Shown: positions 1-64,000 of the stretch, one piece after another
Numbering within the stretch: position 1 is the stretch's first letter
Layout of the letters: every line of letters begins with the position of its first letter
Assembly (NCBI GenBank): GCA_035221665.1
Contig: CM069133.1
Coordinates: 99,696,001 to 99,760,000, forward strand
Length of the DNA: 64,000 nucleotides
Direction: 5' to 3'
Origin: Okamejei kenojei
Lineage: Eukaryota
Position numbers and translations under genes: made by a program
Notes under the pieces: model-generated
Seen by the model: the letters and a program-made list of their open reading frames with translations, nothing else
Database searches by the model: none
Told to the model about the DNA's origin: nothing

Positions 1-415
1 TAATAATTAGTATCTTCCCAGGTTACGGATAACACATATCAGTAGCTTGAGATTCTTTACTGCCAGCTTCATGCTGAGCCCAGGAGGTGTCCTGAGATGG
101 TATGTGGCTGGCTGACGGGGATGTTTTGCGTTTCCTCTCAGTGCCACGCTTTACGTTTAAAAAAAAAAATCAGGATAACAAGTGCAGCTGCCACTCAGAA
201 AAAACATTAAGTAGACTATGTTCCAGTATATGATGCAAGGCTGGAATGTTTATCTAAACTCATATTTTAATATTCTAAGTTGCATTTATTTAGCTTTGCA
301 TTCAAGTGAATGCCTTATACATAAACTGATAATAAGTTGCAAAGAGAAATGCAATAGAACCGCAAAAGCAGTATAAATAGTCTATTTCTGTTAGAGTTAA
401 CAGTTTGCCATTAAA

Positions 416-1292
416 ATTAGCTCCAACGCCATCATAAAATTTGCCAACGACACCACGGTGGTAGGACTGATCAGCGACAACGACGAGTCAGCCTACAGGG
501 AGGAAGTCCAGCACCTGACAACCTGGTGTGCCAATAATAACCTCGTCCTCAACTCCCAGAAGACGAAAGAAATCATTGTCGACTTCAGAAAAAACAGAGC
601 GGGCAGACACACCCCCATCCATATAAACGGGGCTGAGGTGGAGCGTGCCTCCAACTACAAATTCCTCGGGGTACACATCTCGGTAAATCTGTCCTGGTCC
701 CTCAACACCTCCAAGCTGATCAAAAAGGCGCAGCAGTGCCTTTACTTCTTGAGGAGGCTCAAAAAAGCCCAACTGTCCCCCCAGATCCTGACCAACTTTT
801 ACCGCTGTACCGTTGAAAGCAACCTGACCACCTGCTTTACGGTATGGTACAGCAGTTGCACCGTAGCAGACAGGAAGGCACTACAACGGGTGGTGAAAAC
901 CGCCCAGTACATCATCGGTGCCCCGCTCCCTGCCTTGGATGCCCTCCACCGAAAACGGTGTCTGAGACGGGCTGGGAAGATCATCAAGGACCCCTCCCAC
1001 CCTAACCATGGACTGTTTGCCCTCCTACCATCGGGGAGGCGGTACAGGAGCCTCAGGTCCCGCACCAGCAGGATGAGGAGTAGCTTCTACAATAACACGA
1101 TCGCACTGCTGAACTCGGAGTCCCGCCGATAGATTCCCACATCTGTATTTATTTTTCTGTATTTATTTATCTGTACTTATCTAAACATTGCTATCACTAC
1201 GTACTGACACTAAACTGCATTTCGTTGTACCCATACCTGTATCTGTACAATGACATTAAATTTGAATTGAATTGAATTAAATTTGAATTGAA
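416..1292 (+). mobile_element. Rex1/Babar-type LINE, 5'-truncated (RT C-terminus, DUF1891-like region, 3' UTR)
   Basis: ORF 458-1132 (IIKFANDTTVVGLISDNDESAY...KTKEIIVDFRK...LYFLRRL...LLPSGRRYRS); (TTGAA)n tail at 1261-1292; near-identical to the minus-strand copy at 34681-36152. Confidence 0.9.
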
Positions 1293-1971
1293 AAAAATTA
1301 TACATCCAGTTTTAAAAATCACATTGTCCCCCTTCTGACTGAAAACGCCATTTCTGAAATGTTCATGACACCATTGATTCTCCCTCGATGGTATTGCTGA
1401 GAACGTAGTGCAGTTTACAATAGATCGGCATGTAGCTACCCCATTTCTCAGTTATTTATCTCTTTCTCCCTTCCCATTCCTATTATGTCCAACTTCGTGG
1501 ATTCACGCCCTCAATTCTACTGGAACTGCAAAATAACAATTTTCAACTCCATGGCCCATTCAGCCATTGCCGTCAAGCCAGCAGACCAGTGGTTCAGTGA
1601 ATGTCGAAGAGTATTTCAGCAGCAAAATTGTACGTCCTAAATATTAGGTGATTAGCACATTTCTGTTCTTTATTACGCAGTACCACATACATACTAAACT
1701 GCAGAAGCACAGCAAGTGATTTCAACAGATCGGATTAAACTGTCACATCCAGTCATGAATTATGTTAGACAATGAGCCAATAAAAGGGCAGATGGCTTCA
1801 GACAGATCCCATCCTCATCCATGATGGAATCTAGCATGAGTGGCTGGGACTTCTGAAACCATCAGCCAGAGAAAGCTGAATAATTCTTCACAATCTCCTC
1901 TGAAGTTATCCAAGATTTCAACTTTGTCAGTTCACTCTACTTGATATCAGTAAATAATTAATTGAAGAATT

Positions 1972-2070
1972 AGACTGAAGAAGGATCTCAACTCTAAACA
2001 TCACCTATTCCTTTTCTCCAGAAATGCTATCTGACCCACTGAGTTACTCCAGCTTTCTGTGTCTATCTTA
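1972..2070 (+). mobile_element. Degenerate Penelope pseudo-LTR-derived short repeat
   Basis: ctgaagaaggatctcaactctaaacatcacct...gagttactccagc resembles the pLTRs at 17493, 48746 and 50659. Confidence 0.65.
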
Positions 2071-2254
2071 GATAATTAACTGGACTGGGTACAACTGATG
2101 TTAAGGGCTATGTTGCTGAGGATTTATCTTCTCACATTAAATGGCTCTTTTGCCAAGCTCCTCCACCACAGCTGAAGTTCTTGCATCGATAAGACAAGCA
2201 GGAAAATGATTTAGGCGTGTCTTATGTGCAAGTGGCAGAGACCCAGGGTGGTGG

Positions 2255-2470
2255 GTAGATGGAACGAGCAGCAAGAGGGGTACTTGAGGCAGGTACTATA
2301 ATAACACTTAAAATACATTTGGACGGGTACACGGATAATAAAGGTTTAGAGAGATAAATAAAGGTTTAGAGAGATATGGGCCAAAAGTAGGCAGGTGGGA
2401 CTGGAGAATAAATGGGGCATCTTGTTTGACATGGGAACATTTCCATGCTGTTTGACTATGACTCTAACCA
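2255..2470 (+). mobile_element. Old CR1 3' end fragment
   Basis: Degenerate CR1 ORF2 end and 3' UTR (gatatgggccaaa...ccatgctg...actcta); short internal tandem duplication near 2338-2376. Confidence 0.6.
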
Positions 2471-2659
2471 CTATAGCTGATTACCCCCAATTAAATCACT
2501 CTCAATGATGAAGGATGTTATTGAGTGCTAATTCCTTACTAAGAACGTGTTTGCCAATGGTTGGTTTGTATTTTTGCCATGACCAACCAATCTCAAACCT
2601 CCTTGAAAATTTCTTCTTGCTTTAAGCGTGAACAACAAAATCTGATTTACAGAGTTCTT

Positions 2660-3180
2660 TTGACAGCTCTGAGGCATTAGAAGCCCTGGTAAAATGAAAT
2701 CAATGGGAACGGGGGGGGGGTTAACTCTCTTCTTGTCAGATTCATAGGATGGATATGGATAACAGTTGTGGTTGTTGCAGGTCAGTCATTTCATCGTTGG
2801 TATAGATGACCCCACAATCTTCAAGGGCTTTATCAATAATCTTCCATCCATGATAATGTCAGAACTCAGGTGCTCTTTTATAAAGACAGCACTGGCTTGC
2901 TTCACTATCTGAGATTCATGTCAAAAGATACCAGGTAATAATCCCATCTCCAACAAGAGGGAATCCAATCCATCAATCTCATTATCCATATTGTTAACAT
3001 CCTGGAGATCACCATTGACCATGAGATGGGCAAATCACATAATTACTGTGGTTACAAGAGCAAGTCAGAGGCTGGAGCATTCTGCAGCAGGTGAATCTCC
3101 TCCTAACTACCCATTTACCATCTATATGAGATATATCAGGAGTGTGAAGTGATATTCTCCACGTACCTGGTGAAGTCCTG
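2660..3180 (+). mobile_element. Old CR1/L2-group LINE RT remnant
   Basis: Degenerate ILEITID...HIITVVTRASQRL-type RT C-terminal sequence; similar to the minus-strand remnant interrupted by the DIRS element. Confidence 0.55.
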
Positions 3181-3224
3181 TGCGGAGTAGCCAGTGTTAC
3201 CCCTTTGTTTAAGAATGGAAGTAG

Positions 3225-3520
3225 AGATAGGCTAAACCTTTTCCCCGGGTGGAAAAATGTTAAAGACTAAAGAACTTAGTTTTAAAATCACAGAAGGAAA
3301 ATTTAAAGGAGATGTGTGGGCCAACCATTTTTATAGAGAGTGCCTGGAACACACTGCCGTGGTAGTGGGGGATGCAGATTTGACAGTGGTGTTTAAACGG
3401 CTTCTAAATAGGCACATAGACATACAGGAATATGGATCATGTGCAGGCAGAGTTTAACATGGCATCATGGTCGGCACAAGCATTGTGGGCCGAAGGGCCT
3501 ATTCTTTTGCTCAAATGTTT
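3225..3520 (+). mobile_element. Old CR1 3' end fragment
   Basis: KTKELSFKITEGKFKGDV...FKRLLNRH peptide and the gggccgaagggcct 3' UTR hairpin. Confidence 0.7.
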
Positions 3521-3569
3521 TGAACTCCAAAAGTGCTTCGGCATCTTGCAATCTCTGCCTTTGACAGAC

Positions 3570-3900
3570 ACTGCACTCACTGCACAGTCACTCAGATTTG
3601 GAAGGCTTTAGATGGACAATATTGATAATGTCTCTCCATTGCCTTGAGGCCTATAGTATGTAGTCCCAATCTCAGAAGTGTATAGCAGATCAGGGATCGC
3701 TACTGCTCTGTAGATCATGGGTTTTAGACCGGTTTTTGATCTTCAAAATATCTTTTTCATCAATTGAGCAGATGGTCTGTCAACCATGGTGAACTTCATC
3801 ATGGTCCACCTTTTCGGAAATATGGCTCATGAGAAATTAGACGTGGTCCATATTATCTTGATTCTCACTGAAAATCTTTATTATTAGGGAATAAAGCACA
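3570..3900 (-). mobile_element. RTE-clade LINE remnant
   Basis: Minus strand reads ...atgatctacagagcagtagcgatccctgatctgctatacacttctgagattgggact (degenerate YRAVV.P.LLY.SETWT motif). Confidence 0.55.
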
Positions 3901-4009
3901 GAAAGCTGGCTAACAGAGAACCTTTGCCTTATGGATGAAGTGGCAAAGACCTATCTTCTTGTACGCTTTGTTGACCAAGTCAATAATGACGGAGCTCAAT
4001 CTCTCAGCA

Positions 4010-4190
4010 TGTAGAAACAAGGAACTGCATATGCTGGATTACACAAAAGGACACAAAGTGCAGGAGTAACTCAGCGGGTCAGGCAGTATCTCTGGAGAAC
4101 ATCTACAGGTAATGCTTTGGGTCGGGTTATTGTGGAGGGGGTCGTAGAAGCTTGAGGAGAGGAGAGAAAGGGCAAAATCGTGGCAGTTAA
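4010..4190 (-). mobile_element. Penelope pLTR-derived short repeat
   Basis: aggaactgcatatgctgg...gagtaactcagcgggtcaggcag is the reverse complement of the pLTR seen at 17493-17620. Confidence 0.65.
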
Positions 4191-5749
4191 GTTAACATGC
4201 TCTTTAAAACTTGCTTCGACTAAACAATTGTTCATCTGCTCTAACATCTCCTGATGTAGGTCAGTATCAAAACCAGTGTGATCATGTGCTTGTCAATCAC
4301 CTGGGAATATTTTGCTACACTACATATATAAATTCATACACATGACCATCAGGCTACGAGGAAGCATGTAGGATTTTGACTGAGGATGGACAATACGTGG
4401 GAAGTTGAACTGCTTAAAAGCAATGTGCCATTTTGCCAAAATGCCCTGCAAATAATTATCATTTTCCTTGCATGAATGGAGAAGGAATGGTTAAACCTCA
4501 GTATAATTTACCCAGATAAGATGGCATTTACAAAGAACAAGTAATGAGTGGAAGCCTGCATTCAAATGTTGTTCTCTCTCTGGTTGAAGACATCTTTTAG
4601 AAGACTTGCAACAATCATGCACGGAAATGGACTCCTCGAGTCTCTATGCATGGGTGCACAACGAAACAGAGATGCCTTCTAGCCAATGACAAATTCTCTG
4701 CTACAGCTTCAAATATATCCAATTTGTCAATAGTCCCCGAGAACAGCAATAGCAAAGCCTGGAGAATCATACAGCCTTCGTTGCTAGCTCTCGGTTGCTG
4801 CCCCTGTGTCCACCACCTGCTCTTGATCACGTGATGTATGATTCACCAATGGAAAAGCAGACTTCCGATATGTCTGGTCCCACTGAAGTGTGCATTTCTG
4901 AGCTAGTTCACGATCTGCGTGAGGCCTGTGTCAAAGTGCGTTCAATGGGAGTGGTTCCTTCAAGGACTTGGACCACTGCGGGAGGTAAAAGATTCGAATG
5001 GGTTTTGTCATGGTGAGAGTGTTTGAACTCATGTACATGATCGTATTTCGCTTACTGAGTAAGTGTTGTACGGCATGTGGCTGTCTGATATTTAATTTGA
5101 TCAGCGCATAGCTGGGAGGCTCACATTTCCCCAAATCCTATAGCAAAGTGCACCTAGGCTTTCCCAATTTTCAATTCCGACTCCTCGACACATACAAGCT
5201 ATGCAATGGCTGGAAGTGCAATCCTGTTCTTGTCTCATTCTTCATTTGACTTATATCCCCTTTTAGTAAGGAAAGTAGAGAGCTATGAATGGGAATAATG
5301 GCATGCATTAACCGATGGATAGAGATTACTTTTTGAGGATGAATAGCGGGGAGGACCAAGATATTGATTAAGGAAGAGTGAGAGCCAGTGGTATAAGGTC
5401 ATGTGAGGATGCGAGAAAGTGCATAGACAGTGAGCACTCTGTATACCTGAAAGTAAATTGCCATGATGAAACGGCTTTAGACTTTTTGGGTACATCAAGA
5501 TGAGGCTGAATGTACAAATGTTCTTAGATTTTCCCATGTTCTGCATTGTATCCAGGAGGTTAACTCAATTATCTTGTGGCTGTCCTCTTAAACAATTGGT
5601 AGCCTATTTTCTTTAATCCCCTTGACATAAGGGAAAAACAGAATTCCTGCAGTTTCTATATCGCCTAAAAATATTATAACATATCACACATAGGGACAAT
5701 TTGTTGTCCACAACTTAATGATTTTTTTTCGACTATGCCCACTTCAATG

Positions 5750-6950
5750 AAGGTATGTTACAAAACTTACCTTTAGCAGTACTGCAGTTCTGTCACTGGC
5801 CATGTGTGCGACTTTGGTGCCGTTGAGGGGTGGGGGGTGGGGGGGGGGGCGGGGTTAAATCGCGGTTTTCCCTTGCCATCCGGAGTTTTATTTTCTCGGA
5901 GTGCGATCTTTTGCTAAAGATTCGTTCCGACTGCCAGTAAGTGAATTTTTTTTTTAAATCGCCCAACTATTTCAGCGCTGCAGTAAAATAAAAATTAGCT
6001 CCTAATGCCGTGAACGCCGACAACGGGGACCGATTTTACGTAGGGGACAGGTAAGTGAAAGCTGTTTAATTTTACATATTAACTTGTTTGTTTAGACGAC
6101 CTACTACAATTTTCACACAGAGAGTGGTGAATCTGTGGAATTCTCTGCCACAGAAGGTAGTTGAGGCCAGTTCGTTGGCCATATTTAAGAGGGAGTTAGA
6201 TGTGGCCCTTGTGGCTGAAGGGATCAGGGGGTATGGAGAGAAGGCAGGTACAGGATACTGAGTTGGATGATCAGCCATGATCGTATTGAATGGCGGTACA
6301 GGCTCGAAGGGCCGAATGGCCTGCTCCTGCACCTAATTTCTATGTTTCTATGTTTCTATGATCGACATTTCATGTCGCGAAACGGTGATTTATTCCCCAT
6401 TAATTTACGGGCATTAAACACTGAATTCCTTCAATTTGGCCTATAAATCAATGACAATTAGATTTAAAAGTCATGTTATATTGTGAATTCTTGTGTGGAT
6501 GTTATTTGGACACTTAGGCTTTAAAAAAAATGTTAATATTTTCTTAAGAAATGGATAGATGTTTAGATCTAGTAATTGAATTGTGTAATTAACTACAATT
6601 GGGTAACTAAATAATTATATGCTATAATTTCAGGTCATCCAAGTAAGATTGATTCATATTAGTTTCAGAATGCTTCAATCTATAATAACTGAAAATTTAT
6701 TTCAGTTCTCTTAATTTTTAAGAAAGTTATGGGCTTTTGACTGTCCTCGATCACAGCTTTTGTGTTAAGTCAATGGAAAAGCAATAGGGAACAAGAAGCT
6801 AATTTCTGAGTATGAAAATGGCCATAACTCTTTTAATACTGAAGATATGAAAGTGAATTAGATGTCAAATTAAACTTCTTTTTATGCTTTATCTGATGGG
6901 ATAAATTGCAGATTTGATATTTTAAATCTCAAAATGTTGTAACATTGCTA
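5750..6950. mobile_element. Non-autonomous DNA transposon, hAT-like, with a nested CR1 tail
   Basis: Short imperfect TIRs (aaggtatgttacaa versus reverse complement tagcaatgttacaa) flanked by direct repeat ttcaatg at 5743-5749 and 6951-6957. Confidence 0.55.
6109..6360 (+). mobile_element. CR1 3' end
   Basis: FTQRVVNLWNSLP...GYGEKAGTGY*, ggctcgaagggccgaatggcc hairpin, (TTTCTATG)n tail. Confidence 0.92.
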
Positions 6951-6992
6951 TTCAATGGTTCAGTGATCCATGATTTGCGGGGAATGATTCAA

Positions 6993-8378
6993 GAATTCTT
7001 CTGCAGTTGTACAGGGCTCTGGTAAGACCGCATCTGGTGTAATGTGTACAGTTTTGGTCTCCACAGTCTGTCCTTTTTTTCTATCTTTTTTTTAAATTTT
7101 AGTTTGGCTTAACAGTATGTTTGCAGGTTTCTTTAGTTTTTCTATGTGGGGGGAGGGGGAAACCCTGTCAATTCCCAGTCACTTCCTGGCAAAGATGCGA
7201 CTATTCTCCGAGTCGTGTCCTCGCCCCCCTCCTCGCGGCCTACACCTGGATTGGAGTGGCCTTTCCTGCTGGGGACCCGGACCAGAGTTTCAGCAGTGGC
7301 GGCGCAGCGCTGGGTTCACCACGGAGCGGGCGATGCCTACCTGGATCGCCATTTGAAGCTCCGGAGTGCTGGGCCTGCTGCATCAACATCGCAGAGCTGT
7401 GGTTCGTAGAGCTCCCAGCGCGGGCGGCGCTGACGTCAACATCGCAGAGTCCTGGGATCCCTTTGCTGAGGGCCGCCAGCGTGAATCTGCGCCCAGCGCG
7501 GCCGGTAGACTTCGGGAGCTGTGGACTCCAGTAGGAAGTGGCCGCTTTGGAGATCCAAGCCGCTGAGGTTGTCCTCCCGTTCTGACGTCAGAGTTTCATC
7601 ATCCCGGCGAGCGGGCCACCCGTAGCGGCGACTACAGAGGGCTCGAGAGGCCCCGACCACGGGTGAACATCAAGAACATCAGAGGAAGAGGACTGACTTT
7701 GGTGCCTTCCCTCACAGTGGGAAACTTTGATTCTGCTGTGTGAGGATGTTTTATGCTGGAGTCTATCGTGTGTTGTGTTCTTTTTTTTATTTGTATGGCT
7801 GTACGGTAACCACACATTTCACTGTACCAACTGGTACATGTGACAAATAAATGTATCTTGTCTCTTGTATCTTGTGATTGAGGCAGTGCCAGCATAGGTT
7901 CACGAGATTGATCCCTGGGTTGGCGGGACTGTCATATGAAGAAAGATTGAAAAGACTAGGCTTGTATTCACTGGAGTTTAGAAGGATGAGGGGGGATCTT
8001 ACAGAAACATATAAAATTATAAAAGGACTGGACAAGCTAGATGCAGGAAAAAATGTTCCCAATGTTGGGCGAGTCCAGAACCAGGGGCCACAGTCTTAGA
8101 ATAAAGGAGAGGCCATTTAAGACTGAGGTGAGAAAAAACGTTTTCACCCAGAGAGTTGTGAATTTGTGGAATTCCCTGCCACAGAGGGCAATGGAGGCCA
8201 ACTCACTGGATGGATTTAAGAGAGAGTTAGATAGAGCTCTAGGGGCTAGTGGAATCAAGGGATATGGGGAGAAGGCAGGCACGGGTTATTGATTGGGGAC
8301 GATCAGCCATGATCACAAAGAATGGCGGTGCTGGCTCGAAGGGCTGAATGGCCTTCTCCTGCACCTATTTTCTATGTT
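6993..8378 (+). mobile_element. 5'-truncated CR1, interrupted by a GC-rich retroposon at 7064-7874
   Basis: LQLYRALVRPHL before 7063 resumes as ...RFTRLIPG after 7877; CR1 3' UTR and tail end near 8378. Confidence 0.88.
7064..7874 (+). mobile_element. GC-rich non-autonomous retroposon with Rex1-like 3' end (copy 1)
   Basis: CpG-rich core; 3' hairpin tgtacc-aact-ggtaca, then AATAAA and a (TCTTG)-type tail; architecture shared with 45165-45826 and 59501-60735. Confidence 0.7.
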
Positions 8379-9215
8379 TAATGCCGTAATTTCCTCAAGA
8401 CTCATGAAAATATAGTGCCTCAAAACTCAAAAAATAAAATATTCCTTAAATCATTCTTATTTCTGTTGTGTTTTTTAAAGTCATCGTGAAAAACTGTTTT
8501 GATTTATTCATTTCTGGCACTCACTCTTTCTTAGGCAATACCTTTATGCCTAATGAACACAGTTTACAAATAACTCCCATTTATATAATTTCAAATTATG
8601 CAAGAATAAAATAGGAAGACATAATTCCTACCAATTAACTAGCTATGAACACCAGGTATGGCTTCCAATTCTCTTCTAATATCAGGCCCCTGGAGTTTCT
8701 GGGGATTATCAAGTTTATTACCAGAAAGATTAGTCTTTCAAATGAGACTGTAAAGCACGTCTCCTTCTGTTCTCCTGTAAAGGATAAAAGATCTTATTCA
8801 ATTATTTCAACTTATCAAATTTCTTTGGAGACATTTACCAGATTATTTAAACATTATCATTGAAAAAATTATTTAAAAGATTTAAAACATTTTAAAACAC
8901 TAGCAAATAATTTAGACATTAAGAAAAAATAAAATAACTCAAATATTCACCTTTTTTCCACAGTCTTCATTACCCGCTCAAGTGGGTGGTGTCACCCAGC
9001 CCTGAATAAATGCCCTTCACATCCAGTAAATCTGTTCAGCATGTTAGTGTCCTGCCAGTGGGCGCAATGGTGAGTCTAGTACTTTAGAGTGAAGTCAGAT
9101 ACATTAGCATCTGGAATCCATCTGATGTTGAACATTCACATTTGCCAGAGCATTTGCAGTGGTCAAGGATGCACTGAGCCTGAGGAAGGGTACAACATAG
9201 TATCCCTAGTGGTTG

Positions 9216-9731
9216 TATAGGGAGTGCAGAGAAGGTTCACCAGACTGATTCCTGGGATGTCAGGACTGTCTTATGAAGAAAGACTGGATAGACTCGGTTT
9301 ATACTCTCTGGAATTTAGGAGATTGAGAGGGGATCTTATAGAAACTTACAAAATTCTTACGGGGTTGGACAGGCTAGATGCAGGAAGATTGTTCCCGATG
9401 TTGGGGAAGACCAGGACAAGGGGTCACAGCTTAAGGATAAGGGGGAAATCCTTTAAGACCGAGATGAGAAAGACTTTTTTCACACAGAGAGTGGTGAGTC
9501 TCTGGAACTCTCTGCCACAGAGGGTAGTTGAGGCCAGTTCATTGGCTATATTTAAGAGTGAGTTGGATGTGGCCCTTGTGGCTAAGGGGATCAGAGGGTA
9601 TGGAGAGAAGGCAGGTACGGGATACTGAGTTGGATGATCAGCCATGATCATATTGAATGGCGGTGCAGGCTCGAAGGGCTGAATGGCCTACTCCTGCACC
9701 TAATTTCTATGTTTCTATGTTTCTATGTTTC
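9216..9731 (+). mobile_element. 5'-truncated CR1 with target-site duplication
   Basis: ORF 9224-9628 is the CR1 ORF2 C-terminus; (TTTCTATG)n tail; TSD tatccctagtggttg at 9201-9215 and 9732-9746. Confidence 0.93.
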
Positions 9732-9874
9732 TATCCCTAGTGGTTGCATCAGGTTGATCTAGCCCATAGATGTGCTTGGAAACAAAATCTGCACGACATT
9801 AAACACGAGAATTTTGCCAAGTTATTGCAGAAAATAATCAAAAAGAAGACCAATTTCGTATCATGTGACTAGTG

Positions 9875-12036
9875 TCAGAAACAAGGGTTCTGAACTTAAA
9901 CAAAGGTAACTTTGAAGGTATGAGACGTGAATTGGCCAAGATAGATTGGCAAGTGATTCTTAAAGGGTTGACAGTGGATGTGTAATGGAAGGTATTTAAA
10001 GACTGCAAGGATGAACTACAACAATTGTTCATCCCAGTTTGGCAAAAGAATAAATCAGGAAAGGTAGTGCATCCATGGATAACAAGGGAAATCAGGGATA
10101 GTATAAAAACAAAAGATGAAGCATACAAATTAGCCAGAAAAAAAACAGCCTACCAGAGGACTGGGAGAAATTAAGAGTCCAGCAGAGGAGGACAAAGGGC
10201 TTAATTAGGAAAGGGAAAATAGATTATGAAAGAAAAATGGCTGGGAACATTAAAAACTGACTGCAAATGTTTTATAGATATGTGAAGAGAAAGAGATTAG
10301 TTTAAAACAAATGTAGGTCCCTTGCAGTCAGAAACAGGTGAATTGATCATGGGGAACAAGGACATGGCAGACCAATTGAATAACTACTTTGGTTCTGTCT
10401 TCACTAAGGAAGACATAAATAATCTGCCGGAAATAGCAGGGGACCGGGGGTCAAATAAGATGGAGGAACTGAGTGAAATCCAGGTTAGCCCGGAAGTGGT
10501 GTTGGGTAAATTGAATGGATTAAAGACTGATAAATCCCCAGGGCCAGGTAGGCTGCATCCCAGAGTACTCAAGGAAGTAGCCACAGAAATAGTGGATGCA
10601 TTAATTATAATTTTTCAAAACTCCTTAGATTCTGGAGTAGTTCCTGAGGATTGGAGGGTAGCTAATGTAACCCCACTTTTTAAAAAAGGAGGGAGAGAGT
10701 AAATGGGGAATTACATCCAGTTAGTCTAACATCGGTAGTGGGGAAACTGCTAGAGTCAGTTATTAAAGATGGGATAGCAGCACATTTGGAAAGTGGTGAA
10801 ATCATTGGACAAAGTCAGCATGGATTTACGAAAGGTAAATCATGTCTGATGAATCTTATAGAATTTTTCGAGGATGTAACTAGTAGAGTGGATAAGTTAT
10901 ATCTAGATTTTCAGAAGGCTTTCGACAAGGTCCCACAAAAGAGATTAGTATACAAACTTAAAGCACATGGTATTGGGGGTTCAGTATTGATGTGGATAGA
11001 GAACTGGCTGGCAGACAGGAAGCAAAGGGTAGGAGTAAACGGGTTATTTTCAGAAAGGCAGGCAGTGACTAGTGGGGTACCGCAAGGCTCAGTGCTGGGA
11101 CCCCAGCTATTTACAATATATATTAATGATTTGGAGAAGGGAATTGAATGCAACATCTCCAAGTTTGCAGATGACACTAAGCTGGGGGGTAGTGTTAGGT
11201 GTGAGGAGGATGCTAGGAGGCTGCAAGGTGACTTGGATAGGCTGGGTGAGTGGGCAAATGCATGGCAGATGCAGTATAATGTGGATAAATGTGAGGTTAT
11301 CCACTGGTGGCAAAAACAGGAGGTAGACTATTATCTGAATGGTGGCAAATTAGGAAAAGGGGAGATGCAAGGAGACCTGGTTGTCATGGTACACCAATCA
11401 TTGAAAGTAGGCATGCAGGTGCAGCAGGCAGTAAAGAAAGCAAATGGTATGTTAGCATTCATAACGAAAGAATTTGAGCATAGGAGCAGGGAGGTTCTAC
11501 TGCAGTTGTACAGAGTTTTGGTGAGACCACACCTGGAGTATTGCGTACAGTTTTGTTCCTCAAATCTGAGGAAAGACATTCTTGCCATAGAGGGGGTACA
11601 GAGAAGGTTCACCAGATTGATTCCTGGGTTTTCAGGACTTTCACATGAGGAAATACTGGATAGACTTGGCTTGCACTCACTAGATGCAGGAAGATTATTC
11701 CCGATGTTGGGGAGGTCCAGAACAAGGGGTCGCAGTCTAAGGATAAGGGAGAATTCCTTTAGGACCGAGATGAGGAAAACATTTTTCACACAGAGAGTGG
11801 TGAGTCTCTGGAATTCTCTGCCACAGAAGGTAGTTGAGGCCAGTTCATTGGCTATAATTAAGAGGGAGTTAGATGTGGCCCTTGTGGCTGAAGGGATCAG
11901 GGGGTATGAAGAGATGGCAGGTACAGGATACTGAGTTGGATGATCAGCCATGATCATATTGAATGGCGGTGCAGGCTCAAAGGGCCGAATGGCCTACTCC
12001 TGCACCTATTTTATATGTTTCTATGTTTCTCTGTTT
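9875..12036 (+). mobile_element. 5'-truncated CR1 LINE with disrupted ORF2 (RT)
   Basis: ORFs 10322-10702 and 10738-11934: KSPGPG, YLDFQKAFDKV, GVPQGSVLGP, FADDTKL; CR1 tail; stops and small deletions. Confidence 0.95.
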
Positions 12037-12586
12037 CTAGTGGTGTGCCTCAGGGTTCGGTGCTGGGCACGTTACGATTTGTCATCTACATCAATAATTT
12101 GGACCAGAATCTACACGGCAAGAGTAGCAAGTTTGCTGATGGTACAAAAGTGGGTGATTTTGCAGATAATGATGATGGTTGTGAAAAACTGCAGCAGGAT
12201 TTTGATCGATTGGCCAGGTGGGCCGAGGAATGGTTGATGGAATTTAATACAGAAATGTGAGGTGTTGTATTTTGGGAAGTCTAACATGGGCAGGGTCTAC
12301 ACAGTGGATGGAAGCTCTCTGGGAGGGGGGGGGGGTTGCAGAGCAGAGGGGTTTAGGAGTGCAGGTGCATGATTCCATGAAGCTGGAGCACAGGTAGATA
12401 GGGTGGTCAAAAAGACGTTTGGCACATTGGCCTTCATCAGTCAGAGTATTACGTATAGAAGTTGGGAGGTCATGTTGCAGTTGTATAAGACGTTGGTGAG
12501 GCCTCATTAAGAGTATTGTGTTCAGTGCTGGGCACCATGTTGTAGGAAATCTGTTGACAAGCTGGAAAGGGTACAGAGAAGATTTA
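12037..12586 (+). mobile_element. CR1 RT fragment of a second subfamily
   Basis: SGVPQGSVLGTL...SKFADGTK...; ends at the Harbinger TIR. Confidence 0.85.
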
Positions 12587-12930
12587 AGGGGCTGTCCCAC
12601 TGCAGGGTCCTAATCCACGAGTTCAGTAGAGTGTCTTCGACGTTCAAGCTCGAGGGGGATTTGCCTGGAAAACCTCGAGTTGGATCGACCGTCGGTGATG
12701 AAACCGCGAGTNNNNNNNNNNNNNNNNNNNNNNNNNNNNNNNNNNNNNNNNNNNNNNNNNNNNNNNNNNNNNNNNNNNNNNNNNNNNNNNNNNNNNNNNN
12801 NNNNNNNNNNNNNNNNNNNNNNNNNNNNNNNNNNNNNNNNCAGGGAAAGTGGGGGAGCGCTGTCTGAAATTCACACCCGCGATGAAGAGGAAGTTAAAAG
12901 ACGGCTGCACAGTGTATGGTAAGTTCTTTA
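12587..12930. mobile_element. PIF/Harbinger-type non-autonomous element, partial, spanning the assembly gap
   Basis: Begins TTA|aggggctgtcccact, same TIR type as the MITEs at 32347 and 34242; right TIR not seen. Confidence 0.6.
12712..12840. other. Assembly gap (129 N)
   Basis: Run of n. Confidence 1.
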
Positions 12931-12934
12931 TGAT

Positions 12935-13023
12935 TCAGCCATGATCATATTGAATGGCGGTGCAGGCTCGAAGGGCTGAATGGCCGACTCCTGCACCTAT
13001 TTTCTATGTTTCTATGTTTCTAT
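12935..13023 (+). mobile_element. CR1 3' UTR and tail fragment
   Basis: tcagccatgatcatattgaatggcgg...(TTTCTATG)n. Confidence 0.85.
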
Positions 13024-13684
13024 ATTCCAGCTGCTGGAAATCGGAAATAAAAGAAAGCTCTCGTGGTACTCAGCAGTTCTAGCATTATCTTTGAAGTGAG
13101 AAATCAAGTTAATTGTGCATCAGAACACATTCTGCAGAGGAACTACATGTTCAACAATTGTCAGGTAACCAATTCAGACAAAGCAGATATCCAAAAACAT
13201 AAATGTAAAAAATGAAAAGCGCTGCTATATTCTCTTAAAAACACTATGAGGTCATTTGAAATATCTGTTTGAATATGTCAAGTACAGTTATTACTTGAAT
13301 TAATTTCACCACTATTCTAAGTCAAAGAAATCTCTGGAATTTTCCTCAGGTGGCTCTTTATAGTGTGTATGTCCAGAGAATCATATTTAAACGCATTCAA
13401 ATCTTTCAAGTATAAGATCATGACAATTTCCATCATTAATTGAGAATTTGCATAATACAACAGTCGTAGTCCAATCATAATACAGGTTGACAGATTGTGG
13501 AAAGAATAATTCTTACTCTGTAATTGGTAAATTAATTCTTTATGTGTTGACCTTTCACCCCTCATTAAGCAGAAACAATCATCATCCATACAAACTGTAA
13601 CATATTTACTAATTATCTTAAAATTTGACATTCATTATTATCTTACATTTTGATTCATAAATCAAAACAATATTACAAAAGACA

Positions 13685-14885
13685 TTGTCTAAATAACTTG
13701 ATCGAGTTTTTGAAGAGGTGATAAAGATGATTGATGAAGGTTGTGTGGTGGATGTATGGTATTGGATAAAGTCCCCCATGGTAGGCTGATGCAGAAGATC
13801 AAGGTGCACAGAATTAACAGTGAGTTGGTCGTATGGATTCAGAATGACTTACTGATAGAAGACAGAGGGTTGTAATGATAGGACAATATTCAGGCTAGAG
13901 GTCTGTGACCATTGGAGTTTCACAGTAATCTCTGCTGGAACCACCGCTGTGTGTGATATGTATAAATGAATTGGACGCAAATGTAGACAGGTTGGTTAGT
14001 ACATTTACAAATGACACCAAGGTTGCTGGGGTGGCAGACTGAGAGGAAGGCTGTGAAAGTATACAGCAGGATATAGTTCAGCAACAGAAATGGACAGAGA
14101 ATTGGCAGATAGAGTTTAATCCAAGCAAGTGTGAGGTGCTGTAATTTGGGAGGTTGTATACAAAGAGAAAATATACAATTAATGGCATGACAACAGCATT
14201 GATGTACAGATGGATCTTGGAGTCCAAGTCCATAAGTCTCTGGACGAAACATCAAAGGTAGATAGAGTGGTAAAGAAGGCATATGCTGTGCTTGGTTGGG
14301 GCATTGAGTATAAGATTCAGGAAGTCATGGTGCAGCTTGTCAGGACTTTGGTTGGGCTGCATTTGTAGTATTCTGATTGTCCCATTATAGGAAGGATGTG
14401 GAGGCTTTGGAAAGTGCGCAGCGGAGTCTTACCAGAATGCGGACTGAATTAGCCTGAACAGACTTGGATTGTTTCCCCTGGAATACCAGCAGTTGCAGGG
14501 AGACCTACAGTATTTATATAACCTATAACATGATGAGAGGCATAGATTGGGTGGACAGCCAGAACCTTTTTCCCCAGGATGGAAAAACAAATATCAGAGG
14601 GCATAGCTTTATGATGAGAGGGGTAAAGTTTAAAGGGGATGTTCGGGGCAAGTTTTTACACCAAGGGTGATGAGTGCCTGGAATGTGTTGCTAGGGGTGG
14701 CGGTGAGGCAGATACAATAGTAACATTTAAGAGACTTTTGGATAGGCATATGGATATGGAGGGAATGAAGGGATATGGATTATGGGCAGGCAGACAGGAG
14801 GTGGTCTTGGCATTACGTTCAGCACAGAATTCATGGGCCAAAGGGCCTGTTCTTGTGCTGTGCTGTTCTATGTTCTATGTCCTAT
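13685..14885 (+). mobile_element. Older CR1 LINE remnant (RT to 3' end)
   Basis: Degenerate RT, RGHSFMMRGVKFKGDVRGKF, FKRLLDRHMD, (TTCTATG)n tail. Confidence 0.85.
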
Positions 14886-16424
14886 GTATTAAGTTTTTTG
14901 CTACATTCATTCATTGGGAATTTCTTTCAAGTAGCAACAAGGTGTATTATATTGGAGCTCATATTACTCGCCTAGTAATCAAGAAATGTTAGCTATGGCC
15001 TTGGAAATGATTGCACCCTTTCCTAATAATGTAAACTTAGGCTCTATATCATGTATGGAGTGGAGTGGAACAGCCATCATCCCTCTTGCTCTTGCCTTGG
15101 TCCCTGTGACCTGAGAAGGTTCATTTTTCAAAAGCAAATATAACAAGATGAAAGTGATTGAAAAGAACCCTGTTCATTCTGAAGACTGGGTAAAGTTGAC
15201 CACATGTGTGACTACAAAGGAAGATTTTGTCGTTTTATGATGTTTCGTGTTGAGCAAATGGATAAACTACTTTTGATACAGAAACCTCAGGGATATGGAT
15301 TAACTTCAAACCTTTTGCAGATAGGATACTTCCTTAAATCAACCTATTTATTTAAAATGTGCCTTTCGGGATTACATTTTGTGGCTGCACATAAATCTTT
15401 TGCTTTCATATTACCTGTTGTCCCACTATTGCCTTTAAAGTAAAGACCAGACTTGTGCAGGTCTGCTCCAGCTGAAAGGCACATGTTAACCTCCTGCAGA
15501 TTTTAAAAAGCAATCATAGTAAATTCAAACAGATAAGTACTTTGTGAGGGGCTGCACCATTTTCCTGGTCATATATTCATTAGTACTTAAATAAATGGTC
15601 ATATAGAATAAAGTTTGATGTGTAGTCGCAAACAGCCCAATTACACTAAGGACAGACAGAAGTGTTGGGAAAATCAATTATGTGAACCAGTTCTTGTATA
15701 TGGTTGCCGCAACATCCATATATTGCACTGGATATTCATAACTCACTGTGTAGCCTTTTTGAAAAGGGAATTTATCTCTAACAACTTTGTATCAGAGGGA
15801 GGGTGTTAGGTTATTGTTGCCACCTTCTCAAGTAGAGGAGGATTTGATTTCCTACCTGTGAATCACAGTAAGTGCTCCATAGCCCATGTGTCTTTGGAAA
15901 CCTGCTTGAACTGGTTACTACTTTTACATCTGTAGCAACATTTTGAACGAGGGTATAACTAAACCGCTCCAATTAATCAGAAACTCACAGAAGAGAAAGC
16001 AATTACAACATTGTATTGGCAAAGGTGATGTTGGACATAAGACAATTGAAAGACAGAAAAGGCAATGACTGAATATAACAATGCTCCTCCAGCAATATAA
16101 AACTCTGCATCCAATTAAAGTAGGGACATGCTAGGCTGAAAGGGATGCAATATGGCACTCACCTGGTCCATTCTGCACCCTTGCTTTAGGATATTTATTA
16201 AATGAGTTTCAACTAGCCTGAAAGTGTCATCACGCAGATGGCAAGTTTAAATGTGAAACTTGAGTCCAATAACAATATTCAAACTGGTGCTCAATTCCAT
16301 CCCTCACTGGTGCAAATTGAGTTTGGTGCCAACTAAACAATGGAAACTGCCAAGAAACACATCCGGGACCAGGGAGATCACGGTAGATATGCTTCAAATG
16401 TTGTTATGTGTTCCTTTGTGGGCC

Positions 16425-16705
16425 TGAGATTTACACAGATGTGCCATAGAAAGCATTTCATTGGGATACATCACAGCATGGTTTGGGAACAGCTCCATCC
16501 AAGACCGCAAGAAATTGCAGAGAATTGTGATGCAGCCCAGACCAGCCCAGACGCAAACCAACTTCCCTTTCATTGACTCCATCTGCACTTCATGCTGGCT
16601 CGGCAAGGCCACCAGCATACTCATTTATGAGTCTCACCCGGTCACTTCCTCTTCACCCCTCTCCCATCAGGCAAGAGATACAGATGTGTGAAAATGCATA
16701 CCTTC
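16425..16705 (+). mobile_element. Rex1/Babar LINE 3' fragment
   Basis: ITAWFGNSSIQDRKKLQRIV; similar to 62770-63600. Confidence 0.75.
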
Positions 16706-16978
16706 AGTGCCCACTGAAATTCTTAACAAGCAGTAGCATTTTGCTTATTCATGTAAATAAGTATTTACGAGGAAGTCTATTTGGTCTATCTGACTTTGTG
16801 CATCAAGAAAGACTGACACTGCCAGTGTACCACATCGACTGTACAGTTTGACAGTGATACTAGATAACACGGTATTCTGAATTATTGTGCATCACACAGA
16901 ATAATTAAGTGTATGTTACAATGCTTTTGCACTTTTGAGAGGTTCAAATTACATTGAGTTTGGTGCCAACTAAACAAT

Positions 16979-17620
16979 TACGCTGCTCCAGATGCCAGAT
17001 GATCTATATCGGTGAGACCAAGCGGAGGCTTGGCGATCGCTTCGCCGAACACCTCCGCTCGGTCCGCAATAACCAACCCGACCTCCCGGTGGCTCAGCAC
17101 TTCAACTCCCCCTCCATTCCACATCCGACCTCTCGGTCCTGGGCCTCCTCCACGGCCAGAGTGAGCAACACCGCAAGCTGGAGGAACAGCACCTCATATT
17201 CCGCTTGGGGAGTCTGCATCCTTTGGGCTTGAATATTGAATTTTTATCAATTCTGTTAACCCTTGCTGTCTCCTCCCCTTCCCACCTCTCCCTCAGCCCT
17301 CGGGCCCTGACATTCCCTCTATCTCTATCTCCCTCCCCCACCCCAGTCGCACCAGCTTCTCATTTTCACACCACAAACAGCTTACAATGGCTTGTTCCCT
17401 TTATCACCGATACTTTTTTGCATATCTTTCACTCATTGTTCCTTATCTCTCCACATCACCGTCTATATCTCTCGTTTCCCTGATCCCTGACCAGTCTGAA
17501 GAAGGGTCTCGACCCGAAACGTCGCCTATCTCCTTCGCTCCTTAATGCTGCTGCACCCGCTGAGTTTCTCCAGCTTTTTGTGTTCCCTCGATTCTCCAGC
17601 ATCTGCAGTTCCTTCTTTAA
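16979..17620 (+). mobile_element. Penelope-like element, 5'-truncated (GIY-YIG C-terminus plus pseudo-LTR)
   Basis: RCSRCQMIYIGETKRRLGDRFAEHLRSV...VAQHFN; pLTR 17493-17620; flanked by taaacaat at 16971-16978 and 17618-17625. Confidence 0.9.
17493..17527 (+). ncRNA. Minimal type I hammerhead ribozyme motif in Penelope pLTR
   Basis: CUGAAGA-A-GGGU(CUCG)ACCC-GAAAC-GUC: core, stem II and palindromic ACGU in place of stem III. Confidence 0.75.
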
Positions 17621-18867
17621 ACAATGGAAACTGATTAAATTTGACACCTTGAATACTTTTATAGTCATCTCACCTTTGTGTGAATGTGATAGCCTTGTAA
17701 TGCATGATTTGGAGCAAATGTTGCTTGAGTTAAAATTGATATTGCTCATTCTATTAAAGGTTGATTAGTGCTTTTTTGCATTCCTAGGTGATGCAGCTTC
17801 CTTCACCTATCATTGTTAAACATCTGGATTGATAAGGCAGGAAATAGAGAGCCAAATGCTGTAATAGCAAATTTGTTCTTGTTGTATGGGTGATTTACAT
17901 TATGCTTTGAAGATGCTCAAGTTCATTCTTCACGTTATACACAGTTATGCAAACCTGTCAAAAAAGACATCAGACGTTTGTGTGCAAAATGCATTTCAGA
18001 ACAGGATAATTTTATTTAAATATCACCTAAGGTATTTTCCTTCATCAAAAGAAGGTGCATCTGCAAAATAGATTGATATTATACACTGTTTTTTTCTTCA
18101 TTAAGCCCGAACCTGCTTCCCACTCTCATTTGCATGCTTTGCAATTACAGGCTTCCATTTTCTGGATCTGGTAATACCAATCTATTACGAAAGCTACTCG
18201 AATGCAAAATGGTGATTTTTTTTTAAAGTTTGTTTTTGGACATATGAACATCACTGCAAACCCACCATTTATTGCCCATCACTAACTACCCTTAGAAGAT
18301 GGGAGATAATCGACTTTATTGAACAGTTGCAGTCCTTCTGTTTAAGCTACTCCACATTGTTGTTAGGGAGGGAGTTCCAGAATTTAGACTCCGTGCCAGT
18401 GGTAAATGGTGATTAAATTTTAAGACAGGATGTGGTATGTATTGGAGAGGAATCCATTGGTGGTGTTTCTGTGACTTGAAGCTTCTTAATGGGGAGGTAC
18501 TAGGTTTGGTAAGTGCTATCAGCATCACTGTTCATTTTATAGATTGTATGCATTGTTGCCAATCTGCACTCGTGATGAGGGAATTAATATTTAACTTGGT
18601 AAATGGGGGGGGGGGGGGGTGGATGAAACTGTCTGCTTGTGTCTAGATGGTGTCACATTTCTTGTGTATTATTGGAAATACACTCCTCCAGGCAATTGGA
18701 GAGTATTGCACCATTCCCCTGACTTGTACATTTTGGTTAATAGACTTGCTCTTGTAACAAAAGTTATGTCACTGGACCAGTTGAATTCCTGTTCATTGGA
18801 ACCACCAAGATGTTGATGTTGTCAGAGTTGGCAATGGTAATGCCACTAAATGCCAGATATTGGTGAT

Positions 18868-18927
18868 TTTATTTCGGAGTCACGTGAGTGACTTCGTGAA
18901 GACCCCGCCAGCACGCATGCGCGACAT
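18868..18927 (+). repeat. DIRS left terminal repeat
   Basis: 18893-18927 is the inverse of 23901-23935; 18868-18898 is complementary to ICR 23680-23709. Confidence 0.92.
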
Positions 18928-19041
18928 ATCGTCGTGCGCATTTGCCTCGACAAGCTGGGGGGGGGGGGGGGGAGTGCGCTCACTCCACCAGCTCCTTCAG
19001 AAGGCCGTCAGGTAAGTCCACTAACCTTTACTTCGTACAGG

Positions 19042-20623
19042 ATGGACGCCAAAGGCAAACGGAAGGCGACACTCTCCAGGAGCCGCGGGGCATCAACAAG
19101 CCAGCGGCCTCTTTCACCGGAGCTGCAAGCACCACCGGCAGCATCCGGACGGTCGGGGGGAAGAGTGCGGAAGTCGGGCGCTTCCGTTACACCAGCGCCC
19201 GACTTATCACCTGAATGGCTGACCGCACAGGAGCTGGATATTACCAACCCAGACTTCGTGCTCCCATCCCCCAGGAAGCGGGGGAGCAGACAGGTACGTG
19301 GACAGGAGCCTCGCTCGTCGCCAGCGACCTCACCCCGAGTTGCAGTGGATCCACGGGGACCAGGCCGGGGAACGGCTGCGCTACAGGGGAGCCCCGCAGC
19401 CGCAGCACGCCATGTACAGCCGCCGGGGATATCTGCCGTAGGGCAGTCTGGCAGAGCTACTGCTGTGTCGAGCAGCCCTGCAGGAGCAGGTGCTGTCGGC
19501 ATAACACCTCGTCAGGCTGCGGTCAAGGGCACTGGTGGCAGCAGTAAACGGTCGGTTAGCTTAGTTCTGGCAGCTGCCGACCATGCACCTCCACGCAGAA
19601 CATTGGGCGACAGTGGAGGTAAGCCTGCATGGACTCTGGGGAGCCAGGTTCCGGGGGCCGGCGCCGATTCATCTCCACTGCCTTCCTACCAGGCAGGTGG
19701 GCCGCCACAGTCCGCTCGAAGGCCGACTAGCGGAGAGTCCGTGCGGGAGTCGTATGAGCCTACAGAGGCGGTAGGCCACGACAACCTGCCTTCGGAGCCT
19801 AGTCTGCATCTTACAGTAGGTGTGGTCCGTTGGTGGAAGCCCCAGAGAATTTGCAGAGCCTGGGGAAGTCGGCTTGTCCGCCGCGAGTAGCGGGGACGGT
19901 CGCATTGAGCGGTTGGAGCTCTTGGTGAGGCAACTCCTCCAGCGGGACAGGGACCGGGAAGCCAAGAGTGCCAGTAGTTGTCCGGCCGCTGCCTTCGAAG
20001 AGGACCTGGGACTGCCGGAGACCGCAGAGCCAGAGCACGTGGAGGACATGGCTGGACGTGGTGGGTAAATTTTGCCACGGCCACACACCACTGGGGAGCC
20101 CCTGCACCACAAACTGGCGGGGCACCATTAATTACTGACCACTCACCAGCTTCAGGGTCACGTCCTCGATGGGGATAATGTGTCCAGCGAGCAGCAGGAT
20201 GCCCTGGCACTTTTATGCAACGCCCAGTTTGAAATCAACTGCCTGCGCAAGAGCTCCATCCGGCCCACTCTCAACCCGAAATTTGCGGGGTTGTGCCATC
20301 CCTCCACCACTCCACCACCTCATCAACTGTTTGGGAAAGATCTCTCCAAGCAAGTCAAAGAACTCGACGAGGAGGCCAAAACTGTGGGCCTTATGAAATC
20401 TCCTCCGGCAAAACCACACCCATATCACCGTCAACAACCACACACTACTTGGAAGCAGCGCCAGCCGGATAGGGCACCAAGGACCTGTCACCCTCCACTT
20501 CCCCAACCACAGCGGCCTTTTTTAGGGCAAGGCCTGCAGCGGCCCGCATGGAAGATGCGGCTGCCATCCCGACAACCACCGCAACGTCCCCCCAAAACGC
20601 CATACGCCAGGACCCGCCGCTAA
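19042..20623 (+). pseudogene. DIRS ORF1 (gag-like), frameshifted
   Basis: ATG at 19042; low-complexity N-terminus; C-terminal QDALALLCNAQFEINCLRKSSIRPTLNPKFAGLC...LFGKDLSKQVKEL in ORF 20180-20623; split across frames. Confidence 0.75.
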
Positions 20624-20625
20624 CC

Positions 20626-22500
20626 ATGGAGGTAAGGGGGTCTGGTTCCTCCTAGGCAGTAGCATTTCTTCCTGCACAAGTCGGGGGACAGTTGCGGGCA
20701 TTTAGGGGAGCTTGGGATACTATCACCATTGATGCGTTTATTCTACAAAGTGTTCAAGGTTATGTCATAGAATTCATTGATGGTCAACTTCCCCTACCCA
20801 GCATGCACTCAGCGAAAATGTACACTCTCTCAAAATGAGATAGAGGCAGGACATACTGAAATCTTACGGCTTGCAGCCAAAGGGGTGATTGGCAAAACGA
20901 CGGACGAACCACTTGAGTTTGTGTCCAACATCTTCACAAAAACCAAAAAAGATGGGTGGTGTTGGATTATCATAGACCTAACCAAGTTGAACACTTTTGT
21001 ACAATATACCCATTTTAAAATGGATACCTTCTAAACAGCTAAGCAAATGGTTTACCCGGGGTACTTTATGGCCTGTATCGATTTAAAAGATGCATTCTCT
21101 ACAGTTCCCATCACAGAATCGCACAGAAAGTTCCTGAAATTTGTCTGGAAAGGACAGTTGTGGCAATACAAAGCATTACCTAATGGGCTCACTACAGCCC
21201 CCCAGACTATTTACCAAATTAGTGAAACCTAAATTGGCCCTCCTCCGACAACAAAATTATATCGTCATGGCGTATTTAGATGATATCCTTATCGTGGGTC
21301 AGACCCTCTAATTGGCTACACTGGCAGTTACAGCGACCAAATCTTTATTCGAGAAGCTAGGGTTTGTAACCCATCCAGACAAATCCAACTGCACCCCTCT
21401 CATATTATGTATTACCTGGGTTTCACCCTTGACACAACCTTAATGGTGATGACTATCCCGACCAACAAAGCTACCGCCATAAAAGAAGTGTGCCACAGCC
21501 TTGCTTGTGCCAGGGTTCTGACTATCCGGCAAACGGCAAAGGTGATTGGGAAGCTGGTAGCTACATTCTCAGCTGCGCAATTCGGACCGTTACATTACCA
21601 AAATTTACAAAGAGCAAAGATCGCAGCATTAAAAGCAAATGCTGGGCACTTTGATCGACCAATCCGGTTGCCACAACAGGCTACAACTGAGCTGCAATGG
21701 TGGATTGACAATATTAGTGAGTGTCACAGACCCATCATTGTTAGCAACCCATCCATTGTGCTACAGACTGACGCAAGCGCACAAGACTGGGGTGCAACTG
21801 ACACCATGTCCAGTTGTGGTGGCAGATGGCACTCTCACGAGTCTACCCTCCTCCAGACACAAGGGATAAATAATCTGGAGATGTTAGGGGCTTTCCATGG
21901 ACTACAGGCTTACTGTACTAACTCACGGGACTTACATGTCCACCTCCAAATAGATAACACAATGGTGGTGGCTTATATCTATCATATGGGTGGTATCAGG
22001 TCATTATCTTGTGATGAATTGGCAAACACAATTTGGCACTGGTGCATCGAGAGAAATATTTGGAACACAGCGACCTATTTGCCAGGGAAGCTCAATACAG
22101 TGGCGGACACCAGGTCACGTGTTCAATGACAACATCGAGTGTTGAACCCCCAAAATATTGCTGATATTATAGCTCACTATGGGACACCAGATATTGACCT
22201 CTTTGCGTCCAGGTTGAACCATCAGATACCAACATATGTGTCTTGGGAACCAGACCGTGGGGCAGTAGCTATGGATGCTTTTTCTATCCATTGGGGGAAA
22301 TGGTTTTGCTACGCATTTCCCCCATTCTGCCTCATCAGTGGGTATTGCAGAAAGTTTCAAAACTGGATTCTGCAACTGGCATTTTGACATCCCGACTGGC
22401 CTACACAACCTGGTACCCGATGGTCTTCAAAATCTTGAAATATCCATGGCTTTAGTCTGATTGGTAAACAAACCCAAATTAATTACTAACCCCATTACGG
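20626..22500 (+). pseudogene. DIRS ORF2 pol: reverse transcriptase, RNase H and Dam-like methyltransferase domain, disrupted
   Basis: VGGQLRAF...GYVIEF; IDLKDAF; LPNGL; YLDDILI near 21273; TDASAQDWG, NLEM, IDN, NTVAD; PDIDLFAS...YAFPPF; several stops and frameshifts. Confidence 0.92.
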
Positions 22501-22546
22501 GGGACAGTCACCCGTGCCATGGTCACCTAAACATGTTGGCCTGCAG

Positions 22547-23503
22547 GTTCTAAAGAGGCTGCTCGTCAATGCCGGCATATCACCACGAGCCATGGACCTC
22601 ATCTCAGCATCATGCCGAGCATCAACCAGGAGGCAGTACCTCACACAGATCAGGAAGTGGGAGGCATTCTGCTCCCGTACCAACACGACCTCCAACTCGG
22701 CAACAATCCCTGATGTCCTGGAATTCCTAGCGGGCCTTCATTTCGATGCTGGCCTTAGCTACAGTGCCATCAACAGCGCCAGGAGTGCACTGTCCTCATA
22801 CCTGGACATAGGTATAGGCTCCAACCACCTGGTGTCTAAATTCATGAGGGGAGTGTTTAACACCAACCCTCCACGGCCCAGATACAACTTCACCTGGGAC
22901 GTAGGGATCGTTCTGACCCTACTGAGGAGCTGGTCCGAGTTACCACTCAAACAGCTCACCCTCAAAGTGGTGATGCTGATGGCACTGACTACAGCTCAAC
23001 GAGTCCAGGCATTACAAAAGCTGCGGCTGGATAGCATGGTCTCCATCCCTACACAGGTGACTTTCTTTGTCCAGGACCTATTGAAGCAGCACAGACCTGG
23101 GGCTCATGGGCTGCAATTGGAGTTTCGGGCGTACCCCACTGATGCCACCCTTTGCATAGTCACCCATCTCCACCTCTACATCCGCACTACACGAACCATC
23201 AGGAAGATGGAGCAGGGGCCTCCTCATCAGCCACAAACCTCCGCATCACCGGGTGACTGTGCAGGACTATCGCCAGGGTGGCTCAGGGCGGGTTGGGTGC
23301 AGCAGGAGTCGCTACTAACATTTTTATATCTCACTCTACTTAGGGCTGCATCCACATCAGCGGCGAGGGCCATGGAGGTGCCCATAGACCACAGCCTCGC
23401 CACCGCTGGCTGGGCTAGTGAAGCAACCTTCCAAAGGTTCTACAACAAACCACTGGTCGCCCACACAACATTCGCAGAAGCCGTGCTGGGAGCCGCTCAG
23501 TGA
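22547..23503 (+). pseudogene. DIRS ORF3 tyrosine recombinase (compensating frameshifts in the C-terminal part)
   Basis: STRRQY...W..F, LSYSAINSARSALS, PRPRYNFTWDV, TAQRVQAL (catalytic R), frameshifted H-S-T-R near 23332-23344, AGW, FQRFY. Confidence 0.9.
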
Positions 23504-23679
23504 ATGTTTGTCCCCGGGTTTCGGGGTTATTTGTTTGTTATTATTTGTGCAATAAATATTGCATTATTTTTCAGCCTGTTCCGACTGAACTGCATTAACA
23601 GCCTTCCTCCATCAGGATTGCGGCAGTATGATATGCATGGACGTTGTCCAGGGCGTGAAATCACAGAGCTTTGAAAATT

Positions 23680-23791
23680 TTCACGGTCACTCACGTGACT
23701 CTGAATAAACATAGTAAGATTTAAACGAGAAACTTACCAAGTTCGAAGGTTGATATTTATTTTATGAGGAGTTGCGGTGAGGGATTTCGTG
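23680..23791 (+). repeat. DIRS internal complementary region (ICR)
   Basis: 23680-23709 is complementary to the left end and 23711-23791 to the right end 23930-24008. Confidence 0.92.
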
Positions 23792-23900
23792 CCCTCCGCT
23801 CCCACCCTCTATCATAAGGTCAACTGGTATGCTCTACATTCTTAATCTTACTATTTTCAGTCATGGTGCGTTCTGTGATTCCACACCGCTGCTTTGAAGG

Positions 23901-24008
23901 ATGTCGCGCATGCGTGCTGGCGGGGTCTTCACGAAATCCCTCACCACAACTCCTCATAAAATAAAGATCAACCTTCGAACTTGGTAAGTTCTCGTTTAAT
24001 CTTACTAT
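23901..24008 (+). repeat. DIRS right terminal repeat plus 3' extension
   Basis: 35-bp ITR followed by a ~73-bp extension mirrored in the ICR. Confidence 0.92.
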
Positions 24009-24917
24009 TAAACTCCCTCTATTGAGATGGTCATTACCTGGCACTTTTGTTGCAGGTATGTTACTTGGTGTTTATCAGTTCATGGCATGAATGTAGGCGA
24101 GTTCTAGTTCCCTATAGGCATGGACTACAACATTTGCTGAGGAGTTTTCAGATTAGGGATTGATCACAGCACAATCATCATGAACATCCCCATCTCTGAA
24201 CCAAGATGCTTCTCCGTGGCAGGACATTAAGTGATGAGGGGAGGAATATGAATCAAGGAATGCCCATTGAACAGCTCCAACAGTCTTTGACAGGTAGATA
24301 AGCTGCAAGTATCAGATTTTAAAGATTGTAGTGTTTCTGACATTTGAAAACTATTTCAAATGTCAAACTAATATCAAATACTGTACATAGACAAGTAAAA
24401 TTTAAGTCACTTAAAATATTTTAAACTATTAATACAAACTCAATTAATTCAAAATGATAAATATGTTCTTAAGGTTGAATGTCTGTGGCAATCCTCTCTA
24501 TTTAGATGAAAGGTCTCAAACCTGCAGCATGTTCACACTCCACTGCAGCGTTCCATGTGGTTTCATGGAGAATTACAGGTGGGAATTGGCAATAGGGTTC
24601 ATCCAGCAAGGTTGGTACTTCCACGTTCAAATAGGAATCTTATATCTCCTGACATGTGCTTGCATGTGTATGTGGGGAAGGGGGGCATGACGCATTGGGT
24701 GAGTTTGTGCTGGAATAGATACAACACATCATTTCAGAAGTGACAGCATTTTTGTAAAGCATGAAACTTTGAATCCATTTATGTTGGCTTCAAATTTGTA
24801 TTGACCATGGTCACGAAGTATTCCTAATGGTCTTCTGAAATGAGAGGTACAATACCAGCCCAAATTAGGACTTTGGGGCTCAGCAGGATAATCTGGGCAG
24901 TTCTGTCCTTCTTGAAA

Positions 24918-25228
24918 GGGTGGCACAGTGGCGCAGCAGGTAGAACAGCAGTCTCACAGCGCCAGAGACTTGTTTCAATCCCGACCTTGGGTGCTGTCTG
25001 TGTGGAGTTTGCACATTCTCCCTGTGGCCACGTAGGTTTCCTCCAGGTGTTCCGGTTTCCAGCCACATCCCAAAGATGTGCGGATTTGTAGGTTAATTGG
25101 CCTCTTCAAAATTGCCCCTGTGTAAGGAGTGGATGTGAAAGTGAGATAATACAGTGTTAGTATGATGGTTGGTGTTGACTCAGTGGGCTGAAAGGCCTGT
25201 TTCCAAGGCCATATCTCTAAATAAAACT
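24918..25228 (+). mobile_element. tRNA-derived V-SINE (HE1-like)
   Basis: A-box tggcgcagcagg, degenerate B-box, V-domain tgtgtggagtttgcacattctccctgtg...ggtttcctcc, CR1-like 3' end. Confidence 0.88.
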
Positions 25229-26432
25229 TGGGTCTGCTAGTTTATTCATAAATAACCACTATAAATGTGTGCAGAGTAGAGCATCAAGAAATGCTGCCGA
25301 TGGGCCTCAGTGGTGTTATGGAGTCAGGAAAAACTGATCAATGGGCCCAGCAAAATCTTACCCAAAATCCTACCCACAATTGGCCTGCTCATCGTGTGGC
25401 CAAATTCCTGCAGAAGACAGCTTCAAGAATGTCTGATAAATAGCTCACCCCAAAATCAGTTTGGATATCTTTCAGGCCCCCTTGCAGCGCAGTGCATCCG
25501 TTAATGAAATTGGTCCTTATTGGGCCACTTTACATCTGTAACATAGCTCCAATGTGACAGCCAGTTCCTCAGTTGAGTTATTTCCTTAGCTGCTCCCTGA
25601 TAAAACAACCTGCTCTTTCACATTTTAATGCTGTCTGTCAAAAGTCTTAACTGCCTAACAAAGTCTGTTTGAACATTTGCTTTCATTTAATGTTCTTTTT
25701 TAAATCTACTGAGATTTATTTTGTTTCAACAAATATCTATTAAAGTCACTCCTAGTCATTAATTACAAATCAGAGAAAAATTGAATAAGATCCCTTCCTG
25801 TCAAAAGTTTTTTTTTTGTTGGAAAATATACCTCCTATTGTTTAGATGCTCTAGGGGGAGAGGTCTCTTTTTCCATTCTATCCATTCGAATAACTCCCAC
25901 TACAAAATAACATGCAGGATTTGCAATTTCAAAATCAAATAATGTACAGGATATCAGATTACTGAATCAAGGAAGTTATAAATTCACCTGGCGTGTGAGG
26001 AATGGTAATAGATAACAGCCAGTGTTAAATCTTCATATCAATCACAACAGCATCAAAGATCAGACATATGGTCAATCGATACCACAAAGGGTCAGACACA
26101 TATACCCCACCAGGGATTTAACACATACTCACCTCCAGTATTACCCAAGATCAAATACACATTTCAAAAGAGAACATATCAAACTTCAACTCAGTTCCTT
26201 CAGCATCTTGAAAGAAGTGATTTGAAAATCTAATTGTAAACATATTCACATACATTTAAATCATCATTTAAATTAGCAACATAGGCATAAAATTAGATTA
26301 GTTAGCCCCTTGAGCCTGTTTCATTGTTTAATTAGATTATGATTGATTTGTACCATTAGACCCTTTACATGTCTTTGATCCCTTGACATCATATCACAAT
26401 GAAAATCTATTTTCATATTTATTATTATTTTC

Positions 26433-26711
26433 AGGTCAGGTCGGGGGGAGATCCCCCCCCCCCACGGGTACCATGTAATCCCGTGCTACCTGCTCCATGG
26501 CCGGATAGTCGGCGACTAAACCGTCTCCCCCACCTGGTTTGCCAGGTGAGGAAGGGGCTGTGGACCCCCAGCAGGGCAAAAAAAAAGACCAGTCATAGGG
26601 TGGATGAAGCTCCCAGTGATCAAACCACACTTCAGTAGAAGTCGCGATCACTGTCGTGCATAGCATTGTAAGGCGTCGTGCCCGTTGATGTTTTCAACGA
26701 TGATGATGATG
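26433..26711 (+). mobile_element. Short structured retroposon with (GAT)n tail, probably RTE-mobilised
   Basis: GC-rich island in AT-rich DNA; (GAT)n tail at 26698-26713; TSD attattttc at 26424-26432 and 26712-26720. Confidence 0.75.
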
Positions 26712-27014
26712 ATTATTTTCTATCCTCAAAATTTTTATTGAACCAGCACAGTTATTAAAGGGCAACTTTTCAGATTCCTGACATACTTTGCACAAACAAA
26801 ATGATTCTCAGTTTTACTTCTAAATGGCCTAATTCTCATTTTTAACATTGTACCTTCTCATCCTAGTTTCTCCCATTGGGGAAAAAAGCTTAATTATTTA
26901 TTGTATCAAATCCTTCTCTAATTTTAGACAACTCAATTGGATCACCACCCACCCCACCACCTCACCCCAGCTCTGAGGTGCAGTAAAATGTTGCAGACAA
27001 TGGAGATCATCCAA

Positions 27015-27260
27015 ATCCTGACCTCCAGGGCTGTCTACATGAGTTGGCACATTCCGGCTGTGACATGTGGGTTCCCTGGGTGTCTTGGATTCCTCCCACA
27101 TCACAAAAAGGTGTAGATGATAACTGTGTGATGGAATCTGAGGGGAGTTTAATGTAAATTTGCGGGAACTAAATTGGGAAGAGGATAAATGGCTACTGGA
27201 TATTCAGAGAAGACCTTGTGGGCTGAAGGGCATGTTTTATTGCTTTATGACTCTATGACC
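27015..27260 (+). mobile_element. Degenerate V-SINE
   Basis: V-domain remnant and gggctgaagggc...tatgactctatgac tail. Confidence 0.6.
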
Positions 27261-27944
27261 TTAGTATAGGATAAATATGTCCAGCACGACTCATAACTAT
27301 TTGAAACCCAGTGTAAATCTTGTGAATTAGGACTAGACTGCATTCCAAAGTAATTTTGTTTTCTGAGATGCAAAGGTCAAAACTGTGCTAAACAGACATG
27401 GCCTTGACCAAAATTCCATACAATTGAAAGGAAATTTCCTCCCTTTGTATTCAAACTCCCTCCTGGTCACTTTTTTTTATATCTACACACTAACCTTTAG
27501 TGATTTGTTCACATCCAAATCATCCCATTGCTCATGCACAAAATTCTTGCTACTTTAAAAACATTCTGACTTTCCTTTCTTTATACTTTTATCTATATCA
27601 CCCTCTATTCCTCATTCCAAAATGCTATCTGCAGTTTTCAATATATAGTTTTCTATTATGTCAATCAACACATGGGCAAATACAATGAATAACTCGAGTT
27701 CCAATATTTACCCCCAAAAAATGGGGCCAATGGCACACCATGGTATAGTTATGCCTGCACTGCTAATCAGTCACAATCAATCTTCTGCTTCAACTATCTG
27801 CTACCGCATTATTCTCATTGCCTTTGCTTCTCCTGGTATCCATATGCCTTGCAATACCTGTCTTTTTATTGTCTCAGAAAATTAGCATCAATAGTTCACT
27901 GTGCGAAAAATTCAAAAATTCACGGAACTACAGTGATTACATTT

Positions 27945-28780
27945 CCTCTCATTGCAGTACAACCTGCTTCAAAAAGACCATAATCATCCCAGTGCCAAAG
28001 CAAAATAAGGTAGCCTCCTTTAATGACTGGCCTCTTTTAATGACCGCCCACTGGCTCTGGCATCCTCCATCATGAAGTACTATGAGAGGCTCGTCGTAGT
28101 GCACACCAGCTCTTGTTCTCCATTCAGCTTTGATCCAATGCAATTTCCCTAATACTGTAACAGGTCTGCAGCATCTCCCTGGCCCTACATGACTCAGCCC
28201 TAGAACAATGGGATAACCAGGACACCTATGTCAGACTCCTGTTTATTGACTACAGTTCCACCCTCAACACCATAATTCCAACCAAACTCATCTCCAAACT
28301 TCTGGATCTATGATTCAGCACTCCCCTCTGTAACTGGATCTTTGACTTGCTGAACTATAGACAGCAATCAGGAGGAGTAGGCGACAAAACATCCACCACG
28401 ATAATTCACCAGCGCCCCACAAGCCTGCTTTCTCAACCCCTTATTGTACTGCATATACAGTCTGATTTTGCTCTAACTCCAATTAGAAATTTACAGATGA
28501 CACAGTGGATGGATCTGCAACAATAACAAGACAGCATACAGGAAAGAGAAAGAGAACTTAGTAACCTGATGTCAAAACAACAACATCTCAGAAGTGGGGT
28601 GGAGTTTATGCTCAATGGTGCAGAAGTAGAAGTGGTTGAGAGGTGTAAATATCACCAACAATTGTTCTAGTCAAGCCACATTAACACTAGTTGGAGAAAG
28701 CACACCAACTCCTTTATTTCCGCTGTTCCCTCAGAATGATTCTTACCAATTTCTACAGATGCAACATAGAATGCATCAAT
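27945..28780 (+). mobile_element. Old Rex1/Babar RT remnant
   Basis: TTCFKKTIIIPVPK...NDW; [18 protein letters not shown]; heavily degenerate. Confidence 0.75.
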
Positions 28781-29689
28781 CCAACACCATTTTGCCCTTG
28801 GTTGTCAAGTGCTGACAGAGCAAGCAGGCCACATCCCTGACTTGCATACTATAAAAATATTGAAGGATGCACCTCGTCAAAAAGTTATTTTGCAAAATTG
28901 GATTAACAAATGTCCAACAATTGTTACTTTTAAACAGTTCAAAGAAACAGAAAATAAACCGTTCAAAGCTGTTGTAAGCTGTGGAGGACCCGTTTTTGCA
29001 TTCTCATCACAGCTTACTTTCCTATCGAGCCTTTATCTTCAGCAAACGGATGCATTACCCCAAGTCTCATTGCCTACCTCATTGTAACAGATTAAAAATT
29101 AAAAGGAGCAAGCATTGATTCTTGCAGTACCCCACTACTTACATCAGACATGTGAAAATGTATTTAATAAAACATTCTGAGTCTCAGTTTTACATTATTC
29201 ATTTCTCAATCAATTTGAATATGTTTTTCCTTTTGCCATGTCCTAATTTTGCAAAATAACTTTTTAATGAGGTACATCATTGAATATTTTTTACCATCCA
29301 AATAGAAAATGTCTGCTGATTCATCCCATCTGTCCTACTGTTCTAACCCTCAGACTATTCTAATAGATATATTAAACATGATTTCCCATATTATACTTCT
29401 TGAAGTATCCTTGACTATATTGTCCCGATTGCACAATAATCTACATGAAGAAACACAAATTGAATAAACTATTTATCTAGAAATTTGTTGGTGCCATGCA
29501 CTGGTGTTGTAATCATACAAACAGTGCATTTTGCATAGAGCTCATAATCAATATTGCGACGTTATGTTCTATTGTAGCTTTCAAGTTATGAGGAAATAAT
29601 CAAGCTTTAAACCTGCAGTAAAATTACATGTCATGTACAAAGAAAATACCAATTAAGATCAAGCTACCCCTCGGGCCTGTTCCACCATT

Positions 29690-30308
29690 TAGACAATAGA
29701 TAGAATAGACAATAGGTGCAGGAGTAGGCCATTTGGCCCTTCGAACCAGCACCGCCATTCAGTGTGATCATGGCTGATCATCCCCAATCAGTACCCTGTT
29801 CCTGCCTCCTCCCCATATCCCCTGACTCCGCTATTTTTAAGAGCCCCATCTAGCTCTCTCTTGAAAGCATCCAGAGAACCTGCCTCCACTGCCCTCTCAG
29901 GCAGAGAATTCCACAGACTCACAACTCTGTGAGAAAAAGTGTTTCCTCGTCTCCGTTCTAAATGGCTTACTCCTTATTCTTAAATTGTGGCCCCTGGTTC
30001 TGGACTCCCCCAACATCGGGAACATGCTTCCTGCCTCTAGCGTGTCCAAGCCCTGAACAATCTCATATGTTTCAATGAGATTCCCTCTCATCCTTCTAAA
30101 CTCCAGAGTGTACAAGCCCAGCTGCTCTATTCTCTCAGCATATGACAGCCTCGCCATCCCAGGAATTTACCTTGTAATCCTACTCTGCACTCCCTCAATA
30201 GCAAGAATGACCTTCATCAAATTAGGGGACCCAAACTGCACACAATACTCCAGGTGTGGTCTCACTAGGGCTCTGTACAACTGCAGAAGGACCTCTTTGC
30301 TCCCATAT
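29690..30308 (-). mobile_element. 5'-truncated CR1
   Basis: ORF 29897-30157 (RLSYAERIEQLGLYTLEFRRMRG); tail tagacaa repeats on the plus strand. Confidence 0.9.
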
Positions 30309-32346
30309 TAGATTTCATACGTTTATCACTAATTTATACTGTTGCTAAGATGTAATTCTTTGTATTTTCTTGTTCTTTGATGAATACCCTTTTACATGCC
30401 TGATTCTATGATTCAGAAACTATATGTTGCAAGGCAAAGTTTAATATGTAATGCAAGCGTTGCCTGTACTGAATGCGTGCTGATTTATATTTCACCAATT
30501 GCGAATGACTGAGCAATCTGGAAACACCTATACAGAACCAAGCCCAAATAGTAGAAGAGTGACCACTTTGGGAATAGTACTTCGAGAACCTAGTAATATG
30601 AGAAAAAACAATTTGGGGGTGTTTTTAATCTATCTTACAATGGCTTGAAGTCAGCCTTTCATTAATTTATTTACCAGTCAGGTTAATCAGTGGTAGTCTT
30701 CCCTCTTCCCCAGGCTACAACCAGTAGATGCCACATGAAATTAATTCTTCATTCCTTCAAGAAACACTAGGACATAAAGAGCTGGTACTCAGCTCAGAGA
30801 GTACCTTAACAGGTGGAATGAAAAATGTCAATGGTAAAAAAATACTAAGTATTGTAGAATGTGCCTTCTTTTGTGTTCTTTGTCCAGTTTAAGAAGCTTA
30901 CTAAACTCACCTCTCTCGGAGCATTATTTGAAGAAATTGTTCAGAAACTTACCTTCTTGATTCTGATCACACTTGCAAGCTCCTCAAATAAATTCTGTGC
31001 AATTTTATTCATGCTGCCTTAAACATTTGTGTTAATCATTTTAGTTTGTAGCTTAAAATGTGCTTAACATGTAACTATTGATTTAGCTCTTCCATTCTAA
31101 CATGGTTCAACGTTGTGAACTGATAGCAGATTGAGCCCAGGTGCGGCCTTCACCCTTTGTTTGTCAATGTTAACAAAGATTGCACTGTTTGTAACCATTT
31201 TCCTGTGCAGCATATTTATTCATCTTCAACACATACACCATGTCCTTTTTGATTAACTGTGAGCATATGGGGTTAACTATCTCAGACTATAAAATCAAGT
31301 GAATGAATTCAATAAAAAAAAGTTTACAGAAGAAACCCAGGTAACTGGTAGTGCCATAAAAATGGAATGGAGATGAGCTCATGCTATTTTTGTTCAGCTG
31401 AAATGATCTATTGTACAAATGTCCTCTCCCTGCTTGGTACCACCTGCTATTAAACTGACAGAAGAAATACCACCTGTAGACAATGAGTAATGTCTGTTTC
31501 ATGCCTTGCCTAAAACACTTGAAGATGGCGTATGGATTAGTTTAGTAACAGCAGTCTTCAGATTTTCAGGCAGAGCGTCTTCTTAAATTATATACCTCAT
31601 ACAACCTGGAAGGTCATTATGGCTCGTCATTTCTTTCTCGCTGGAACGTTTTAAAGGCAGATTAGTCACAGATCACAAATTTCAAGTTTTTATTGGTGAA
31701 TAATACTCCTTAAAGTTACAGAAATTCTCCTGGGTATACAATTATTTTATACATCTGCTGCTGCTTTACCAATGTGTTTGATGTTTTCCATTTGCAGACC
31801 AGATATTTGTTTCACGTCTTAATAGCAAAAAGAGACTGAATCATTTGCGAGTAATACCAAACCAGTCGCTTCCCTTACTTAGTAATAAAGGACTGGCAAC
31901 CTTAGTAGGACAATTATTCTTGGAGTCAAATGCATGAATGCCAATTGGGATACAACCAATTTGTTTCTTATGGGGAATACTCTATGATATTTAAATTGGA
32001 AAGTCAGGTGGAAATTGTGATGATTTAGACATGTTTTCCTTTATAGGGATAACTGAATGCAAGATTTGGAAACATGAGAGACAACCAGCATGCATATCGA
32101 GCATATAAACTTGTGGAATTGATAGCAATGGCAATGACTCAGTTAAAACAATGATAAATTGATCAGTCTATTTTTGATCCCTCATTTTTTTCAATATCTT
32201 ATGACTTTAAAGTTGGCCTAAATCCTTCCCTAAGAACTCCCTCCCTAATACCACCTGTAATCACATTTTGTAATTCATCTTCATACACTCAAAGCACTAT
32301 TAGTTCAACGGTTCCATGGTGACCACTATTAAATCTTCGCTGCTCA

Positions 32347-32960
32347 AGGGCCTGTCACATTTGGGCATCATTTTCTTGTCATTTACGCGACAGGCCAGTA
32401 GCGACTGTCGCGGGAAAATCGTCTAGCAGTACGACAGTCGTGCGCCAACTGCTCTTGAGGGCCCTGCTTCTTATGGGAGCCATTTGCGATGTCATTCGTA
32501 CTTAGGCCAATCTCCATGGCAAGGATTTTCCCAGTGAAAATCTTTCAAAACTTTATCCCCGGGTGATTATGTGGTGCTGCGCTCAATTGATGCGCAAATG
32601 TTGTGCCGACAGCGTAGGGCGGCGCATGGTTACGGACGATGTTGCACGGTGATGCATAATAAATTAGCATAGGCAATGTTCGTGCAGCACCGTGAGTAAC
32701 CCTGCGTCACCACGCGCTACACGTACGCCGTCAGTACGTTAGCGTACGCCATCAGTATGTCAGCATGCGCATGGGATACATCACGCAGGTGGTGCGCGAG
32801 GATTTTGAGCATTACAAAATCCTGGGGTGTCACGCTACCACACGTCACTACATACGCCAACACGCCTCACCAGGCGCCATGCACGCATCATGGCGTGCCA
32901 ACCAATTTTTAGGATGTCGCGTAAATGACGCACAAATGACGCCCAAGTGGAACAGGCCCT
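32347..32960. mobile_element. PIF/Harbinger-type MITE (614 bp)
   Basis: ~46-bp imperfect TIRs agggcctgtc...tttacgcgaca; 3-bp flanks tca/tta; CpG-rich interior. Confidence 0.85.
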
Positions 32961-33084
32961 TTAGTGTTCACGTTCTATTCACTTAATGTACATAGCCTTT
33001 GCCGCTAGGCTTTACATTGTGCCTTCAGATGTTTATTATTTAAAAAAATCTATATAAATGCTATGGAACTGCAATGGAACTCAC

Positions 33085-33325
33085 CCAGACAGTTGTGATT
33101 TTGTGGAATTCTCTGCCACAGAAGGCAGTAGAGGCCAATTCACTGGATGAATTTAAAAGAGAGTTAGATATAGCTCTAGGGGCTAGTGGAATCAAGGGAT
33201 TTGGGGAGAAGGCAGGCACGGGTACTGATTGTGGATGATCAGCCATGATCACAATGAATGGCGGTGCTGGCTCAAAGGGTCAAATGTCCTCCTCCTACAC
33301 ATATTTTCCATGTTTCTGTGTTTCT
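33085..33325 (+). mobile_element. CR1 3' end
   Basis: LWNSLPQKAVEANSLDEFKRELD; CR1 3' UTR. Confidence 0.85.
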
Positions 33326-33330
33326 AAATC

Positions 33331-33603
33331 GAAGATGGACACAAAATGTAGGAGTAACTCAACAGGACAGGCAGCATCTCTGGAGAGAAGGTATCTCTGA
33401 AGAGAAAGAAAGAAACCAGCATCTGCAGTTCTTTCCTACACATTTTGCCTGCTCCACTGCAAAATCTCCTCAAGGTATGTCTACTTTGAAGAAGTTCTCC
33501 TCCTCTCTCTGACGAGAGTTCAACAATAACATTTTACTCATTCCTTCTCTCCAGAGATGCTGCCTGTCCTGCTGAGTTATTCCAGCATTTTGTGTCTATC
33601 TTC
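33331..33603. mobile_element. Penelope pLTR-derived fold-back element
   Basis: 61-bp inverted repeats 33331-33391 / 33543-33603 (56/61 match) made of pLTR sequence. Confidence 0.75.
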
Positions 33604-34241
33604 TATATCAATGCAAGTTGTTTTGTAAATTACAAATAGTTCTGAATTCATAGTGGCTGTAAATGGCAGGTTGACAATGTTGAACAGTGTGACAATGTGA
33701 TAGGAGACAGAATATTTTAAGTGCATTATTTCTCAACCATTTATTTTTGTTATGTACATTCTTCTGAAGCTGCATTAACTTTAAAATGTCTTTATATTAA
33801 AACTTTTGAGCATTTCATGTAATAATTTATATCTTGCTTATGAAAATGTGCACTTTCTAAACTGTGGAAGTTGGTGATTTTGTTAACATTTCCCTAAAGT
33901 TTTGACTTCCATAATTCTTGCATATCCTGGAAATGCTTGTCAGTAACTGACATACACACAATTTCATGAAACATTTTAAGAAGCAGGAAATTTATGATCA
34001 ATAAATTTAAGGAAGGCAATTAAAGATATCATTACAGTAAATGGCAATTGTAAAAAAATGTGATGAAAGTATGCAGGGGGCTGGAAAGATTTGAGAATGT
34101 AGGAATATTATGCTTACCAATGTCCCTCCTAATCCTACCAGAACCGTAAACACATTTCCATTCGTTGTTCTCAGATTGTGGCACAAAGTTACTACCCATC
34201 CTCATTTGCCCTGAAGAGAAAACAGTGGACCATTTCTATAA

Positions 34242-34478
34242 ACGGCCTGTCCCACCTGGCGATTTTTTTCGGCGACTGCCGGCATCATTGACTGACGTAT
34301 CGGGGTCGCCGAACGATTTTTAACATTGCAAAATCCAGCGGTGTGAAAAAAAATGTTGCAACACTTGAGGCGTCAATATGTCATCACGTCGCATCACGCC
34401 GCGACTTTTTCGGTGACCTGATACATCAGTCAATGATGCCGGCATGTGCTGAAAAAATCGCCAAGTGGGACAGGCCCT
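34242..34478. mobile_element. PIF/Harbinger-type MITE (237 bp)
   Basis: ~60-bp TIRs (ggcctgtcccac...ggcatcattgactga); perfect TAA TSD at 34239-34241 and 34479-34481. Confidence 0.9.
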
Positions 34479-34680
34479 TAAGCCTTTGCTGTGGTTGTCA
34501 TATCAGATCGTAAAATCACTACCAAGTGCTCCCAAATCCCTGGAGTTCCCGACAATACATATTGGCAAATCATCCATATTTTTTACAAAAGCTCTGAAGC
34601 ACCAGAGGTAATTTTGAAGAAAGTATCTGCTATTTAAGCTTAATGTGGTTGAAAAACATTATGTCATTGTTCATTACATA

Positions 34681-36152
34681 TTCAATTCAATTCAAATTTA
34701 ATGTCATTGCACAGATACAAGTATGGTACAACGAAATGCAGTTTAGTGTCAGTACGTATGATAGCAATGTTTAGATAAATACAGATAAATAAATACAGAT
34801 GTGGGAATCTATCGGCGGGACTCCGAGTTCAGCAGTGCGATGGTGTTATTGTAGAAGCTACGCCTCATCCTGCTGGTGCGGGACCTGAGGCTCCTGTACC
34901 GCCTCCCCGATGGTAGGAGGGCAAACAGTCCATGGTTAGGGTGGGAGGGGTCCTTGATGATCTTCCCAGCCCGTCTCAGACACCGTTTTCGGTGGAGGGC
35001 ATCCAAAGCAGGGAGCGGGGCACCGATGATGTGCTGGGCAGTTTTCACCACCCGTTGTAGTGCCTTCCTGTCTGCTACGGTGCAACTGCTGTACCATACC
35101 GTAAAGCAGGTGGTCAGGATGCTTTCGATGGTACAGCGGTAGAAGTTGGTCAGGATCTGGGGGACAGGTGGGCTTTTTTGAGCCTCCTCAGGAAATAAAG
35201 GCGCTGCTGCACCTTTTTGACCAGCTTGGAGGTGTTGAGGGACCAGGACAGATCCTCCGAGATGTGTACCCCGAGGAATTTGTAGTTGGAGACCCGCTCC
35301 ACCTCAGTCCCGTTTATATGGATGGGGTGTGTCAGCCCCCTCTGTTCTTCCTGAAGTCGACAATGATCTCCTTCGTCTTTTGGGAGTTAAGGACGAGGTT
35401 GTTATTGGCACACCAGGTTGTCAGGTGCTGGACCTCCTCCCTGTAGGCTGACTCGTCGTTATCGCTGATCAGTCCTACCACCGTGGTGTCGTCGGCAAAT
35501 TTTATGATGGCGTTGGAGCTAAACTTAGGGATGCAGTCATGGGGTGAAGAGAGAGTAGAGGAGAGGACTGAGCACACAGCCTTGTGGCACGCCAGTGTTC
35601 AGTGTTATAGTGGAGGAGGTGAGGTTGTTGATCCTAACAGACTGGGGTCTGTTAGTGAGGAAATCCAGTGTCCAATTGCAGAGGGAAGTGGAGATGCCAA
35701 GAACCGCTGAGTTTGGTGATCAAGCTAGCGGGTATGACAGTGTTAAAGGCGGAACTGAAGTCAATGAACAGCAACCTGATGTAGGTGTTATTGCTGTCCA
35801 GGTGGGTCAGGGCAGAGTGTAGGGCCGCAGATATGGCGTCTTCTGTTGACCTATTGGTCCGGTAGGCAAACTGATGGGGGTCCAGTGTGGGGGGGAGGCT
35901 GGCTTTGAGGTGAGCCAAGATCAGCCGCTCGAAGCACTTGGCGATGACAGGGGTGAGTGCCACTGGCCGGAAATCATTGAGACTCCCTGTCGCTGATTGT
36001 TTGGGCACTGGCACAATGGTAGATGTCTTGAGGCAAGTGGGGACGACACCCTGGGCCAGTGACAGATTGAAGATGTCAGTGAGGACCAGGGATAGTTGTC
36101 CAGCACATGCCCTGAGCACCCGCCCGGGGATGCCATCGGGGCCGGCAGCTTA
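34681..36152 (-). mobile_element. Rex1/Babar LINE, 5'-truncated, with TSD
   Basis: ORFs 35652-36119, 35332-35577 and 34809-35051 ([27 protein letters not shown]); (TTGAA)n tail; TSD tgttcattacatatt at 34668-34682 and 36153-36167. Confidence 0.95.
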
Positions 36153-36884
36153 TGTTCATTACATATTTGCAGTTGTTTGATTTCTTTAAACATATTAAAT
36201 GGTATGTTAGCTAGAAAAGTAAGGAAATGCTGATCTGAAAATATTTATCTCATTGTACTAAAAGGTGCAGTGTTGCACAAGTTCATCTCAACTCAGCTGA
36301 GAGTTGTCCTTTCAATCTGAAGCAATGGTGGTGTTTATAAATTAGTAGAGAATAATGTTACTGCCAAAAAATGTAGATCTGCTTTTCAGCTAGCCAATGG
36401 CAACATGCCTCTCAGCTAAATTTCACAATTTTGATAGCTTATTTCATGTTATTACTTGCATTTGCAATCTGTTGTTGCTTAGTGTAAACTCAATATATTA
36501 AGCAAAGTCTAATCCATCAATCTAATTTATGGCAAGTGCTCTTCCAATAAATGTTTAATAATGTTCTTTTGCCAAGGAAATTCCAGCAGAGGTAATCAAA
36601 CGTTTTGAAAAGCTTTAAAATATTTGTAAGGAGTGTATAGACAACAAAAATATAGACCAGTTTGTGTGATTCTTCGATAGCATTTTAATTATTACTTCCT
36701 CAAATTTTTTACATTCTAAATTGTCTAGTTTGCTCTGATGAATCATCTCCCAAAAGATCAGATTAGTTCCATTTGTCCTACTCTCCAACTGATCTGATTG
36801 GTACTTGTTGCTTGCTATTCAAATTGACCAACTGGTTGATCGTGAGAACTTCCAAAGAAATAGATAGGTTTGTTTTGCAAAAGG

Positions 36885-36982
36885 ATACAAAGTGCAAAAG
36901 GTACAAAGAGTAAGATCAACAGGTTAGGCAGTGTCCCTGGAGAACATGGATAGGTAACGTTTTGGGTCGAGACCCTTCTCTT
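36885..36982 (-). mobile_element. Degenerate Penelope pLTR fragment
   Basis: Minus strand gaagggtctcgacccaaaacgttacc, a mutated hammerhead motif. Confidence 0.6.
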
Positions 36983-37049
36983 GCAAAAGATCCTTTTGTC
37001 TTGCAAAATCTTGGCTATCTGACAGATATGATTAAATGTGGATTACCTA

Positions 37050-38850
37050 AGAAGAAGGTGGTCATTGTATCTTAGGATTGAGGACAACTTGCTTTCACTC
37101 TAGTTTTATGGGTACTGAAGTTAAAATGGAATCTGCAAACTCGTTCCCACGTGAGGTCTGAGGAGGCTGATGGGGTAGGTAGGTGGGTGGGTAGTTTGTG
37201 AGGTGGTGCTTATATAAAGCTGCTGTGTGCATTCAATGACATGCTCCAAAATTCTCAATACATCCAAAATGCTCCTTCTCCATTTTGAGCAATCATGAAC
37301 CACTACTCTGCCACAAGTCAGGAACACATCCTTGAATCTTGTTCTCTATCTGCCTGGTATATTCTTTAATAGCTGAATTTGGAGTAGAATATCATTTTCA
37401 GGAACATGATGTTGGACATGTGAGTGGCAGAGCCTGAAGGTAACTGAAGGCTCAGTGCTGGAGAGGTATATCTGGGAAGGAAGCATATCTTGTTTCCTAA
37501 ATACTTCAGCGATTTGGAGGATTTTGTGGAAATATCTTTGGTTGCATTTTTCTGATGTCTTGCGATCCTGCTGTAGATAGTCCAGGTCTCGTAAGCAAAT
37601 ATAAGAGAACAAGGATCACTCCTGCCCAGGAGATGATTAATTTTGTACATGATGAGTATTTTTACTCTCTAATCATCTCTTTCCACTTCTGACCAAACAT
37701 TTTGCTAGCAAATTAAAGGCAGTGGTGAGTTTCCATGAGATATGGCTCCGGAGATCTGCGGATGGAACGTTTCAATTTTAGGGTGTAATTTTCAGTTATG
37801 AGAAGAAGCCAGATAGTCTGGGCTTCTTTTCCTTGGAGCAGGAGAGACTAAGCAATGGTCCTGATTGAGGTGTCCAAAATTTTGAAAAGCATAGATAGGA
37901 TAGATTGGAGACTTTCTCTCAATAACAACGATGTTTACAACCAGAGGCCATGGGTGTAAAGTGAGGAGTTAGAGGTTTCGAAGGGATCTGATGAAGATTT
38001 ATTTTCATCCAGAGACTGTTTGAAATTGGAATGCACTGCTACACCAGGTGGTGCAAACAGTTACTCTCACAAAATCTATGAACTACATGGACAAGCACTT
38101 AAATCACCAAGGCATAGAGGGTTAAGGACCAAGGGTTTGATTGATTGAAAGATACAGCATGGAAGCAGGTCCTGAATTTAAAGACGGTATTCGACAAACT
38201 CTTCCAATTGATGGAATCAAAGCGTTTGGTGAGGTTATTGAAGTCATGCACATCAGCTGGGACTGTCTCCAGTATTTTTCTTGTGGAGTGGTTGTGAGTT
38301 GAGTTGGAGTTGTCATGAGAAAAGATCTTGTTAACTGTGCCGCTAGATAAACACATTTCACACTCTGCCTATCAGCCTCAGTTGTGCGGATTCTGGTGAT
38401 GACTTCCCCTCAGCATCAGAGAGACCCTTGTGCAGTTATTACCTCTTGACTTGCTTCCTTTCTCAAAGATAGTCATGATCGCTTTATCTCTTCTTCCGAG
38501 ATGTGGATGGTGAGATTTGTGACTGAGGCACTTCACATGAGGATTTAGGATTTCAGAAGGGATGGCAATTTGGCTTAAGGCCATGTTATTTTTGAATTGG
38601 TAATGGTCTATTTCAGCTACTTGTTGGAGGGAAAGCAGCTAGGCTGTTTTTGGTGGTTTACTGTTGGATGAGTCCAGGTGGACAGGTCTAGGTGAGAGAT
38701 ACAGTTTATGAGGACTTCAACTGTTCCTTCTCGTGGATATTCATGGGTTCTTGATGGATTCACCCACATTCTTGTCTCTGACTGGAGTGGGCCTGTTGGT
38801 GTTTGGACCATGGAGGACATTTACAGTACTTAGGAGTTGATCTTAAGTGG
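37050..38850 (-). mobile_element. RTE-clade LINE remnant with a nested CR1 fragment
   Basis: Minus-strand peptides LIFAYETWTIYS, QRYFHKILQI, IMTIFEKG...NCTRVSL, LTKRFDSIN; RTE-type 3' end near 37050-37110. Confidence 0.7.
37750..38170 (+). mobile_element. Old CR1 3' fragment nested in RTE
   Basis: Degenerate TRGHGCKV...WNAL CR1 C-terminus. Confidence 0.65.
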
Positions 38851-39283
38851 CTAATGGTGAGCAGGTATCTATAACATTATTTCAACCAGCACATGGTGAT
38901 TAACAGGTTATCATATTTTATTCAATGATAATGAATGTTGGACCAACATGCATGTCCACACATTCACTATGATTCAACATAAGGTCATAATCATTGATGT
39001 ATCAATTACTATTGCAAACTTGTTGAAAGATGAACAGTATAATAACTTTGGGTTTTACATGGAATCAAGAGAAAAATGAGTGACATTGAGTAACAACATC
39101 ACAGAATGCAATAATTAGTTTGATCCAATTACTTTTGGAAGTATTGACGTCAACAATAGGAGTGGCTGTCTAAAATAAATAAATCTAGTTAGAAATAAAT
39201 TATGTTAACTTTTAACATTATCCTTGAACCACCCACAACTATTACACCAGCACCCATCCTTTCACCAATGTTGTCAATTTTAT

Positions 39284-39619
39284 GGGCGGCACAATGACGC
39301 AGCAGTAAATCGCTGCCTTATTGCATCAGAGACCTGGGTTTGATCCTGACAAAAGATGCTGGCCATATGGAGTTTGTACATTCTCTCTGTGACCACGTGG
39401 GTTTCCTCCGGGTGCTCTGGTTTCCTCCCACACTCCAAAGACGCGCAGGTGTATAGGTTAATTGTCCCTAGTAAATAGACATTCGCTTCTGTAAATTGTC
39501 CCTGATGTGCAGGATAGAACTAATGAATGGGTGATTGTTAGTTGACGTGAAGTCAGAGGGCTGAAGGGCTTGTTTCCACGCTGTATCTCTAAACTAAAAT
39601 AAACTAAAACTAAATAAAC
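39284..39619 (+). mobile_element. tRNA-derived V-SINE (HE1-like)
   Basis: gggcggcacaatgacgcagc; B-box-like ggtttgatcc; V-domain; (TAAAC)n tail. Confidence 0.88.
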
Positions 39620-39984
39620 GCTTCTGAAGTTGAGAACTAGTTTCAAGGATTTCTTCACTATCATATCTTACTTAGCATCATACAATCATCAAAAATTTGC
39701 CTGATAAAATAGAACCTTTCTTCTTTGCCTTAAAATAACATTGACAACCATGTCCTTAAGTTAATATGAGCTGGGAACTAGTTTGAATGGGAGTTGAAGT
39801 CACTGCAATGTTAACAACGTCTGGGCCTGTCATACAAAATACTATTAGCCCTCCAATAATACAGAGGTTAATTTTTTTTCTGGATTGGTATGCTCGGCAT
39901 AAAACAAAACAGAATGAAATTAAGTTCTTCAGGAGATATGTCACGAATCAACTCTTGCCTCAGAGATGTCCTGGATCTCCTTCA

Positions 39985-42900
39985 ATATGCCTATTGTCAC
40001 AACAAGTCAATAGTAGATGCTACAGTTTTCACTGGCTCTCCACTCTGCTCTAGACCATCTGGATAACATGTACATCAAGTTGCTGTTCATCCACCACAGC
40101 TTAGTGTTCACTACAATCATCACCTCTAAACTTACTACCAAGCTCCAGAACTTGGCCTCTGTATCTCCCTTTGCAACTGGATCCTTGACTTGCTTGCCGG
40201 CAGACCTCAATCAGTGCAGATCAGTAACAACATCTCCATCTCACTGCCAACCAAAACACAGATGCACCTCAATGCTGTGTGCTTAGCCTCCTGCGCTACT
40301 CCCATGACTGTGTGGATAAATGCAGCTCTAATGCCATATATAAAATCGTTAATGGCATCATCGCTGTTGACTGAATGAGAAGACGATGGACCAGTTTTCA
40401 TTAGTAGGTCAGCTGCGGAGAACTTAGCAGCTTCCAATTCCTGAGCGTTAACATTTTGCATGATCAGGGAGTGTGAGGTGGTCATAGAGAGGAGTTACAG
40501 AGAGGTGGTCACTCCAAGGCCACAGGAGGCAGACAAGTGGGTCGCGGTTAGGAGGGGCAAGGGACAGAGCCAGGGACTAGAGAGTACCCCGGTGGCTGTA
40601 CATCTTGGCAATAAGTACTCCTGTTTGAGTACTGTTGGGGGGGACAGCCTACCTGGGGGTAGTGACAGTGGCCGGGCCTCCGGCACAGAGACCGGCCCTG
40701 TTGCTCAGAAGGGTAGGGAAAAGAAGAGGAGGGCATTAGTATTAGGAGATACTATAGTTAGGGGGTCAGATATGCGATTCTGTGGACGCAGTATGGAGAC
40801 GCAGATGGTTGTTTGCCTCCCTGGTGCCAGGGTTCGGGATGTGTCTGAACATGTCCAAGATATCCTGAAATGGGAGGGAGAGGAGCCTGAGGTCCTGGTA
40901 CATATAGGTACCAATGGCATATGTAGAAAAAGAGGAGGTCCTGAAAGGAGAATTTAGGGAGTTAGGAGGAGAATTCAGGAGAAGGACCACAAAGGTAACA
41001 ATCTCAGCATTACTGCCTGTGCCACGCGACAGTGAGAGTAGGAATGGAGCGAGGTGGAGGATAAATGCGTGGCTGAAGGACTGGTGCAGAGGGCAGGGAT
41101 TCAAGTTTCTGGATCATTGGGACCTCTTTTGGGGAAGGTTGTGACCTGTACAAAAAGGACGGGTTGCACTTGAACCCGAGAGGGACCAATATCCTGGCGG
41201 GGAGATTTGCAAAGGCTACTGGGAAGACTTGAATATCGGGGTTGGGGGAGGGACTCAAATAGAGAAAGCTAGTAGGCAGTGTGTGAGGCAGGAGGCAGAG
41301 AAGGGAAGCACTCTCAGGTAGGAGAGAAAGAAGAAAAATATAATAAACAGAGAATAAGAGGTGGTGGGTTTCTTAAATGTGTGAGCAGAGAGACAGAGGG
41401 ATGTAAAATGAGGGTAGAAGCAGTAGGTAGCAAGGTGAAAAGTAAAAGTGGCAGGCAGACAAATCCAGGGCAAAAATCAAAAAGGGCCACCTTTCAACAT
41501 AATTGTGCAAGGGGTAAGAGTGTTGCAAAAACAAGCCTGAAGGCTCTATGTCTCAATGCAAGGAGCATTTGTAATAAGGTGGATGAGCTGAATGTGCAGA
41601 TAGTTATTAATGAATATGATATAGTTGGGATCACGGAGACATGGCTCCAGGGTGACCAAGGCTGGAAGCTGAACATCTAGGGATATTCAATATTCAGGAG
41701 GGATAGACAGAAAGGAAAAGGAGGTGGGGTAGCGTTGCTGGTTAGAGTGGAGATTAATACAATAGAAAGGAAGGACATTAGCTTGGAGGGTGTGGAATAA
41801 ATATGGGTAGAGCTGCGAATCACTAAGGGGCAGAAAACGTGAGTGGGAGTTGTGTACAGGCCACCTAACAGTAGTAGTGGAGGATTGCATCAAACAGGAA
41901 ATTAGAAATGTGTGCAACAAAGGTAAAACGGTTATAATGGGTGACTTCAATCTACATATAGATTGGGTGAATCTAATTGGAAGGGGTGCTGAGGAAGAGG
42001 ATTTCTTGGAATGTATGCGGGATAGTTTTCTAAACCAACATGTAGAGGAACCAACGAGAGAGCAGGCTATTCTAGACTGGGTATTGAGTAATGAGGAAGG
42101 GTTAGTTAGCAGTCTTGTTGTGCATGGCCCCTTGGGCAAGAGTGACCATAATATGGTTGAGTTCTTCATTAGGATGGAGAGTGACATAATTAATTCAGAA
42201 ACAAGGGTTCTGAACTTAAAGAAAGGTAACTTTGAGGGTATGAGACGTGAATTGGCCAAGATAGACTGGCAATTGATTCTTGAAGGGTTGACGGTGGATA
42301 GGCAATGAAAAGCATATAAAGACTGCATGGAGGAACTACAACAATTGTTCATCCCAGTTTGGCAAAAGAATAAATCAGGGAAGGTGGCGCATCCATGGAT
42401 AACAAGGGAAATCAGGGATAGTATCAAAACAAAAGATGAAGCATACAAATTAGCCAGAAAAAAACAGCCTACCAGAGGACTGGGAGAAATTAAGAGTCCA
42501 GCAGAGGAGGACAAAGGGCTTAATTAGGAAAGGGAAAATAGATTATGAAAGAAAACTGGCAGGGAACATAAAAACTTACTGCAAAGATTTTTATAGATAT
42601 GTCAAGAGAAAAAGATTAGTTAAAACAAATGTTGGAAATAGCAGGGGACCGGGGGTCAAATGAGATGGAGGAACTGAGTGAAATCCAGGTTAGCCGGGAA
42701 GTGGTGTTAGGTAAATTGAATGGATTAAAGGCTGATAAATCCTCAGGGCCAGATAGGCTGCATCCCAGAGTACTTAAGGAAGTAACCCCAGAAATAGTGG
42801 ATGCATTAGTGATAATTTTTCAAAACTCTTTAGATTCTGGAGTAGTACCTGAGGATTTGAGGGTAGCTAATGTAACCCCACTTTTTAAAAAGGGAGGGAG

Positions 42901-45000
42901 AGAGAAAACGGGGAATTACAGACCAGTTAGTCTAACATCGGTAGTGAGGAAACTGCTAGAGTCAGTTATTAAAGATGGGATAGCAGCACATTTGGAAAGT
43001 AGTAAAATCATTGGACAAAGTCAGCATGGATTTATGAAAGGTAAATCATGTCTGACGATTCTCATAGAATTTTTCGAGGATGTAACTAGTAGAGTAGATG
43101 AGGGAGAACCAGTGGATGTGCTATATCTGGACTTTCAGAAGGCTTTCGACAAGGTCCCACAAAAGAGATTAGTATGCAAACTTAAAGCACATGGTATTGG
43201 GGGTTCAGTATTGATGTGGATAGAGAACTGGCTGGCAGACAGGAAGCAAAGAGTAGGAGTAAACGGGTCCTTTTCAGGATGGCAGGCAGTGACTTGTGTG
43301 GTACCGTAAGGCTCGGTGCTGGGACCCCAGCTACTTACAATATATATTAATGATTTGGACAAGGGAATTGAATGCAACCTTTCAAAGTTTGCAGACGACA
43401 CAAAGCTGGGGGGCAGTGTTAGCTGTGAAAAGGACGCTAGGAGGCGGCAAGGTGACTTGGATAGGTTGGGTGAGTGGGCAACTGCTTGGCAGATGCAGTA
43501 TAATGTGGATAAATGTGAGGTTATCCATTTTTGTGGCAAAAACAGGGAAGTAGACTATTATCTGAATGGTGGCCGATTAGGAAAAGGTAGATGCAACGAG
43601 ACCTGGGTGTCATGGTACACCAGTCATTGAAAGTAGGCATGCAGGTGCAGCAGGCTGTGAAGAAAGTGAATGGTATGTTAACATTCATAGCAAAAGGGTT
43701 TAAGTATAGGAGCAGGGAGGTTCTACTTCAGTTGTACAGGGTCTTGGTGAGACCACACCTGGAGTATTGCGTACAGTTTTTGTTCCCTAATCTGAGGAAA
43801 GACATTTTTGCCATAGAGGGGGTACAGAGAAGGTTCACCGGACTGATTCCTGGGATGTCAGGACTTTCATATGAAGAAAGACTGGATAGACTCGGCTTGT
43901 ACTCGCTAGAATTTAGAAGATTGAGGGGGGATCTCATGGACACTTACAAAATTCTTGAGGGGTTGGATAGGCTGGATGCAGGAAGATTATTCCCGATGTT
44001 GGGGCCGTCCAGAACAAGGGGTCATGGTCTAAGGATTAGGGGGAAGTCTTTTAGGACCGAGATGACAAAAACATTTTTCACACAGAGAGTGGTGAATCTC
44101 TGGAATTCTCTGCCACAGAAGGTAGTTGATGCCAGTTCATTGGCTATATTTAAGAGGGAGTTAAATGTGGCCCTTGTGGCTAAGGGGATCAGTGGGTATG
44201 GAGAGAAGGCAGGTACGGGATACTGAGTTGGATGATCAGCCATGATCATATTGAATGGCGGTGCAGGCTCGATGGGTCGAATGGCCTACTCCTGCACCTA
44301 TTTTCTATGTTTCTATGTGTCTATCAGTCCTGGAAGTCTCAGCACATAGATGTAATCACAAAGAGCGTGCCAGTGCCTCTACTTAGAAGGTTAAGAAGAT
44401 TTGACATGTTACCAAATATTTGAACAAACTACTACAGATGCACTTCAGAAAGTATACTATCTGTTTGCATCATGGCCAGGTGTGGTAATTCCAATGCACG
44501 GAAATATTAGCTTTAGTGTGGTGGGCACAGCCTGGTCCATCACACGCACAGAGTACACCCTTCCATCAAAAGTATCTATGTGAAGCATTGCCTCAAGAAG
44601 GAGGCATCTATTGTCCCCACTATCTGGGCCATAGCCTCTTCTCACTGCTAATATTGGGCAGAAAATACAGAAGCCTGAAGCTCCACACTACCAAATTCAG
44701 GAACAGCTACTTTCCTACAACTATCAGGTTCTTAAGCCAACCAGTATAACACTAATCCCACCTCAACAAGTGAATGCTTCTGACAACTTCCTGCACTACC
44801 ACGGCCATGTTTCCAATTTTATGTCACAAATGTCTTGTTTGCAACCTTTTTCTTTTTGAAGCCTTGTATAATTTGTATTTCATTTATGTTTTTTGTGCTT
44901 TGTATGAGTCTATGTGCGCCTGATGAAGCTGAACGTTTACTTTTCATTGTACCTGTACGTCACCATACTTATGGATAGGACAAGACTCAATTTGACTTGA
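39985..45000 (+). mobile_element. Old Rex1/Babar remnant (39985-40375 and 44325-45000) split by the large CR1
   Basis: SLALHSALDHLDNMYIKLLFI upstream; LRRLRRFDM...GRKYRSLKLHTTKFRNSYFP downstream; short tail near 45000. Confidence 0.7.
40380..44318 (+). mobile_element. Near full-length CR1 LINE (ORF1 SGNH esterase, ORF2 APE and RT), inactivated
   Basis: ORF1: LVLGDTIVRG, CLPGA, HIGTN, DGLHLN; ORF2: CLNARSI, GITETW, GGGVA, MGDFN, LDWV, SDH, RT motifs; CR1 tail; many stops. Confidence 0.95.
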
Positions 45001-45164
45001 TTTCTCCTGATCATTCACAAATTGAATAATGCGATGAAATTAACCAAAAGTATAATATTGTAGATGCTGAAATCTGGAATAAAAATAGAGGATGCTGGAA
45101 ATGTTCAGCAAGTCAAGCAGTATCTGTGGAGAGAGAAGCAGAGTAAATGGCTGATAATCTTTCA

Positions 45165-45826
45165 ACAGAATCAGAATCAGATTTTATTCGCCAAGTATGA
45201 ATTTCACTGGCCAGGTCAGTCATACAATTAAAAGCAACAGACTCAAAAACACATTTTAACATGAACATCCCCCACAGTGACTCCTACACATTCCTCACTA
45301 TGATGAAAGGCGAAATAAAGTTCAAGGCCTTCCTTTTGTTCTTCCTCGGTCGGGGGCCTCGAGCCCTCCGTTGATGGGACGATCTTGACTCCCGTAGTTG
45401 GCGGCATTCGGGCCCTCCGTGTCGAGGCGTTCGGCTCCTGCATCAGGGATTTGTCAGCTCCCCCGCGCCGGGTGATCGAGCCTCTCATCGGGGCTGGTTG
45501 CACCTTCTGCGGCGTTGGAGCTCCCGACTAGCTTCTCCCGAGACTGTGAGCCCTTGATGTTAAGTTCACAGTCCCAGGCAAGGGATCCGCTCCGATGTTA
45601 AGTCCGCACCCGAGGAGGCCTCCAGCTCAAAGTGTGATCCGAAAATCAATCACATCTCCGGGAAGGTAGGAACTTGAAAAAAAGTTTCCCCCGATCAACC
45701 CTCCCCTCCCCCCACATAAAACAAACCGAAGTACGTTAAAACAAACTCTTAACAGACGCTAAAAATACCAAAAGATGAAAAAACGAACGGACTGCAGGCA
45801 GGGCTGCCATCTCCCCAGCGCCCCTG
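45165..45826 (-). mobile_element. GC-rich non-autonomous retroposon with Rex1-like 3' end (copy 2)
   Basis: Minus strand: ggggcgctggggagatggcagccctgcctgcagtccg 5' end, T-rich tract, CpG-rich core, AATAAA and (TCTGAT)n tail. Confidence 0.7.
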
Positions 45827-47445
45827 ACGGTCTAGAATGCTGCATTTCTAACATTTTCCATTTATATCTATTATATTTATACTTAGAAAAAGAGATAAAA
45901 TCAGTTTTTGCACAATCATCATTCAATGGCAATATACACAGATGTATTGTGTATCTTAATGAAGACTATTTTTGGCAATCAATCCTCAAATAATGTACTA
46001 ACCCAAGCCTCTGGCATATTACACACCATTTTGGCATGTCATTAAACCAGACTGAAATGGATAGTATTGATCTCAATGTATACCCGGATAACACACCTTA
46101 ACATTTATCCTTCCTCCATTACCAATAGAATGTGTCCATTTAGTGTTTTAGCAAAATATTAATAGTTGTCTTCTGTTGCCATTGGCATTATCCTGTTTCC
46201 AGTGCAAAACAATAAGAAGCTTTTAAACAATAGCCTATGCCTATAATGGGCTGGACAGTACATTTTACCAAATCCAAGGCATTTTGTAACCTTACCCAAA
46301 ATGCACCGTCCGTGGGCAGCCGCTCTCAAAGTAAAACTGCAAAATTTAAAGTTAAGCAATTTATGAAACTGTGACCTTGACTTAAAACAAAACGAACCAT
46401 AAATAATAGCTCTTGTCCATTCAACCTCAATTGCATAAATTGTTTGGGCTTCAACAAAATCTGTTTTGATGAAACATGGACAATGACAAAAGTTTATTGA
46501 CTAAATAGAAGGCAAATGGTCTGACTTTTCCATCAAGATGATGTTTCAGAAAGCCAAGGTTAATTTTCAAAAAGATTATTGTACTACAAGCTTCAAAATA
46601 TGATAAGAATTATTTTTAAAAAATCACATCAACTGGCCTTTGTAGTATAGCAAGATGTTTAAGCCCAAGCACAAATTACATTATTTGATTATGAACTATT
46701 ATGAAATGTTATAGAAACGATTATGAAAAAGTATAGAACCATTAGCATGACATTTATTAAAAAACTATTGGTGTGATAATACAGTAACTCTTGGGAATGA
46801 TTAATGCAGAATCTCATAAAACTTATGTGGTAAAAGCCTGACAGGAAGTTTGGAAGACTGGTTACAATGCTGAGCAACACAAGCTGCTTTTATAATGGTA
46901 TTTTACACCAGCTGGAGACTGGGGGAGTGGAATTCCTTCTGTTTGGGATGAGTCTACTTTTGCACATCAGGAAACTTTGATTTTAGAGGCTTGCCCCATC
47001 TTCTGCTTTCTTCCTGAGAGAGCAAAAAGTATTCAGCTGCCTCAATGTTGTGAGAATCTACAGTATCACCTCAATTATGGTGGATTGCAAACTGGGATAG
47101 ATTTCCATTTGGTAGAAAGAAGTCCCGACTGTTACTTCAACGTATTGTGGTAAGGGGCTTTTACATAAGTCTTTGGTTATAGATGTGGCTAGGGCATGTA
47201 GCAATTTTAGTGAAGGTGTCCTTCATGAAATTCTAACACAAGAACACATGCTTTTCAAGAACATTTACCTGATATTTTACAAAGGGTTTGAAACTGCACT
47301 GAAGTTGTATTATATAAGATAAATCTTATTGGATATTCTTTTATTGACAAGATCTTCTGAGGTAAGAATTTACTTAGCTGATTTTATTATAATAATTCAT
47401 TTATATCCTCCTTGGTGTAAATATCACCTTTCTATTAATTCTAAC

Positions 47446-47498
47446 GGGGTGGGAGATTGCAACATTCACATGGTCCACCCTGTTTCAGCTAATGCAAT
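47446..47498 (+). ncRNA. HDV-like (CPEB3-type) ribozyme fold, copy 1
   Basis: P1 GGGGUGG/CCACCCU, P2 AUUGCA/UGCAAU, P3 ACA/GGU (1 mismatch), L3 UUCACAU, J4/2 CUAA. Confidence 0.75.
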
Positions 47499-47584
47499 AA
47501 CCCGACATGCACAAACAAATAGATCAAATAGAACAAATTGACCTACAACTCTTGGCTGCGCACGGCATATGCAAGAAGAAGAAG
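47446..47584 (+). mobile_element. 139-bp ribozyme-headed retroposon (probably Vingi/Ingi-dependent), copy 1
   Basis: 12-bp TSD attaattctaac (47434-47445 / 47585-47596); (AAG)n tail; homologous to 62929-63070. Confidence 0.88.
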
Positions 47585-48094
47585 ATTAATTCTAACAAGT
47601 CTGAGTTGGTGAATGGAACTATACAATGGTGGAAACGACTTAAATATTTACATTGCGTTAACAATGTACCAAGCTAACATTTGGCATTGGTTTCATACAA
47701 GAAACTGTATCCTGCGGTCACAAGCTCATTCTATAGGATGTGGCCTGTGGGACAAGGTGTACTGTGATCATCCACTTTACTGGAATTCCAGGCAGCTTAC
47801 TGAGTATAAAATAGCACCCCAGAGAGTGTCAAGTGCGTTCACCTGTTTTTCTCTATGTTGGCCAGATGTTCCAGTAAATAGATATCTGTCTTATGAAGGC
47901 ATTACCCAGAAAAGACTCATGCAGTAACAGTACTGTGATCGGTTGAGGGCAAGAATATATTAAATGAGTTACCTGCAAAGAACAGAAACTGTCAATAGTT
48001 TATTAAGCAAAAATATATCGGCTTGAATGGAGCGACATAAAATTCTGCTTAAAACAACTTTCATTCATGGTTCTAAGATTTCATATTTCCTTAT

Positions 48095-48590
48095 CACACA
48101 GATGGAGGCCATTCAGTGCATTCAGGCCATTCAGCTACCAGAGCAATCTCAATTCCCCCACATGTTCCTGTAAGCTATTCTCTCTCACATATCCTCTGAT
48201 CAAATTCTCCTACCAGAGAGGTACATCATGAAGCAATTTACAGTCGTGCATCTTCAGGATGTGGGATAAAACTCGAGCAGTCAGAGTAAATCCCCTTGGT
48301 TCCAGGGGGAGCATGGAAATTCCATGCAAGCAACAACTAAGATCCTAAGTCATAAGGTCATGTGATAGGAGCAGAATTCAGTTATTCGGACATCATGTCT
48401 ATTCCGCCATTCAAACATGGCTGATATATATCTCCCTCCAAACCTTATTCTTGCATATGCCATCCTGCATTCTCCCCATAACCCCTGACACCCGTACAAA
48501 TCAAGAATCTTTCTATCTCTGCCTTAAATCAGTATCAGGACTGAATCCAGGTCACTAAAGTAGCAGCACTACCTTCTCTCCACTGTGCCC
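48095..48590 (-). mobile_element. Degenerate V-SINE with a nested CR1 3' end (about 48350-48527)
   Basis: Ends cactgtgccc (reverse of SINE head); inner aggagcagaattcag...ctctgccttaaa is a reversed CR1 tail. Confidence 0.6.
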
Positions 48591-48745
48591 ATCTTAAGGT
48601 GTTAAAAACAAATTATTATGTGGCACATCGTTCAATGGCCATTGATTCCTTTCAAAATGATGCAAAAGGAAGTTTTGTTCTGACTCTGAAATGGAGAATG
48701 GAAACACCTTGGATATTTTAGCTCCACTGGTTTGACACCAGTGAG

Positions 48746-48780
48746 AGTCTGAAGAAGGGTCTCGACCCGAAACGTCGGCT
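48746..48780 (+). ncRNA. Minimal hammerhead ribozyme motif (upstream pLTR)
   Basis: ctgaagaagggtctcgacccgaaacgtc at 48749-48776. Confidence 0.75.
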
Positions 48781-50658
48781 ATCTCCTTTGCTCCTTAGAT
48801 GCTGCTGCACCCGCTGAGTTTCTCCAGCCTTTTGTGTACCCCAGAGTATCTGAGATGCCAGGCGCCAACTCTCAGACACCTCCTCCTACTTATCCTTGGA
48901 TCATGACACCACAGATGAGCACCAGGCCATTATCTCAAATACCATCACTGGCTTCATCACTTCCGGCTTCCTGCCCTCCCAAGCCTCCAACCTCATCGTT
49001 CCCCAGACCCGCAGGGCCCAATTTTTCCTTCTCCCCAAAGTCCACAAACCTGACTGTCCTGGCAGACCCATTGTTACTGCTTGTTCTTGCCCCACCGAAC
49101 CTATTTGCACATTCCTCAACTCCCATCCCCCCTGGTCAAATCCCTCTCTACCTATGTCCAAGACACCTCACATGCTCTTCGTCTCCTCCATGATTTCCGT
49201 TTTCCATGCCCCCACTCCCTCATCTTCACCATGGATGTCCAGTCACTCTGCACCTCCATCCCCCACCAGGAGGGTCTTAAAGCCTTCTGTTTCTTCCTCA
49301 ACCGCAGAAACAACCAATCCCCATCTACAAATACTCTCCTCTGCCTAGCGGAGCTGGTCCTTACCCTCAACAACTTTTCATTTAACTCCTCCCATTTCCT
49401 CCAAATAAAAGGCATACCTATGGGCACTTGCACGGGCCCCAGCTATGCCTGCCTCTTTGTGGCGTACATCGAACAATCCTTGTTCGAGGCGTACCGTGGC
49501 CCTACCCCTGAACTCTACCGCCGCTACATTGACGACTGCATTGGTGCTACCTCCTGCACCCATGCAGAACTCACTGACTTCATCCATTTCACCACTAACT
49601 TCCATCCGGCACTCAAATTCACGTGGACCATTTCCAACATCTCCCTACCTTTTCTAGACATCACTATCTCAATCGCAGGTAACAGACTACTGACCGACAT
49701 CTACTACACTGACACTGACTCCCATGGCTATCTGGACTACATTTCTTCCCACCCTGCTTCCTGTAAGGACTTTATCCCCTACTCCCAATTGCTCTGTCAA
49801 TGCTGCATCTGCACCCAGGATGAGGTGTTCCACACCAGGGCATCGGAGATGTCTTCATTCTTAGGGAACGGGGGTTCCCCTTTTCGACTATAGATGAGGC
49901 TCTCACCAGGGTCTCCTCTACATCCCGTAGCTCCGCTCTCACTCCCCATCCCCCCCACTCGTAACAAGGACAGAGTCCCCCTTGTCCTCACCTTCCACCC
50001 CACCAGCCATCACATACAACAGATAATCCTCCGACATTTTTGCCACCTCCACTGGGATCCCACCACTGGCCACATCTTCCCATCTCATCCCCTTTCGACT
50101 TTCCGCAGAGACCGCTCCCTCCTTATCTCCCTGGTCAATTTGTCCCTTCCCACCCAAACCACCCCCTCCCCTGGTACTTTCCCTTGCAACCGCAGGAAAT
50201 GCTACACTTGTCGCTTTACCTTCCCCCTCGACTACATCCAAGGACCCAAGCAGTCCTTCCAGATGAGGCAGAGGTTCAGCTGCACCTCCCCCAACCTCAT
50301 CTATTGCATCTGCTGTTCTAGATGTCAGCTGCTCTACATCGGTGAGATCAAGTGCAGGCTTGGCGATCGCTTCGCCCAACACCTCCGCTCAGTTCGCATT
50401 AACCAACCTGATCGCCTGGTGGCTCAGCACTTCAACTCCCCCTCCCTTTCCGAATCCGACCTATCTGTCCATGGCCAATTGGAGGAGCAGCACCTCATAT
50501 TTCCCTTCGGCAGTTTACACCCCAGCAGTATGAACATTGACATCTCCAATTTCAGGTAGTCCTTGCTTACTCCTTCCTTCCCCTCCCCTTCCCAGCTCTC
50601 CCACAGCCTGCAGTCTCCGCCTCTTCCTTTCTTCTTCCCGCCCCCCCACCCCCACATC

Positions 50659-50693
50659 AGTCTGAAGAAGGGTCTCGACCCGAAACGTCACCT
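50659..50693 (+). ncRNA. Minimal hammerhead ribozyme motif (downstream pLTR)
   Basis: ctgaagaagggtctcgacccgaaacgtc at 50662-50689. Confidence 0.75.
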
Positions 50694-50754
50694 ATTCCTT
50701 CGCTCTTCAGATGCTGCCACACCCGCTGAGTTTCTCCAGCATTTTTGTACATCA

Positions 50755-51045
50755 GAATTAAAGGACATTCTTTTGGGAAGGAGATGAGGAGAAATGTCTT
50801 TAGTCAGAGGGTGGTGAATCTGTGGAATTCTTTACCACAGAAGGGTGTGGAGGCCAGGTCAATGAATATTTTTTAAGGCAGAGGTAGATAGATTCTTCAT
50901 TAGTACAGGTGTCAGGGGTTATGGGGGGAAGGCAGGAGAATGGATTTAGGAGGGAGAGATAGATCAGCCACGATTGAATGGCGGAGTAGTCTTAATGGGC
51001 CAAAAGGCCTAATTCTACTCCTGGTAATTATGACCTTATGACCAT
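50755..51045 (+). mobile_element. CR1 3' end
   Basis: EMRRNVFSQRVVNLWNSLP; CR1 3' UTR. Confidence 0.85.
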
Positions 51046-52212
51046 ATGAGGATGTTTTTCACAATGTATCATGGATCACAATCTGTGTGTTTCCCAGTGG
51101 CATTGCCAATGGAGATCACAGTTACTAAGTCATTGTTAGGAAGTGAGTCACCCCTTAAAGAACACTCTTCATGGCAGCTACAAAACAGCAGTGTGATAGA
51201 TTACCAAGGAAGTGAAGGAAAATTAATCCGGTGAAGAGACAGATCCCTATCCTTTGTGACGATGTTGGGGTTGAATCCACCCTTTTGCTGTGAGTGCTCC
51301 AAGCAACTGCGAAGTACGTGCTTTTCAAGTTATTTGAAGTGAGATTCTTGCACTGAGGTGCATATTACAGGGTTTTGCAATGATTGTCAGTGAAGCTTAT
51401 AGACAAATTGGTGCACAGAAAAATTGAGCCTTGCTGAACCCGTGGAGGCTCTTTAATTCACATACCTTTGCTCTTGCGAAGTTTGTTCCTTGTTTCACTG
51501 TGGGTGGAAAATGTTGAATGCAGGCCGCAACTTTAACAACCAATTTCCATCAGTAAATTCGGAACTGGCTGTTCCACACTTGCTGACATCATTAAGTGTC
51601 AGTTAAATGCCAGGACTTGTGAAGACGAATCACATCCAAAAGTGCTCAGACCAAATTCCCAATGGTCATTAATACACACCAACATGACCTAACATGACTT
51701 TTTATGCACAAGTCGTCCAAAGACACATAAGCAAATGAATCCTGTATTTTGGGCAAGAATAATTAGAAAGTAATCAAAGACTCTCTGTACACTGTAGGAA
51801 TCTGTAACACATTGTTTATGCTCTAAATGAATAACATTTAACGGCTAGAAAAATTTGTTGTGCACATTCAAAGCTGTAGCGTCAGAATCTTCTGTTGGTT
51901 ATGAGGTCTCAAAGTGGAGCCAAGCAAAGTAAATTTTGTTTTTCCTGCCTTGGATCTCTATCTAAAAATATTAGCCTCGTCTCAGATTTTAATTACATCA
52001 TCATGGAATACTTTAAAAAATTCTGCCTCTGCTGAAGGCTACTTAAAGTTTCAAATCTTAAGGTAATTATTGCTTCTATTCCTTTGGAGCCAAGAATATA
52101 ACTTGCAATATGCAGCTTTTTTTAATTTGTCCATTAAAATCAAAGGTGAAATTCTTCAAACTTCAATGTAATACATTCAATGTACACATCAAAATAAACA
52201 ATTGTATTGCAA

Positions 52213-52316
52213 GGGTACACAAAATGCTCGAGAAACTCAGTGAGTAGCATCTATGGAGCGAAGGAGATAGGTAGCGTTTCGGGCCGAAACCCTTCATTAG
52301 ATCCTGTATTGTATAG
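52213..52316 (-). mobile_element. Solo Penelope pLTR with flanking direct repeat
   Basis: Reverse pLTR with mutated hammerhead (ctaatgaagggtttcggcccgaaacgct); acaattgtattgcaa at 52198-52212 and 52317-52331. Confidence 0.75.
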
Positions 52317-52484
52317 ACAATTGTATTGCAACCCCATCTCCAGAATAAAATAAAATGGTTCCCATTAATAATTAAGAAAATTAGAAGGAGGTCAACCCTG
52401 GTCACTTTGAATTCTTCTCAACTGCTATCTACAGATGACTACTTGCACGGTTTGGGATAATGTTAATCGTACATGTCACAACAA

Positions 52485-52700
52485 CAGTGATTGATATCTG
52501 GAATGCACTGCCAGAAGAGATGATGGAATCAAATACAATCACTACTTTTAAGAGGTATTTACATTGGCATTTAAAAAGGCAAGGCAGAGAAGGCCAAGGA
52601 AATAATGCAGATAAATAAGATTAGTGTGGATGGGTAAAAGGTCAACATGGATTTAGTGGGCCAAAGACACTGTTTCTGTGCTGCACAACTTTGTGACCTT
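52485..52700 (+). mobile_element. Old CR1 3' end
   Basis: IWNALPEEMME...FKRYL; degenerate 3' UTR. Confidence 0.65.
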
Positions 52701-55700
52701 GTAACAAGTTAAAGCTTCTGGTTTTGACTGTGAAAATTCATTCAACAGAAACGGAAATATCTCACTGCTTCAAACAAACAACCAATTACAGTTGGGTTCT
52801 GGTCATGGATACAACCAGAGACCACTGTAAACATATTCAGGTATGGCTGCGCTCACTGAAAGAATGTGTCTTGATTGAGTCCCTTTGATGCTGAAGTAAA
52901 AACGCAGCATAGAAAGGCAATGCCTTTACTCCCTGTTCAAATATATCACTCCCAGGTCACAGTTCAGTGACATGTGGACTACATTTAAATCGTTTGGAGA
53001 GCCAGCAACTACCACTTGGAAGGGAAACTTATTTGATCATACTTAACAGTCCTTCATAATTTTTAATGCTTCCTTTGCCATAAATAGTAACAATAATATA
53101 TTCATAAATCCTTCAATTATAGTAACAATCTGGAAGCACATTGAATAACACTTGACAGTTTTTTACAGGCAAATTAGAAGGTCGAAGTTGGGAAACCCAG
53201 CAAGAGCTATCTCTTGACTGCCCGGACTCGCTAACCCATCAACTGTACATAAATAAGATAAATAACTACAGTACATTTTATCGATAGCAAATTCTGCAGC
53301 CACGATGTAACAGCAGTGTGGGGAATTAATGTTTAAGATGCTGGATGGAATACCTGTCAAGTGTATCCCATCCAGTTGTTTATTGGTGATTTGTATATTG
53401 TTCCAATTGTTTATTAGTAATTTATTAACCCTGGATAGGTTCTCGCTGTGTGAAGATTGTCATTTGCTCAGCACTTTTGCAGCACAAATGCCATTTTCCA
53501 CCTAACAGCCCTATTTTGAATATTTTCTAGACCGTGTTGCATGTAGGCATGAATAACTTTATTTGCTGAAGAAATGTAAATGCAATTGATCAATGTGCAA
53601 TCATTAATGATCATAGCAATGTCTGCCCTTATACGGCAGCAAAAGCTATTGATGAAGCAACAAGAGGTGGTTGGAACATGGACACTGCCTTGAGACCTCC
53701 TGTACTAATGTCCTGGGTCTGGGCAAAACCTCAACCTTTCCATTATTGTAACCCTATTAGCAATGCAAACATATTCAATCTATCCTCAAATAATACTGGG
53801 CCCTGCTCTTCCAATGTAACTTTGTTGGAAGGAAAGAATAAAGTCAGTGAAAATATTCCAATGAGTGAAGCCCCAAAGGCATTTGGAGCCTTATGTTTCT
53901 GCACTGTTTATTATCTCCAACAATTATTCAATATTGCTGCACAGCTGTTGCTATTTCTCAGCATATTGGGACACTTCAAAACTATCCCTGTTTTCTAATA
54001 TGATAGCCAATCACTTATTTGTTTAAATTATTTTCAGTACATACTAGTGTAAGACATATCAGAATTTACTATCTGGCGAAGTTTGGATAGCTGATTCCAA
54101 CAGGCTTTATTTACATCAGTGATGTCAGCTGCCTCATGTGTCCGTGCTGAATGGGCTGAACTGAACTCTATATGTGATGGAGCTCTCCACACTGCAGTGG
54201 CTTGTGACTTCCCAATTCTTGTAGTGTCATTCAATAAATTCAGTAAAATAATTTGTACTTACTATAAGTTGATATTTTTTGTCCATTTAGTTTCTGAGAC
54301 AATTTTCATATGTACCTACAGGGAGATATTTTGCAGCCACTTATCATCTACTAATTTATCCCAAAATGAACTGAGGCAGTTAAGATGAACAATGAGGACA
54401 AGTGAAAACTAAATTCTTCCATTATCAACTTACACATGAGCTCAGTGTGCCATAAACATTTCAGAGCATAGTACAGATTGGTTGGCAGGTTTTGGTGCAA
54501 TTAATGATATCCATTGGGTTTGATGTGCCCTATTGTGTTTCATCATTGAAGTGATGCCAGAATGATCAGTAGGGACTGTCTGCATCTGGTGCTATAGCAG
54601 CCGCCATAACCTGCCAGCCCAGTAATCAACTGCCTCTGGCATAAGATATAACTTGGGTTTAATACAATCTGTTCCCACAGTGAAGCAACACTAATCTTCA
54701 GTGTTCTTTGTGTTTATTGGGTTCCAAGCACGTTGCAGTTAATGTACTTCTGTTATAGCATTTTGGTACATTCTCTCCTGCATTTGTAGACCTTGTCCAA
54801 ACTTCCACCCCATGCTCACTAATTGTATCTTCTGTTAAAATGCTATTTTATAATCTTGAGATTTTAAAGAATGCAATGTAAATTCCAAACACCATAACAT
54901 TACCGATGTTTTGTGTTCATATCCTGTTTGTCAATTTGTAATAGGTAGAGATGATAAAATATGGGTGACCTCTCCAGGAGACACAAATGCAATCCACACA
55001 AAGACAAGATATTTAACAGTAATCCCATTGCTTGGACTAAACATAAGATGTAATAGCATATTTGTCTTGCACTCCGTTTCTGACATTTAATTATATTGAA
55101 ACCAATGGAACATGATTTCAGAAATAAAATATAATGTCTATGTTACCATTTTGCATGTCTAGCACATGCGACCAAGAATACATTTCTATCTCATATTTTT
55201 TTATTATGAAAGTAGCTCAATCGGTGTATTGTCTCCAAAGTCAATATACAAGTTAGGAAAATATATAGCACAGAGATTTACTGAGGGCAGCAAATTATTC
55301 CACATTTTTTATATGAACTCTGTTAAATTTAACTTTTTAGACTTTTTCTGCATTGTCTCTTCTTGAAGTCTCCATTGGTCAAAGGATAATTATGGTTCAC
55401 AGCATAATGGTCAGAAAAGGTGCGGAAATATTCAGGGTTGGGATGACCCAGAAGGAAAGCCAGAGTTAGTAGTTTGTTTTTTAAGATCCTATCCTGGCTA
55501 GGGTTGCCATCAGTCCGGGTTATACAGGGCTTCCTATATCTGAAAGCAAACTTGGATTTTGATTTGAGAAGCCAATGTTCCTAAGTAGCTAATAAGGGGG
55601 TTAGAGAGCAGGACTCCCAGCCCAACCCAAGAGTCATAGGAGAATCCAGTGAACAAATCGCACAGCCTACAATACAAGGTTTCCGCTAGGTAGGCAAAGC

Positions 55701-58348
55701 TAAAATTGTCCACTGAGGGAAGAGATACTATAAGGTCTGTCAATGATTGATATTATTAGTTATGTTCTGCACTAACATTATAAAGATTATAATGACACAT
55801 ACATTTCTATAATTAGTTTGCAAACTTTTGTTGTTCAAGTGTGGTTTAAAGTTATTTGGTATGTGTTCTATCTGTTGGACGAGAAATTAGATCCAATACA
55901 CCTTATGTCTATGTTTATGATACATAAGGTATGTGATGTGTGGCTCATCTGTCCACAGAGTCAGGTGGATGAACAAAATAGCCCAATCTAGCCCAACATT
56001 AGGAATAAATGAAAAAATATTTGGTGTGTACAGTCTTTTACAAAGGGAGATCACACATCAAGTTGTTTATTTTGATTTCTTTTCCACTATCAATTGTGAT
56101 ATGTTATCTCCTCTTTGCCTTTCACCACCACCTGATCTGTCATCGGATGGATGTTTTCTCTCCCTACAAGGCAATAGAAGTGGTCTCCCTGGTAGTCTGG
56201 TCCTTTCAGAGCTGGAAAGAAGATCAAAAGGCAAACATGCACCAGATGTCACAAGACTCATGTAGAGCTCCTTTCCACTGCTTGCTGAGACTGTGCTGGA
56301 TTCCACTAAGCAGCCAATTGGCCAGGGAAGAATTATATATATTCCCTATTGTATTTCAACACAGCCCAGCGGAGGCAGTCAATTAGGCCTTAACGATATA
56401 GACCAAAACCCAAATAAACATGTCGATGAAATGTAAGAAAATACCCGATTAGTCTTGTACATTTGAGTTCGTAAGTGATATTCATTGGGCTTCATGTTGC
56501 CTTCTAGAGCTAATTGCTCTGGGTGATGCAGTTGCACAGGCAAAATAAGCCAATCCAAGCCTCAAAGCTCCTCCACTAAAAGGGCATCACTGTAATAGTG
56601 GTATCTGTTGCCTGATTATTTCTCAACTATTTTGAAATTGCTCACTGTGCCTTTTTTCAACATTGTACATCTGCATGTTTGACAACAGACTAAATGACCA
56701 GTATTTTAATTTATTAATATCATGTAATTTACAAAAGCCCTAAACGGGGTCCGTGCTGAGGCCTCCCTACAGATAAACACCTCCCTAGATTATTTTGATC
56801 TGCTTTGGACATGGGTAAAATCTAATTAAAACAAATCATGAAAGGACTTTGCTTGATGAAATCCACAACTGACAAAGCCTTACCCATGGCAACATCCAGC
56901 GAGGTTGGAGCACAAACAAAGGATATAAAATTAAAAAATATATATATGATTGAAAGTTGAAATATTTTAAAGCACTTAAAACAAGTAGAAATAAAAACAT
57001 TTGATTCAAGAATTGTAAATTACTTAAAAAAAAAAAAATCTTCAGTCTTCATCTCTGTTCTCTGGAGGAGCACCCTTGTGGAGCTTTGCCTTAAAGGGAC
57101 TAACACCAGAGCTCCCCCACTTGTCCTGTCCTCTTTTGGGGCCAATAGCCCCAAAACAACATTCTACAGTACCCAGGATATGGATGTCTGAGCTAGCAAT
57201 TGCAAGCGTCAGATCAAAAGCGAGGGCCTTATTCTTCAACATTTTGGTACTCACCTATCAGCTTGTTTTCACAATTGACGCCAAACTTAAGTGCACATTG
57301 GAACAGCTGTTTTTTTATATCATGACTGTACAGCACAGTAATTATAAAAGTAACACATTTAAGACAACATACCCACACATAGTACAATAAAACCCCAACA
57401 GGATTAATTTACAGAAGGAAAACAAGCACAGCATAAAATAAAAATGTTTAATGGACCAAACTTGGAACAAGTGGTGTGTTGTTTTACAACAATTAATTGC
57501 AAATAAATACATTGCCTTGTATTCCTGTGGGTCTGAATATGATAGGCTTTTCCAACATGACTATTGTGCTGTGCAGCACACAGTAACTCTTTTTTTATGA
57601 TGAGAGTGCATTACCATATCATTGCATAATACAGCCACACAGCTTCAGCAAATCATTCAGTTATTTCTCAACATTGTTTTCAATCTTACTTTTCTTTATT
57701 TAGTGGGTTTATGCCCTAAATAAGAATTTAAATTAATCAAAATAAAAACATATTTCACCATTGCACAAAGCAATGCTTCATCTGAATGTGTCCTTCTATG
57801 CCTTCAGTTTAGTTCTGCTGCTGAGAGGAACATGGATTGGACTGGTTTTATTGGGATATGGGCCAAATACCAAATCAGGTGAGACTAGAGTAGGCAAGTG
57901 GTCAATGCCAGCAAGTTGGGCCAAAGTGCCAGTTTCCTTGCTGTATGGCTCAATGACTCTACAACTATATCTGGAGCAATTAGAATATCACCCATTTTGC
58001 CAAAAGAAGACTATTATTATTTGTTTAATTGTATGAACAGATAACTGGTGGGTCAATTAAAGACAATAGACCATAGCCAATAGGTGCAGGAGTAGGCCAT
58101 TTGGCCCTTCAAGCCAGCACTGTCATTCAATGTGATCATGGCTGATCCTCCACAATGAGACAATTGAGACAATTCTCTCACAACCAAATCAAGAGTTATC
58201 TGATTTCGGGACGTGAAGAAAAAAACGATGATACCTCATCTGATGGATTATGAATTCCAATACTAACACAGTGTTCAGAGGTAGAGCACTGTGGCCCAGC
58301 CCGGCCAAACACACACACTACAAGAACAAAAATAGATTGATGCCACAC

Positions 58349-59070
58349 ATCTTCTTCCCCTTCTTTTTAGGCAGTCCCTTGGAATTGAGGTTGGCTAACT
58401 CCCACCATGGTTTTGTTGGATCTGAGGTGGCAAATGAGGCCAGTGTTGTTGGAACCACAGACATTTGCACAGATATGCCAAGGGGTGGATAATGAGTGAG
58501 TGGTTGTGAGGTGGTCTGCTTCTTCTGATGCTTACGTAGGCCCTATATGTGTGTTCTCAGTGCATGGCCTTGAATACCATCCCAAATGTTTCTTCCTAGT
58601 TCCTAATTCCTAGAACTTCCCAAGTGTCAGTGAGAATGTTGCACTTCTTCAGGGTAGCTTTGAAAAATTATTGAATAATTTCCTCTGCAATCCGGGTCAC
58701 TTTCTCCCATGACAGAGTTCAGTATAGAGTGTTTGTTTTGGGAGTCTCGTGTCAGGCATGTGACCAATGTAACACCTCCAACATAGTCAACTGAACATAA
58801 CCAGGGATATTGCCCGGGAGAGATAATTGGCATTAACACTTTTGTACTTCAATTAGATTTGGAGAATTTTGCCAGCATAGGTGGGATTTTCCAGTGCCTT
58901 GAGATGTCTGCTTGCGGTAGTCCAGAAACATGTAGGAGTCCAGGATCGCTGCTGTCCTGCGGAACATGAGTTTGTGCCAAGTAAGGTCTTAATCTTCAAA
59001 TAGCCTTTTCTTCCATTGACCAAAGGATGAGCTGGTGTGTCAAAGGTGATTTTTATCATCAGTATTTACC
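58349..59070 (-). mobile_element. RTE-clade LINE 3' remnant
   Basis: ttcttc...taggcagtcccttgg RTE-type end on the plus strand; minus-strand SWTPTC...RHLKALE...KILQI. Confidence 0.65.
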
Positions 59071-59500
59071 TCTGTCAAGAAATAATGAAATACCCAATTT
59101 AACTGAAGCTCTTAAATGAACATTAATGTCACAATTCCCTGTGCTGGCAAATATTCTCCCAACAACTTTCCATACAGCAAGAGAGCTTGTATATTTTCAT
59201 GCAAATGCAAGTGTATAAGATATTTAAAAATGGCTCATTTTGCCTGTCAGATTGCAATCAACAAATAAAGCACTATTTCAATTTCCAGTAAAATTCTGCA
59301 TCAAAATATTTTACCAAGCCGAAAAGAGCTCCAGATTCAAGATCTTAACATTGCATCTTTGATACTCCTCAGCAACGCTAATGTCTATTCAAACAGAGCC
59401 GTACATCAACTGGCTGATGTATACACAGCAATGTAAATCATTGCCAGTTCTCTCCAATATAAACAATGGATTATTTGGTAAAAAAAATAGATTGCCTTCT

Positions 59501-60735
59501 TAAAGTAAAGTAAAGTAAAGTAAAGTATCCTTTATTGTCATTCAGACCTTTAGGTCTGAATGAAATCTTGTTGCCTTGCAGTCATACATTTAATAAAATA
59601 ACAAAACACACAATAAACACAAATTTACATCCACCACAGTGAGTTCACCAGGCACCTCCTCACTGTGAAGGCAAAAGTCTTAAGTCTTTGTCTCTTCCCT
59701 CCTTGCTCTCCCTCTGCGCTGAGGCGATCCATGCCTCCGAAGTTGTGACGCCACCGGGTGATGGTAAGTAAGTCCCGCGGCTGTATCCGAGCTCCGCGAA
59801 TGGGCTGGTTCAAGCTCCGCAGCCCGGGGTGGTTGAAGCTGCCGAAGCTGCCGCCCTCCAGTCCAGCGGACGAAGCTGTTGCCGTGGGAGCTCCGGAAAA
59901 ACAGGTCACCAACCTGTGACTTGCGAGCTCCCGACGACGTCTGCTGGGCCCGCGGCCGAACCTCCGAGGTCGGGCTGCCATCACCACCGGGCCACCTCCT
60001 CAGCCCCGAGTCAGGCCGTCGCCGCCAGGACACCTCCCCAGCCCCGAGCCAGGCCAGTCACCGTCGGGACACCTCCCCAGCCCCGAGCCAGGCCCTCACC
60101 ACCGCCGGGACACCTCCTCAGCCCCGAGCCAGGCCTTCACCGCTGGGACACCTCCTCAGCCCCGAATTGAGCCGCCGTACCGCCGGGACACCTCCCCAGC
60201 CCCGAGCCAGGCCAGTCACTGCCGGGACACCTCCACAGCCCCGAGTCAGGCCGTCGCCGCCGAGACACCTCCCCAGCCCCGAGCCAGGCCAGTCACCGCC
60301 GGGACACCTCCACAGCCCCGAGCCAGGCCCTCACCACCGCCGGGACACCTCCCCAGCCCCGAGCCAGGCCAGTCACCGCCGGGACACCTCCCCAGCTCCG
60401 AGCCAGGCCGTCACCGCTGCCGGAATCCGCCACAGCCCCGAAGTCTGCCAGCCTCGCGCTGGTAAGTTCTGGCTGGCTCTGCCTCCGGAGCATCGGATCG
60501 GTCGCAGTTGGAGGCCGCCAGCTCTGCCATTAGGCCTCAGCGCAGATGGAGACGGGGGATACGACAAGAAAAGTCGCATCCCCCCCGAAGGAAAGGACTA
60601 AGACACATTTCTCCCCCCACCCACACACATACACACCCTAATAACTCAAATTAACTAACTAAAACAGGACAAGGACAACAACAAAAAAGAAAAAACAGAC
60701 GGACTGCAGGCTAGGGCAGCGCCGCCACTATGGAG
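59501..60735 (-). mobile_element. GC-rich non-autonomous retroposon with Rex1-like 3' end (copy 3), with internal minisatellite
   Basis: Minus strand: ggcggcgctgccctagcctgcagtccg head; 12-bp 3' hairpin at 59538-59563; AATAAA; (CTTTA)n tail. Confidence 0.75.
59985..60440. repeat. GC-rich minisatellite, about 11-12 units of 38-41 bp
   Basis: Unit approximately cacctccccagccccgagccaggccagtcaccgccggga. Confidence 0.92.
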
Positions 60736-61199
60736 GATTAGCAATACTACACAAACTCTATCATGAAACCATGAGAGTTTCCTGGCAGAACTCTATATTT
60801 GAAATTTAGCACCTGAAAGATTCCTCTTATAACGGGTTTTTTCCCACTCAGGGGCCATTCAGGCAACAATGCTAATGGTAGTTTTTCAGCTTCTTGGATC
60901 CAAATATGTGTGAGTTGGCAAGTTAATTGGCCACTATAAATTGCCCTTCGTATGAAAGTAAGTCACGAGGCGGGGAGTAGGATGGAATAAAAGGGAATTA
61001 ACGTAAAAGGTTGCTTGATAGTTGGTTGATATTCAGTGGACCAAAGAGCTTACTTCCATGCTGTATGACTCCATTACTTTCTACACAGCAGCATTCATTA
61101 TAATAATTTGGAAAAATAAGTGATTTAAAAATAAAAATGCAAACTTGTGTTCGACTTTAATTGTGTTGTGTGTGGGAGAGAACATGAATGAATAACTAC

Positions 61200-61680
61200 A
61201 TTTACTGGGAGTACATTTCCTTCCAGGAGAGGTTGGATAAACCGGGATGGTTTTCCCTGGAGCATCAGTGTTTAAGGGAGTATATAAAATTATGAGCCAT
61301 AATAGGGTAGACAATCAGAACATTTTTCCCAAGGGAGAAATGACAAAGGCTAGAGGACATACCGTAAGGTCAAGTGAGGTGGCGTGGGGGAGCTGCGGGG
61401 AGGTGGAGGGGCATGGAGTGTAAAGGAGACGTTCAGGGCAAATCCTTTTACACAGAGAGTGGTGGGTGTCTGGAATATGCTGATTTAGTGGTGTTGGAAG
61501 CAGATATGATAGTGGCATTTAAGAGGCTTCTAGATGGACACACGAATATAAAGGGAATGGAGGGATTTAGATCAGATGCAGGCATTGATTAGTTTAACAT
61601 GGCTTCATGTTGGGCACGGACATGGTAAGGTGAAGGGCCTGTTTCTGTACTGTACTGTTCTATGTGCTATGTTCTATTCT
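61200..61680 (+). mobile_element. Old CR1 3' fragment
   Basis: KGDVQGKSFYT...FKRLLDGH; ttctatgt tail. Confidence 0.75.
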
Positions 61681-61878
61681 CCCCACATCCCATCAACTCT
61701 CCCCAGATTCTATCATTCACCTTCAAGTTTGATGAGATTTAGAAAGTACATTAACCAAGAATGAAACAAATGGATTATGGTCTGAAGATGAGAGAGAGAA
61801 GAACATGTATTTAATTTATCAATACACCTTTCTAATTTAATTTTGATTAAGAAGCAGCCAACGTTTGCAATCCATTCT

Positions 61879-62128
61879 GGGTGGCACAATGGCACTGCGG
61901 TAGAGTTGCTGCCTTACAGCACCAGAGGCCTGGGTTCGATCCTGACTACAGATGCTGTCTGTATGAAGTTTGCATATTCTCGCTGTGACAGTATGGGTTT
62001 TCTCTGGGTACCCTGGTTTCCTCCCCCACTCCAAAGACGTACAGGTTTGTAGGTTAATAACTGTAGCTTTGGTAAAATTGTAAATTGTCCCTATTGTGTA
62101 GAATAGTCCTAGTTTACAGAGTGATGGC
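61879..62128 (+). mobile_element. tRNA-derived V-SINE, 3'-truncated
   Basis: gggtggcacaatggc head; B-box ggttcgatcc; V-domain. Confidence 0.85.
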
Positions 62129-62244
62129 AGGGCCTGGACTGGATCCCAGGCAGCAGCCAAGCTGACGGCTGGAGTCCACAGCCAGGGCCGGGCAAAGTAT
62201 GAGAACCAGGCCCTGGCGCTCTACGACGGGTAGGTCCTGGGGCA

Positions 62245-62575
62245 GGGAATGGGAATGAGGGGAGGAGGATGAGGGAAATGAGGAGGAGGGAGATGGGGTG
62301 GGCAGTGGGGTGGTAGGGGAAGATGGGGGTGGGGGGCTGTGGAGGAGGGAGATGAGGTGGGGAGTTGTGGGCAGAGGGGAAAAATCCTGGTGAGGTGAGG
62401 AGGGAGAGTGGGGGGATTGAAGGAAAGGAGGGGGTAGGGAGGGTTGCTGCCACGTCTACATTCCCTCTCTCTCCTCCTCCCTTTCTACTATCTCCCTCCC
62501 TCTCTAGCCCCTCCCTGTCTACCCCCTCACTCCCACCCTCTCTAGCCCCTCCTCTCTGCCCCCCTTCCCTCTCTA
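62245..62575. repeat. Low-complexity polypurine tract followed by a polypyrimidine tract
   Basis: G/A-rich at 62245-62445 and C/T-rich at 62460-62575. Confidence 0.7.
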
Positions 62576-62667
62576 GGCAGATTAGTATCTGAATGGTGTC
62601 AGATTAGGAAAAGAGGAGGTGCAACGAGACTTGGGTGTGCTTGTGCATCAGTCACTGAAAGTGAGCA

Positions 62668-62765
62668 GGGGGGTTTACACAAAATGCTGGAGAAACTCAG
62701 CGGGTGCAGCAGCATCTATGGAGCAAAGGAGATAGACGACGTTTCCTATCTCCTTTGCTCCATAG
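62668..62765 (-). mobile_element. Penelope pLTR fragment with snap-back hairpin
   Basis: Reverse pLTR followed by a perfect 20-bp inverted repeat 62716-62735 / 62746-62765. Confidence 0.8.
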
Positions 62766-62928
62766 TGCACCAACAACTTCTCCTGGACTTCCCATATTGA
62801 AGCAACGACCAAGAAAGCACACCAATGCCTCTACCTCCTTAGAAGGTTTAGGAAGTTCGGCATGTCCACTACAAATCTCACCAACCTTTACAGATGTACC
62901 ATAGAAAGCATTCTATCACAATGGTTCA

Positions 62929-62981
62929 GGGGTGGAAGATTGCAACCTTCACATGGTCCGCACTGTTTCGACGAATGCAAT
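62929..62981 (+). ncRNA. HDV-like (CPEB3-type) ribozyme fold, copy 2
   Basis: P1 GGGGUGG/CCGCACU (1 mismatch), P2 AUUGCA/UGCAAU, P3 ACC/GGU, L3 UUCACAU, GU-UUCGA, J4/2 CGAA. Confidence 0.78.
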
Positions 62982-63070
62982 CAACCCGGCGTGCACAATC
63001 AAATAAGATCAAATAGAACAAGTTGTCCTACAACTTTAGGTTGTGCACGCCAGATGCAAGAAGAAGAAGG
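62929..63070 (+). mobile_element. 142-bp ribozyme-headed retroposon (probably Vingi/Ingi-dependent), copy 2
   Basis: 8-bp TSD atggttca (62921-62928 / 63071-63078); (AAG)n tail. Confidence 0.88.
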
Positions 63071-64000
63071 ATGGTTCACAGCTTGGTTTTGGAAAAGCTC
63101 CATCCAAGACCGCAAGAAATTGCAGCAAATTGTGGATGCAGCCAAGACTATTACACAAACCAACCTCCCTTCCATTGACTCCATTTATACCTCATGCTGC
63201 CTCGGCAAGGCCAACAGCATAATCAAGGATGAGATGCACCCTGGCTACTCCCTCTTCTCCCCTCTACCTTCAGGAAAAAGGTATAGAAGTGTGAAAACCC
63301 ACACCTCCAGATTCAGGGACAGTTTCTTCCCAGCTGTTATCAGGCAACTGAATCATCCTACCACAACCAGAAAGCAGTCCTGAACTACTATCTACCTCTT
63401 TGGTGACCCTTGGACTATCCTTGATTGGACTTTACTAGCTTTACCTTGTACTAAACATTATTCCTTTATCATGTATCTATAATCTGTAAATGGGTAGATT
63501 GTAATCATGTATTGTCTTTCTGCTGACTGGATAGCACACAGCAAAAGCTTTTCACTGCATCTTGGTGCACGTGACAATAATCTAAACTGCAACTGTAACT
63601 GCTAAAGGCAATTTTCTCCCTTAACATTTTAATCTCATTAGATTTTTGAAACGCAAAGTGAATTTTGAAACCAAACACATAGCCACTTTGGTGCTGAGAA
63701 AGATAATTGCTAATTCCTTGATCATTTGAAATAAAATACCAATTGCTAAAAAGGGACAAAATGAGTGAGGCAAAAATTAATAGTGAGAATGAGAGAAAAT
63801 GGTGATGTTTCTTCAATGTAATTTGATTTTTGTTTTCAGTAAGAAGGGTACATTTTGAAAGCTAAATTAATCTTTGACAGAAACTGGAAGTTCAAGAAGG
63901 GGGACAGAGAGCTAAGGAGGGAATTAAATTGAGAATTGTTTCTATATTTATTCAAGGTCAGCATTTATTGCCCATTCCTCAGTGCCTTAGTGATGGTAGT

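Follow-up and report, generated by a model that had tools for sequence, protein, structure and literature searches.

By analogy with published systems, the ribozyme-headed, internally deleted LINE is already a known kind of element, represented by the R2 SIDEs of Drosophila and by the NARTc and RIME elements of trypanosomatids. As described by Eickbush and Eickbush (2012; PMC3414825), R2 SIDEs are internally deleted derivatives of a non-LTR retrotransposon in which an HDV-like head is joined to the LINE 3' end. The SIDE head has been shown to self-cleave, and R2 primers contain an ACC-loop-GGU core. NARTc, RIME, and the SIDERs, the short Ingi-group derivatives that accompany L1Tc and ingi, carry an HDV-like ribozyme at position +1, and several of their heads are reported to cleave in vitro (PMC4035085). 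Vingi LINEs, in the account of Kojima (2018; PMC5786205), have a single open reading frame with an APE endonuclease and a reverse transcriptase (RT) but no RNase H, and give rise to derivatives that retain the 5' and 3' ends around an internal deletion. The family described here has the internal deletion, the LINE 3' end, the HDV-like head, and the ACC-loop-GGU core of the R2 SIDEs. Those elements are confined to rDNA, few, and longer (529 bp in the described case), with heads that contain all of P1 to P4 (PMC3414825), whereas this family is dispersed, 139 nt long, P4-less, and present in more than 13,000 copies. It also differs from the trypanosomatid elements, whose 77-nt head contains P4 and has promoter activity and which belong to protist hosts and to Ingi rather than Vingi (PMC4035085).

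The DNA analyzed here (the window) is a 64,000-nt stretch of the Okamejei kenojei genome. The preliminary description of this DNA had proposed a tiny retroposon headed by a CPEB3-like ribozyme. On the forward strand, a 139-nt element occupies positions 47446 to 47584, ends in (AAG)4, and lies inside a perfect 12-bp target-site duplication, whose left (47434 to 47445) and right (47585 to 47596) copies are 100% identical direct repeats, as had been claimed. Its first 79 nt (47446 to 47524) correspond to the 5' end of a Vingi-type LINE and its last 47 nt (47538 to 47584) to the 3' end of that LINE; between them lies a 13-nt filler (47525 to 47537) that is absent from both LINE ends, is found in the short element only, and partly duplicates the letters immediately preceding it. 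A second family member lies on the same strand at 62929 to 63069, is 86% identical, and has an 8-bp duplication; it sits in a broken RT remnant, and its head is damaged too (G25A and C34A). Elsewhere in the window are a GC-rich segment with RT-like and tyrosine-recombinase-like frames (18892 to 23503), which we take to be probably a DIRS-type element; broken RT and GIY-YIG-like frames (48854 to 50559), presumably a Penelope-like element; and a GC-rich tandem array with a 39-bp unit in ~11 copies (59977 to 60441).

The head of the window copy (47446 to 47498) is a P4-less HDV-like ribozyme motif that has been damaged. Its segments are P1 (47446-52/47475-81), P2 (47456-61/47493-98), P3 (47462-64/47472-74), L3 (47465-71), P1.1 (47467/47482), a 5-nt loop (47484-88), and the catalytic-position C at 47489. 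The segments named in the preliminary description were found where it had placed them, but its 6-bp P2 and GAG J1/2 do not hold for the family, in which P2 is 7 bp (G10-C54) and J1/2 is therefore 2 nt. To score the fold we used a loose-P4 HDV descriptor coded from the supplement of PMC4870747, comprising the nested double pseudoknot (P1, P2, P3, and P1.1), an L3 of the form TYYHCGY, and a J4/2 of the form CNRA. This descriptor found no match in the whole window; both family copies fail, and the copy at 47446 to 47584 fails even with one P3 mismatch tolerated. In that copy C19A (47464) breaks P3, G25A (47470) removes the G25.U20 pair that is thought to position the catalytic Mg2+ (PMC4836649), two further changes fall in the 5-nt loop, and C54 is missing. 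The earlier claims that this copy fits the double pseudoknot and works as a ribozyme have no support, and, judged from its sequence, it is a decayed family member that is probably dead as a ribozyme.

The family itself is very abundant, as a copy-number check proposed earlier would ask. A 17-nt word across the internal junction has 13,204 exact matches in the 2.76-Gb genome, compared with 1 for the reversed control, which rules out a chance origin and sets the copy number at no fewer than 13,204. Since the junction word is present in only 20 of the 30 best-scoring copies, a total of ~20,000 is suggested, and a fixed grid sample of 398.5 kb, with two full and two partial copies, agrees with this estimate. 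The consensus predicted in the preliminary description is close to the real majority sequence.

The 5' ends were assessed in 75 copies picked by the junction word only, with the 5' end ignored (the first 75 listed, on contig 1; four pairs among them have common flanks). G1 is reached by 69 of the 75, and the other 6 are 5' truncated, so that full-length copies start at G1, where they had been expected to start, and not upstream of it. A target duplication of 9 to 15 bp was found in 51 of the 69 full-length copies; it abuts G1 exactly in 23, overlaps it by 1 to 3 letters in 13, and is separated from it by 1 to 7 unrelated letters in 15. The sole conserved letter upstream of G1 is a T at -1 (39/69); it usually lies within the duplication, and target choice probably accounts for it. 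Contigs assembled from public sequencing runs (4 examined of the 24 listed, which carry at least nine coded organism labels) have the same 5' boundary with unlike flanks. Such contigs cannot reveal RNA starts, and those from runs guessed to be RNA join host sequence to G1, which shows the presence of uncleaved RNA or of DNA. Uniform starts at G1 would likewise be accounted for if the main role of the head were that of an internal Pol II promoter, or of a protective fold that fixes G1, with cleavage weak, lost, or secondary. Capped transcripts leave an extra G at the 5' junction as their expected trace; only 1 of the 51 copies has one, which speaks against a promoter.

We reached the parent element by way of a Pfam endonuclease search, which gave a LINE with a similar terminus, whose endonuclease in turn led to several families. 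The initial search with PF14529 returned mainly Nimb-like, CR1, and L2-like elements, and 1 of the 20 places examined was Vingi-like; searches with clean LINE parts then gave 36 endonuclease-region and 768 3'-region candidates. Nucleotides 1 to 79 of the short element are the 5' end of this LINE, and nucleotides 93 to 139 are its last codons, 3' untranslated region (UTR), and tail. Both ends match the same LINE copies (L326, L328, L329, and L127). For the window copy, 47446 to 47524 is 86 to 92% identical to the 5' ends of five LINE copies (L166, L168, L169, L183, and L188), and 47538 to 47584, which contains the final codons, a short 3' UTR, a CCATACG-type terminus, and the (AAG)4 tail, is 78 to 89% identical to the 3' ends of 20 of 25 LINE loci (L191 to L215). 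The short element is thus bipartite in the SIDE sense, with both ends from one autonomous LINE, and the autonomous partner with the same ends that the preliminary description had called for exists in this genome. Its proposal of a SIDER-like unit copied by a Vingi/Ingi-type LINE is borne out to that extent. The signs of target-primed reverse transcription are present as well, in the 9- to 15-bp duplications (51/69) and the (AAG)n tail, and the common 3' end suggests that the short element is mobilized in trans by the LINE protein.

Near-full copies of the parent are 3,044 to 3,099 nt long (~3.05 kb), with the same head and tail around an endonuclease and RT frame that is broken in the copies examined. 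The RT piece matches RVT_1, no RNase H is present, and the C-terminal piece of the frame matched no Pfam family. The closest intact homologue is a protein of 1,019 amino acids that is 75% identical and contains the endonuclease and RT families only; named protein matches were arthropod proteins, and the ESM Atlas returned generic RT clusters only. This compact single-frame layout with APE endonuclease and RT but no RNase H is the one described for Vingi (PMC13708176). An RT tree of 37 rows was built with no named Vingi or RTE protein and with L111 excluded for low coverage; in it the ribozyme-headed families all fall into a single clade (99/99), apart from the rows labeled Nimb, CR1, and L2-like. 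Within this set the parent falls together (99/99) with the families that have heads matching the 5' ends of named Vingi elements. A search of viral contigs for a Vingi-like RT found none.

Nine of 13 head-bearing parent copies begin at nt 4 to 13, not at G1, and late-starting copies (L162, L168, L177, L181, L185, L187, and L328), whose first letter is nt 5 to 13, are without the 5' strand of P1. Parent copies are thus frequently 5' short, yet 69 of the 75 short copies reach G1. We also observed repeated 5' inversions in which the ribozyme head alone is inverted beside the LINE body (L127, L163, L175, and L202; L429, L431, L435, and L438). Head-only inversions of this kind may be the route by which two-ended short elements arise.

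In size, copy number, and tail the family resembles an ordinary Pol III SINE, in which a head derived from a small RNA would be joined to a Vingi tail and the fold would be incidental, and tRNA-headed SINEs with Vingi parts are described (PMC5786205). The head here is the LINE's own 5' end, however, and neither a tRNA nor a mismatch-free A or B box was found, in line with the earlier statement that Pol III boxes are absent. We rejected this identity on those grounds and regard it as the most improbable of the readings considered, with next to nothing left in its favor.

Among the full-length short copies, 33 of 69 pass the HDV descriptor, as does the LINE head L169. Passing heads have P1 GGGGUGG/CCRCCCU, a 7-bp P2, P3 ACC/GGU, L3 UUCACGU, then GU, a 5-nt loop, and CNAA; P4 is absent, the loop following two letters after P1, and P1.1 consists of one pair and a U.U. 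There were 0 descriptor hits in shuffled DNA (2 Mb) and, with the catalytic C changed to A, G, or T, again 0 in the 398.5 kb of grid DNA, and a chance fold was therefore rejected. One intact 54-nt head (the L300 type) is present 1,259 times unchanged, compared with 0 for its control. Of the earlier proposal of a P4-less vertebrate HDV ribozyme, then, the part that concerns the family stands, its fold passing an independent descriptor, and the part that concerns the window copy does not. An Rfam scan of the window region and eight intact short copies, which the preliminary description had named as a check, gave no HDV or CPEB3 match at E values up to 10. Nested folding with ViennaRNA, a tool that cannot form P2 or the pseudoknot, gave stabilities not above those of shuffled sequences (z of -0.4 to 1.0).

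Variation in the head was examined in 65 nonduplicate copies. J4/2 is most commonly CUAA (37/65), followed by CGAA (22/65). The main subfamilies differ at positions 8, 32, and 45, and all of these changes are compatible with the fold; because 48 of the 162 possible single changes (30%) preserve it, they are weak evidence of selection. T29C, which breaks a P3 pair, occurs in 7 of the 65 copies and, taken as a fourth lineage change, lowers the selection argument to roughly p 0.08. On this model of the fold, the family head is predicted to self-cleave just 5' of G1.

The known ribozymes closest to this head, by sequence and layout, are the theta and minimal ribozymes of phages. Minimal P4-less ribozymes have been described from metagenomes and gut phages, where they often adjoin tRNAs (Kienbeck 2024; PMC10879173). 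The same report gives P4-less theta ribozymes that cleave in vitro and are abolished by a C-to-U change, lists theta ribozymes with two P1.1 pairs, and records none from its search of human, mouse, and protist genomes. Like them, the family head has no P4, a short L4, a 7-bp P2, the same P3 and L3, and CUAA. Entry 1782 of that list has the P3, L3, loop, and CUAA of the head and one extra A after P1, so that the two differ by one base, outside the helices; a UUUCGA loop occurs in 317 of the 7,704 minimal ribozymes listed there. Unlike the theta ribozymes, the head leads a retroelement, adjoins no tRNA, has one P1.1 pair, and is one base shorter after P1. The exact animal head variant had 0 occurrences in viral contigs, and none of three viral matches to the theta-type core passed the descriptor script. 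We prefer convergence on a compact loop to shared descent with theta ribozymes.

HDV-like heads are found on related LINEs as well. The descriptor is passed at the 5' ends of sister families A, B, D, and H, where P1, P2, and P3 differ in sequence but still pair. Of the 80 LINE loci scanned, 8 gave a hit, always at the 5' end and in sense; these belong to families A, B, and D and the parent and have differing helix sequences and P4 regions of 16 to 40 nt. The head of family E can be fitted by eye if one bulge is allowed. Five of 75 metagenome loci, representing 4 distinct heads, were also hit; every one of these hits is in sense and upstream of the endonuclease, and the corresponding control gave 0 hits in 282 kb. 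In ~19 of the 27 metagenome loci that match near the N terminus no HDV core was seen, and these include the four relatives nearest the parent (L346, L347, L349, and L350); a ribozyme common to all Vingi-like LINEs is therefore not demonstrated. Two family D heads reach 35.6 and 28.4 bits with RF02682, short of the cutoff of 44. By eye, a sea-urchin family given as confirmed ribozymes in the supplement of PMC4870747 looks identical to the 5' segment of Vingi-2_SPur in the supplement of PMC5786205, which ties one tested ribozyme to a Vingi element. The family D heads (L108, L111, L128, and L129) are very similar, again by eye, to the second sea-urchin HDV family in the former supplement. The grid sample also contained, on the minus strand of L267 at 4141, a descriptor-passing HDV-like motif with a 44-nt P4 region.

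These sister families bear on the promoter alternative. Its attraction is that the 77-nt L1Tc head (Pr77) is reported to be both promoter and ribozyme (PMC8256844), that not all well-folded SIDER heads proved active in vitro (PMC4035085), and that T29C copies with a broken P3 pair exist here. The sister families nevertheless keep the pairings and the catalytic C despite changed helices, as a DNA promoter would not need to do. A sigma-70 scan, for a motif that is irrelevant to this host, gave chance-level results. We consider it unlikely, though not negligible, that the head acts mainly as a promoter or protective fold.

A second short family, of ~175 nt (L442 to L445 and L469 to L474), is flanked by duplications, ends in (AAG)n, and begins with a head that lacks P4 and has a CPEB3-type P3 (GCG/CGC) and a UUCCA loop. 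P4 thus seems to have been lost at least twice. In a ~95-nt element at L436:1511-1610, a few letters separate a CPEB3-type head from an (AAG)n tail.

The preliminary description had presented the head as CPEB3-like and as bearing on the origin of CPEB3-type ribozymes. From the structure given in PMC4836649, the CPEB3 ribozyme and the family head both have G1.U36, the same L3, one G-C pair and a U.U in P1.1, and the catalytic C first in J4/2, and the CCCU-GU run is common to them; these likenesses would fit a head that is close kin to, or the source of, the mammalian ribozyme. The CPEB3 ribozyme differs in having P4 and another P3 and in being single copy and intronic (PMC4836649). P2 and half of P1 differ too, and in its P3 (ACC/GGU) and loop the family is at least as close to R2 and phage theta ribozymes as to CPEB3. 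The Rfam CPEB3 model (RF00622; cutoff, 35 bits) gives no match to the family head at E values up to 10 but does match sister families H and I. The RT tree, too, places the parent on a different branch from family H. A specially CPEB3-like character of the head is not supported, and its direct kinship with CPEB3, largely refuted, is rejected as very improbable.

The bearing on CPEB3 holds instead through the sister families. In this genome 42 of 59 scored places match RF00622, 30 of them above the cutoff (best, 66.8 bits), whereas 14 control genomes gave no match. Heads of LINE families H and I (L421 to L441 and L457) score 42 to 67 bits; family I has 9 matches in the whole genome. Over the first 46 ribozyme positions L422 agrees with the RF00622 consensus at 44, L423 does so at 56 of 67, and a compensatory P2 pair is common to L423, L427, and L432. 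L457 is a LINE with a CPEB3-type head followed in sense by endonuclease and RT matches, and at the metagenome locus L398 a Vingi-like frame is preceded by a match of 55.6 bits. Sister-family heads agree with the 5' ends printed for Vingi-2_Gav, Vingi-4_Crp, Vingi-2_SPur, and Vingi-1_BF (PMC5786205); these named elements, from crocodilians, sea urchin, and lancelet, open with the same CPEB3-type sequence. A Vingi trace is reported in the human genome (PMC5753468). In the main text of a paper on CPEB3 ancestry (PMC8233481), the words origin, retro, and transpos are absent. Our literature search found no paper tying Vingi to ribozymes or CPEB3; Repbase, Dfam, and patents were outside its scope, and it does not establish absence from print. 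From their near identity to the CPEB3 ribozyme, the sister Vingi heads likely point to the source of the mammalian ribozyme. Somewhat on the favorable side of even, in our judgment, is the joint proposal that most Vingi LINEs are HDV headed, that two families of mini-derivatives in this vertebrate genome independently have P4-less heads of the gut-phage type, in thousands of intact copies, and that CPEB3 is a domesticated Vingi 5' end.

For the short family, we are fairly confident of a reading that starts from the observed two-ended origin, copy number, 5' ends, duplications, and fit to the fold: it is derived from a Vingi-type LINE by internal deletion, has a predicted ribozyme as its head, and would be self-cleaved from read-through RNA and copied by the LINE protein. 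An element copy would be transcribed by read-through from a host or neighboring promoter, and the head would fold and cleave immediately 5' of G1, so that the released RNA would have no cap and G1 as its first nucleotide. The endonuclease/RT protein of the LINE would then bind the LINE-derived 3' end and nick the target, and the RNA would be copied back to G1, giving the 9- to 15-bp duplication.

The Vingi source and the route to CPEB3 appear to be new, as do the occurrence in a vertebrate of a P4-less head in many copies and the presence there of another P4-less family whose P3 is of the CPEB3 type. The match between Vingi 5' ends and CPEB3 makes the origin of the CPEB3 ribozyme testable, through an empty site expected in nonmammals and perhaps an adjoining Vingi remnant. 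Heads with and without P4, together with two separate P4-less families, form a natural series for structure-function work. If the head cleaves, the smallest natural HDV fold would not be confined to phages, and the genome would hold thousands of intact minimal ribozymes able to cut any sense transcript that runs through them.
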